From Antechinus flavipes (taxonomy: Eukaryota), in the NCBI RefSeq assembly GCF_016432865.1, contig NC_067399.1, forward strand, positions 246,264,001 through 246,328,000: 64,000 nt of DNA. The letters are read 5' to 3'. The translations under genes and the position numbers were made by a program. The first letter of the stretch is position 1, and each line of letters begins with the position of its first letter. The notes beneath the pieces are model-generated. The model had not been told where the DNA came from. It saw only the letters and a program-made list of their open reading frames with translations, and made no database searches. Positions 1 through 64,000 of the stretch are shown here, in pieces.

Positions 1-1886
1 TCCTATGGTGCCACGTATCCAAGATTCCTCTGGCCTGTTGACAATGCATACTATGTGCTTTTTAAAGTATGTCATCTGATCAGCTATAACTGTAGGTTTC
101 CATTGAATAATGAGTCATTGGAGTCTAATTTTCATTAGGAAAGGAGAATTTAAATGATCATTTAAAGTAGATTGTGTTAAGAATATTATAAATATGTCAT
201 TATGGCAAAATGTAGTGTTTTTCTAAGTACTAAGCGTTATTTTTAAACATAAGTTGTTGATGTCTAAGTAATGTTTTGATATAATCGGGGCAATTTACTG
301 ATTGTCCCAATGATGAAATACAACTGGGAAAATCTAGAAACATACTCTCCCCTTTATTTTGTAATTTTAATATTCATATGAATAACTAAAGTTATAGAAG
401 TTATTTCCTGGAATTGGTTTATATTTTTTGCAGATTATTACCAACTCTTGATTATCTGTCATTTCTCCTTTTTTCTTTATCTGTCATTTCTCCTCTTTTC
501 ATGGTGAATCTTTTAAGCATCCAGAATAAAATGTCATTAATTTGTATAGTTTCTGCTGATATTAGATCATTATTTATATCAGTGCATACTTAGCATTTCA
601 ATAGGCACAGAACTCCCAAACAATTAGCCTAAATCTCAACTCAAGCTTTAAGTAATTGACAGCTGAGGGGAAGGGGTGTTAAGAGAGTGGGGAAGAAAAA
701 AGGAGGAAAGAAAGTTGAACTCTTAAGCATAATAAAAGTCAAAAACTCTCCTGGAGGAAAGTCCCATGAGGGAATGCCTCTTTTTCTATAGTTACCCTCT
801 GTACTTTGAAGAAAATAGATGTTATCATGTTATCATCTAGACCTTTTGCCTACATTAGAATTGCTTCCAGTAGTTTGGGATTCTGGGTGTGTTTTGTATA
901 GTCTGCTGCCCTAAAAGATACCAAGAAAGAAAAAGAATTAAAATCTTTGGGGTTAGCAGAGGAGTAGAAGATGGTCTTTAATTTTGTTTTTCTTTCATAC
1001 TGTATGGATAAGATAAGGAAAAGCAGTTTCTGCCAGAGAGAGAAGAAAAAGTGAAAGATGTTTTAGAAAATTGACTAGCTATCAAAGCTTCCAGGGATTT
1101 GGGGTTTAGAAAGAGAGACCTACTTTTAGTAAGTCTGATTGAATACAGAATATTTACATATGGAAGAGATCTTAGAGATTACATAGAACATTGTCTTATT
1201 TTATGAAGGGAACTGAGACCCAGAAAATTAGTCAAACAGATCCCCTTTTCTATGTACTAAACTGACAAACTCATAATTCCTGTCTTACATTACATAATTG
1301 TGATAAGTTTTGAAAAGTACATGGTTTTAATGATGTGAATATTTTGGTTTTTCTTAGTCCTGTATAATCCTCAAAGTTAATACTTGAATAATTTGAGTTT
1401 GTACAGTAAGTTGTTTTCTGTTTTTATTGACTTTTTTGTTTGTTTTTATATTTCCTTCACTTCGAAATAGTTCAGTCTCCTTTTCCATCATCCCAGTAAG
1501 TTACTCTTCACGACAAAGAGTATAGTGAAGGGAAGGAAGGGGAAATCATTTCAGCCAACTAATACATCAGTTAAATTATGCCATGTTTCATTTCCTTAGT
1601 CCCTACCCCTACAAAGAAAGAAGGGAGGTATGTTCTCCCATTTCTTCTCTGGAGTCAAATTTGGTCATGGCAAAACCATAACATTCTTTGCTGGACATTT
1701 TTAAATCATTTCAAATCAATGGACATCTTCTTTGTTTCTAGTTCTTTGATGCCACAAAAAGTGCTCAGATTATTCGGTATGGAATAGATCTTTTACCTAG
1801 GTAACAATGGGATCTCTAGGTCAAAGGTTTTGGACAGCTTAGAGACTTTTAAAACTAAGTTCAAATTGCTTTTAAGAATGATTAGA

Positions 1887-2269
1887 TAATGAATAGAACC
1901 AGCTATTCCCAGCAAAAGAACTCTGGGAAATGAGTGTGAACCACTACATAGCATTTCCAATCCCTTTGTTTTTGTCTGCTTGTGTTTTTGATTTCCTTCT
2001 CAGATTAATTTTACATTATTTCAAAGTCTGATTCTTCTTGTGCAGCAAAAGAACTGTATGGATATTATGTATACATATATTGTATTTAACATATACTTTA
2101 ACATATTGAACATGTATTGGTCATCTGGGGGAGAGGATGGAGGGAAGGAGGAAAAAAGTTAGAACAGAAGGTTTTGCAAGCGCCAATGCTGAAAAATTAC
2201 CCATGCATATATCTTGTAAATAAAAAGCTATAATAAAAAAGAATTAATGTTATCTGGGGGAAAAAAAAA
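1887..2269 (+). mobile_element. 5'-truncated L1 (3'UTR only) with 13-bp TSD
   Basis: Marsupial L1 3'UTR ending ...aattacccatgcatatatcttgtaaataaaaagc plus A-rich tail. TSD aagaatgattaga at 1874-1886 and 2270-2282. Confidence 0.85.
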
Positions 2270-3254
2270 AAGAATGATTAGAGCTAATACCATAGGGTAT
2301 TGATGTGCCTGTGTTTCAAAAACCTCCCCAATATGGATTCTTTTCATCTTTGCCAGTTTGTTGCTGTGAGGTGAAACTGCAATGTTGTTTTTCTTTGCAT
2401 ATCTCTTTTCCTTAATGATTTGTAACACTCTGACAATTTACTAATAGTTTACAATTTGGTAATAGTTTAACAACAATTTTTAAATTCTTTTAAGAATTGT
2501 TTGTATCCTTTCAATATTTTATCATTGGTCAATGAGTTTTAATTTTTATTGTATTGATTTACTCTGTATTTTGAATATCAGACTCTTAGCAAAGATAGTT
2601 GATGCATTCCCCTCCATATCCATATCCCCCATTCATTAGTTTCTTATCCTAATTTCATATGCTGCAAAAGCTTTTTAATATCATAAAATCAAAATGATCA
2701 TTTTTACCCTTTGTAATATTTTCTAGCCTTCATTTGATTAAAAACTGTTCCCCTCTCTTACCCTCCTTTAAAGAAAATACTATGACATTTAATAGATTGT
2801 CCATTCTATCTTTTAAAAATATGTTTTGCCCTATTTAGAAAGAGGAAAAATACAGCACTTTTTTAAGACCACTTAGGAATAATGCTGATATTCTAATGTG
2901 GAGTTATGAAATTAGAAAAAGTGGAATAGTTGATGGGGTAACTATTTGAGTCATAAATGCCACTTTAGAGCCTGAGTAATTCTGGTGGGTGTCAGACCTA
3001 TTGTATATGCAATTTAAATAAATTGTTATTTAAAAGAGGGAGGGTTGTAGTATCACTACAACTATTGTTTACACAGCTCATCTTTACATGATGTATTTTA
3101 TACATGGTATTTGCATGTTATAATCATAATAATGTCCAGTAAAAGATAATTTAAGTGTCATTTTACATTTTACAGATGAGATTCTTAGAGGTGAGCTGAT
3201 TTTTCCCAAAGAACAACTGGTAGTTGCTCTGGGCCTCAAGTTGGATTCACCTTT

Positions 3255-3445
3255 CTGAATCCAAATCCAGCCTCAGATAGATACTTGCTAACTGTATGAT
3301 CCTGGACAAATCACTTAACCTTGTTTGCCTTAGTTTCCTCATAGTTCAAATAACTGGAACAGGAAATGGCAAACTATTCCACAATTTGTGTCAATAAACC
3401 CCAGCTCAGATAACAAAGAGTCAAATATGCCTGAAAATGACTATA
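3255..3445 (+). mobile_element. Mar1-type core-SINE
   Basis: Core motif (ctgtatgatcctggacaaatcacttaacc) plus RTE-derived tail (gaaatggcaaactattccac...aaagagtcaaatatg). Confidence 0.75.
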
Positions 3446-3774
3446 AACTACAGAATACGTACTCAAAGTCATATGGATAGCAACTGTAGCCTTGATTCAG
3501 TTCTGGATCTGACTTCATAGCTTGTGAGGTGTCATATACTCCAGAAATTTGAAGGAAGTGAATTTAAAGTAATTTAAAATATGAAATTTAAGAGGAAAAA
3601 AAAAGTAAAGTCTTATGCTTGGGTATAAAAAAAAATCAACTTTTCAAGGATTGGATGGGAAAGGTAGGGCTAGCTAGACACTAGTTCCTCTGAAAATATC
3701 AGAGGACATTCAAAGGGCTACAAACTAGATGTGATTGAGTAGTGTGACATAATGCCCTGAACAGCCAATAATAT

Positions 3775-4375
3775 CCTCATCACCTCACACCTGAATTATT
3801 ATAGTAGACTGCTTGATGGTTGGATGTCTGCCTCCAGTCTCACCCCACTCTAGTTCTTCTCTTCTTGCCCTTAAAGTGACTTTCCTAAAATGCAGGTTTG
3901 AGCACTTCAAACTCTTTCCCCTTTTTATTCAACAAACTACTGTGGTTTTCTCTTGCCTTCAGGAGTGAATATAAAATGAGCTGTTTGGCATTCAAAGCCT
4001 TTCTTAACCTAGCCCTCTTCTACCTTTCTATACTTATACCTTACAAGTACTGTTCTGTCTGGTGACACTGACCCTCCTGGCTGTTCCATGAACTGTACAT
4101 TCTATAGCTTGCCTCTGGGCATTCTTTTTAGCTGTTCTTCAGACTTAGAATACCCTCTGTTCTCTACTAGGATTACTGACCTCCTTGATTTCCTTTAAGT
4201 TTCAACTAAAATCCTACTTCCCTCAGGAAGTTTTCAGATGCCTTCCCTCTGTTATTTCCTATTAATCCTTTATATAGATTCCTTTATATTGTAAGTTCCT
4301 TGAGGTCAGGGTCTGTCTTTTGCCAATCCATATCTCGTGCTTAATAAGTAGGCAACATAATAGGAAGTTAATGAC
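3775..4375 (+). mobile_element. L2 LINE 3' fragment
   Basis: Degenerate L2 motifs (ctcatcacctcacacctgaattatt..., taagttccttgaggtcagggtctgtc). Confidence 0.65.
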
Positions 4376-4639
4376 TTTGTTGTTCAATTTTCAATATCAT
4401 TTTCTGTCCTATTCTAGCAAAGATATTTAGTAGTTTGCCATCTTCGCCAGCCATTTTTACAGATAAGGAAACTAAAGCAAATAGTGACTTTCCCAAGATC
4501 ACACCAACTAGTAAGTATCTGATGCTACATTTGAACACAGGACTTCTTGACTCTAGTTCTTATCCTCTGTGCTACTAACCCACCCCACTTGAATGGATTG
4601 AATAGAAATGTACACTCTCCACAATAGAAGAAAGTGATA

Positions 4640-5095
4640 ATTCTACTGTCTTCTGCCTTCAATTTAAGGTTCTACAGTCCTGTGTATAGTACTTGGAAAA
4701 TTTTAGGTTTTTCATCAACATGCTGAGCGGACTACAGACGATGCCATAAAAATATCAGGTGAAAGAATTGGGGATTATTTAGCCCACAGAAGGATCATAG
4801 ATTTAGAGCTAACTATTTCATCCAAATTCTTCATTTTCTAAATGAGGAAAGAGGTCCAGAAAAATTAAGAGACTGGTTCCAAATTCATGTACCTTTCCAA
4901 AGCAAAACTCAAGACATTCAGTGCTCAGCAGGTACTTGATAGCACTATTTAAGAGGCTATCATTTGAAAGAGGGAATAAGTTTGTTTTGCTTGTTCCTAA
5001 AGATTACAGTTAAGAATTTTGTGTCAGAGAAGAATATTTAGGCTTGATGAATAGAAAATCTTTCTAATAATTGGAGTGGTCCTCAATCAAGTTCT
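4640..5095 (+). mobile_element. CR1/L3 LINE 3' fragment interrupted by a MIR-like piece
   Basis: gaaagaattggggattatttagccc..., gaagaatatttaggcttgat...tttctaataatt, typical of CR1/L3 3' ends. Confidence 0.55.
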
Positions 5096-5824
5096 AAGCA
5101 TTAACAAGGCCTGAGAATACAAAGGAAACAATGAAAGTATCCCTGGGAAAGCTTACTAAATATAAGCTTTTTGAAGTCAAGGATTTGATTTTGGTCTTTA
5201 TATCCCGAGATACTAGCTCAGTTTCTTTTTCATAGTAGTCCCTTAAAGTGTTGTTGAATTTGGAAGTGGTAGAATCTACCACTAGAAGTTTAAGTGGAAG
5301 CTGTCTGCATTGTTTTGGGGATTCTTGTTCACTACCAATTTGTGAATGTTGAATGAGATAACATGTAAAGTGTTTTAAATCCTGTAAAGCATTACTTTAT
5401 AAATGCTGTTACTATAACTAGTTTAGTCTGATGTCCTCTGAGCCACTTCCAGCTCTTAAATGTTATATTTCTGCATCACATTAAAAGGATGTACTCCCTA
5501 CTACAAGGTGGACAACAAAGTCATTAATCTCATTGGGAAGGAGAGCCAAAAAAAATTTTATATGAATTCATGGATGATATTCTCATAACAAAAATGGTAG
5601 TAATGTCTTAGAGCCAGAAATGCCTTGTATTCAGGTCCTGCCTTTTACAGATACTAATTGTGTCAATTTTCCAGTGTCCTGGACCACAAAAACATAAGTT
5701 TTAGAGATCTGTTGGTGTATTTCCATTTGCACGTGGGGAGTTCTCTATACCAATGAAAGCATTGATTGATTAGGACCAAATGGATTCCCATACTAAATGG
5801 TGATATCTTAGGCATTCTATGAAC

Positions 5825-6138
5825 TAGATACTCCATCTCTTGTCCCCAGGCAGTTTCTCTGACTGTCCTTCATGCCTGGAACATTCCTCCTCCCTCTGCT
5901 CTGACTACTGACCTCCCTGATTTCCTTTAAGTCCGAACTAAAACCCTTTTTTTACTGGAAGCCTTTCTTTCCCAGTCCCTCTTAATTCTAATGTCTCCCA
6001 GCTTTGATTACCATCTATTTATCCTGTATAGAGCTTGCTTTGTACATATTGTTTGTATGTTGTCTCTTCCATTAGATTGTAAACTTCTTCAGGGCAGGGA
6101 TTTTTACCTCTTTTTGTATTCCTTGTGCTTAGCACAGT
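5825..6138 (+). mobile_element. L2 LINE 3' end
   Basis: ctgtccttcatgcctggaacattc..., cattagattgtaaacttcttcagggcaggga...cttagcacagtg (L2 terminus). Confidence 0.75.
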
Positions 6139-7774
6139 GAGTTGAAGAGTAGGAGGTAGAAGAATAGAAAAAGAAAAAATGAATGTGATACTGAGGGGTT
6201 GAGAAAAGTGACCCTCAGTAGCATGTACACTACCTATTGATAGCTTATCTAGTTGAGAGAGTGATGAATTTTGTCAAGGCAGGTAGCCATTTAGGTTGGA
6301 CAAAACAATTGACATAAGTACACAATTTTTTTTTCCTATATTAAAAAATACCACTCTCCAGGACAAAGTTATGCCTTCTTTGAACTTGAAATTAGAAAGT
6401 TTGAGTTTCAATTTTCCATTTTTAAATAAGATTAGATCAGATGATCACTAAAGTCACTTCCAATTGCATATGTTATAGAAAAGGAACACAATAAAGATAT
6501 ATAAGGGAATACAGTTTTCAAACATGGTGGGGACTGCTGCTGAGGTTTATAAATAAATGCTTTGTTTAGACTGGGTCTTCAGCTTTCTCATTCCTGTTGA
6601 AAGCTCATCCAGTTTGTTTAGTGTTTTTGGTAAAGTACTTAACTGTTTTCATGGCTGTAGCTGAGATTGTGCTATTATATGATTAACAACTGTCTAAAAA
6701 ATTGTGCATATATACGTTAAAATTTAAAATCTGTATCATCAGCCTATTTCTCCATCACTTAAATCTAGACAAGCAACAAAAGAATAAATCAAGCCTTTAT
6801 TTGTAGCATTTGCCTATTTCCAAAGTTTAATACTCTCATTGAAAATTTTAGCAATTAGCTCTTCCAAGCCAGTACAACTTGGCTTTAGCACATCCCTGAC
6901 TAGAACTGTCTATTAACTTCATCAGAATTTAACCCAAGCATATAATAGAAGGCAAAAACATGTTCCACTGCTTTCTATTCATGATTTGCAAGTCAAATTA
7001 AATCAAAAAGGTAGCAAATCCTGAATATCATGGTATTTTTCTTCTGGATTCAAGAAAATAGCATGTCATGTGTCTTTAGAAATTAAATCTTCTAATAGAT
7101 GATTTCAGTTCTACTAAATATTGGCTTTCATTAGAATGACTTGGTCTCTGATATATAATGGCCAATCCAGGAATAGATGCTTATATCCCACCTGCTAGCT
7201 TCAGTGAGTTATAGGATTTGTCTGATTTTATTCCATTTGTTGTGTAATACAGAAGTTTTGCTATTATTGCTATCTATACATTGAAACTGTCCTCTGTTAG
7301 AAATTATATCTCCTGTAATGACCAAAGTTGGGGTGCATTTTTTCTAAGAATTAAACGGTGTGGTATATAATTTGTCTTTTTTTTTTAACATTAATTCATG
7401 ATGTGGACAAAAGTTTATCTGTTTAAACCTAATTCTAAAGATCTTTTTAAATCCCTTTCAGAAAAGCTGCATATAATTAAACTCAAATATGGTATAGCTA
7501 TTTTTCCTTCAGACTATCTATCTTAGTCTTCACTTCTGCGTATAGAATGCATGCTGTATGAAACTGTTATGTAAAGCTTCTAGTGACTTTTCAGTTTTTA
7601 AAAACATTAAATCCATTAAAGGGAAAAATTCTATATCAGTCTACTGGACAGTTGTCCTTCAGTTTTTCTAATGTGTTTCAGTAGCTTTTGTCAAATTTTA
7701 AGTAAGGGGAAGATCTATGTTTTGATTTAAATGAAATTATTGCTATTCTAAGAGAAGTTAGGTAGTACCGTTGA

Positions 7775-8030
7775 TAGTGCCTTACCCTGCAAGTCTGGAA
7801 GACCTATCTTCCCGAGTTCAAATCCAGCCTCAGGCAGGATTTCATATTTTTTTTTTATAGCAGGATTTTTTATAGCTGTGTGACTTTAGGCAAGTCACTT
7901 GACCCTGTTTGCCTCAGTTTCTTCATCTGTTATATGAATTAGAGAAGAAAATGACAAACTACTCCAATATCTCTGCCAAGAAAACCCCAACTGGAGTTAT
8001 GAAGAAAATCATGACTGAACAACAATATTA
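7775..8030 (+). mobile_element. Mar1-type core-SINE with a small internal duplication/T-rich insert
   Basis: tRNA-like head, core and tail ccaagaaaaccccaactggagttatgaag. gcaggattt...ttttatag is repeated at about 7834-7875. Confidence 0.75.
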
Positions 8031-8854
8031 CTGCTACTCTAAACACATTTGAAGTGGTTTTTCAAAGCATACAGCCATGGCTATTAATATACTAAATATT
8101 GTTTTAGCATCTGTACATTCAGGATTCTGCTTTTTGTATGCACAAGACATTCTTGGCAAGAGTGGACTATGAAAAGAACATTGGTGGGCAACTCATCTCT
8201 GAAACCTATAGAAAGTATGGAAAGCATATTCTCAATTTGGGCAATTCTATGAATTCTTGTCTTCCAATAGGGAGCCTGGTTGGTTCTTCTTACCTTAAAA
8301 ACAACTATGGAACCAGTCATGATATACTGGCAGTTAATATTTTCTTTATCTGCATAGCATAGCTAATGTTGTCTTCAAGTTGGTTTATTCAGTTTATCTC
8401 TTCTAGCTTCTCATCTGACACTAAAGACATCCACTAAACTACATATTCTAGGTACTTGTCTCAGTGCTTGGAATGTAATAAGATTTTCACAAATGTTTAT
8501 TTGAATGCCAAAAAGATAACAAATTATGGCAATTCTTATTGTTAGAGGGGCTGTAGGAAAAAAAAAAACAACAGGAGTTATGAATTAGTGTGATAAATTG
8601 GTGTTTATCAAGCATTTAATGAAAGGAATGAGGTCAAATAGAAAGTTGGATTCAGAGGTAGGAAGAACTAGATTCAAGTTATACTTATGATAAATATTGG
8701 CTTTGTGACCCTGGCCTCATTGTTCTAAAGCAGCTCCTTAATAACTTAATAAGTTGCCAAGAAAGGGCTAACTCATGTTGGTAAAGAGAGTTTCCTCACA
8801 GTTTATCATTCCAGGGAAATGCCAGTCCCTAGCTTTATCCTAAATTCCAAATTC

Positions 8855-10085
8855 AAAGAACTAAGATTCAGAGATAGCCAAAGCAAACTGTCTTCAAAGA
8901 GCTCACATTTTCAACAGAAAAGGCAACATGTAAATAACTAGGTATATATACAAGATATATACCTAGGATTGGAAGCTCATAGAGAGGAAGGCAGAGCCAA
9001 GGGAGCAAACTTCCTGCAAAAACGCAGCTTGGGACTCTGAGCTGAGTCTTGAAAAAAAATCAAAGAAACCAAAAAATGGAGTTGAGGAGAGAGAGAGCTT
9101 TCCAAGAGTGGAAAATAACCAGTGCAAAAACACAGAAATGGGAGAGATAATTAATGTGCGAGAAATAGCAAGTAGACCTGTATTAATCATAAAGTATGTA
9201 GGGAGGAGTAAAATATTGAAAAGAGAAAGACCAGGTTGTGATATTTAAATGCCACTTAGGATATTTTATTCTTGATTCTGGAGAAATAGGGAACCATTAG
9301 AGTTTATTGAGGGAGGGAATGGATGTGACATAGTCAGACTAGCATTTTAGGAAAATCACATTGGCAAGTGAATGAAGCAAGAAAGTGAATTAGAAGGCTA
9401 TTGCAATAGTCTAGATAAGAGTGAATGAGGGCCAGAATTGGGGGGGGTGGCTTTAAGAGTAGAGGAAAAGGAGTTTATACAAAAGATGTTCTGAAGTCAA
9501 ATCAACAAAATTTGACACAGATTGAACATGTTTATTGAATAAATGAAGAATTAAGGATGATATTTCAGTTGCCAACCTGGGCACCAAGGCAGGGCATAGT
9601 ATCTAACAAAGTAATAAGGAATTAGGGAAGAGGATAAGGTTTTTTGTAGATAATGAGTTATATTGTGAACAGGTTGAATTGAGATCTCTATACAATGTCC
9701 AGTTCAAAATATCCAGATGTCCTTTGGCCATGGAACTGTAGCTCAGAAGAAAGATTAGAAAGTCTTTATAGAGATGACTTGGACCTGTGGAAGCTGAAAT
9801 CACCAAGTAAAATAGTAAAGAAGGAGAAGTGCCAGAACAGAACCTTAGGGGCCACCGAAAGTCAATGGTGTGACATGCATGAAGAACCAAGAGAAGAGAC
9901 TAAGAAAGGATAGGTTGGACGAGAACTAGGAGTGAGCAGTCTCAAGAAAAGTTCAAGTGTAAAGAGTAACGAGAAGGAGATGATCAAAAGTATCAGATGC
10001 TGCGGAGAGGCCAAGAAGGGTGAAAACTGATAAAGGGCCATTAGATTTGGCACTCGGGATCATTGGGAGATTTGGAGAGTGAATA
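8855..10085 (-). mobile_element. L2 LINE fragment
   Basis: Purine-rich reverse-L2 signature (gtcagactagcattttaggaaaatcacattggc..., gagatgacttggacctgtggaagctg...). Confidence 0.7.
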
Positions 10086-10324
10086 ACCTTAATTTCTTAA
10101 TTGAGATCATAAGCCAACTATAGAGGATTTAGAACAAAAAGAATTGATTGTCCATGTATAACCTTTATCACATTGTTTGCTGTCTTGGAATGGGAGGTAA
10201 AGAAGGGAGAGAGAAAAAAATTTGCAGCTCAAAATCTCACAAAAATGAATGTTGAAAACTATTTTTAGTGTAATTGAAAAAATAAAATGTTATTGTAACA
10301 GTGAAAGGAAGGAGAACTGGAAGC

Positions 10325-10460
10325 ACCTGGTATCCACAGCTAGATGGCCCAATGGATAGAGAACCGGCATTTAACCTGAGTTCAAGTGTAGCCTCAGATA
10401 CTTAATGCTTCTTAGCTGTATGACCCTGGACAAATCACTTAACCATCCCCACCCACCCAC
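10325..10460 (+). mobile_element. WSINE1-like core-SINE
   Basis: acagctagatggcccaatggatagag...cctcagatacttaatgcttcttagctgtatgaccctggacaaatcacttaacc. Confidence 0.65.
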
Positions 10461-10494
10461 CATTGCGTCACCCAAGAAAAAGAAAGATACAGGC

Positions 10495-11000
10495 TAATAA
10501 TGACTGAGTGTTTTTCAAGCATGGGGGAGAAGCATGTATGTTGATTGATAGGCAAAGGATTGAAAATGAGAGTTTAGGGAAGATGAAGGCAATCTGCTGG
10601 AAGATAGAAGGCATTCATTGCCTTGTTCGCTGGTCCTCTTGCTAAAATCAGCACCCCTACATGCATCCTTGACTCCACAAAAGTCATGGGCAATGGAGTC
10701 AGGAACGCATGTGTTGATATTGGCCTTAGCAAGGCAAATAGCCATTTCTTCTAAGTGTGAAAAGGAGTAGGTAGTTGGGGAAGATAACCAACTGAAGTGA
10801 GATGAGTCAAAGAATGTCATAGAGGCTTGAGAAAAGATTTTAATGTTTGTAGAAAGTTGGATAATCAGTTGATTAGAATGGTTATCTGCTCTAGTAAGGG
10901 TCCACTTGTGATTATTAAATAATATAAATTTGTGTAAGCCCAGTAAAAGTTTTGTGATTTCCTCCAGTTTCATTTGAGCAGAAGTGATATATGTTAGGAT
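10495..11000 (-). mobile_element. L2 LINE ORF2 remnant
   Basis: Track ORF 10515..10973(-) contains LAKANINTCVPDSIAHDF, resembling the L2 ORF2 segment 'LxKANPSTCxLDPIPxxLL'; L2 pieces flank it. Confidence 0.6.
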
Positions 11001-12868
11001 TTAACATAATAGGCAGGATTTAATTGTTGACAATGCAAGAAGGCAGAGGATTCAAGAGTAATGGGGATAGTACAGAATTTAGTAATTGGTTTACTAAGGG
11101 GTGAAAGGAAGGGAGGGAGGAGACAAGAACATTTGTAAACTGACAAGGGTGAAAGAAGAACCAGAAAAAATAATGTACACAGTAATTACAACAGTATAAA
11201 TAGAAACAGCAACAAAGCAAAAATGAAAGTTGTAAAATTTTAATTAACCCTGCCTGGCTTCTAAAAGAAAAGACATCACCTTCCTTCTGTAGAGGCAGGG
11301 ACCTATGGATGTACAATATTATATAGTTTTTAATTATTTTTCTTTCTTATTTTGTTATAAAATATGGTTCTCTGAGTAAAGGAAAAGATGAACACTGAAA
11401 CATAGTTCAGAAAACCAAAAAAAGAAAATTTTTAAAAATTTGAACTATCTCAGTTTTTCTTTTACAGTAATAGGACTTAATATTTTGTGACCACAAAACT
11501 CACAGGGATATTGCAAGAATTAATAAATTTTTGAAGCATTTCAATTCGCTATTTCTCTGGAAAAGTTGTGTTTCTATGTAGTGGGATGGAGTTGTTTATG
11601 AAACATGATGATTTCAAATGGTGTATAAATAGATTTTCTATATGGGAACAAAATGTGTGCCACTTTTAAACCATCAGACTAGTTGAAATTATTTATTTTC
11701 CTTTCTAAAGTATTGATCTAGTGTGTAAGCTGACAGTTCAATGAGGAAAAAATTGGATTAAAATTTTTTTTTCTTTACTCCTAGTGTCCTTATTCTTGAA
11801 TATACTTATGCTAATTTTAAAAGTTGTCTGTTCCTAAGATCTGTTATTGGCAATTTTTTTCCTTTGTTTGGCAACATGATTTAAAGCTTTTTATGTGCAC
11901 TGTGCATGCATACATACATACATACATAAAATCATTTGGGAGTCCACATTTGGGTCACAGAGAGACATTAATATAGCCAATGTAGACTACCTTTGATGAC
12001 TTTTTTACAAATGGGGCAGCAGGAATCTTTAGAGAAGGGAAGTCTTCCCCCTAGGTAGAGTAAGGCAATGCCAGAATAATTACATACTTTTGAGGAAATT
12101 AGGTCAATAAGGAAAGGTGGAGAACCACACTTTGCTCTGTATCTGACACATGGTAAGTAGATGTTTAACAGATGCTTATTGATTGGTTGAGAAAGAATTG
12201 TTTGGAAATTGAGTCCTGAGTATCACCCTGTAGAAGTAGAAAGCTGGAGAATCCTTCTGCCCTGGAGAATTGCATATCTTACATTTTGGCAAAAGGCTGG
12301 GTGTATCTTTGATGTGGTAGGAGAGGAAGAGAGAGGACTAATATTTATTAATTAAAAGAAGAGGGGCGCCTTTTTAAAACTTTGTGGAGGCTGCCTCATT
12401 TAAGTTTCAAAATAGCGACTTGAGTATGTACTGAATGAGAGGATTTTTAAAATTTAATTTTAACAAGTGTGTTTAAAGATTTAGTGCAATTTAGTCATCT
12501 CCTAAGCATTTTTATCTTCCTTGCTCTGTAAATTTATCTGCTCTTGATATTTCTACACCTGGAACTTAATTGTTCTGAGAAGTTTGCTAGAGCACAGTTT
12601 TTTGGAAAACCTGAAACTTACACATCTGTTGTTTTAACATTCTATCTTTGAGTTCAAGAACTTAAAGGATTTCTTTCTCTCTTCTTCCTTATTGGAGGCA
12701 GAATGCTGTAATAGAAAGTATGTTGGACTGGGTCAGAAAACTTGAGTTTGGATCCTGGTATTGACAACTTATATAAGTTCTGAGCCTGAATTTTCTTATC
12801 TGTAAAATGGAAGTCAGTAAACATTAAGTTCCTATTATGTGCAGGCACTATTTTTACAAAAAGCATTT

Positions 12869-13061
12869 AAGGGATCCTCAAACTACAGCCCGCGGGGCAG
12901 ATGCAGCAGCTGAAGGCTATTATTCCCCTCACCCAGGGCTATGAAGTTTCTTTATTTAAAGGCCCACAAAACAAAGTTTTTTGTATTAATTATAGTCCGG
13001 CCCTCCAACTGTCTGAGGGACAGTGAATTGGACCCTTATTTAAAAAGTTTGAGGACCCCTG
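12869..13061. mobile_element. Non-autonomous hAT (OC1/OposCharlie1-type) MITE, 193 bp
   Basis: TIRs aagggatcctcaaact (12869-12884) and agtttgaggacccctg (13046-13061) match the CAGGGGTCCTCAAACT terminus of OC1-type hATs. Inserted in a reverse L2. No intact 8-bp TSD. Confidence 0.85.
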
Positions 13062-13115
13062 TGTGAGAGCTCACAATCTAATGGGAGAGACTAGAAACAA
13101 ACTATTGTGTACAAA

Positions 13116-13146
<31 letters not shown>

Positions 13147-13680
13147 TGTATTCAGGATAAACAGTAAATAATAAACAGAGATAAAGCACTAGAATTAAGA
13201 GAGGTTGGGAAAGACTTTCTTTTTATAGAAGACAGGATTTTACTTGGGAGTGGAAGGAAGGTAGAGAAGTCAGGGGGAAGGATAGGTTCTAGGTACGGGG
13301 GACAGCTGAGAGATGGAATGTCTTGATCATGGAACAGACTTAGGAAGCCAGTGTCTCTAGATTGAAGAGTATGTGGCAGAGAGTTAAGTATGCTAAGAAA
13401 ATTGGAAGAGAAGAAACTAGGTTTTGAAGGGTTTCAAAGGCCGAACAGTATTATTGTACTTGATTCTAGAAATGTTAGGGCGCTGCTATATGTTATGGGG
13501 GGTGGGGGGGGTGGAGAGATAGTTGGATCTGTAGGACTGGATTGGAAAGGGTGACTGGAACAGAAGGTGGGTTGGGGTGGGGGAGACTTGAGACAGTCCA
13601 AGCCACCTGCAGGCTAGTGCAACAAGTATGAGAAGATAAGGGGCCTGCACCAGAGAGGCAGCTTTGGTACTACAATCTGC
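13062..13680 (-). mobile_element. L2 LINE fragment (host of the OC1 insertion; its terminal part lies at about 12812-12868)
   Basis: agtcagtaaacattaagttcctattatgtgcaggcact on the left continues as gagctcacaatctaatgggagag on the right. Confidence 0.65.
13117..13140. repeat. (TA)12 microsatellite
   Basis: Directly visible. Confidence 0.95.
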
Positions 13681-13910
13681 CTCACATCTCAGAAGAATCA
13701 TTATTAAGAAGGTGCTATTTAAATGTTGGATCAATATTTTAGGTAACAGTCGTATAATTTTGCTTTTTTTTTTTTTTTTTTTTTTTTTTTTGAGAAGCAT
13801 TAGGCCATAGTAGATGGATAGCTCATCTCATACCCCTGTTAAAATCCAGTACTTGCTTGTTTTGTGATTTATCAGTTAACTTTCCAGTGCCCTTTAGTAA
13901 AATAAGATTG

Positions 13911-14857
13911 CACTATTGATCAGAGAAATGCAAATTAAAACAACTCTGAGATACCACTACACACCTGTCAGATTGGCTAAGATGACGGGAAAAAATAACG
14001 ATGAATATTGGGAGGGGATGCAGGAAAACTGGGACACTGATGCATTGTTGGTGGAGTTGTGAACGAGTCCAACCATTCTGGAGAGCAATCTGGAATTATG
14101 CCCCAAAAGTTATCAAGCTGTGCATACCTTTTGATCCAGCAGTGTTACTTCTGGGGTTTTGTCCCAAAGAGATACTAAAGAAGGGAAAGGGACCTGTATG
14201 TGCCAAAATGTTTGTGGCAGCCCTGTTTGTAGTGGCTAGAAACTGGAAATTGAATGGATGCCCATCAGTTGGAGAATGGCTGGGTAAATTGTGGCATATG
14301 GATATTATGGAATATTATTGTTCTGTAAGAAATGACCAGCAGGATGAATACAGAGAGGCTTGGAGAGACTTACATGAACTGATGCTAAGTGAAATGAGCA
14401 GAACCCGGAGATCATTATACACTTCAACAACGATATTGTATGAGGATGTATTCTGATGGAAGTGGATTTCTTTGACAAAGAGACCCTACTGAATTTCAGT
14501 TGATAAATGATGGACAGAAGCAGCTACACCCAAAGAAAGAACACTGGGAGACAAATGTGAACTACTTGCATTTTTATTTTTCTTCCCGGGTTATTTTTAC
14601 CGTCTGAATCCAATTCTCCCTGTGCAACAAGAGAACTGTTCGGTTCTGCAAACATATATTGTATCTAGGATATACTGCAACATATTTAACATTTATAGGA
14701 CTGCTTGCCATCTAGGGGAGAGAGTGGAGAGAGGGAGGGGAAAAATCGGAACAGAAACAAGTGCAAGGGATAATGTTGTAAAAAAAAAAATTACCGTGGC
14801 ATGGATTCTGTCAATATAAAATTATTATAAAATAAAATAAAATTTAAATTTAAAAAA
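13911..14857 (+). mobile_element. Young 5'-truncated L1 (ORF2 C-terminus, 3'UTR, A-tail) with 15-bp TSD
   Basis: LLIREMQIKTTLRYHYTPVRLAKM...(+1 frameshift)...RGCRKTGTLMHCWW...; ORF2 stop at 14454-14456. TSD agtaaaataagattg at 13896-13910 and 14858-14872. Confidence 0.97.
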
Positions 14858-15045
14858 AGTAAAATAAGATTGGTTGCAGAAAAGATAAAGATCTGCTTTG
14901 GTTGAGGGAGTTTCTCACCTGGAGCTACTACACCCATAAAACCACAGGTTTTGTCTCCCTAAGAAAATATTTTCTTTTAAACTAATTTAAAGATGTTCTC
15001 CTTCTACCCCATCCATCTTTCACCACTCCCATTCCCCCAAATCTT

Positions 15046-15071
15046 ACACACACACACACACACACACACAC
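15046..15071. repeat. (AC)13 microsatellite
   Basis: Directly visible. Confidence 0.95.
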
Positions 15072-15989
15072 CCTGGTCTTTGAAGTTAAATGAGCTTATA
15101 GTTTTTGAGGTCTACTTCAAGTGCTTCCTTTGCACTGTGACACTGGGTGTATCTTTGAGGAGGTGAGAGAGGACTAGTATTTATTAAGTATCTAATATGT
15201 TTTAGGCACTGTGTTAAGTGCATTATAAACAACTCATTTAATACCCTGAGTTTGATGCTGTTCTCCCCATTTTACAAGTTTGGTGACTTGCTAAGGGTCA
15301 CACTGCTAGGAAGTATCTGTGGGTGAATTTGAACTCAGGTCTTCCTGGACTTCAGGCCCAGCTCTCTCTCCACTGTGCAGCCTAGTTACCTTGAATATCC
15401 CTCACTTCACTTATCTCATCTGTAAAAAGGAGATTCTTTCCATACTTGCTACATGAGATTGCTTTGAGGAATAATTAAAATAATAGGTTTACCCAATTTC
15501 ATATACACAAAATTTCAGAGTTGAAAGAAATATATGTAAACACCTTCTCCAATTCATACATCATAAAGAATTCCTTCTATACTGAACAAGTAGTCATCCA
15601 GCCTTTGCTTGAAACCATCTAATGAGGGAAGAACCTACTACCATGAGTGTTTCATGCATAGATACATCACGAGGATTATAAAAAGAACATATAGTTAGAA
15701 GGAAAAAGACATGAAGACTTTGTGGATTATGCTAGTCTTTTCTCATTCTCGTTTTCTTCCTTTCATATTTTAGGTAATGTCCATGCAGAAGTTGAGAAAT
15801 TTAATTTTTATAATTTTGACTTCCTGATAAATATATATTTTTCTAGTTATTCCTTTATTATCGTAAAAGGAAAAAAAAATTTCTGATCTAACTTTTGAAA
15901 ATTTTCCTTTGATGAAATGAAAATAAATATTCAATGATTTATATTTTAGCATATAGAAGTATAGAATCTGAGTTAGACAAAATCTGAGA

Positions 15990-16545
15990 TCACTTAGTAT
16001 GGGTTAAAGTGAATTTTTGTTAAAGTCCAACCATAGCTAAAGCATGAATTTCATACAGTCAGCCTATCCTTGAACTTTTAATTCCATGCATCTTTCCCTC
16101 CTCTTATTCCCCCATTCATCATTGGATTATAATCTTAGGAAGTCTTTCCCTTTTTTATTGCTTTAATATTCTAGTTGAGACTGTTTATTCCTTTAACTCA
16201 GCACTCAAATGATACATCCTTATCTTGTGTGACAGTTGTCCGTTCCTTCATAAGTTTGCCAGGGGGTCCACCTAATGATTCTCTTGACATCCCAGGAAAA
16301 CCAATGTAGCATACCAGTCATCATTTACTCTAACCATATGACAAGTGCATTTCCATTTTCCATTATACATTTCTTTGATATACCTTACATAGCATCTCCT
16401 ACATAAATCTTTGAAGCATTTCAGCCTTTTCATACCCACCATGTACCTTCTCATTGTCCTTTGGGTGATCCTCAATTTGATCTGAAATCTCCCTCCATGT
16501 AACATCTGTCTGTTGATTGTATCTCTTCCCTCTGAGGCCAAAAAA
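15990..16545 (-). mobile_element. CR1/L3 LINE fragment
   Basis: Reverse CR1-like RT 3' sequence (catcccaggaaaaccaatgtagcatacc..., aaatctccctccatgtaacatctgtc). Confidence 0.5.
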
Positions 16546-16744
16546 GAACATGTTTTATCCTTCTGTGTTCGAAAAATTTTAATCAGTCAGCATTTATTGG
16601 CTACTACATGCCAGATACAAAAATTACATGGTTCCTGTCTTCCAGGATCTTATATTCTTTAACAGCAATTATATTTTAGAGAGTTGCATCATATAGCCAG
16701 TTTGTTACAGGTAGGACTTGAGCTGACCAGGTCTTACTGGTTTT

Positions 16745-16772
16745 TTTGTTTGTTTGTTTGTTTGTTTGTTTG
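16745..16772. repeat. (TTTG)n tetranucleotide repeat
   Basis: Directly visible. Confidence 0.9.
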
Positions 16773-17764
16773 TTTTTTTTGGGGGGGAGGGGTGAGGGTT
16801 TTTTTTGATCATGAGACCCAATTTTTTTCACTATGTCAGACTTGCTACCAATCTGTATTGGCAGAAGGAATTATCTCTCAGGAGTTCTGCATACAAAATG
16901 TTAAGTCCAGGCCAAAAGACATATATTTTGAGATCTAAAGGTAGTATAATATAATCAAAAGAATGCTAAACTTTAAGTCAGGAGATTAGAGTTTTGATCC
17001 TACTTAAGAAATTTAACTAGCTATGTATTCTCTGGAATATTATTTACCATATCAGTCTGTTTCCTCATGTCCTCTACAGAAGTGACTATATTTGTATAGC
17101 TTATGGGGTGGTTGTAAGACAGTTTACAGATGTAAGTTGTTGCTGTGTAAAATGTTGTTATTGTTGTTTAATTTATTAGTATGTTCATGGAAATGACAAT
17201 TCTGTGAAATACAGGTGACAATTTTGAATAGTGTTTTATCAGTTACTTTTTTAAAAAAATCAAATCTGTGAATCCTAATTCATTAATAAAGGAAGAGAAG
17301 GTAAAAATGATAGATTTTCTCATTGTTGTCATGAAGTACTGGATTATTGGAGTCAGGGAATGTGGATTCAAATCCCAAGTCTGTACTTGGAGTAACCTTT
17401 TGCAAGGTTTTTAGTCACCATGTGGACCTTCGTTTCCTCCTTTGTAAAAAAGAAGGTATTGGATTAAATGACCTTTAGGATCTCTTTTAGCTCTAAATTT
17501 GTGGTACTGTGATTGCTAGTACAAGGAAGTTTTCTGGTGAATTTCCTGTCACTAGAAATCTGGCAAAACTTTGAATTGACAAGTACAGAATGAATTATAT
17601 GATTTGTGAGGTCCCCTTCAATTCTGCATTTTTATGATATGATTAATATGAAAACTTATGTGGGTAAATAGTTTTTGCTTGAGCAGTTCTTTTTTTTAAC
17701 AGAATAATCTTGACTAACAAAAATGTGGTTCAAGGGAACATAAGTAATTATGTTCATAATATAT

Positions 17765-18720
17765 GCTTTGAAAATGGAAAGCCATCACAAAAAGAAAACA
17801 ATAGGAAGGGGAGAGTCTAAGAGGCTTTCTGCAGAAGGTAGGATATGAATGAATCTTGAAGGAAACTAGGAATTGGAAAAGACCATTTGAGGCATGAAGG
17901 ACAGCCATTGCAAAAGCAGAAATGGAATCATCTAAAAGGAACATCATGTTGACCAGTGACATTGGATCACAAATTTATAGAGGGGAGTAAAGTGTATGAA
18001 GTCTAGAAAGGTAGGGAGGAGATTTTTTTTTCTTTCCTCCCTCCCTTCTTCCTTTATGGGTTTTTTTTGTTTTTGTTTTTGTTTTGAGTCTTCTTGTACA
18101 ACATGAGTGATGTGGAAAAATTTTACATGATTTCATATATATAATCTATATTGGATTGTTTACCATCTCAGGAAGGGATAGAATTTGGAATGCAAAACTT
18201 TTTTTAAAGATGTTTAAAAACTGTTTTATCAGGTAATTGGAGAAAAGAGGAAAAAAAACATGTCAAGGACAGTCGGCATTTTACATTTAATTCTTTAGGG
18301 AATAGGGAACCACTGGCATATATTGGATAAAAGGATGATATGGTCAGACCTACCCTTTAGGAAAATCATTTTGATAGACAAGTAGAGACCAGAAAACTAT
18401 TGCAGTAATTCAGTCTAAGTATGTTGAAGATCTGCATTGTGAATATAAGAAGAGGAAGTCAAGAGATGTTGCAAAAGTAGAAAAGACAAAACTTGACTAA
18501 CAGATTGGTCACGCGGTGTGAGCCATATAATCAAGTGAAAGTCAAGAATGAGCTTAAGAGTGCCATCCTGGGCCTCTAGGATAACAGTGGTACCCTTGAA
18601 AGTAATAGGAAAGTTGGGGAAAGTTTGGAGAGGGAAAAGATTCTTTTTTGAACAGTGAATTCTTTTTGGGGGGTGCATTGAATTTGAGATCTCATGTTAG
18701 AAGCACAGGAGATGAGATTG
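17765..18720 (-). mobile_element. L2 fragment interrupted by an L1-like 3' tail (about 18025-18250)
   Basis: Reverse-L2 motifs on both sides (gaatcttgaaggaaactagg; tagggaaccactgg...ggtcagacctaccctttaggaaaatc). Confidence 0.6.
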
Positions 18721-18744
18721 GTAAGAGGGAAGGGCAAGATTATT

Positions 18745-19150
18745 GTTTGTCCTTCTTTCTTCAAAAGGTCCATGATATCAGATTGGTGATGCCATGACAT
18801 GCAAATGAGTCGGATTTAAGTGAGGGAGGACTGGGTAAGGTTACCAGGCTCATTTTCTCCTCCAAAGGGTCCAAGATACAGATCAAGAGAGCTAGAGATG
18901 GCTCTGGTCACAGTGGGAGACCTTGGCCTTTTTTAGCTAAAGTCTTTAACAGGTCTCAATTTCACTGAGGCAACACCCAACCAGTGATTAAGGCTAGGTA
19001 AGAAAAGAGGCAGAGGATAGCTTCTTTTACCTAGTTTAAAAAAAAAAAAAATCCTACTGGGAAAGGGAAGACCTCAGGGTTTCTGACCAAAACAGAAACA
19101 ATTACTGTTGACACTTACTGAGTAAATCAGATCTCAAACTGTGACCAATT
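18745..19150 (+). mobile_element. WALLSI4-like (RTE-related) marsupial SINE
   Basis: gtgatgccatgacatgcaaatgagtcggatttaagtgagggaggactg...gggagaccttggcctttt...gaggcaacacccaaccagtgattaaggctaggtaag matches the recalled WALLSI4 consensus. Confidence 0.7.
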
Positions 19151-19370
19151 GGGGCTTAGCCTAGTTGCTGTTATTGGTCAATCAGTGATCTAGCTGAGCT
19201 CTCATAACTTTGTTGAATATTCTTTCTATATTAAGGCTAAGTAAATTTCATTTTATTGTTGGGATGTCTCATTCCCATCACCAAATCCCTCCCTGAGAGT
19301 CAGTGAGATCACCAAGTACAGCTAAAGAAAAGGACTTAGGGCCAGGGACTTGGTGGCCCGCACATTATTA

Positions 19371-19769
19371 CCATATATACTCGAGTATAAGCCGAGTTTT
19401 TCTGCCCAATTTTTGGGCAGAAAATCCCCTCCTCGGCTTATACTTGAGTCACTAGATAAAACATGTGTAAATATCCCTTTAAATGCCCCCCTGCTGTGTA
19501 GTATACAGCGCGAGTGCCGACTGTGATACTATAGGGGCGGCCGTTGCTACGGTGATGCAGCTGTTCCTGTAGTATCACAGTCGGTAACCGGACTGTATAC
19601 TAATGCTGGCAACCGCTCTACATACGTATACTGGCACCCGCTCTCCTCCTCTGCGGGCACCGGTGCGCTACCTAAACCTACTGATATAATAAGTTTTCCC
19701 AGATTTTTGAGTTAAAATTAGGGGCCTCGGCTTATATTCGGGTCGGCTTATACTCGAGAGTATATACGG
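19371..19769. mobile_element. Tc1/mariner-superfamily (Tc2/pogo-like TIR) MITE, 399 bp, TA TSD
   Basis: Left TIR ccatatatactcgagtataagccga; right TIR tcggcttatactcgag(ag)tatatacgg; TA on both sides (19369-70, 19770-71). About 22 CpGs. Sub-terminal TIR-motif repeats. No transposase ORF. Confidence 0.92.
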
Positions 19770-21138
19770 TAATTAATGTGCTCTGGTTGAAGATCCAGAA
19801 AAAGAGTCTGAGAAAGAATAGTCACATACTTAGGGGAAGAACTGGTGAGAACAATACCATGAAAACCTAGAGCATGTCCCGGAAGAGTCTGAGACAAAGT
19901 TGTTAGTTCTGGTGTATTTTTTTCATCCTCCTTGTCAAACATGCTTGTTATGAATTTTGCTGTGCAAATTCAGCTAATTTGCTTTGGATAGTCATAAATT
20001 AGAAAGGAGAGCCTTCATTTTAGTTTGAGTAACTTAAAAGTCCTAAGTGTCTGATACCATTCAGACCACTGAATCCCTAAGAGCCATAGTTTCTTCATAT
20101 GTCAGATAGAAGAATACTTTTCTTCTCTACCTCATAGCTTTATATAAAGAAAGTTTTAGAGTGACAAAGATCTAAATTCAAATGTTGTACCATATATATG
20201 AATGAGACTAGCTGTGTGATTCTGGGATAGTCCCCATGGTTAATTCTTTTAGCCCTGAAGTTACAGATTTTATCTTTTGTATAGGAGTTTCCATACTAAA
20301 TGTTTTATACATACTCATACCTGCAAAAGTATCCTGAGATCCTGAGAATTGTGAATAAATTGTAGTTCAGTTGTATGATCTAGGATGAGAAGATGGATAA
20401 GGGATACCCAATTGGGTCAACAAGACCCCTTCAAATGCTTTCTCCGATATATTGCTTGGCCCTGTATAATTCTCAAGACTAACTTACAAAACCTCTGTCT
20501 TGGTTACCCTACATGTAAAATGAGGATAATGATAGAACCTACTTCCACAGGGTTGTAAAGATCAAATGAGATAATATTTGTAATGTACTTTAGCACAATA
20601 CTTGACACATAATAGGACTTAATAAATGCTAATTTCTTCACCAACAGAATCACAAGTGGATAATAGCTAGAATTTAGAAGTGCTCTTATTATTTTCATGT
20701 TAAGTATGAGAAAACTAAGGCTGGTAGGTTAAGTGACTTGCCATGATATATATAGCTTAGCAACTATATATTCAGGCTGGATTTGAACTTAGCTCTCCCT
20801 AGCTCAAGTCCAGCATTCTACTGTGCTATCAAGCTGCCACATGAAAGACAAAAATCTTTTGCCTTCAAGAAATTTGTCTTCCAATGGAATATAATCATTT
20901 AGTCCACTAGCATTTACTAATTACTTGATATATTTGACACTTTGTCAAGTGCTAGGGATTTGTACAGAAAGAAGGGCAAAAACCAGCTCGCGCTCTCAAG
21001 GAGCTCAAATGTAAACATCTATGTATACAGATACTATAAATGCACACTAGATTGGTCTAAATTTCAGAGGGGAGGCACCAAGAGAAGGACAAAAAACAGC
21101 TTCTTATCGAAGAGGGTCCTGAAAGAAGCCAGAGAAGT

Positions 21139-21692
21139 TGTAAAATTAGGCACTAGGCGTGATTTGGGGAGAGCAATAAATTTGAGAGAGTAAAATAATA
21201 TTACATAAAAATTCACGTGACATGGAGCAACCACAATTAGACATCCATCAGAGGTTATTAATGTTTTACTATTTTATTATATGAATAGCACATAAGAGTT
21301 AGCAAGGAAAAGGGTTTTAACAATTAACAAGGAGAAAGACCAATTTCCTAATGGAATTCATCAGGAGGAAGAAGCTATTAAAGCAAAGATGTTATGAAGA
21401 GGTGAGAGCACCTCATAGCAGGCTTAGTTCTGAAAAGTAATTAGCAAATAGCTGTACCATAGGCAGATCTTTTATAGGCCATAATCAGATTTTTTTCCTA
21501 AGGGAAATATAACCTTGGGGGTTTGACATCATAATTGCTTTCTGATTGGAAAAGTAAAGGTGAGGTTTCTAGAGATCCCCAGCTCTTAAGGCTGTTCCTT
21601 TCCCTGCTTACCTTAGGGAGTATTATAATCTTATCCGTGCTTCAGCCTTTCTCTGCCCACCTAGCTACCTAGGACCTTATCACCAAGAGACA
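21139..21692 (-). mobile_element. Possible solo LTR inserted in an L2
   Basis: TG...CA ends. On the minus strand, in order: CCAAT-like (ctgattgg ~21542), TATA-like (ttttatagg ~21470), AATAAA (ttttatt ~21270). Flanks gaagt/gagat are only a partial TSD. Confidence 0.4.
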
Positions 21693-22567
21693 GAGATGAG
21701 ATGTAGATACTTTAAAAATCTTGATATATGTTTTCAGAATAAGAAATTTATATAATGTAATAAATACTTTTAAAAGGTTCTGCTTTTTTTTTTAGGACTA
21801 AGGGAAAAAACTAATAGGGAAGCAAGGTGATATAGTAGATGGAACACTGGGCTGGAAACCAGGAAGAATTCATCTTTTTTGAGTTTAGATCTGTCCCTAG
21901 ACATTTAGCTAGCAGGGTGATCTTGGGCAAGTCACTTAAAGGTGAGCTCAATAGTTGAAAGTTCTTTCCAGTTCTGAATCTGTAATCCTACTTATACTAT
22001 TTGCTGGGCACTAGGATCCCTACATTTAAGGAGCCTGTTTTCAAATGGGGAACACTGATATGAGAAAGAACATATACAGAGGAAATATGGGGGAAAGGAA
22101 TGCACTAATTATTGGGGGCATCACATTAATTTTCCCATTCTACAAATGACACTTAAGTACATAACTACCTCTTTTTAAAAAAAACAGTTTCATTAACCAA
22201 ATTGGAAAATCTTTTTCCTAGGCAACTTTTTCCTTATATATTTATGAGAAAAGTAATTCCGGGCTCTACCCCCTTCCAAGCTTGCTACCCCCAGGGAATC
22301 ATTATTTTTAAACTACCTTTCATTCTGGAAAATCTGGATTGTAATTTGTTTTGTTTTGTTTTATCATTGGGTTTGAGGCCTTTGCAATTTATTTTTCAAA
22401 TCCTTCTAGTATTCTGTTTGTTTTCATCTCTGCCTGGTCCGGGTCTCCACCCAGCCTTTTCCTTGATAAAAATGAAGGTGAATGTTGGAGTTGTGAGGTT
22501 GGGAGCCATAGGTAAGAATGAATCATAGGCTCTAGAGCTAAAAGGGGGCCTTAGAGATTATCTAGAG

Positions 22568-22730
22568 CAAGGGTGGGGAACCAATTTTCTACCAAAGGCT
22601 ATTTGGATATTTATAACATCATTCTAGGCTATACAAAATTATCAACTTATAGAACTCAAGCTATGGGAAATTGTACTACCTAGCTTTCAGCTCTTTCTAG
22701 CCTGCTATGATTATGCAAATGACTTTGCTC
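22568..22730. mobile_element. hAT-Charlie-like non-autonomous element, copy 1 (right end not resolved)
   Basis: caagggtggggaacc...ccaaaggctatttggatatttataacatcatt, preceded by a TCTAGA target site; same family as 27764-27919. Confidence 0.7.
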
Positions 22731-24349
22731 TGTCCAACTGGCAATTTAATATTTCCAAATTATATTTCAGTTTAGTGTTGGTCATACGCAGGAGTATTGA
22801 CTCTTTACTAGGTGTTTTGACACCTATTGTAAGGAACTCAATGAAAGGAAATTCCCTGTGTCAATTCACATAGACCAATTGGTCTCTTATAATCTTAGAA
22901 AATTACAGTAACATAGCCCATATGTGTCTGATGTGGAACTTGAACTCAAGAAGACTTTTGATTCCTTGTCAGTTGTAGGGAATTTACTGGTCCCTCCATC
23001 TGGATATATCTTATAGAGTAACTCTAATATACACTTCACATGTCGTAACCACTGCCCAACAACTTGAGGGTATCTGAGCTATTGTTGGTTGGGCTGACAG
23101 CTTCTCCTTATTCCAAAAGAAGGCTACTGAGCATTATATGTTTTGTAAATGTTGTTTATGTCTTCTGGTTAACTTTGGGATTAAATCATTGGAGGTGAGG
23201 GTTGCAAATAAATCCTTGGTTAAGTTTTGAATGGAAGTTATGACATTGATAATCCAAAAATGGTTTATATTTGATTTGGGAATTTGTTCCCTCCCCTTCC
23301 CATACATAGACACACCATCTTTACAACTCCAGAAATTATCTTCTTCATTATGTATTCAGGGAATACAAACCCAAATTAATATGAATTTAAATGAAATAAG
23401 AAAATGAAGGAGTGACAGCAATTTTCAGTGTATAAGGAGCCAGACAAATTATTAGTTTACATTGTAGCCTTGCGGCTCACAAAGATATACAAGAATATTT
23501 GGATTTGGAGGCAAGAAGGCAAAGGACCTCAGGTCAAATTCTACTTCTTCTCTTTAACCCCTATCCACATGATAGAACACATTAAAGCATAACAGTTGGG
23601 GAGCAAAAGTGTTGGAAGCTTGGTGTTTTAAATTTTTGTCAAAGTTGTGTGTGTCTCTTTTCATGGTGATTTTAAAAGAGCTTTGGGACAATCTGATTTG
23701 ACCTTAGAAGAACTTCATACTATATTATCCTTTGTTCACTAAAATTATTTCAAGTCTAAGTTGTAGCTTCAAAATCTGTTCTTCAAAAAGAGCCAGATTC
23801 TCTTGTTGTAGGGTATAACCAGTGTGGTAGTGATGTCATTGTGTGGCCTAGTGAAATTTTAGTGGTCTTATGCCAACTTCCTCCTTACAATCATAGACAC
23901 CTTTTCTTTTCCTCTTTTTTTGTTTTGTTTTGTTTACTATGGGCAAGTCACTGGGTCTTGATTTCTTATCTATAAACTTGGGATTTAAGGTAAACCTAAA
24001 CCTAATCTTTAAGGTCCGCACAAGCTCAAAATCTATGATCCTGCAAACTTTGGGCAAATCACTTAACTTTTCTGCATTTTATTTATCATGTCTAAAATAG
24101 GAGATTGACCTAGATGATACGGTCTTATTGGTTGTGGAGAAGAAGAAAGGAAGTTACATTTACAGCTTTATTTCATATTGCTTTATGACCTCTTACAGAC
24201 TAACCAAATCAGCCTACTGGCTCTTAATATGTACTCTATGTTCTGCCTCCTGCATTGCAGTGTTTAAACAAACCATTACCCCTTGTTGGAATGTACTCTG
24301 TCCTTTCTGCTCTCCAAATCCTCTCATCTTCCTTTAAAGCTTGTGATAT

Positions 24350-24800
24350 TTTTTTAAGCTTTTTAATTTTCAGAAGATATGCATGGATAATTTTTCAACA
24401 TTAACTCTTGCAAATCCTTGTGTTCCAATTTTTCCCCCTGTCAACCCTTCCCCTAGGTGGCAGGTAATCCAATATATGTAAACATGTTAAAATATATGTT
24501 AAATCTAATATATGTATACATATTTATACAATTATCTTACTGCACAAGAAAAATCAAATCAGAAAGAAAATAGAAAATATAAAGCAAGCAAACAATAACA
24601 AAAAGAGTGAAAATGCTGTGTTATGAACCATACTCAGTTCCCACAGTCCTCTCTCTGGGTATAGATGGCTCTCTTTATCATAAGATCATTGGAACTGGCC
24701 TGAATTGTCTCATTGTTGATCATCTATGTATAATCTTGTTGCCATGTACATCTCCTGGTTCTACTCTTTTTATTTAGCATCAGTTCATGTAGGTCTCTCC
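24350..24800 (-). mobile_element. L1 3'UTR fragment
   Basis: Reverse of the marsupial L1 3' end (gatatgcatggataatttttcaacatt...catcagttcatgtaggtctctcc). Confidence 0.85.
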
Positions 24801-24834
24801 TTTCAAAAGTCTTTCAAAAGTGAAAGAGCTTCTC

Positions 24835-25450
24835 CCTTCGAAGAGCTTATGATCTAGCCTGGGGAGACTATATATGTTACTTATATAAGCATATACTAAA
24901 ATGACCTGAGACCAGTAATGGAGGAGAGCAATTATTATGAGATCAAGAAAAGCTTTATTTAGAAGGTGGCATTAAGCTGAGCCTTGAAGGAAACCAGGGA
25001 TTCCAAGAGAAGATAGGTATAAAGGGCCTGCATTCTAAGCAATGGGGACAGCTAGGGCAAAGATAGCATTGTGTATAAAGAAAACGAAATTTCCTTATTT
25101 AAAAAAAAAGAGAGAGAGAGAGAAAATAATCATCCAGACCTTAGCAGAAAAGTAGATTGAAGCCATATTGTGAGAGACTTTAAATGCCAAACAAAGGAGT
25201 TCATATTTGTTCTTTGATTGTGGCATGACACGGTCAGATTTGTACTTTTAGAAAATCACTTTGGTAGTTGTGTGGTGGAAGATGGATTTGAGTAAGGAAA
25301 GTCCTGAAACAGACGAAACAACTAAGATGATGAGGGTCTGAACTAGAATAGTTACTGCTTGAATGCAACAAAAGAAAAGGGAGTCAAAAAATGCTGTAGA
25401 GGTAAAGGGATGAGATTTGGCAACTGACTGTTAATGTGGGGAGATAGAGA
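24835..25450 (-). mobile_element. L2 LINE fragment
   Basis: gagcttatgatctagcctgggg..., aagctgagccttgaaggaaaccagggattccaagag..., ggtcagatttgtactttagaaaatcactttggtag. Confidence 0.65.
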
Positions 25451-25489
25451 ATTGCCATAACTTTTAGAAATGAGGAAAAATACCCCTAC

Positions 25490-25790
25490 ATCAATTGGAT
25501 CACATTTGGAGTATAGTATTCAGTTTAGGGTGCCTTGTTTTAGGAAGAAGGTCAACTAGAATGATGGACCATGAGCTCATGCCATATGAACATCAGTAGA
25601 AAGAATTGAAGATATTTATCCTATAGAAAAGAAGACTTATGGGGGAAAATTATAATTGATCTTCAAGCACTTGCAGGGTCTTCAGGATCAAACCTGTAGA
25701 GGCAAATTTTAGTTAAAAGAAAAATAATTAGATCTATCCAAAAGTAGAATAGACTAGGTTCCCCCTTTTCAGGTATAGGTTGAACTAAGT
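25490..25790 (+). mobile_element. CR1/L3 LINE 3' fragment
   Basis: cacatttggagtatagtattcagtttagggtgcc...gaaagaattgaagatatttatcctatagaaaagaagactt. Confidence 0.65.
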
Positions 25791-26123
25791 GGCCAGAATA
25801 ATAGCCTATTAAATTAACATAATTTGTTCAGCACCTTTGACTACAACAATGAAGACATTATTGAGTGCTTGCTTATTTACTATACTTTTTCTAATCTCTG
25901 TGAGTTATAAGACACAGCCCTTTCTCCAGGGAAATTCATGTAGATAGAAATGAGTGGTTACACATTTTATGAATTTAAGTCTTCCTTGTAGAAATGAAGA
26001 ACAGTTATCAAGGTATACTTCTCCATATTTATTATTTCCTTCTTTCATCCCTCCTTCAGGGGGAGTTCATATAAGTGATAAAGAACTTATCTTTTATCCA
26101 GAAAAACACAAAGTTGTAATTAA

Positions 26124-26366
<243 letters not shown>

Positions 26367-27763
26367 TGATAACTCAGCATTTCAAAGACGACTTCTTCAA
26401 AATTAAAGATATTGGGTTTTTTTTCCCCCCTACTGTTTTGATTTTCCTTCCTCACTTTTCTCTCTCCTTTCCTTCCCCCCCTCCCAAAAAAAGGATAGAA
26501 GGCCTTAACAAGATTAAGAACAGTTAAGATATAGGATCATGGATTTAGATTTAATAGAGACCTTAAAGAAAGTTTAACATCGGCTTTTCAGAAGATTCCA
26601 AGGACCTTTGTTTGTAAACTTATGTGCCTAACTTTTCACATATACAAAATTGTAGAACTGGATAAAAAGCTTCTAAAGACCCTTTCCCTCCAAATCTAAC
26701 ATCTTGCTTAGCTTCTACTGTTACATTTTAAAGACCTTTTTAATGTTTACAATATTCATGCCTCAATGGTTAGAGCAAAGTCAAAATGGTAAACAAAGAA
26801 TTCATTTCAGGATGGGTTCAGAATAATCCTTAAAAAAGTAGCATGCTCTTTGACAACAAATAACAGCCTAATTAAATTTGATTATTTTGCTCTGTGGAAA
26901 AGGTTAAATGAAAATATTTTCATCTAAGTGAAATTATTTCCAAAATTAATTATGTAATTTATAATTGTATTTGAAAGCTAAGGAAAAGGGGGTTATTAGG
27001 AGTTAGACCATACTCAAGGGTAGTAATTTGTTTCCAAAGACCTTATTTTACCTATTACAAAATGCTGGTTTTTTCTCAGAAGGACAACTTGTGAAGAACT
27101 ATGGGTATTAGATCCAAATTGTGAGTAGTGTTTTAAAATTATGAAGAACTAAGTAATGGGATGTTGTTTTTATATATTTCAATAATGAAAAGTTTCAGTT
27201 CCTTTTAAGTGCTTGTGTAAACTTTTAAGAGTGACGTAAGATGGTCATTATCACTGCTTCTCAAACTAATTTGGTGAAAGAATAGGGAGTTAAAGTGTAT
27301 GATAGACAGTTGAGTGATGTAGTAGTATTGGATTGTAGTGTGAAAGACCTAAATTCAAATCCTTTATGAGATACTTATAGCTGTGTGATCCTCTGCAAGC
27401 TCTATAATTCTTTTTGGCCTCAGTTTCCTTATTTGTAAAGGAATAATAATAATAGCATTGATTTCCCAGAGTTCTGATAGGGACCATGAAATAACATATT
27501 AAAGCAGTTTGTAAACCTTAAAGTATTATATAACTATCAGTTATTATGACTACTCTGATACTTGAATTGACAGAACACACACATACACATGCTGATTTGA
27601 GTGATCACTGACACTGATCATAAAGCAGGGATTCAGGGTAATTTTGGAAGCTATTGGACTTTTTTTCTATACTGAATATTTGTGATTTTGATACAAACTG
27701 AGATAACATTAATAGTGATTCAAGGAAGAAGACATAATCCTTGGGTACCTCAAGCTTATAGGT

Positions 27764-27919
27764 CAAAGGTGGGGAAACCTTTTTTTTCTGCCAAGGGCCA
27801 TTGGATATTTATAACATCATTTATGGGCAGTGGGGGGTTGTTATACTTAGCTTTCAGCTCTTCATCTCCTATGGTTGCCTTAGCAAATGAATTTTCAACA
27901 TAGATATTCCCCATTTCTG
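27764..27919. mobile_element. hAT-Charlie-like MITE, 156 bp, perfect 8-bp TSD
   Basis: Left TIR caaaggtggggaa, right TIR ttccccatttctg. TSD ttataggt at 27756-27763 and 27920-27927. Confidence 0.88.
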
Positions 27920-28620
27920 TTATAGGTTATATACAAAAACAAGCTTAGATCATACTGGAGAATAAGAGCTTAATTTTAAACATTCATGTTGTTTCCATGA
28001 ACTTTCATGTCCTACTTCTCCTATACCAGTCTATTAACCTCCATCCTTTGCCTCTTATTCCTGACACCACATCAAGACAGAAATTGCCTGCCCCTTACTT
28101 TATTTGCATCTCAGCCCTCACTCTGTGCCTTGCTTGCCTTGCCTTGCCTTGCCTCTCCTCTTCTTTCCATTTGTCAGTTTCAAGAAAGGGACCCTTCCTT
28201 CTTCTATTTGTTTCCAGACAATTATTGCTGTTCCTCTGAAAAAGCTGTGATTCTCTACAGTATAGTTTAGGAAACACTGGGGGAATGTTCTCTATATATA
28301 GTGGAAAACTGACCAGAAATGGAGTTTAAAAATCTGGGTTCATATCCCAGCTGTGATTTTTTAAATGTATGACATTGGCTAAATCATTTTATCCCTTTGG
28401 GGCTGTTTCTTCATCTCTAAAATGAAGGGGTTATAAGATTCATTTGGGTCAGCTAGGTGAATAGAGAGCATTGGGCTTGTAGTCAGAAAAACCACAGCTC
28501 ATATCTGATCTCAAATGCTTACTAGATGTGTCTAGGCTAGTCACTTGATCCCTGTTTGTATTAAACTATGAAAGGAAGTAGCAAAACATTCTAAAATAGC
28601 AGCCAAGAAAACATCATGGA

Positions 28621-31600
28621 ATATTTCAGTACCAAGATGGCAAAGGAAGGAAGGATCCCTCTGAAGCCCTATCAAATTCCCCTCTGAACAACTAGAAACC
28701 CATCTCAGAATTGATTTTGGAGCAGGGAAGCAGCTTACCAGCCCTGCAGGAAAGGTCATTCTCACTGGAGTGGGAGGAAAATGATACAGACTCACCATGG
28801 GAAGGCTTTGGGACAGTCCACTAGTGAGGGTCCTCCTCCTATAAGCCAGCAGTACGCAGGTAAGTGAAGAGTCTGTGTAGCACAAGACCCCACTCTCAGC
28901 ACAAGCCATCAGGGAGATCTTGATCCACTACTGCCCCCACTCCAAGTCTGGCCAACAATGAAACCTCTCCCATGGGCAGATCAGCAACAAAATTCCTCCT
29001 TCAGGGCTAGAAAGACTCTGATACCACATCAACTCCACAACAAGGCCCTAACCTTGGAGTAGACCAAAAGCTAAACCCCAACACCTAGGGAAGGCCAATG
29101 GAGAAACCCCACCCTCAGTATGCAAGCCAGAAGGGAACCCTCCAGAAGAAGCAAGCAGTTAAGCCAGACATCCGTTGTAAGCCAGAAGTAAGAATCAGAA
29201 TCTCAGCACAAAAAAGCTTCTTCACCAAAAAAAAAAAAAAAAAGACAGAAAAAATGAGCAGAGTGTGGGAGAGCTTGAGAGTAGAAAATTAGTATGGTAA
29301 TAATCAGGGAAGAAGGAGGCATAAACTTAGAAGACAACAATAGTGTCAAAATGGCTATTTATGAAGTCTCAAAGAAAAATATAATTTGGTCTCAATCCCA
29401 AAAAGAATTCTTGGAAGAGCTTAAAAAGGATTTTAAAAAGCAAATTAGAGCATTAGAAGAAAAACTGGGAAAACAAATGAGTAATGCAAGAGAGTCGTAG
29501 AGAGGAAAGAGTCAATAATATGGGAGGGAAAACACAAAAATTTAATGAAGAAAATAACTCCCTAAAAAATAAAATTGCCTAATTGGAAAAGGAAGTACAA
29601 AAGCAAAAAGAAGAAAATAAATTAAGCAAGAAGAAGCTAATGACTGTGAGATATCAAAATACAATAAAACAAAAACAAAAAAGTAAAAGAAAAACAGAAG
29701 AAAATGTGAAATTTCTCACTGGAAAAACAAATGACCTAGAAAATTTATCCAGGAAAGATAATATAAAAATTATTGGATTATCTGAGAGCCATGATTTAAA
29801 AAAAAAATAAAAAAGCCTGCACAACATCTTTCAAGAAATTATTAAAGCAAACTGCCCCAATTATTTTAGAACCGGGAGGCACAATAGAAATTGAAAGAAT
29901 AACCTTCTGAAAGAGATCCCAAAATGAAAGTTCACAAGAACATCATAGTCAAATTCCAGAGCTCACAGATCTTGGAGAAAGTATTGCAAGCAACCAAAAA
30001 GAAACAATTCAAACAAATATTGAGGAACTACAGTCAGGAGTTCACAAGTTTGTCAGTTTCCACATTAAAGAAAGAGAGGACTCGGAAGATGTTATATCAG
30101 AAGGCAAAGGAGTTAGGATTACAACTAAGAATTATTTACCCAAGAAAATTGAATATATCTTTTGGGAGGAGGGGGACAGGGAAAAAGTGGACAGAGAGGG
30201 AGGGAGAGGGATATTTAATGAAATAGCAGACTTTCAAGCATTTCTAATAAAAAGAAGAGAACTAAAAAAAATTTTGATCTCCAAATACAAGAGTCGGTGG
30301 AAATATAAAAAGGTAAAAAAGAAACAAGAGAAAACATAAGAAACTCAATAAGGTTAAAATGTTTATATTTCTATATGGAAAGACAATATTTGTAACTCTT
30401 ACAATTTTATTATTATAAGAGCAATTAGAGTATATGTAGACAGAAGATTTGGATATAAGGTATCTTTGATGGGATGATACTACCCCCAAAAAACAAAGGG
30501 GTGAGAAAGAAAATTGTACTGGAAGGAGGATTGAATGGGGTAAATTATCCCACACAAATGTATTATAATGGAGGGGAAATGACATGAATCCAAATTGGAA
30601 TAACATACAGACTCAATTAAATATAGAAAGCTGTCTTACCCTATAAGGAAGTTAAAAGGGATAGGGATACTAGAACAGGGAGAAATAGCTAATAAAAAAG
30701 AGGGCATATTGGAAAAAGGCAGTGATTAGATCACTAAAATGCTTCTTCAGAGGGATGGGGGGAGCAGAGATAAGCAAAAATTAGCATGAAGGAAAACAAA
30801 TAGTTCATGTAAATATAAATGGAAATGGAATGAACTCACACATAAAATGAAAGCAGATAAGAGAATGAATTAAAAACCAGAATCTTATTATGTGTTCTTT
30901 AATAAATACATTTGAAGCAGAGAGATACATATAGGGTAAAGATAAGTGGCTGCAACAGAATCTATTATGCTTTAGCTGAAACAAAGAAAGAATAGGTAGC
31001 AATCATGGTTTCGGACAAAACAAAAGCAAAAATAAAACTAATTAAAAGGGATAAAGAAGGAAACTATATCTTTCTCAAAGTTATTATAGACAATGAAGTT
31101 ATATCAGTACTAAATATATATATATCAAATCATATAGCATTTAAATTTTTGAAGAATTGAATGATTACAGTAGGAAATAGGTAATTAAAAAAATATACTA
31201 GTGGGGGATGTCAACTTTCTCCTCTCAGAACAAGATAAATATAAACAAGAAAGAAGTTAAGGAGATGAATAAAATTCTAGAAATTCTTAAATGTGATAGA
31301 ACTCTGGAAAAAATTGAATGGGAATAAAAAGAAAAAAATAAAACTTTTTTCTAGCAATACATGACACTATGTATCAGGACATAAAAATCTCCCAACCAAA
31401 TGTATAAAAGCAGAAATAGTAAACACATCTTTTCAGATTATATTAGGATAATGGACAATAGAAATTAAAATTAATTGGAGATTAAATAATCTATTGATAA
31501 GAAAACGAATGGATCAAAGAACAAAATCATAGGAAAAAAACAATAATTTCAGTAAAGAAAATGGCAACTTATCAAAATTTATAGGATGGGACCAAAATGG

Positions 31601-32918
31601 TACTTGGGAAATTTATATCTAATTGCTTACATTAGTAAAATAGAGAACAGCAATTGATGAATTGAGCATACAACTAAAAAAAAAATAGAAAAAAGAACAA
31701 ATAATGCCCAATTAACACCAGATTGGAAATCTTGAAAAGTCAGAGATTAATAAAATTGAAAGTAAGAAAACCATTGAACTAATAATAAATAAAACTGGAA
31801 ACTAGTTTTATGGGGGGAAAAAACCCAATAAAATAGATAAGGAACAAAGGAAACTAAATCATTGGTATCAAAAATGAAAGGGGTGAATTCACCACCAGTG
31901 AAGAGGAAATTAAGATAATTGTTAAGAGCTATTTGACCCCATCATTATGCCAATAAATTTGATGAATATTTACACAAATATATATTGCCCAGAAGAAATA
32001 GAATAAGTAAATAATCCATCTATCAGAGTGGCTGTCATTTAAAAAAAAAAAGAAAAGAAAATATTAAAATGGAGGGGATATGGTAAAACTAGTGCCCTTT
32101 TTGATGGGAGCTATGAACTGATCCAACTATTCTTGAGAGCAATTTGGAACTATGTCCAAAGTGCTAAAAATCCTTTGATCAATACTTTTCTTATTCTATA
32201 TTCCATATTGCAAAGAAAGAGAAAAGGCCCTATTTATACAAAAATATTTGTAGTAGCTCTTTGTGGTAGCTAAGAATTGAAAATTGAAGGGAGGCCCATC
32301 AATTGGAATGGCTATACAAACTTTGATATATGATTGCAATGGAATATTATTGTGCTATGAGAAATGATAATCAGGATAATTTCAGAAAACCTAGAAAAGC
32401 TTATATGAACTGATATATAGTAAAGTGAACAAGACTAGGAGAACATTATACATGATAGCAGTATTGTCTGATGAAGAACTGAGAATAACTTAGATATTTT
32501 CAGAAATGCAATAATAATCCAAGACAATCCCAAAGGATTAACACCTTCAGAGAAAGAACTGATATTAGAGATAGCTAGGTGGTGCAGTGGATAGAGTAGC
32601 AGCTCTGAAGTCAGAAGAGCCTGAGTTCAAATCTGGCCTCAGACACTTAATACTTCTTAGCTGTGTAACCCTGGGCAAGTCACTTAACCTCAATTGCCTC
32701 AGCAAAACAAAACAAATCAAAATCTGATATTGAATGAGGGTAGATAGAATTTTTTTTCTTTTCTTTTTTTTTTCTTTTATTAGAATGTTATACAAAATGA
32801 TTAACATGGAAATGTTTTACATAATTGTACACATATAACCTATATCTGCTTATCATCTCAGGGAAGGGGAAGAAAAAGGGACAGGATTTGTAACTCAAAA
32901 CTTTAAAATTTAAAAAAA
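28621..32918 (+). mobile_element. Degenerate L1 with 5'UTR, ORF1, endonuclease region and 3' end, but the RT core is deleted
   Basis: 5' start accaagatggc. ORF1 remnants WSQSQKEFLEELKKDFKKQIRALEEK, DLENLSRKDNIKIIGL, KNIIVKFQSSQ (about 29255-30330). ORF2 endonuclease/linker from about 30800, then an abrupt jump at about 32017-32022 to the ORF2 C-terminus; 3'UTR to about 32918. Confidence 0.88.
32567..32723 (+). mobile_element. WSINE1 core-SINE nested in the L1 3'UTR
   Basis: atagctaggtggtgcagtggatagag...gacacttaatacttcttagctgtgtaaccctgggcaagtcacttaacc plus A-rich tail. ctgatatt is duplicated at 32559-32566 and 32724-32731. Confidence 0.88.
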
Positions 32919-33769
32919 TATACACAGTTGCTCTACAGGGCCATGAAGTCACTCAGCCACTCAGCAACAACTAATTGAAAGATTCATTCATGTAGTGCAA
33001 ATATTCAGTGATTTCATGGACATTTGCTCCCTGAATTTAATAGTGAGATTAATTGGGCTCCATTTCCCCAGGTTTTCTACTCTTCTGCTGGAACTTTCTG
33101 GCAGATTTGGGCATCTAGATCAAAGTGGAAAAAAAAAAAAAAAGAACAAGAACAAGGAAATAGTGTTTAAGAATCCAGGAAGTTTGGAAAGAAGAGAATT
33201 AGAGCCTTACTTTTCCTTGTTTCAGCTACTTAATCCAAATAGCCCCTTGTAAAGCATTCTCGTTATCCAAATAGAATTTGAGCATAATCGCCATCAGCAG
33301 ATTAGAATTACTGATTTTAATAACCAAATCCTTTATTTTACTCATAATAAAGCTGTAGGGAAAAGAGGAAGGCCAGAAACATGATTGTCCACTGCTGAAT
33401 ACTGTTCTTTAAAAGCCATTATATAATGTGCATCTTAATAATTTTTCACTTTTGAGAAATCCAGCTATTTTGAAAGCCAAATTTTTAAGTAGCCATTATT
33501 TTTAAGGCACTGTTTTTAGTGATGGGGCTACAAAAACTCATACCCCGTGGCTATACATATAAAAGCATAAAATAGTTTGAGGAGGAAAGAGCATTAATTT
33601 TGGGGGGAAATTTAGGAAGACATCCCTGAGGAATTAAGGATGGTGAGGATTTCAGGGCAGAGGAGTCTATTCTAGGTTTGAAGAAGACCTTGTATAAAAG
33701 CAAAGAGCAGAAGGGACAAGTCCAAAGAGAGATCATGTCAGTAGGAGAATCAAGGGAGAGCAATAGAAT

Positions 33770-34200
33770 AAAATTTGGAAATAGGAAGGGACTTCAGTGA
33801 CCATCTACCCAACTCATATACAAAGGAATCCCCCATTATAATATACCCAATAAGTGGTCCTCTGTGCTTTGGTGGAGAATTTCTAAACTTTCAAGTCTTG
33901 AACCCTGATTTCTCTCACTATGTTAGCTTTCTCTCCAAGTATTGCATCTTAACATCAGCTATTTTGATAAGATTATACCATCTACCCTTTTGTCCACTAA
34001 TGGATAAAAATGCCAATACAGGACCAAGCACAGAGGTCCCTGGAGTACTCCTAGAGACCCTTCAGCCCCCCCCACCATATTGATATTGGACCCAAGGAAC
34101 AAATATCCCTTGAATCCTGAATCCATCTGATTGCATTCCATTACCTATCTATCCATCCTTCCTATCAAAGTAGCTTTAATTGGGATCATCTGCTATATAG
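33770..34200 (-). mobile_element. CR1/L3 LINE fragment
   Basis: aggaccaagcacagaggtccctggagtactcctagagacc is the typical reverse CR1/L3 RT motif. Confidence 0.6.
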
Positions 34201-37200
34201 ATATGAGTATTCAAAGAGCTGAAGACAGAAAAAGATAACCTGATTGAGCAATGGAAGGGTCATTAGTAATCTTGGAGAGAGCTGTTTCAATCTAGATCAC
34301 TATAAAAATAAAGAAAATCATAACTTTAAAAGAAAAGTGAAGTGGGAAGAAGGATGTTTCATTTCAAGGGATCATTTAAGAAAGTATATCCCTGGTGAAT
34401 TAGAGAAAATGTAACGTACTACTTAATGCTGGGGTCTCAAAGAAAAGAGTCATTGAAAACTCACAAATGAAAGGAAGGTTAGAAATCATGTAGGCCAGTG
34501 GAGTCCTACTCTTTTACAGATAAAGCTGTGGCCCAGAGACAATAAGTAACTTGTATTACCTAGGTTTGCTGAACCCCAGTCCAGTATTCTTTCAGTTGTT
34601 TTAGGCTTCCTATCAGATTTCATAGAAGGTGTTCACCATTTGAGAAATTCATGAATGAGAGGCAGTGGGACATGGTGCATAGAGTGCCAGCCTTAGAATT
34701 AGGAATCCTTGGATTTAAGTCTTCTCTGACATATACTATCTAGGTAACCTAGAGTCTACCATTTTTCTCAGTGCCTCAGACAACGGTCTAAGATTATAAA
34801 AGGGAGTTTCCTCATTGAGAGTTCCTTTATGCCACTGAAATCATAGATCTGTCCAGTCTTACCCAAAATAGAAGAAATACTTGAAAGACATCTTTAAAAG
34901 AAGTAGATATTCTCTCTACCTATAAAGATATATATGTATTCTTTTAAAAGTACAATGCTATATGTTAATTTATGCTATATAAAATATAATATAGAATTCT
35001 ACTTGATATTTATAGTATGGCCCCGATTAATAAAAGGAATGTTGCAGTACAAGAGAAAGAAATGTCTGGAGCATTGTTTGCTTCCCGTTTCTGAAAGCCC
35101 CCAAGATAAAGGAGTAGAGAGTATATGTGTATCTGTTTCTCAAATTTATCTTCTTTCCTAATTCTCTCTCCCTCTCCCAACCCATCCCTACTCTCAGGAT
35201 AATGGTGTTAACTGCTTGTCCAGCTGGCCAGGGGAACCAGACTTTGGGAATTCTATAAATCAGTGATGTGCTCTGGGGAAGCCAGGCTTCCTCGCTGTCA
35301 GGAAGCCACCAGAAACACTGTAAGGACTTCTTCTCAACTTTCAGGAACTTGATATTAAAGGGAACTTAATTAATGCTTCAACAAAATTCAAGACCCATAA
35401 TATCATATTACTTTGAACTCTAGAGTGCCTTTCATTGAAGGATTGTAAATCAGTTTTTGGCATTGGAGGGAGGGGGAAAAGAATAAGTGAGCATTATTTG
35501 ATTTTGTTTGTTTTTCCAAATGTTCCACATCACAAAATCAGGCAAAAAGAATTTTGTTACCCTGTGAACCAGTTTTAAAATGTACCCCTAGGTGAAATGC
35601 TGATTCCTGATCTTGGTCTCTTGGGCCCATAATGTTTGGTGCCTGTAGTGGTGGTGATTTTGGTGCCTATCCATTCACATTCTGCCACACAGTTTTATGA
35701 AATGAAATTCTAAAACATGGCTTCTGATTTACAAAGTACTACATTGTCTCACTTAATCTCAGGTAGGGATTATAGTTATCCCCATTTTATTGATAAAGGG
35801 TCAGACTTGGAAAGCCTAGGTGATTGCCCATATCTTAAAGCCACCAAAGCATCAAACTGGTATCCTAGTCCAAGACTTTTGATTCCATCCAAATCTGTTG
35901 TTCTTTCTACTATTTTACAGCAACCTATATTTTTGGAACTCAGGAAAATGAGCATAATCAAGTCGATATAAGGAGGGAGTGTTTGAGTTTATTTGCTTTT
36001 TCCCCAAAGTCAAATTTTAAAAATTTAAAGCAAATAAAACTTGATAATCATTGTTGAATTGCTAAATGCCTTTTCTGTTTAGCTCTTATGGACCCCTATA
36101 AAAGATATGCTTCCCTTCTATGCCTCAAAATAAAAAAAGTCTTTTGAGAGGCATTTTGATATCCTGGATTAAGAACTGGTCAGGCAGATTTGGGATTAGC
36201 CCCTTTAAGCAAGTCATTTCTCCTTTCATTGCTCTCTCCCTTCCCCCCAAACTTTCTTAAGATTTTTAAGTTCCAAAGATGATATAGCCCAACTTTGGAA
36301 GAAGAAGCAGTTTCTTCACCTAGCAGTGCCCTATATTAATGAAATCACAGTACCTGTTCCTATTTCTGTCCACTACTTTTCAAAACATAATGTGAGGAAA
36401 TATTTTTGTTATGGTCAGATTTTTTTAAATTGTGACAAGCTATTAGAGATGTTTATGACATTGCTTCTCAAGTGTAAGAGATTATCCCTTCTACCACCAC
36501 CCTTGCCCCATTCATAATACAAACCATGTCAGCCAACAGATATAATAGGTAAAGTAGTAAAATTGTAGATCTATTGAGAATGCTCACATTTCTTGTAATA
36601 TACCAAGTTTAACATTTTTTTGATACCATCTCTGAATTATGATTTCTCCAAAGCAGCCAGTGTTCTGTTACTTGCCGTTCAGTTTTACATTTTAGTTGTA
36701 CATGCATTTCCCAAAGGAGGAAATTCAGAATATGAGAAAGAGAACAACTATACTTTATTCTGTGATCTCAAGAGTTAAAAAATTATTGGAGAATTTGTCT
36801 TTTTTTTTTTAAGCCTATTGTTGAATTGTGTTTTAAAATTAAATTCAAAGAATTCAAGGTGAGCATAAGGCTGTCTTATTTGATTTTTTAAAATTATATA
36901 ATTAATATAAAGCATTCCCAAGCATAGCCTGAGGAAGAAAGCAGCAGTTCTTTCTTTCAGAATCATGACTTTGGCCAGTTAGTGTAATTAGAGTGTTATT
37001 TGCAGCTTATAATTCATCCTCTTGAGACTTTGCTGACTCCGCGTATTTGGCTACTTAGTTGATCTGGAGTGGCCAGTCTTGGACACTGGCCTTTTACAAA
37101 AAGTGCCAGAGATCTGAGTGTGTTTTAGATGACCAGGAATTCATTTATCGGGGATGGGGTGGGGGGGTGGGGGGGTGGGAGGGGAATGCTGATAGTGAAA

Positions 37201-38273
37201 GGAGAATTTGGGAAGTTTTATCTTTTTCCCCAGCCACATTCTTTTTTCTTTATCTTTCCATAGATAGAATTTTCTTTAAAAGTCTGATAGAGACAGTAGG
37301 CAATAAAAGGTTTTAATAAACTTAACTGCATCACTGTCAGAGAAGAGTAATCCACACTGGTCCTTAAAAAGCTTATTTGATTTGACTTTGATCAGAAAAA
37401 AGTCAATTAATTGTGTGTTTGTTTTTAAAAGTATCCATTCTGTTCTCCAGCAGTGTTATTCAAACTCTGTAATACATAGCCAAGAATTCCAAAAAGGTAA
37501 CATAATAGAATTCCTGAAGTACATGCCCCTTTAATTTTGAGCCCTTCATTCAAATCTGTTTACTTCTAATTTGCACATAGTTCAAATAATTATGGTTATG
37601 TAATTTCTTACCCACTAGCAAATTTGAAAATGAAGTAGGCACTGAAAGTAAAAAGTGACAAGTCTCATATTGAAAAAAACAGGAAAAAAATAAACCCTTA
37701 AATTGTAGCTGTCTGGGGCCATTTAAGTAAGCAAAACAATATGTATATATCTGGTATGAAGTGTCACATAAGACAGCTGATTTGATATGGACCCAAAGGA
37801 CAAAAAGATAGATATATAAAACAGAGAATTTATATTTGATCATAGAGACAATAGGGAGCCATTACAGTTTGAGTGGAAATTTGAAGAACAAAGTCAAACC
37901 TGCACTTGAGGAAAATCCAGGTGGTCCTAGGTGGAGATTGGACTGAAATGAGATGATACTTTGGAGGCAAAGAAACCATTAGAAAACCACTCCGATAGGT
38001 CAAGAGTGATGAGTAGTTAGGATGTATATAGAAAGGAGAGGATAGTTCAAAGATACAAAGTACAATTTGAAAATGAGTCAGTATGTACTGACTTTGAGGG
38101 GTAGTATGAGGGATAGCTCAGAGGTAGGAATCACGAAAATATGAGTAAGGGAAAAGAAAGGAGACTGATCAAACAAAAATGAGAACCAAAAAATTGTAAA
38201 ACTAAAAAGCAAAATTGGATAAAGAGTGGGTCCAAATTTTTGACAACCTTACAAAAGCTAGGCATAGTTGTTT

Positions 38274-38629
38274 TTAAATAATAACTTTTTATTTTCAAAA
38301 TATGTGCAAATTTTCAACATTCACCCTTGCAAAACCAAGTGTTCGAAATTTTTCTCCCTCCCTTCTCCCCACGTCCTCCCCTAGACAGCAGACAATCCAA
38401 TATATATTAAACATGTGCAATTCTTCTATACATATTTCCACAAGTGTCATGCTGCATAAGAAAAATCAGATTAAAAAGGGAAAAAAATGAAAGAAAAAAA
38501 ACCTAGCAAAAAAGGTGAAAACATTATGTTGTGAGCCATATTTAGTCCCTACAGTCCTCTCTCTGGATATAGATGGCTCTCTATCACAATCATTTAGAAT
38601 TGTCCTGAATCACCTCCTTGTTGAAAAGA
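38274..38629 (-). mobile_element. 5'-truncated L1 (3'UTR) with 15-bp TSD
   Basis: TSD taggcatagttgttt at 38259-38273 and 38630-38644; reverse marsupial L1 3'UTR between them. Confidence 0.9.
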
Positions 38630-39387
38630 TAGGCATAGTTGTTTAGATTTCATGTAATGGGGAGCCATTTCCAGGTTCTTGAATCCGAAAGGAAGTGATA
38701 TTTTAGGAAGATTAATCTTAGATGGGTGGGAAGAATCAGTCAAAAGTAATTGTAGAAATCCAGATACAATCTAGATACAAAGAGAGAAGCACCTGGATTA
38801 AGATGGTGGTAAGGAAAATGTAAAGAAAAGTAGTAATGTGAGAGCTATTTTAGTAGTGTATTGTATCACCTACTTTATATTTTTGGTCATTGGACAAGTT
38901 TTTGTTACTTGCTTAGTTTCCTTTGATTATTTTATTTGATCAAATCTTAATTTCTTATAAACTTACTTTGGTTTTTGAAAATAGACATATTCTGAGTTAC
39001 TTTTGTTTCTTTGAAAGAAAGTCTACAGGCACTCTATAACAAAATCTTACTTAATAATTTTTATTTAACTAAAAGCTATATAGCAAAGATATCAGTTGGA
39101 TAAGGATTGTCCCAGAATCATCACTCTACTGAAGTTAATAGTAGCTGATATTCATGCAAAATTTATAAAATGCTTTGCACACATATTGGCATTTCACCTA
39201 CAAAACAAACTTGTAAGTATTTACAGGCATTCTCATTTTACAGATGAGAGTGTAGTTAGGGTGAAGAAACTGAAGCTCGTCAAAGTTATATTTTACTTCT
39301 CACTCAGACAGCTAGTATATTGAACTTGAGACTTGAACCCATGCCTCCTCTCACACCACATCCAGTTCTTTTTCCTACAGCATGCTG

Positions 39388-39600
39388 AGTAGTACAGTGG
39401 ATAGAGGACCAAGTCTAGAATGTGACCTCAAACACTTACTAGTTCTGTGACCCTAGACAAGTCATTTAATCCTCTTTACCTTATTTTCTTGATCTGGAAA
39501 AGGAAATGGCAAACCACTCCAGTATCTTTGCAAAAAAAAGTCCCAGATGAGATCATGAAAAATCAAACAGTACTGAAATGACTGAACAACAACAACAATA
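39388..39600 (+). mobile_element. Mar1-type core-SINE
   Basis: Core plus tail ggaaaaggaaatggcaaaccactccagtatctttgc...actgaaatgactgaacaacaacaac. Confidence 0.8.
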
Positions 39601-41015
39601 GCAATCTGTCTGACAATGTGTCTCAATTAATACCATAGCAATAAGTACCTTTTGATCAGTTAGGATAGGTTTTGTGGACACATTCTTGCTTTTTTATAGC
39701 TGAAATGCAAGAGTCACATTTAAGTTGTCATAATTTACATGTATGTACTTAAAAGAATAAAGGATTGTGCTATTTAAATTTTAATGTTCTTTCATACATA
39801 GTTCATGATACTAGATTATAAGTAATGGATTTTGACATAAAGTAACAGAGGCAAATAATATAAATTGGAAAATGTTAGTTCTGTTGTTAAGCAAAAGACA
39901 GAGTACATTGAAAGATCCTGAAGTTTCAGGAAGTTTATATGATTATTTGACCTTTTAAACTACATATCACTCCTTCGATCAGGAGTCCCAAGAAAGAACC
40001 GTTAATGTTTCAGAATTAATCCTAAATATCTTTCTTTTTTTCCCCCCCTGCAGTAATTGTTTAAATTTTCAGCGGGGAGGGGGGATCCTAGAAGTTCACA
40101 GGCTTGCCACAATTTCCATTCATACTTTAAAGGTTTTTATATTGACATCCTTGTAATTCTATTATATGACATCTACATTTATATTTCATAAGTATTCTAA
40201 TTCTGGAAGGGAAATCTGATACCCTCCTGCTGAGCTACTTGATAAGGTAATCTGTTACCATCAGCAACTGTTCACTTAAGAGTGCACTGTTCACATTCCA
40301 GCTCACTTGGAACCCCTAAGGCTGTAGAAAAGTTTCCCTCTTAAATTGCTAAATCTAGCTGTGCAAATTATAACATTTGATCATAGAGAGATCAAGCTGA
40401 ACCTTGGAGACCATCTGGTCTAGTGGTATTCATTTGTTGGTGGTGGTGTGTTGTATTTTTTTAATCAGTCCAGTTTTATTTTTTTACTTTTAGAGTAGTA
40501 AAGTCTGCAAACATTAAAAACAGATTTGTAGTCCTTGCCATCTTGCCACAGAGAGCACAGTGCCTAGAGATGATTATCATAGAAAATTCAAAGCTTTTTT
40601 CTGTTTTGTTTTCTTTTCCTGTTTGTTTTTGTTTTGTTTTTTTATCTGTCACAAACATAGCTTAAGAAGCAAAACTGATTTAAATATAGGATCCTGGTTT
40701 TAGAGTTGGAGGGGGTCTTAAGAGCCTATCCCTCTTGTTTTGCAGGTAACAGAAAGGAGGCTTAGAGAAGTTAGGGACAGTGTCACCCAATTTTAGTAGA
40801 ACCACCTAGGATTAGACAAGTCTCCTAGTTATAAACCCATTATTTCTTCCTTTACATTGGCCATGAATTGAGAACAGCGCATTAAGACAGTCAAATGTCT
40901 GCGTTACCTGGTCAGTTATCAGGCAATGAAGGACAAAAACTTTTACTAGTTTGATTATTTTGTTTGGGATTGGCTCTGGATTCAAGGAAGAGTTCCCAAT
41001 ATAGACTTTCTTCTT

Positions 41016-42224
41016 CTTCTTTTTTTTTTTTTTTTAACAGATTTTTGTTTACAAGTTATATGCATGGGTAATTTTACAGCATTGACAATTGTCAAACCTT
41101 TTGTTCCAATTTTTCCCTTCCTTCACCCCACCCCCTCCCTAGATGGCAGGATGACCAATACATGTTAAAGTATTAATTAAATACAAAATAAGTATACATG
41201 ACCAAATTATTTTGCTGTACAAAAAGAATTGGATTCTGAAATAGTATACAGTTAGCCTGTGAAGGAAATTTAAATAAAAAAAAATATATGCAGGCAGGCA
41301 AAAATAGAGGGATTGGGAATTCTATGTATGGTTCATAGTCATCTCCCAGAGTTCTTTCGCTGGGTGTAACTGGTTCAGTTCATTGCTGCTCCCTTGGAGC
41401 AGTAATTTGGTTCACCTCATTGCTGAAGATGAACACATCCATCAGAATTGATCATCATTCTAATTCAGTTTCAATTGATCTAGGATGGACAGAAGCAGCT
41501 ACACCCAAAGAAAGAACACTGGGAAATGAATATAAACTGCTTGCGTTTTTGTTTTTCTTCCCGGGTTATTTTTACCTTCTAAATCCAATTCTCCCTGTGC
41601 AACAAGAGAACCGTTCGGTTCTGCACACATATATTGTATCTAGGATATACTGTAACCTATTTAACATGTAAAAGACTGCTTGCCATCTGGGGGAGGAGGT
41701 GGAGGGAGGGAGGGGAAAAATCGGAATAGAAGTGAGTACAAGGGATAATGTTGTAAAAAATTACCCTGGCATGGGTTCTGTCAATAAAAAGTTATTTTAA
41801 AAAATAATAATAATAATAAATAAAGTGAAAATTTAAAAAAAAAGAATTGATCATCATATAGTATTGTTGTTGAAGTATATAATGATCTCCTGGTCCTGCT
41901 CATTTCACTCAGCATCAGTTCATGTAAGTCTCTCCAGGCCTTTATGAAATCATTCTGCTGGGCATTTTGAACAATATATTCCATAATATTCATATAGCAC
42001 AATTTATTCAGCCACTCTTCAATTGATAGGCATCCACTCAGTTTTCAGTTTCCGGCCACTACAAAGAGACCTGCCACAAACATTCTTACACATACAGGTC
42101 CCTTTCCCTTCTTTAAGATCTCCTTGGGATATAAGCCCAGTAGTAACACTGCTGGATCAAAGGATATGCACAGTCTGATAACTTTTTGAGCATAGTTCCA
42201 AATTGCTCTCCAGAATGGTTGGAT
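41016..42224 (-). mobile_element. 5'-truncated L1 (ORF2 C-terminus and 3'UTR) with 14-bp TSD; host of a nested L1
   Basis: Poly-T at about 41020-41035. TSD tagactttcttctt at 41002-41015 and 42225-42238. Reverse ORF2 C-terminal sequence at 41860-42224. Confidence 0.93.
41459..41842 (+). mobile_element. Younger L1 3'UTR nested in the opposite orientation, 15-bp TSD
   Basis: TSD agaattgatcatcat at 41444-41458 and 41843-41857. The sequence closely matches 14490-14857. Confidence 0.93.
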
Positions 42225-42839
42225 TAGACTTTCTTCTTAAAACTGGTCTGAAGCTCAGCAGGTAACTTTGGAGGAACAAGAAAGAAGGGAGGACCTTCTA
42301 GTAGCAATAGGGAATGACTTTGAGGACCCTCCCCCCATATGTTTCTAATGCTTGTATCCAGATTCAGAAACTTGGAGTTGTCTTTACCTATTCCTCTCCC
42401 TTAATTTCATTTCAAATGAAAAGTCCCTTGTTAAACCTACTTCCATATCAGCCTCATCATCTCAACTATTAAAATAGCCTTTTCATTAGACTCCCTGCCT
42501 CCATTTTCTCCTCTCCTGTCTATTCTTCACATGGTAACCAAGTCTTAGTCTTCAAAGGCTATCAAAAAACTATATATAATTTAGCTCCCACTTTTCATTC
42601 TTTAAAACAAAATTTTTCTATTATTCCAAATTTAACAAACATTGAAAAAAATGTACATTTCTATATACAGCAAACTGGAAAAAATGTATTGTCTGTAAAC
42701 TTAATATATCTCCATTACATAAAGCTTGTATTTCTTCTCAGAATAGCATAATCTCAACACAGTTTCAAAGCTGTCTTTCTCTGTTTCTCTGAACCACCCT
42801 CTTTTCTATGCATATTAAAAAAAAATTCTTCAAATTCTA

Positions 42840-42841
<2 letters not shown>

Positions 42842-42885
<44 letters not shown>
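42842..42885. repeat. (TG)22 microsatellite
   Basis: Directly visible. Confidence 0.95.
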
Positions 42886-42888
<3 letters not shown>

Positions 42889-45800
42889 CCCTTTCCCTCC
42901 TTCCATCTCATTACAGGTAATTCCCCACTGGGGGAAACAATTCTTATAACAAATAGAAATAATTAAGCAAAACAAATACATATGCTGACCCTGTCCAGAA
43001 ATGAATGTCTCAATCTAGACTCCAGTATCCCTACCTTACTCTCGAGTGATAGATAGCATTTCACATAACTTTCCAGCTTTATTTTCTGTTCTAGTCAAAC
43101 TGGTCTGTTAGCTATTTCCTGAATGTGACATTCTATCTCCACCTCCCTGTGGTTGCTCAGAAGTAATTCCCTATATCCACAATTGTCTTCTTTCTCATTT
43201 CATCTGTGTATAATACCTGCCTTTTAAAATCAAATTGAGATGTGCTTTCAATGAATGAATATAATTTATTAAGTGCTTACTATGTGCTAAGCCCTGTGCA
43301 AGATGGTGAACATATGAATAGAAAATTGAGACATGCCCTGCTCTCAGAAAGCTTACATTCTTAATGTCTGGGACCTGCCTTGATTCTCCTCCCCTCTCTT
43401 TCCCCACCCCCACTTCCTCCCCTTAACTCTCCCTCCCGTTTACCACCACATTGCCTTTCCTTCACCCCTCCTTCCCCCCCCCCATACACACACACAGAGA
43501 CATACTCTTTGTGTTTATTTATTCTGGCAGTCGTTCAATCTCTCAGTGCTCTAGGCAGCTCTAAGGATGTAAGTTGCTCAGAAAGTACTGGTCTCCATCA
43601 ATAGTTTTCTCCAAAAAAAAGGATCATTTTGCTAATTCATTTTTAGTATTTTGGGGTGTTTATCTGGTCTATCTGTGCATCTGCCACTGAATCAGTTGAA
43701 TTCAGCAAACATGTATACTCTTTTGTGTTGAAGGGGAGGTGAAAAAATTTAAAATTACAGATTTCCTCCTTTAGCTTGGATTTTCTGGAGGAAATGTTGT
43801 TCAAAACATAATACAAGGCAGAGAGGAAAAAGACAAGATCTAGGAAAATTTGGAGGGGGGGAGAGGGGGGAACATTTTCAGCTAAAGATAACAGGCAAAG
43901 CTTTTTTCATGGAAGAAATGGTACCTGATCTGAGCTTCAGGCATTGGTGGGATGGGAGAAGATATTTAATCAACCTGTGTGAAGAATGTAAGGAAGCTGA
44001 AGGCAGAAGTTCTAGTTGGAAAGTAGCTTGTAATTCATTATGACCAGACTAGAGAGAACATGAAGGAAACTAAAGCAAAATAAGGCTAGAAAGATGATTA
44101 GGAGAGGAGCATAGGATCCTTTACATAGTAATAAAGGTTTATTAAACTGATTTGGATTAGGGCCCTAATTATGGAAGTAACTTTATATTATATCTACTAA
44201 GAAGCCACTGGATGTTTATGAACAAGGGAGTGTCTGAGTCAGACTTATTCATTAGGAATTGGAAGATGAAGGAAAGAATTTTATTTGGGGGTTAAATGAG
44301 TTCAACTCTATAGCCAGTCTATCACTGGCAACAGGACTCTCAGGGCAAGCTCTTACTATTGATGTTTAGGTGAGAGATGCTAACCAGTAGTACCTCACTG
44401 AAAAAAAAAAAAAAAAAAAACATTCTAACTTGTGGGTGCCAGCAGTGACCTTCAACACATGGAAATTCTTTCCATTCAGGTATGCAAGCTACCAGTAAAA
44501 AGTATAAGAGCAAAAACATACTTAGGAAATTGCAAGAACTAAACACCAGGTATGAAGACCTTTCATTCTTTAGTGACCTTCCTTGATCTACTGCTTATAC
44601 ACAGAATGAAAGTATTTTTCCTAGCATTTTGTTTTTTTAGCTAGATTGGGGCATTCAGGGACTTACCTTATAAAAGGTTTACTTTCTAAGATACTGATAT
44701 TTTCTTTTCCTCTGCTGTTCAATCCTTGTCAAAAAAAAAAAAAAAAAAAAAAAGAATATCCAAACTGCCTAGTATTTTCTTCTTACAGGGTTATTCATAG
44801 CAAAGAGCACACTTGAGTGAACATTGTGAGGAATATACCAAGGACAATTTTAAAGACTAAAGATTTGTAGTCTACAAACATTCAACAAATGGTTAAACCT
44901 CTACTATATATGTGGGCCAGAGTGGGATGGTGGTGGAAGTGGAATATGTCCTTATAGAACATTTCTAATCAAATTGGGAGCAAACACATGTAAATGAATA
45001 TGTCATACTTAGTACTGAATAAGTAATAATTGTAAAACTCCTTAGCATAGTGCCCAGCACAGTAGCACTACATAAATATTAGCTATTGTCAAGTTAAAGC
45101 ATTGGGCATAAGAAAAAAGGGTTGCATGAGATCTGAGAAGAAAGGTCTACACTCATTGAAATGAATCTTCGAAGGCTTTGTCTGTAAAAGGTAGCACTTT
45201 GAGTTGAATTTGAAGAATAACACAAGTAAAGGAGGTTATAGAGAGAATACACATCGCTAGTAAATAGAGGAACTGAAATTTGAACCTAGGCCCTTTGATT
45301 CCTAATATTTCCTCTCCTGCCTTCATTGTGGAAAAGAAAACTCTGCATTTACAGCAAGCATGAAAGTGACTAATAAGGTTTAAGTCTCTATCATGCATCA
45401 TTCCATAAGAAATGAGGTTTATATGAAGTATCAAACAAGCATTTATTATTCTATCAGTTATGATCTCTGTACTAACCTAAGTGAAATAATCCACAAACCC
45501 AATATTCAAGAAGCTATGGAACCACTTTCTTCAAATCTTACTTCTTTCATATTTAATGTGAGAAAATTGAACCAAATGGGATAAGGGTTGAGTTTCTTCT
45601 GACATCTTTTGTGTGATTCTATGAAGAAAATAAGGTGAGCAGTCTTGAAATATATTTATAGAATCTCAGAGAACAAAATGACTTTTAAAATAAATACATG
45701 TGTTAAATACAATATTATTTACTTAAGAGAGAGGGGTGTCATTTGGTTCAGATAAAACCATGCTATGTTAGAATTTTCCTCCATGTACTTATTTTGGGGA

Positions 45801-45907
45801 GAAATCTACCCACACTATACCACATTGATATAATAAATTCTAGCTATCAAATATTGCTTTGGAGTGTATATTTGTGGTGTTTTTCTTCTTTAAAATATAA
45901 TAATATA

Positions 45908-46659
45908 TGATGGTTCTCTCCGGGTGAGAGCAAGTTTCTCGGGGAGGTTTTCCGAAGGCAGCCTTAGTTGCAATTGAAAGTAATAATCACCTCAAAATGC
46001 AGCCAGGTGGTAAAAGTTCAGATCTTTTATTGCCTCCAATATAGCCCGGTTAGTTTAGAGGTCTAACTCTCTGCTTGGTTCCAAGAGCTCCCTCCAAATA
46101 AATCCAAATGTTTGTCCTTTAGTCCTCCAGCCAGCCAAGTGGGAAATGGAATAGATCTCTCTCTTGCTTCGGAGAGAGGGCTTCTGGCTCTCAATCTCCA
46201 ATATAGCCCGGTTAGCTTTTCTTAGAGGCCTCTCTCTCTCCTTGGTTCTAAAAGCTCTTGCAGATTTGTTCTTTGCTTCTGCCTCTACTTTCTTCAGCCT
46301 CCAGAGCCAGCATCAAGTTGAGATTGTCTTGCCTCTGAAGAGCTCTCTCCTGGTTCTAGCTTCTTCTGACTTGACGCTCCCCTCTTCATGTAATTCAGCT
46401 GAATTTCTGTCCGAGAGCCTCTGTCTGTTTCTTATATATATGAGAGAGAGGAATTGTGGGATACGAAAGAGAGGGATTATGGATTTTCTCCCATAGTGCT
46501 CTCTGGTCCTAAGAGCTTCAAGGGAGGTGTGAATTCACAAAGTTACAAAGTTTACCTTGTAAAACTCTCATACTTGTGAACACCAATGAGTAAAGGTGTG
46601 AACACAAGCATTGTATCAATTACATTGAGTTAACACTAGAATTCAAACTATACTAGACA
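45908..46659 (-). mobile_element. ERV solo LTR, antisense to VAPB (right boundary approximate)
   Basis: Starts TG (tgatggttctctccggg). Minus-strand TATA (cttatatata 46430-46439) lies upstream of minus-strand AATAAAA (ttttatt 46025-46031). More CpGs than background; internal ~162-bp-period duplication. TSD not resolved. Confidence 0.75.
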
Positions 46660-47059
46660 AGATTTTCTTATGGAAAGAAAATTTCTTGTTTTCTATTTTC
46701 TTTTTCTTTACCATGTGATCTATGTTAGATAATAATTTATTGACACGAATGAAGTCCTTTTTCCTAAAGAGTAGGATACATGAATCCAGTAATTTAATGG
46801 TAAAGAGAAATTGCTTTCCCCTGAAACACAAGGCTATGCAAGGATCAATGTTGAAAAATTATCCATGCATATGTTTTGAAAATAAAAAGCTTTAAAGAGA
46901 GAGAGAAAGAGTGCTTTCTTCTCATTAGTAATAAAGGTATGTTCCTTGGGTAAGAATTCCAAAGTAAAGAAAGGCTGTGGGTGTATAAATACTACTACTA
47001 GGGTAGTATTTTCTTTTCTTTCTTGGCTTTTATATTATTTGTTTCTCTTGCTTAATCTT

Positions 47060-47250
47060 TTCTGCCATTTATGACCCCATCTGGGGTTGTTTTGGCAAAG
47101 ATATCGAAATGGTTTGCCATTTCTTTTTCTAGAAGAGGAAACTGAGGCAAATAGGGTTAAGTGACCTGCCCAGGGTCACACAACTAGTAAGTATCTGAGA
47201 CCAGATTCAGATTCAGGAATTCTTCCTGACTCGAGTCCATTCCATTGCTG
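47060..47250 (-). mobile_element. Mar1-type core-SINE
   Basis: gaccccatctggggttgttttggcaaagatatcgaaatggtttgccatttc...gaggaaactgaggcaaatagggttaagtgacctgcccagggtcacac. Confidence 0.8.
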
Positions 47251-47897
47251 CCCCATTAGTACTTAAATTAAGCATTCTCTTGGGAGAAAGGAGCCATCAT
47301 GGAATTTAAGTCTAAAATGCTTTTCAAAAATCCTTACATTTTAACCTTATGATCATAGGATTTAGAGTTGGAGGAGATCATTGAGGGCTTTCTTATCCTA
47401 CCCTTTTCATTTTACATATGGAAAGCAAAGTCTCAGAATTTGTCTTTCCCATTGTCATTCAGATGGTTTTATTTCCTTAACGCTTCTCTCTGTCCCTTCA
47501 TCTATAAAGTGGAAATAATCAGATTTGTCCTCCTTATCACACAGGGTTATTGGAATGCCTAAATTACATGCATGTAAAAGCAATGTTAAATGTTAGGGAG
47601 AAATAGAAATTGAATCTATGATTTCATTGACTGAGGGAGCTCCCAATGATTGATCTTTCTATAGTATTAGTATAACTAAAAGGTTAAAAAAAAATGGTCA
47701 GGGTCACCTAATGACCAAATTTATTCATCGTGCCAAAAAGCTTCTGAGATAAAGTACTGTGCAAATGTAGATACTTTGAAGAATTGGTGATTTCATCTTC
47801 TCTTAGATTCTCCTTATTTCACCCAATTAAAAAATGTATATGGGATTCCTTTTTACTATTGCTATTATCACATGAGCAAAGATAATGTCTAATTTAA

Positions 47898-48074
<177 letters not shown>

Positions 48075-50044
48075 TAAAAAAAAAACCTAAACCTGTCTAG
48101 GCTCAGCTTTGTGTCTGCATTCTTTAAAAAAAAATAACAATAGTAATAATAATAATAAATCATTTCGATATGGTATTTTTTTTTAAGTTTTTAGATTATA
48201 TTCTGGTGTTTCCTAAAATTTATAATTTCTTATCTTTTCCCAAAAAAGATATGGGGAGCCCCATAGATCCTGGCACTTTGAATGGTCACTTTATTTTTTT
48301 TTTTCCATCATGAATCTAGGGACCTAGACCTTTTCAATTTTTACCCTCAGTCCTCTAATTTTGTTTTCAGCATAATAACTATATATTTAACTGTCTCGTT
48401 TGAATAAGGATACAGTAGTAAATTACTTCCCAAATGTTATCAATATATTTTCTGTTTCATGCATAATCATCTTTTTTATTATACTATGTTATGGAGGGGA
48501 AAGAAAGCATCCACAGAATCTGAGCAAATTACCTAATAAAAGACAGACTTACCATCTAAGAGATGAAAAAAGACTCACATAGACAGGTGCCGTTCTGTCC
48601 ACACATTTGGGAAAAATAGAAGAGGTGCGGAGTTACAGATTATAAAAGGGAGATCCTCATTCAAGGGAACAAAATGTAATCAAAGAAGGCCATCCCTTTA
48701 GAAGGGGACATCTGGTCACCTTAGGATAAACAGATGCAACAAATTATATGTCCCACAAAGCTTTCAACACTTTACAGCCAGCCAACTAAAAATAGAACAG
48801 TGGGTTCATCCAGGGAATAGAGACAGGCTAATTCAGTTATCTCCTTGTCATTCACTTAAATTATCCTTTATAAATATATCTATTTATAGAAAGATCTATC
48901 TATTCTACAGACTACTCCCACATGTAGCCCACTCTGTGTTTCCATGTGGCATTTCCATTCATATCTTCATCAAAATATAAGTGGATGGCAGAATCCTGGT
49001 TTAATTTATGATACATTGTAATTGGAAACTTTAGATGATTTCATGTTGAGATAAATTAAAGAAGAGTTCATCACATATAACTTCATTAACAAGAAGTCCC
49101 TCAAATACTTTACCTTTTAGTAGTGCATTATTGGACTGAAGTTTATGCTTCTCTTTATTTAGGTAAATTGGGGTGTTTAAAACGCTTTTTGTTTGGAGTC
49201 TTCTCCCTTTTGTTTTGAAATTTATTTTTTTTTATCTTATTTAACAAATCTTCTATCTATCTATCTAGTGATAATAAAATGAGTTTTTATTCCTTATGAA
49301 TGTTTCACTAGCAATTAGCAGCAGGGAGGGAGCTCAGCCTAGCTATGTCTTAAAGTTATAAAGGGAAGGCAACCTAAAATTTAAATTGTTCAGTGAATTA
49401 TTTTCACCTAAATAATTTTGGTTTAATTGGTATAGTAGAAAAGAGCATGGTGTAAAAAGTAACTTAATTTTGTTCTCTCAACCTAGAGTTTCCTGACTGA
49501 TTTTGGTAGAGAATTGTTTTTGGGCTTGAAATGTATTAATGGAACTCAAAGATGCTGCCTTCCCTTCTCTTCTACTAAAATAATTGATCACCAACATTGA
49601 ACCCATAGAACCCTTCTTTTACATTCCATGAAATACCAGGATTCTTGGTATAACATGCTAACAGAGCAAAAGAAAGTTAAATGTTATCTATCTCTATAGC
49701 TATTAAAGTGTTTACTAAGTACTATATAATTTGAAAAGATTTTCTCTTTGCCACTGCAGTCTTTTCCCTAAGATTTGTATCCACTCCCTGAAGGAACATT
49801 TTATACTAAATTAGGAAAGTTTTAAGACATAGGAAGCTTTGAAATTTATGTTTATATTATGATAAATTAATTTGTTTGATTTTATGGGTCTTTTTATTAC
49901 AGATTTCACTACATTTATTTTTAAAGTCTTCAGTTGGGCTTTTACATTAAGTGCATTTTTTCTGAAACTGTTATAGGAAGAAAGTCCTAATTCTTTTCCA
50001 AGCAGCTTTATTATGTCCTGATTCTCAAATTTAAATTGTTTTAG

Positions 50045-50248
<204 letters not shown>

Positions 50249-51720
50249 TAAAGAAATTAAATTGAAGTCAACAAATAAGTGAGACTTTATGTAAGTCAGC
50301 TTTGGAAAACTTTAACTTTTCCTTCTCAGGAAACTAGTATGTGTTGAAGTTTAAGGGTAGAAATAATAAAAGAGTGAAAAAAGTAATTTGCTACCTTGAT
50401 TGATAAGGAGGATCTAGGGAGCCACAGAGTGAGTGTGACCTGATGCTGGTCATCTGGAAGGTCCAGTGGCTTTTCCTTCACCACCACTCCTTATGTCTTT
50501 ATCTCAGCTAAATTTTTCTGTCCAAATACCTGCTTTTGAGGCTTGAGTTAAGTGTGTGAATTTTGGTAGATAATTTTTTTCTTCCAAGCTATCAACACAT
50601 TTTTAAAAACATTAAAATCAGAAATATTAACCTGGTTTCAAGTCCCCCTCACCATCCTGGCTGCTCTATTCTTGCCATATTTCAGCTTCTCATAGTCCCT
50701 ACTAAAATGTACCGATCTTAAACCATATTTTAAACATGCAGAATAAGAAGCATCATAATACAGTGGAAATTGCTGCGATGGCCTCAATTTTCTCATCCAC
50801 AAAATGAAGAGGTTACGTTTGATGGCCTCCTAAGTCCCTTTTTTCCCCTCTAGATTCCTATAATACCACTGAGGGTAGATGATGGAAGAAGTTAACCTAT
50901 TAGAAATTATTACCAATTACTATCTAGAGGTAAGGAGCAGATGTTCCTTAATTATGTTGCAGAAATAGAGAGTTAAGTCTTTCATCTGTACCACCTTCAC
51001 TTATGGTATTTCAGTGATCTATTCCTTGAATCAACTCAGTACTTCCTCTTGGCAAGATCATCAACCTACTTCTTGGAACTGCTAATTATTAGTTGTTTTT
51101 CATCCTCTCAGTAAATACACTGGACAGGGAGTTTAGGGGCCTTGGATGTTAGTCCTTGACCCTCTACTCACTAACTAGCTGTTTGACTTGCAATGTTCAT
51201 TTCCCCCTCTATGAACTTTAATTTTCCTTCATCTATTAAGGGAGTTGAAACTAGATGACCTCCAAGGTCTCTTCCAGCTCTAAAATTCTGTGCTTCAATA
51301 AAATAAATCACCTTCTCTCCAACCCTGTCCTTTGTCTAATCATTATGGAAACTTTTCCCAGATTTTTTTCCCCCCATAATCACTTATCATCAATTCTTCC
51401 TTAGCTTATACATTTATGACATCCTAATTTTTCAAAATGAGGAATTTGATAGTATATTGTACTTTTTCTCCATGCTGTGAAATATTAACCTCAGCATGAT
51501 TTCCTTCTCTAGTCTTAACTATAATTTCTTGGGTCCAATTGTCTATAAAATGAATATTAAGAGACTGACTGGCTAAAATGCAACATTTTACATGATCCAT
51601 TTGATACCTTATCACATGGATGAAATTCTACCATGTGCAACTTTTGCTGAGAATTTTGATTTCCCCTCCCCCCCCAAGTCTTTTAGTCTGACAGTTTTTC
51701 TCTCATTTGCTTTTGAGCAG

Positions 51721-51897
51721 CATGATGTAGAAATAAATAAAATTATGTCCACAACGGCAACAAAGACAGAATCATCTGTTATGTCTAAATCTATAAGTTC
51801 TTCTTTGGATGATACTGAAGCTAAGAAAGTAATGGAAGAATGTAAAAGGCTGCAAGTAGAAGTTCAGAGGTTACAGGAGGAAAACAAACAATTTAAG
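51721..51897 (+). CDS. VAPB: VAPB coding exon 5 (linker and coiled coil)
   Basis: Acceptor ttttgagcag|CAT, donor AAG|gtaaaa. 177 nt; [59 protein letters not shown]. Confidence 0.97.
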
Positions 51898-52639
51898 GTA
51901 AAAGAGGGTTTTCTGACATTCTCCTAGTGGGTGAGCACAGACCTTCTTTGCTTTGGAAAATACAGGGAACAGTTGTTCAGTTCAGCTAATGTTTGCTGAA
52001 TGCCTGTGATGGGCAAGGTAGGGAATTGGGGGTGGAGAGGGTGGGGTTTCAAAGATTAAATCAGACACATTCCCTATCCTAAAGGAATGTATGGTCTGTT
52101 TGAGGGGAGGAGATATGGGATAAGACAGATAATAGCCTAATGGCCATAAAAGTAAAAATGGCAGCACATGCTTTGGAAAGAATGCTGGATTTGGAGCAAA
52201 TCTCATTCCTGCCATTTGCTACCTTTTGTGACTTTGGGCAAGTCCCTTAGCTGCCCTATTTCTTTATATGTACAATGAAGGGGTTGGGTTAGATGGCCTC
52301 TAAGATCCTCTCTAGCTCTTAAGTCTATGATCCTAAATGTGTGAGAGAGAAAAAGCCGGGAGAGCTTGCCTGAGAGAAATACCTCTTCTTACAGGAGGAA
52401 ACATTATTGCCCAACACAATGGTAGAGCACACCATATAATTAATATTCAACAACGGTGAAGCCTTTCAGACACAGAAATCTTTCAACTAAGGTTTTGTGG
52501 AGGATATTACTAATTAAACGTCTCAGATACTATGAATGTTATTGCAGGAATGGTGTGGATTTTTTTTTTTTTTAAGTTAAAACTTTAAAATCTTATTCAT
52601 GATCTCCAAAGTTGCAACAGTTTCTAATTTCACCTATTT

Positions 52640-55260
52640 TTTTTTCATCTCAGGGTTAGGAAAAAGGGGTTGGTGTCCTTGCTTCTCTCTCCAGACCACT
52701 CTCCTCCTCCTTTGACATCCACGCAATTCATTTACACCATCCTCTTTCCACGTTCTTGTTGCTATCATTGTTTTTGGAAGTATCTACTTTCAGGTCCCTT
52801 CCTTAGTTTTCATAACGGTGTTATTACCTAGTGCATGGATTTCCTCTCCTCTTTCTCATACATCATGCATAGGAACTTCATTATCCATGTTTATGTGTTG
52901 TAATAATACCCAAACTACATAATTCCTCCACCTCCTTCAGTACAACCTTCTACTTTTCCATCCATGTAACATTTCACATGTTAGGCTGGTCATGAGTATT
53001 CTTCAGCTCTCAGAATTTCCTAACTTTAATTCCTACCATTGGAACACAACATTCTAGCCTTTAATCTCTTTCTTTCCCTTACTCTGACTAATGGTCTTCT
53101 ACATGGCTTCCTATCCCTGGACCTTTATTCTCTCAGTTTGTCATCTCCATTCTGGCTTCAATAGCTTCTAATAACTATATTTGATCACATGATTTTTCTC
53201 TTTAATGATTCACTTTTCTTAAAACCCTTTGTCCCATTAAACTAATGCTCTTCCTATCCTGCTAATAATATTCAAACCAAAATAAAACTCACTGTATGAT
53301 TTATCTGATTGTTAAACAAAGTTTTAAAACTGCTCAGAGTAGCCCCTCTACCAGCTCAGTAAATTTTGTTGTATCACCTCAGCTGGGTTGTCAACTATTG
53401 CCACACAATTCTTAAATTCTGTTTCTCTCAACTACCTGTATCATTCCCACCAGCAATTGTTCTCTTAATCTGCTCTCTCTTTTCCCAAGCCTCTGACCTC
53501 AGCCCTTGCCCACTTAATTAACTATAGAACATCTAACCTCTTACTGTACTTCACCAAGAAGATTGTCTGTCTTAAAAGATTGAGTATTGCCTTAACAGTT
53601 CCTCTTTAATTCCTCAAAATTTGTCCATATCATCATACCAGTTCTTTTCTGTTTCCCTCCTATTTCAAAGACAAAAGTATTCTTATTCATCACTAAGATT
53701 AATTCCTTTCCCTGAACCTTATATTCCATATCTCTTAGGAACTTGCTCAAACTGTTATCCTCTTTCTCTCATGCATCTTCAGTTGCTCTCTTTCTACCAA
53801 ACCTTCTCACCTTCCTATAAATATGGTCATGTCTTCTCACTCCTAATAATCAATCCTTCTTCCTAGTCTTTTCTATCACTATCTTTCCCCAAGAGTTAAA
53901 CTTCGTGGAAAAAGTGATCTATACACGCCTTCCTGTTTGTGCCATCTTCTCTGGCATTAGCACTTTTCTCAGTGGTTTCCAAGTTTTTGATTCCACTGAC
54001 ATTTTTTCCCCCATCATCCCCAGTAGCTTTGTATTTGTAGCTTTGATGCTGTTGACCATTTTTTGCTTCTCAGTGCTTTTTATTGCTTTGTTTTTCCTTT
54101 CTTGAGGAACACAGCATAGTTTATAGAGTGTTAGCTTTGGAGTAAAAAAATTTTGTCTTGGATCATTTATTTGTGTAACATTTAAACCCTCTGAACAGCT
54201 GTTTCCTCAATTGTCCAATGAGTACAATTATACTTTTACTTTGCTCACAAAGTTTTTGTGATGCTCAAATGAGATAATAATCGTGTGTGTGGATGTGGAG
54301 GGGTGGCATTTTGCAAACATCAGTTCTATTTCAGAGGCATTTTGCCTTTTGTTTCTCCTACTTCTTCAATAACTCTTTTTCTTCTTGATTAGTTTATTTC
54401 CCTAACCTCTTAAAGTACATATTTCCAAATTTCTGCCCATGGCTCCTTTCTCTTATCTCTTTAAATTCTGTTCCTTGGTGATTTTATCTACTTTTACATG
54501 GTTTCCATAAGCATATCACCACTAATTATTGACCCTAAGATACCCAAATGCCCCACCAATATATCAAATTCACTATGTCAAAAACTATTTTTTTTTTTTG
54601 CCAAAATAAAATCCTTCACATCTGATTCTCCCTTTCTATGTACAACAAATCTAATCTAGTACAACACCCTAATTTAAGCTCTCTTTAATACTGTCCTGAA
54701 TTAAACTGCAAGTGCCTCCTAACAGGCCTTTTCATCTCCATTCATTCCCATTCTCTCTCTCCCTCTCTCCTTCTCTCCTCTCCTTCCCTCCCTTTCTCTT
54801 TTTCCTCCCCTTCTTCCTCCGTCTTTCCTTCTATTTCTTCTTTCCTTCTCTCTCTCCCTTCTTCCTCTCTTTCCTTTCCCCACCTTTTCTCCCTCTCTCT
54901 TTGTTCCTCCAATCTCCCTTCTTCCTTCCCTCTCCTTCTCTCTTCTTTCCCTCTCTCTCTTCCTCTCCTCTCTCTCCCTCCCTTCTTTTTCCCTCTTGCT
55001 TTCTCTTTCTGCTCTTCTTCCCCCATCATCATCCTCTCCCTCTCATTCATCATACCACTGCCAGATCAATCTTTCTTATGCATTTAACTAGTCATGTCAC
55101 TCCTACTCAGATACTTTTCTGTGGGCTCCCTATTACTTAACAAATCAATTTCAAACTCCTTAGCCTAGCATGCAAGTTCCTCCATAATCTGGCACCACCC
55201 TACTTTTCTAGCCTATTCTTAGCATGTTGTAATAGCTAGAATTTTAAGACTAGAATTAAG
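52640..55260 (+). mobile_element. Long degraded L2 LINE, interrupted by MIR and a polypyrimidine tract
   Basis: Pyrimidine-rich forward-L2 motifs (accactctcctcctcctttgacatc; catgtcactcctactc...ggctccctattac...caaactccttagcctagc). Confidence 0.6.
54751..55024. repeat. 274-bp polypyrimidine (CT-rich) low-complexity tract
   Basis: Only about 8 purines in 274 bp. It explains the spurious ORFs 54712..55140 and 54742..55053. Confidence 0.95.
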
Positions 55261-57081
55261 AAGATCTAGATTAGAATTTCACTTCCAACATTTACTACTT
55301 AAGTGATCATATGTATGTTATTTATCTTTCCTAAACTTCATTTCCTTATCTATAGAGTGGGAATAAAAACATCTATGGTAACTACCTCACAAGGTTGTTA
55401 TGAGGCTTGAGATATGTATTTAAATTGCTTTGATAACCTTACAGTATAAATGACAATTATTTTGTTACTGTATTCTTTTCCTTGTATTTTGTGCCTCAAC
55501 TAGACTATAACTACATTGCAGTTTTCCCACCTTTGCTTACATTGCTCTTATTCTTAGAATTCTGCAGCTCACTTCATTTTTCTCTCCTGTGGTCACTTCC
55601 CTCCAACTAAACTCATGTCCATATTTCAAAATATAATTCCAATCTTAGTTCCTTTAGGAAGCTATCTCTGATATTTCCTCCCAAAGTTAGTAGCAACCTT
55701 TCCTCACGTAGAACTTTGTCTTTACCTTAGTTATACAGCATACATTATTTTAAAATGATCGATATTTATGTGTATATTTTTCCACAGCAATAACTGTAAG
55801 TTCTGTGAATGCACAGATCTCTTCACTTCTCTCTGCACACAAACAAATGAACAATATTAGACTTTTCAACTCTAACCCCTATTTGCTGCTCAGGGAATCC
55901 TGTGGGATTGAGCTTTCCTTCCCATTCGTTCACATTGGTTAGTTGTAGGCACATTAACTCCTGAGAAAATGTCATCTGTCATCAGCTTCTTGCTCTGCAG
56001 TAGTTGTAATTTATGAGCCCTGATGACTACTTAGAAAAAGATATTTTGATTGTGAAGCTTTTTTTGCCTTCCCCAAAATTTTTAAAAATATTTCTGTTCA
56101 TGTATATATAAAAATATATACATGCCCCTCTTTTAGCATATTCCTCCCTAGAAATGGATTTTCTTTTTTACTTTTTGAGTGACAAATAAGTAGAAGTAGC
56201 CTGTACACAAATTAAATAAATCATATTTTTTGTCTTGCTGGATTTTGAAGTTAATCACATAACAGTGATTTAATTATACTGCAGTCTGATTTGCCAGTAG
56301 GTGATAGGGAATCACTGAAGAGTGACAGGTTTTTCTCCTACTAATTTCTTGCACTGATGATTTCTTATATCTCCTCACAGTGGGAATAGTGTGTCTGCAT
56401 GTGACCATGTGTGTATGGAGATAGAGAGATGTATAGGGGTCTATTGATGAGTTAAAAATTGTATTTGAGATTGTATTTTTAAAATTGCAACTTTTTTTCA
56501 TTCATAGTCTCCAAAAAATTCATCTCTTTGCAAGGCAACAAGTATTTGCTGCCTTCAGCAATGTTGTATTATACCTTCAGATCTAATAAGTTATTAATAA
56601 AACATAGAGTACTAGAGCTAAAAAGGGCATTAGAGGTAGATGGTCACTCCATCTTCCATTCTACCAAGACAGAAACTGAGGCCCAGAGAAAGGATTGGCA
56701 ATATGAATTATTTATGGAGAAGTGAACCAGGTATCATGATTGATAATATATTTCTAAATTATAGGATCATAGATTTAGAGCTGATTGGAATTTAGAAGCC
56801 ATCTAGCCCAACTCCTTCATTTTACAGATGAGAGTGAGATGAATATATTTGCCCAAAGCCATACATGGAATAAGTGACAAAAGTGGGATTTGAATTGAGG
56901 CCTTCTGAATTCAAAGTCAGTGCTTTTCCCATTCTGTCACACTGTGGCATAATATAAAGCATTAATTTCCAGGAGTCAGAAAACCAAGCTTCTGTTTGCA
57001 ACTCTAATCTACCTGTATGATTCTATAAAGTACATTGGTCTCTGTTTCTTAGCTCTGCTTAATGAGGAAGCTAGGCTAGAT

Positions 57082-57216
57082 CAAGGGTCAGCCAACTGTG
57101 ACCTCTCCAGTACAGAGCTATATTTGTTCATTTATGTAACACAATAAAACTTTGTTTAAAAATGTAAAAAGAAAAAAATTCTTAGCTCATGGCCTTAATA
57201 TCTATAGTACATCCGG
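57082..57216. mobile_element. Old hAT (MER58-like) MITE inserted in a MIR
   Basis: caagggtcagccaact... and ttcttagctcatggcc. Flanks ggctagat and gtctagat (7/8 TSD at a CTAGA target). The MIR tail resumes as ctaaggtctcttccagc. Confidence 0.55.
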
Positions 57217-57463
57217 GTCTAGATGTCTGCTAAGGTCTCTTCCAGCACTTAATTAATTCTGTCATCCCATAAATGGTTCTAACATTAACACTGACATAAT
57301 GTTCTTTGTCATGATTAGCTCTGTCCTGTTGCAGGGATAGTGAGTAGTAAGTCAGTCATTTGAAGGTGAAATCAGTCAAACCATAAGCATATTTCAACAG
57401 AAAACAAGCAACTCTATTTCTGGCACTTGGGATTTTTTTGTAAATGTGGATTTGTTTTAACAG

Positions 57464-57622
57464 GAAGAAGATGGGCTGCGGATGAGGAAGACACTGCAAA
57501 GCAACAGCCCTGCTTCTGCTTCAGCCACCATTGTGAAAGAAGAAGGGCTTAGTACCCGACTTCTTGCTCTGGTCGTTTTGTTCTTTATCGTCGGTGTAAT
57601 TATAGGGAAAATCGCCTTATAG
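57464..57622 (+). CDS. VAPB: VAPB coding exon 6 (terminal; TM helix with GxxxG; stop TAG 57620-57622)
   Basis: Acceptor tttgttttaacag|GAA. 159 nt; [52 protein letters not shown]. The C-terminus is diagnostic for VAPB rather than VAPA. Confidence 0.98.
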
Positions 57623-58584
57623 AGGCAGCATGCAAAGGCTGGTAAATTGGATTGATGGATCTGCCATATCATGGGATTTAAATTTATTCATAACAAAGAA
57701 ATTAATGTATGACATCTCACAGGTCTTGCCTTTAAATTACCCCCCCTCCCCCTGCACAAATATAACATAACATAATATCCTAGAAAGTTTGAAATGTACA
57801 GTGAGTAATCAGGGCAAAAACTAAATGCAAAAAGAATGATCTTTACTAAATGCAAGGAAAATCATGGTTAATACTCAAATGATATGTTGTAAATGCAATT
57901 TTAAACATTTTTAGACCTTGGTACATGTTGCTGGATTACCTCTTTTAAAATGAGAAACTGGTTCCTTGACTGCTAGAGTTTCCCCTTCAGATAGTGGGAA
58001 TTAGAGCTAAGCAGGAAAGGTCAGGAATCTCTGTAAAATATATTAATCCACCATACATACTGCTCATGAATTTAAGAGTTTCTGTCCATGTCTTCAGTTC
58101 TGTACAAGTTATCAATTATTTTTTGGAAACTTAAGTGAATTCAGAAGCTGAAAAGAATTAAGTGATGGCATTGAATGTGCTAGTCACCAATATAAGGCAT
58201 AAATTGATTAATGGTACATAACATTTTAGGAGAAAGGTTATTGCCTCATTTCTCTTAAAGGGACCAAGCTAAACTGCTATTGGTTCGTTTAGTTGAATTA
58301 AACTGTTATTCAGAGATGTTTAATGCCTATTTAACTTATTTAATGTATTTCATCTCATGTTTCCTTATTGTCACAAGGTTATGACTAATGCTATGGCATA
58401 GAAATCACCGCTCTAAAGCTGGTGAGTTGATTTGTCATTGCTGCTGGAGATCTGTGGGATCCTTCTTTCTCCTGCTGTTTTGTTTTTTGTTTTTTTTCTT
58501 TTTTTGGAGGGGCACTACATAAATGTGGACTTTGGATTTATTTGAACATTGGAAAACAACGGTCAGGAAATGTTTTTCTATGTA

Positions 58585-58590
58585 AATAAA
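58585..58590 (+). promoter_or_regulatory. Candidate proximal polyadenylation signal AATAAA
   Basis: tgtaAATAAAtaac about 960 nt after the stop; overlaps a TGTAAATA Pumilio-type motif. Confidence 0.45.
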
Positions 58591-59255
58591 TAACATCTAT
58601 CTTGGGGAAGGGAGGGAAATTATACCAGTAGTAATAATAGTCAACTCTTGATTACCCTGCTGGTGGAGGGGTAGCCATAGTGCAGATAACCTTTTAAAAA
58701 ATGTTATTTTAATGTCACTCTTGAATTCATCCTATTTCACTTTCCCTCACTGTGCTTAGTCTCAGTCCCTATCCCCTGCTCACCCCACCCCCAAATTTGG
58801 CCCTTAATTGGATTAGCAACATGGAAAGTTATCCCAGTAGTATGGAGGGGACAGTATCCTAGAAATGACTAGGGGAGATAGTCCTGGAGAGAAAACTGGG
58901 AGGCAGGAGAGAGGAGACCCACCCCAAATGAGAGGCTTGGTGATCAGGGGAAACATTCCCCCAACTAACCTACAAAGCAGATAATTGAGAGTTGACTGTA
59001 AATTAGTTCTATGCCGTAAATGACCAATCCTGTTGGACTATGTAGCATCTTTAAAAGAAAAAAAATTAAATAAAGCCCCAAAATGAAGATTTCTTTTGTT
59101 ATTTTGTCACATTTGCTAGAGAAGAATTTATTTAGAATGACAGGCACTACCTGTGTTTCATAATGCCTTCTAAATTAGCGATGTCTTCTTAGATCCTCTT
59201 GGCCTTGACTATAAGGCTACAGATAGAACTGCTAAAATTTTAAGTGGCCATCCTT

Positions 59256-59260
<5 letters not shown>

Positions 59261-59286
<26 letters not shown>
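59261..59286. repeat. Genomic A26 run in the 3'UTR
   Basis: Directly visible. Confidence 0.95.
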
Positions 59287-59288
<2 letters not shown>

Positions 59289-62200
59289 CTTTTGCCTTCT
59301 TCAGGTGTGGAATTTTTCAGTTACTGGATTTCCAAGAAAGGAAACCTTACCTCTAAAATGAAACAGCTGTAATAATTAATTGAAATTGGGCTCTATTAAC
59401 TTACCATGCACTGGTCTGTGAATTTATCTGTTAGGAAAGAAAATGAGAAGAGTAAAGATGGACTAGTTCAGCTAAGAAATTTAGCATGACTCAAGTATTT
59501 TATTTTCAGAACAGGATCTTTTTTGAAGGCAGGATGCTAGTTCAGCAAGCCACTCTGCACAATGGTTCCCTCCTTTGAGCCCAGAGCCTCTGTGAGGAAC
59601 AGAGGAGTAAACTTTAACATGTTGATCCACAAGTCTCTGTTTATTTTGCCATCCAGTGTTGCTGTAGAAGGAGGGTGGTGATTAGGCCGAGATGTTTTGG
59701 GGTGGTATAAAAGCCACTGAGTCCTAAAATTTCTTAAATTCCAGCCTATTTATGGAGAATCTGCCCCCATTTTGTACAAGAATGGGTTTTAACTAAAATT
59801 TTAATACAAAGATGTCAATCCCTTTTCCTGTCAGCCAGTGAATATTTGTCTTTTGTTTTGCTTTTTGGCTAGGGTTCTATATTCTGTGTTTGTTTTTGTG
59901 AGCTTAGGGAGAAGTTAGTTTTCTATCATTATCAGAGTATAAAATTCAGAGCCCTAGGGCATCCAAACAACATGGCAGAGAAAGGCATAATAGGCATCAG
60001 AAATACGTTAGTATTTCTGGTATCTTATCCATCATGATGGATAGAGGGCAGGGAAGGAGTGGGTAAAGGAAGAAATAGATACAGAATGGGGGAGAAGAGA
60101 GGTGATTCCAACCAGTGAAGAGAGAAGGAAAGCCATTAAAATAAATCTAAGAAGAGAAGGACTAGTGATCAAGGATAACCCCAGTAAGTGTGATGATTTG
60201 AAAGTAAGGCTGTAAAGAGATTGGAGGGATAGGATTAGACTTTGCTCTTAAATTTCAAACCACTGCTCAAAGCTTAGCCCTTGCCCTCTAAATCCAGTCC
60301 CCAGTGAAGGCCATCTCAATAAAGAGCATGCAAGAAGACGTGAGCAGTCATCGGGTTTCATAAAATTTTATCAAGCATATTTTTAAATTGAGAATTTAAG
60401 CTCCCTTGGAACCTCACCCATGGGGATAACAGTGGCTGTGTGTTATTCCCACATAAAGCTTGCATCTTAGATGCAGTTTAAAAAAAAAAAAAAGCAAGCT
60501 ATCATCATTTTTTCTCTTAGCATTTTACATGTAGGAGACTCTAATTTCTAAATTTAGTTTTTAGGACAAAGTCCCCTTTAATGATTCTTTGTAACCTGCA
60601 TTTTTTTTTCTCCTTCCTGATCTATGAAATTGCTTACACAGACAGTAATGAATACTGATAAAAATCATAGTAGGTTTTACTGGCTGACAGTTGATACCTT
60701 CAGTGAGGGGCTCATACTTACAGAAAGGAAAGTGGGAGGAATGAAAAACCTCCAGCAATCCATGAAAACCAAATGTTTCCAAATAAATTGCAAGAACAGT
60801 GTTAGCCTTTCAAAGCAGCAGACCCAGAGTACTGTCTATTAGCAGCACCTCACCTGAATCCAGTGGTCACTCATAGATAACTCACCTTCAAGTGAACTTG
60901 GGAATGAGCTATGGCACAAGGATAAACTAAAAATTGAGCAATATATTAAAGAATACTTAGCATGTCAGAACCTAGTTCAAAACACAGCATTAACTTTATT
61001 CACTGAATTATTGTCACTGGAAATTAACTGAGATCTGCTTGATTTCTAGTCCTATAATTCTGTTCACTACACTACCCTTCATTGTAATAGGTACCATTTT
61101 TAATAATTTGACATTTTTCAAAATGTTGACTAGTTTGGGGCATATAGAAAACCCTCCCATTTGCCCACTCATTATGGGATAAATGGCTAACATAATATTT
61201 AATCATTTAATTATCATTTACCTATTGGATTAATATTTTATTATTAAATTATTGCTTAATTTTAGAGTCTGTTCTGAAAGTTGGATTACATAGTTGTTGT
61301 TTTTGTTTTGTTCGTTTTAAATCTTGTTTGTGAAATGCTCGGTTTAAAAAGTAAAGAGAGGTATTTGCTCTGCAAGGAAAATTTGAGTCCTTTCCTAATT
61401 CTGCTTTTATGGGCCTATGCAAGGAAGCTGTTGCTTCCACCTGCTGGAGACAGAAAACTCTAGATGAGTATCTAGCTACTGGGGTTTTGTGTACTGCAAA
61501 CATGAAATTTAAAGCTGGGTCATCTAGTCTATTTCCTTACTTTAAAAAAAATGAGGAAACTAAATCTCCCACTCGAGCCAGGATGTTGATCAGCCTCTTA
61601 GGACTAAAGAAAGATGAATGGACAAGATTTTGAATGACAGAATCTTGCAGTTATGACAACTATTAGAAAGACTTTGTTTCCCAAGATAGACAGAAATGGA
61701 ATTGTATTGCGTACCTGTTCATTCCATCTGAATCTAATAAGTCTGCAGTTACTTCAGATTTTAAAGTCATATACCTAGAACACCTGATTCCTGTTTCATT
61801 CAGAGTCCATATGAGCCTGATTAGATGGGGGGAGAGGTGTCTTTATTAAGAACCCCTACTTTATTATTTATCAAAAATTAAAATAATCTCCCTATAATGA
61901 GAATAAATTAAACCTGAAGCAAGTTCTGCAGATTTCCCTTCAAGATCCATAAAGGAAACAAAGTTGAAAAATCAAGGAGTTGGTAACCCTCAAAAAAAGT
62001 AGAGCATAATTGTCTAGTAGTTGTTAGGACTTTTTTCTAAACTTCCTTTGTCCTACAGCATTAGAGATGCTTGTACTTCATACTTTCTGTTTCAGAGACA
62101 GACATTCAGAGTTGTAAGGGCATTAGCATCAGCAGGGGCTTCTGTATTGATAGTTTTTTCTCCATCTTAGATTTGGTTTTCATAAAAATGAAATAATCAT

Positions 62201-63111
62201 AGAAATATTATTCAAAAATCTCCCTAGTCACAAGTAGAATGATAGAATTATGCTCTCTAAATTTTCCTCCTATCTGAAAGCCTTTGGGCTTTGGGACTGA
62301 ATTTTTGAAAGTCACTTGTAAAGAAAATTGCCAATTTGGTTCAGCGTAGTGATATGAGCTGCCCTGTAATAAGCCAGCACACCCACTCTGTGGATGTGAC
62401 TGTATATACACACTAATTTATATGTAAAGTTACGGCCATTTGTGAAAATGCATATTTTTAGACTTTTTACTGTTAGCACCACCTACTGAAGTGGCAGTAC
62501 AGAAGCCTCAGATTTTGTTTCAAAATGCAGGTGTAAGACTAAGGATATTTTCTACCTTTCCCTAAATTGACATGGCATTTCTAGGAGACAGGCTAGATAA
62601 GGTAAGCTTGATGATGGGAAAATGGGAGTGGAGAGAGACAGATAACAACTAAGGAGGTAGACTGTATTTCTGATAAAGAGATCTGAAATTAAAGTTTTAA
62701 TTTTTTTAATGTCTACCATTGACACCTAACGAGTACTTCCACTCTCAATAATGTTATAAAAAATGTAGAATGCCTATATTTATCTAAAAAACAGATTTTC
62801 AACTTTGTTTCCTCTTATGGAATTTATGTTTCAGGTTTAATTAATAAATTTCATTACAGGATTATTATTTTTGATTCTTGGTTTATTATAATAGTTCACT
62901 GTGCAATCAGATTCACATATGAGTTATTTTATCAGGGAAATTAGTTTGGCCTTTATTTTTATTAAAAACCAATTCATTAGAAAATGTCCTCTATTTAGAC
63001 ATTTCAGGAAAACCAAATATAGTTATTGTCTAGGCTGCCATAAATATTTGCAACTATAATCCCTGGAATGTTTTCATTGTAAACAATGACCTGATTAAAA
63101 AGTAATGGTGG

Positions 63112-63117
63112 AATAAA
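63112..63117 (+). promoter_or_regulatory. Candidate distal polyadenylation signal AATAAA
   Basis: gtggAATAAAatgg, followed by U-rich sequence further downstream; clear SINE sequence resumes only near 63935. Confidence 0.4.
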
Positions 63118-63162
63118 ATGGCACCCAGAGTAATAATCTGTTGCTGCTAGATAAAGCCATTT

Positions 63163-63187
63163 AAAAAAAAAAAAAAAAAAAAAAAAA
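63163..63187. repeat. Genomic A25 run
   Basis: Directly visible, about 45 nt downstream of AATAAA 63112. Confidence 0.95.
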
Positions 63188-64000
63188 CTTTGCTACTGTG
63201 ACAATGTCTTATTACAGTTCCTTTATTTTATACCAAAGGGTTGATATATATTTAATCATTATCTAATGGATATTGGTGTGGGACTGATAGCATCATCAGC
63301 TCAAATCTGCTTTGTTTATTGACAAGCTTTCTGATTAGGGAGCAGAGCAACATCTAAGGTGATCACCTTCTGGGTCAAATGCATGGGTTCATGGAGAAAA
63401 CTCAAAGCATGCTGTTTTTTACCAAAAGGAAATACAATTTCCTTGGTGTTTCCTTTCAATTATCATCAATAAGGATAGGCAAGGCAGAGAGAGATGACTA
63501 TAACTTATTCATAATTAATATGGCTTGTTATTTAAGAAAGTGATAAATTGCTATGCATGTTTCATATACCAACCCTAGGATTCTTTTGTTGTTTAACTGC
63601 CTGCATTTTTAGGGCATTATTTTTAGAAGTAAACTAAATTCAGCTGTTACTCCTGGAATTCAACATCTCTATCCCACCCCCATGATGGGAGAAAGGGGGT
63701 GTATTATTTGACTGATTCCAGTCAGAATTTGCTTGCCAATAATATTAAGATCACTAATACAAGGACTCCTTTCCAAAGCACTATCAGACTTTCATAAATA
63801 AGAATCTTAAAGAATCTCCATTGTGTAGTTTTGATGTTCACATACAGACACTAAAAGAGAAAATCCATGTTCTCATTGTTGCTATTGTTTTGCCATTATG
63901 TGTTATAGGAACTCTTTTCTCTTTTCTCTGTAAATGAGTGACAGTGTGGTACAGTGAAAAGAGTAGAAGTCACTTACTTATCCTCTCTGGGGCTCGGTTG

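What the first reader, a model, noticed from the sequence alone, without database searches (positions are those of the whole stretch)
19369..19771. Young CpG-rich Tc1/mariner-superfamily MITE: candidate for an uncharacterised recent DNA-transposon invasion
Seen: 399 bp bounded by TA...TA and 25-bp TIRs (CCRTATATACTCGAGTATAAGCCGA; the right copy has a 2-bp AG insertion). About 22 CpGs in a window that is otherwise almost CpG-free, so little CpG decay and a recent insertion. The TIR core recurs internally (19432-19449 inverted; about 19726-19740 in tandem before the right TIR), as expected for multiple transposase-binding sites. No ORF. Established: TA TSD plus TIRs defines the Tc1/mariner superfamily, and CCGTA-type termini are typical of the Tc2/pogo group. 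Young DNA transposons are rare in mammals and usually arrive by horizontal transfer. Inference: from memory this TIR type is familiar from non-mammalian vertebrates rather than the old marsupial Tigger families, so it may mark a second horizontal transfer into this lineage alongside OC1, with an autonomous partner elsewhere in the genome. This is the most anomalous element in the window.
Basis: partly seen in the sequence, partly recalled or inferred. Interest (0 to 1): 0.72.

Follow-up and report, generated by a model that had tools for sequence, protein, structure and literature searches.

The report
Passer-family MITE in a marsupial intron
This is a real, fairly young 399-base non-coding "jumping gene" remnant of the known Passer (pogo) transposon family, with ends almost letter-identical to Passer elements of frogs and a gecko, so it is a new host record and a likely horizontal arrival, not a new kind of element.

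Summary
Window 19371-19769 is a 399-bp non-coding element with 26-bp TIRs and TA on both sides. It carries 22 CpGs (o/e 1.0) in a window with o/e 0.11.

A contig from a related species (flanks about 4% diverged) joins the two flanks through a single TA. This proves the TA duplication and shows the insertion is lineage-specific. A closer relative (about 1.7% diverged) has the site occupied. The insertion therefore dates to roughly 2.7-6.4 My ago.

"Uncharacterised" is not supported. The ends match published autonomous Passer (pogo superfamily, DD35D) elements:
- Gekko japonicus TIR: 24 of 26 letters.
- A 31-nt Bufo gargarizans subterminal string: 31 of 31.
- A 20-nt Xenopus laevis string: 20 of 20.

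It is a Passer "PasserC"-type MITE. A distant, unnamed organism with no matching flanks carries the same ends at very high depth, which favours horizontal transfer. The two Passer host surveys I read list no marsupials.

This scan had already found longer Passer copies elsewhere in this genome (notes s1-180310, s1-204767). I did not see an autonomous partner myself.

Verdict: new member of a known kind, moderate interest.

The parts
19369..19370 (.). Left copy of the TA target-site duplication
   Evidence: In run X1, contig record 3 joins 19358 to 19770 through 9 letters ending in ...TTAT, leaving a single TA (tables 5c and 8).
19371..19396 (+). Left TIR, 26 nt (CCATA..., where the A at 19373 is a CpG-decay change from CCGTA)
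   Evidence: (I2, I6). Matches the published Gekko japonicus Passer TIR with 2 mismatches (PMC9976928 Table S1).
19398..19424 (+). Perfect 12-nt-stem hairpin between the TIR and its inverted subterminal copy
   Evidence: I9. The fold of 19371-19455 gives dG -27 kcal/mol, z -11.7. Gekko and X. laevis Passer 5' ends have a hairpin in the same position with different stem letters.
19432..19451 (+). Inverted subterminal copy of the TIR core (presumed second transposase-binding site of the left end)
   Evidence: I4, 94% complementary to 19379-19396. Matches the 20-nt string from the X. laevis Passer entry 20 of 20.
19452..19713 (.). Non-coding interior holding most of the CpGs, with a 37-nt inverted repeat (19499-19535 / 19566-19602)
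   Evidence: (I1), and (CpG positions; no ORF). Covered by family contigs in all four runs, including the distant organism B at lower depth (table 2; record 27, 81 nt with 7 differences).
19714..19744 (-). Right subterminal block with a tandem second copy of the binding motif (19726-19743)
   Evidence: Matches the 31-nt string from the Bufo gargarizans Passer entry 31 of 31. (D1, I5).
19743..19769 (-). Right TIR (reads CCGTA... on the - strand) with 2 extra letters in CTCGAG(AG)
   Evidence: (I2). The two letters at about 19756 are left out in 40-50% of family depth in four runs (table 4).
19770..19771 (.). Right copy of the TA target-site duplication
   Evidence: (empty site in X1).

Best explanation
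Window 19371-19769 is a miniature, non-autonomous derivative (MITE) of a Passer DNA transposon. Passer belongs to the pogo superfamily of the IS630-Tc1-mariner group, and this copy is of the 'PasserC' type known from frogs and a gecko. It keeps about 80 bp of the Passer 5' end (TIR, hairpin, inverted copy of the TIR core). It also keeps about 100 bp of the 3' end (two tandem copies of the core motif, then the TIR). It has no transposase gene. Inferred mechanism: a Passer DD35D transposase made by a longer copy elsewhere binds the four TATAAGCCGA-type motifs, cuts the element out and pastes it into a TA, duplicating the TA. Shown here: this copy landed in a TA inside an AT-rich near-palindrome, 6.4 kb upstream of an MSP-domain exon of a VAP-B-like gene. 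It did so after the split from a relative with about 4% flank divergence and before the split from one with about 1.7%. That is roughly 2.7-6.4 My ago at 3.21e-9 substitutions per site per year. Its CpG richness reflects that youth: at most about 3 of 25 CpGs have decayed. The family has on the order of hundreds to thousands of copies in three related marsupials. It most likely entered this lineage horizontally, because its ends, and at least part of its interior, are near-identical in a distant organism and in published amphibian and reptile elements.
For: - Anatomy and statistics.
- Empty orthologous site with a single TA in run X1 (record 3, 1099 nt, joins 19358 to 19770; flanks 32 differences in 777).
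- Occupied site in X17 (record 23 covers 50 nt of the element plus 498 nt of flank; flanks 15 differences in 869).
- Source-like run X15 has 0-1 differences in its flank contigs.
- Family membership: the PS TIR and the CCGTA/CCGTA plus TA/TA columns in PMC9976928 supplements. Published strings tested on the window: Gekko TIR 24 of 26, Bufo 31 of 31, X. laevis 20 of 20, each a unique hit with 0 expected by chance.
- Multi-copy: summed contig depth on the element is 10^2-10^3 times that of the flanks in X15, X17 and X1 (table 2).
- This copy differs from the majority letter in all four runs at 19445, 19481, 19532, 19537, 19559 and 19710 (table 3), and at 19373 against its own right TIR. That is about 1.75%, and three of the seven changes are CpG decay.
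- Distant holder: X2 (organism B) has zero depth on 1 kb of flanks, including a SINE that is very abundant in the marsupial runs, yet has the highest depth on the element ends. Several other organisms hold part of the words.
- Rate source: PMC3621081.
Against: - No transposase or longer copy with these TIRs was seen here. The partner rests on earlier scan notes.
- Organism names are coded, so 'distant' for organism B rests only on the absence of flanks and of the SINE.
- Transposon ends are constrained by transposase binding, so end identity overstates relatedness. Interior similarity to organism B is shown by low-depth coverage and one listed 81-nt contig at 91%.
- Contig depth is not a copy number.
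- The longest family contigs in the marsupial runs differ from this copy by 6-12% (table 8). The family as a whole may therefore be considerably older than this copy.
- In X15 and X17 the left junction is covered by only 24 nt inside the element, below the tool's 31-nt bridging rule.
Confidence: 0.88

Rival explanations
1. Passer has been in marsupials for a long time by vertical descent and kept transposing. This copy is just a late jump and no horizontal transfer into this lineage is needed.
For: The longest family contigs differ from this copy by 6-12% (table 8), so older copies exist. The family is present in all three related species laid. Monotremes and several eutherian orders carry Passer (PMC9976928).
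Against: Two host surveys found no marsupial Passer (no marsupial names in the supplements). The ends are 92-100% identical to anuran and gecko elements over 20-31 nt strings. A flank-less organism shares the ends and part of the interior at 90-99%. Such identity is hard to keep over more than 300 My unless the lineage was continuously active and constrained.
Confidence: 0.15
2. It is an old insertion whose CpGs are protected locally (an unmethylated, CpG-island-like or exapted regulatory element), so CpG richness does not indicate youth.
For: CpG o/e is 1.0 inside a gene's probable first intron. The element has strong internal hairpins.
Against: The orthologous site is empty, with one TA, in a species only about 4% diverged. 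The copy differs from the family majority at only about 7 sites. CpG loss has begun at 19373, 19445 and 19559.
Confidence: 0.03
3. It is a TA-flanked MITE of another superfamily whose ends resemble Passer by convergence.
For: A 2-bp TA duplication alone is not unique to one family.
Against: The match is not limited to a motif. The TIR, the hairpin position, the inverted core copy and 31 consecutive subterminal letters all coincide with elements that encode 451-452-aa Passer transposases in Table S1 of PMC9976928.
Confidence: 0.02
4. It is an assembly artefact or foreign-DNA contamination (for example amphibian DNA) in this assembly.
For: The CpG content is foreign-looking and the ends are frog-like.
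Against: Independent runs of two species have contigs running from unique flank into the element (X15 records 10 and 15; X17 records 19 and 23). Three marsupial runs carry the family at high depth.
Confidence: 0.01

Closest known systems
Passer (PS) transposons, pogo superfamily. [quoted passage not shown]
   Same: TA duplication and a 26-nt TIR starting CCGTA (24 of 26 letters with Gekko). The 5' end has the same order of TIR, hairpin and inverted core copy (20 of 20 with X. laevis). The 3' end has the tandem core motif followed by ...CCTAATTTT (31 of 31 with Bufo).
   Different: This element is 399 bp with no transposase ORF and the interior does not match the printed 400-nt starts of those entries. 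The host is a marsupial, a group absent from both published host lists. The right TIR has 2 extra letters.
Fish Passer used as a gene-transfer tool (PS TIR, CCGTATTTTCCGCACTATAAGGCGCACC; PMC9976928 Table S2).
   Same: The same TIR grammar, CCGTAT...TATAAG.CG, with a repeated subterminal motif; TA target; short TIR under 30 bp.
   Different: The TIR sequence differs at many positions. It belongs to a different Passer sub-lineage.
OC1_Das_NA, the hAT MITE family of dasyurid marsupials (PMC3621081).
   Same: A high-copy non-autonomous derivative of a DNA transposon that entered carnivorous marsupials horizontally and shows lineage-specific insertions with empty sites in relatives.
   Different: It belongs to the hAT superfamily, with an 8-bp duplication and different TIRs, and its estimated burst is about 17 My ago. 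This element is pogo/Passer with a TA duplication.
Tigger/MER-type and Stowaway-type MITEs (Tc1/mariner-pogo driven MITEs).
   Same: TA-flanked, TIR-bounded short non-coding derivatives moved in trans by a DDD/DDE transposase.
   Different: Mammalian Tigger MITEs are ancient and CpG-depleted and start CAGG... rather than CCGTA. Stowaway is a plant family.

Membership tests
Passer family (pogo superfamily, IS630-Tc1-mariner group) | TA target-site duplication | tested here: met
   TA lies on both sides. The empty orthologous site in run X1 has a single TA.
Passer family (pogo superfamily, IS630-Tc1-mariner group) | Short TIRs (under 30 bp) with CCGTA termini | tested here: met
   The TIR is 26 nt. 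The right end reads CCGTA and the left end CCATA, one CpG-decay change. The CCGTA/CCGTA column is in PMC9976928 Table S1.
Passer family (pogo superfamily, IS630-Tc1-mariner group) | Sequence identity of the ends to elements that encode confirmed Passer transposases | tested here: met
   Gekko TIR 24 of 26, Bufo 31 of 31, X. laevis 20 of 20. Each is a unique hit with 0 expected by chance.
Passer family (pogo superfamily, IS630-Tc1-mariner group) | DD35D catalytic domain with BrkDBD/HTH_Tnp_Tc5 DNA-binding motifs, and placement in the Passer clade of a transposase tree | not testable with these tools
   The element has no ORF. No longer copy lies in the window or in the collections scanned.
MITE (non-autonomous class II element) | Short, non-coding, TIR- and TSD-bounded | tested here: met
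   399 bp, no ORF, TIR plus TA.
MITE (non-autonomous class II element) | Many homogeneous copies in the genome | tested here: inconclusive
   Summed contig depth on the element is 10^2-10^3 times the flank depth in three marsupial runs. The tool warns that this is not a copy number, and no genome BLAST was possible.
Horizontally transferred transposon | Between-taxon identity far above neutral expectation | tested here: inconclusive
   The ends are near-identical to frog and gecko elements and to a flank-less organism B. However, ends are constrained, the interior evidence is thin, and B's identity is coded.
Horizontally transferred transposon | Patchy host distribution and tree incongruence | not tested
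   The published surveys list no marsupials. No marsupial-wide screen or transposase tree could be run here.

The most novel reading that the evidence does not exclude
A frog/gecko-type Passer transposon crossed into Australian carnivorous marsupials and was still moving less than about 6 My ago. Some copies may still be mobile or polymorphic in living populations. That would make it the first Tc1/mariner-pogo transfer reported for marsupials, and a candidate for the first currently active cut-and-paste transposon in a marsupial.
Probability: 0.1. Interest if true: 0.7.

Novelty: new member of a known kind. Interest (0 to 1): 0.38.

Why it matters
Recently active cut-and-paste transposons are rare in mammals. 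A 2013 paper on dasyurids stated that no active class II element was known in marsupials (PMC3621081).

This copy gives a dated, lineage-specific Passer insertion in a marsupial, with an empty site in a close relative. Its ends match amphibian and reptile elements. That adds a mammalian lineage to the Passer host range given in two surveys and offers a second horizontal-transfer case in dasyurids beside OC1.

In practice, such insertions are clean presence/absence markers for the phylogeny of these species. The single copy itself has no evident function in its host gene.

Tried and rejected
- Exact TIR strings were scanned in viral contigs three times and in genome contigs. There were no hits, so no viral vector clue and no full-length copy.
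- The metagenome scan gave two contigs, L001 and L002. Each has one TIR-like end (21-26 nt identical) in invertebrate-looking DNA, with no transposase ORF.
- A paper full-text search for the TIR string gave 0 papers.
- An Rfam scan of the window gave 0 matches, so the hairpins match no curated RNA family.
- The search of earlier findings by place-near, by sequence and by one word set returned nothing.
- Gentles 2007, the opossum TE paper, is not held.
- I considered that the TIR might extend into the flanking palindrome GCACATTA...TAATGTGC. I rejected this because that sequence is contiguous in the empty site.
- I considered piggyBac or Harbinger (TTAA or TWA targets). I rejected these because the empty site shows a 2-bp TA duplication.
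- Papers on Tigger, mariner and devil TEs describe no matching family in marsupials.

Full report
**1. Observation**

The sequence shows TA at 19369-70, then a 399-bp element at 19371-19769, then TA at 19770-71.

- The terminal inverted repeat is real. The arms 19373-19395 and 19743-19765 are 91% complementary (I2). A script alignment pairs 25 positions with one mismatch (A/G at 19373) and a 2-letter surplus in the right arm.
- The 20-nt TIR core occurs only at these two places in 64 kb, against 0 expected in shuffles.
- The core recurs inside the element: inverted at 19432-19449, and in tandem with the right TIR at 19726-19743 (I4, I5, D1).
- The 403-bp span holds 22 CpGs (o/e 1.00). The whole window holds 217 (o/e 0.108), and no other 400-bp stretch has more than 7.
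- No ORF that overlaps the element exceeds 64 aa.
- The left 85 nt folds into a hairpin of about 70 nt (dG -27 kcal/mol, z -11.7).

**2. Insertion, boundaries and age**

I laid Logan contigs of four public runs on 18870-20270.

- **Run X15 (organism E)** has flank contigs with 0 and 1 differences (records 10 and 15). It is therefore the source species or nearly so.
- **Run X17 (organism F)** differs in the flanks at 15 of 869 letters. Its record 23 runs from 50 nt inside the element into 498 nt of right flank, so the site is occupied there. The left junction is covered by only 24 nt inside the element, below the tool's 31-nt rule.
- **Run X1 (organism A)** differs in the flanks at 32 of 777 letters. 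Its record 3 (1099 nt) aligns to 19080-19358 and to 19770-20267, with nine letters (ACACATTAT) between (tables 5c and 8).

The nine letters correspond to window 19359-19368 with a small change. The contig in A therefore reads flank, one TA, flank. This is an empty site. It proves three things: the TA duplication, the exact ends, and that the near-palindromic flanks are the target rather than part of the TIR.

The rate used for dasyurids in PMC3621081 is 3.21e-9 per site per year. At that rate, 1.7% and 4.1% pairwise divergence give about 2.7 and 6.4 My. The insertion falls between these two dates.

Independently, nearly all family contigs in all four runs read another letter at 19445, 19481, 19532, 19537, 19559 and 19710 (table 3). 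In addition, 19373 differs from the element's own right TIR. That makes about 7 private changes in 399 letters (1.75%), three of them CpG decay, which fits the same age. The count is a lower bound because the table was truncated.

**3. Family size**

Summed contig depth on the element is 10^2 to 10^3 times the single-copy flank depth in X15, X17 and X1 (table 2). The tool warns that this is not a copy number, so I take it only as "many copies".

The longest family contigs differ from this copy by 6-12% (table 8). De Bruijn contigs favour diverged copies, but older members clearly exist. The family is therefore older than this copy, and it was present before species A split off.

**4. What it is**

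Two earlier notes of this scan on other parts of the same genome called longer elements "Passer (pogo)" and named the host antechinus (s1-180310 and s1-204767). I treated that as a lead and tested it on my element.

The Passer paper (PMC9976928) gives the fish PS TIR in its primer table. Its Table S1 lists for each element the termini (CCGTA/CCGTA), the TA/TA duplication and the first 400 letters.

- The entries for Gekko japonicus (2298 bp, 452 aa) and Xenopus laevis (2659 bp, 452 aa) begin with the same order of parts as my left end: TIR, T-rich hairpin, inverted core copy.
- The entries for X. tropicalis PasserC-1 (1968 bp, 451 aa) and Bufo gargarizans are printed from the other end. They begin like the reverse complement of my right end: TIR, second tandem motif, ...CCTAATTTT.

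I tested short strings from that table on the window:

| Published string | Window position | Match |
|---|---|---|
| Gekko 26-nt TIR | 19371-19396 | 2 mismatches |
| Bufo 31-nt string | 19714-19744, minus strand | 0 mismatches |
| X. laevis 20-nt string | 19432-19451 | 0 mismatches |

Each was a unique hit with none expected by chance. The hairpin stems differ between species while staying paired (by eye), so the structure rather than the letters is kept there.

The element is therefore an internally deleted Passer of the PasserC frog/gecko type. The defining transposase features (DD35D, BrkDBD plus HTH_Tnp_Tc5; PMC7386202) cannot be tested on a non-coding copy.

**5. Mechanism**

Established for the family: Passer moves by cut-and-paste into TA and needs only its TIRs in cis (PMC9976928).

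Inferred here: the four TATAAGCCGA-type motifs are the transposase-binding sites, two per end, inverted at the left and tandem at the right. A transposase from a longer copy moved this MITE in trans.

Not shown here: the partner itself.

**6. Horizontal transfer**

- Run X2 (organism B, name coded) has no depth at all on about 1 kb of flanks. That includes a SINE at 18870-19150 that reaches 10^4-10^5 depth in the three marsupial runs. Yet X2 has the highest depth of all on the element ends, lower but non-zero depth in the centre, and an 81-nt central contig with 7 differences.
- The majority letters at the six diagnostic sites are the same in B as in the marsupials.
- Further coded organisms and three "bat metagenome" runs hold 14-16% of the sampled words. 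I did not lay these and do not interpret them.
- Together with the frog and gecko string identities, this favours horizontal transfer.

Cautions: ends are under functional constraint, the interior evidence is thin, and B is unnamed.

The two host surveys list no marsupials. Gao 2020 lists Chiroptera and Afrotheria. Wang 2023 lists Monotremata, Afrotheria, Rodentia, Insectivora, Chiroptera and Cetartiodactyla. No marsupial names appear in the held supplements. The devil TE papers I read describe only hAT transfers. I could not consult Dfam or Repbase.

**7. Context**

On the + strand the window carries MSP-domain exons at 26193-26345 and about 47913-48059 (Pfam PF00635, E 1.4e-17 and 9.4e-07). 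It also carries a coiled-coil exon near 51.8 kb. From memory these read like VAP-B. The MITE lies 6.4 kb upstream of the first of these exons, probably in intron 1. Nothing suggests a function for it there.

**8. Verdict**

It is wrong on "uncharacterised". This is a new member (and a new host lineage in print, as far as I could read) of a known kind, and the scan had already met the same family elsewhere in this genome.

Noticed in passing
window 18740-19055: A poly-A-tailed SINE-like repeat sits just upstream of the MITE. It has very high contig depth in the three marsupial runs and none in organism B (table 2). From memory it resembles a marsupial RTE/CORE-type SINE. It served here as a lineage marker.
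   Followed up: partly
window 26193-26345, 47913-48059, about 51700-51900 (+): Exons of a VAP-type gene: two MSP-domain exons (Pfam PF00635) and a coiled-coil exon. From memory it reads like VAP-B. The MITE is probably in its intron 1.
   Followed up: partly
window 14001-14456 (+): A 151-aa ORF that from memory looks like the C-terminal part of L1 ORF2. It coincides with the second-richest CpG stretch of the window.
   Followed up: no
window 19359-19368 and 19772-19781: The target site is an AT-rich near-palindrome (CACATTAT-TA-ATTAATGTG). It may reflect a structural target preference of the transposase or may be chance. Only one site was seen.
   Followed up: no
L001:932-1010 and L002:1376-1347 (minus strand): Two environmental metagenome contigs carry one end each with 21-26 letters identical to this TIR. 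L001 also has a degenerate inverted core copy downstream. The surrounding DNA looks like an aquatic invertebrate: L001 ORF 1179-1430(-) resembles, from memory, a non-LTR retrotransposon tail. So this TIR type also exists outside vertebrates.
   Followed up: partly
runs X6-X14: Small runs of two coded organisms and three 'bat metagenome' runs hold 14-16% of the element's sampled words. These could be host, prey or parasite DNA carrying a related Passer end.
   Followed up: no
window 19756-19758: The 2 extra letters in the right TIR are absent from only 40-50% of family depth in each of four runs, including the distant organism B (table 4). Part of the rest is soft-clipped contigs, so it is unclear whether a TIR variant with the two letters is shared across hosts.
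   Followed up: partly
window 54712-55140: A CT-rich low-complexity tandem array with periods 60 and 101 produces a spurious 142-aa ORF.
   Followed up: no
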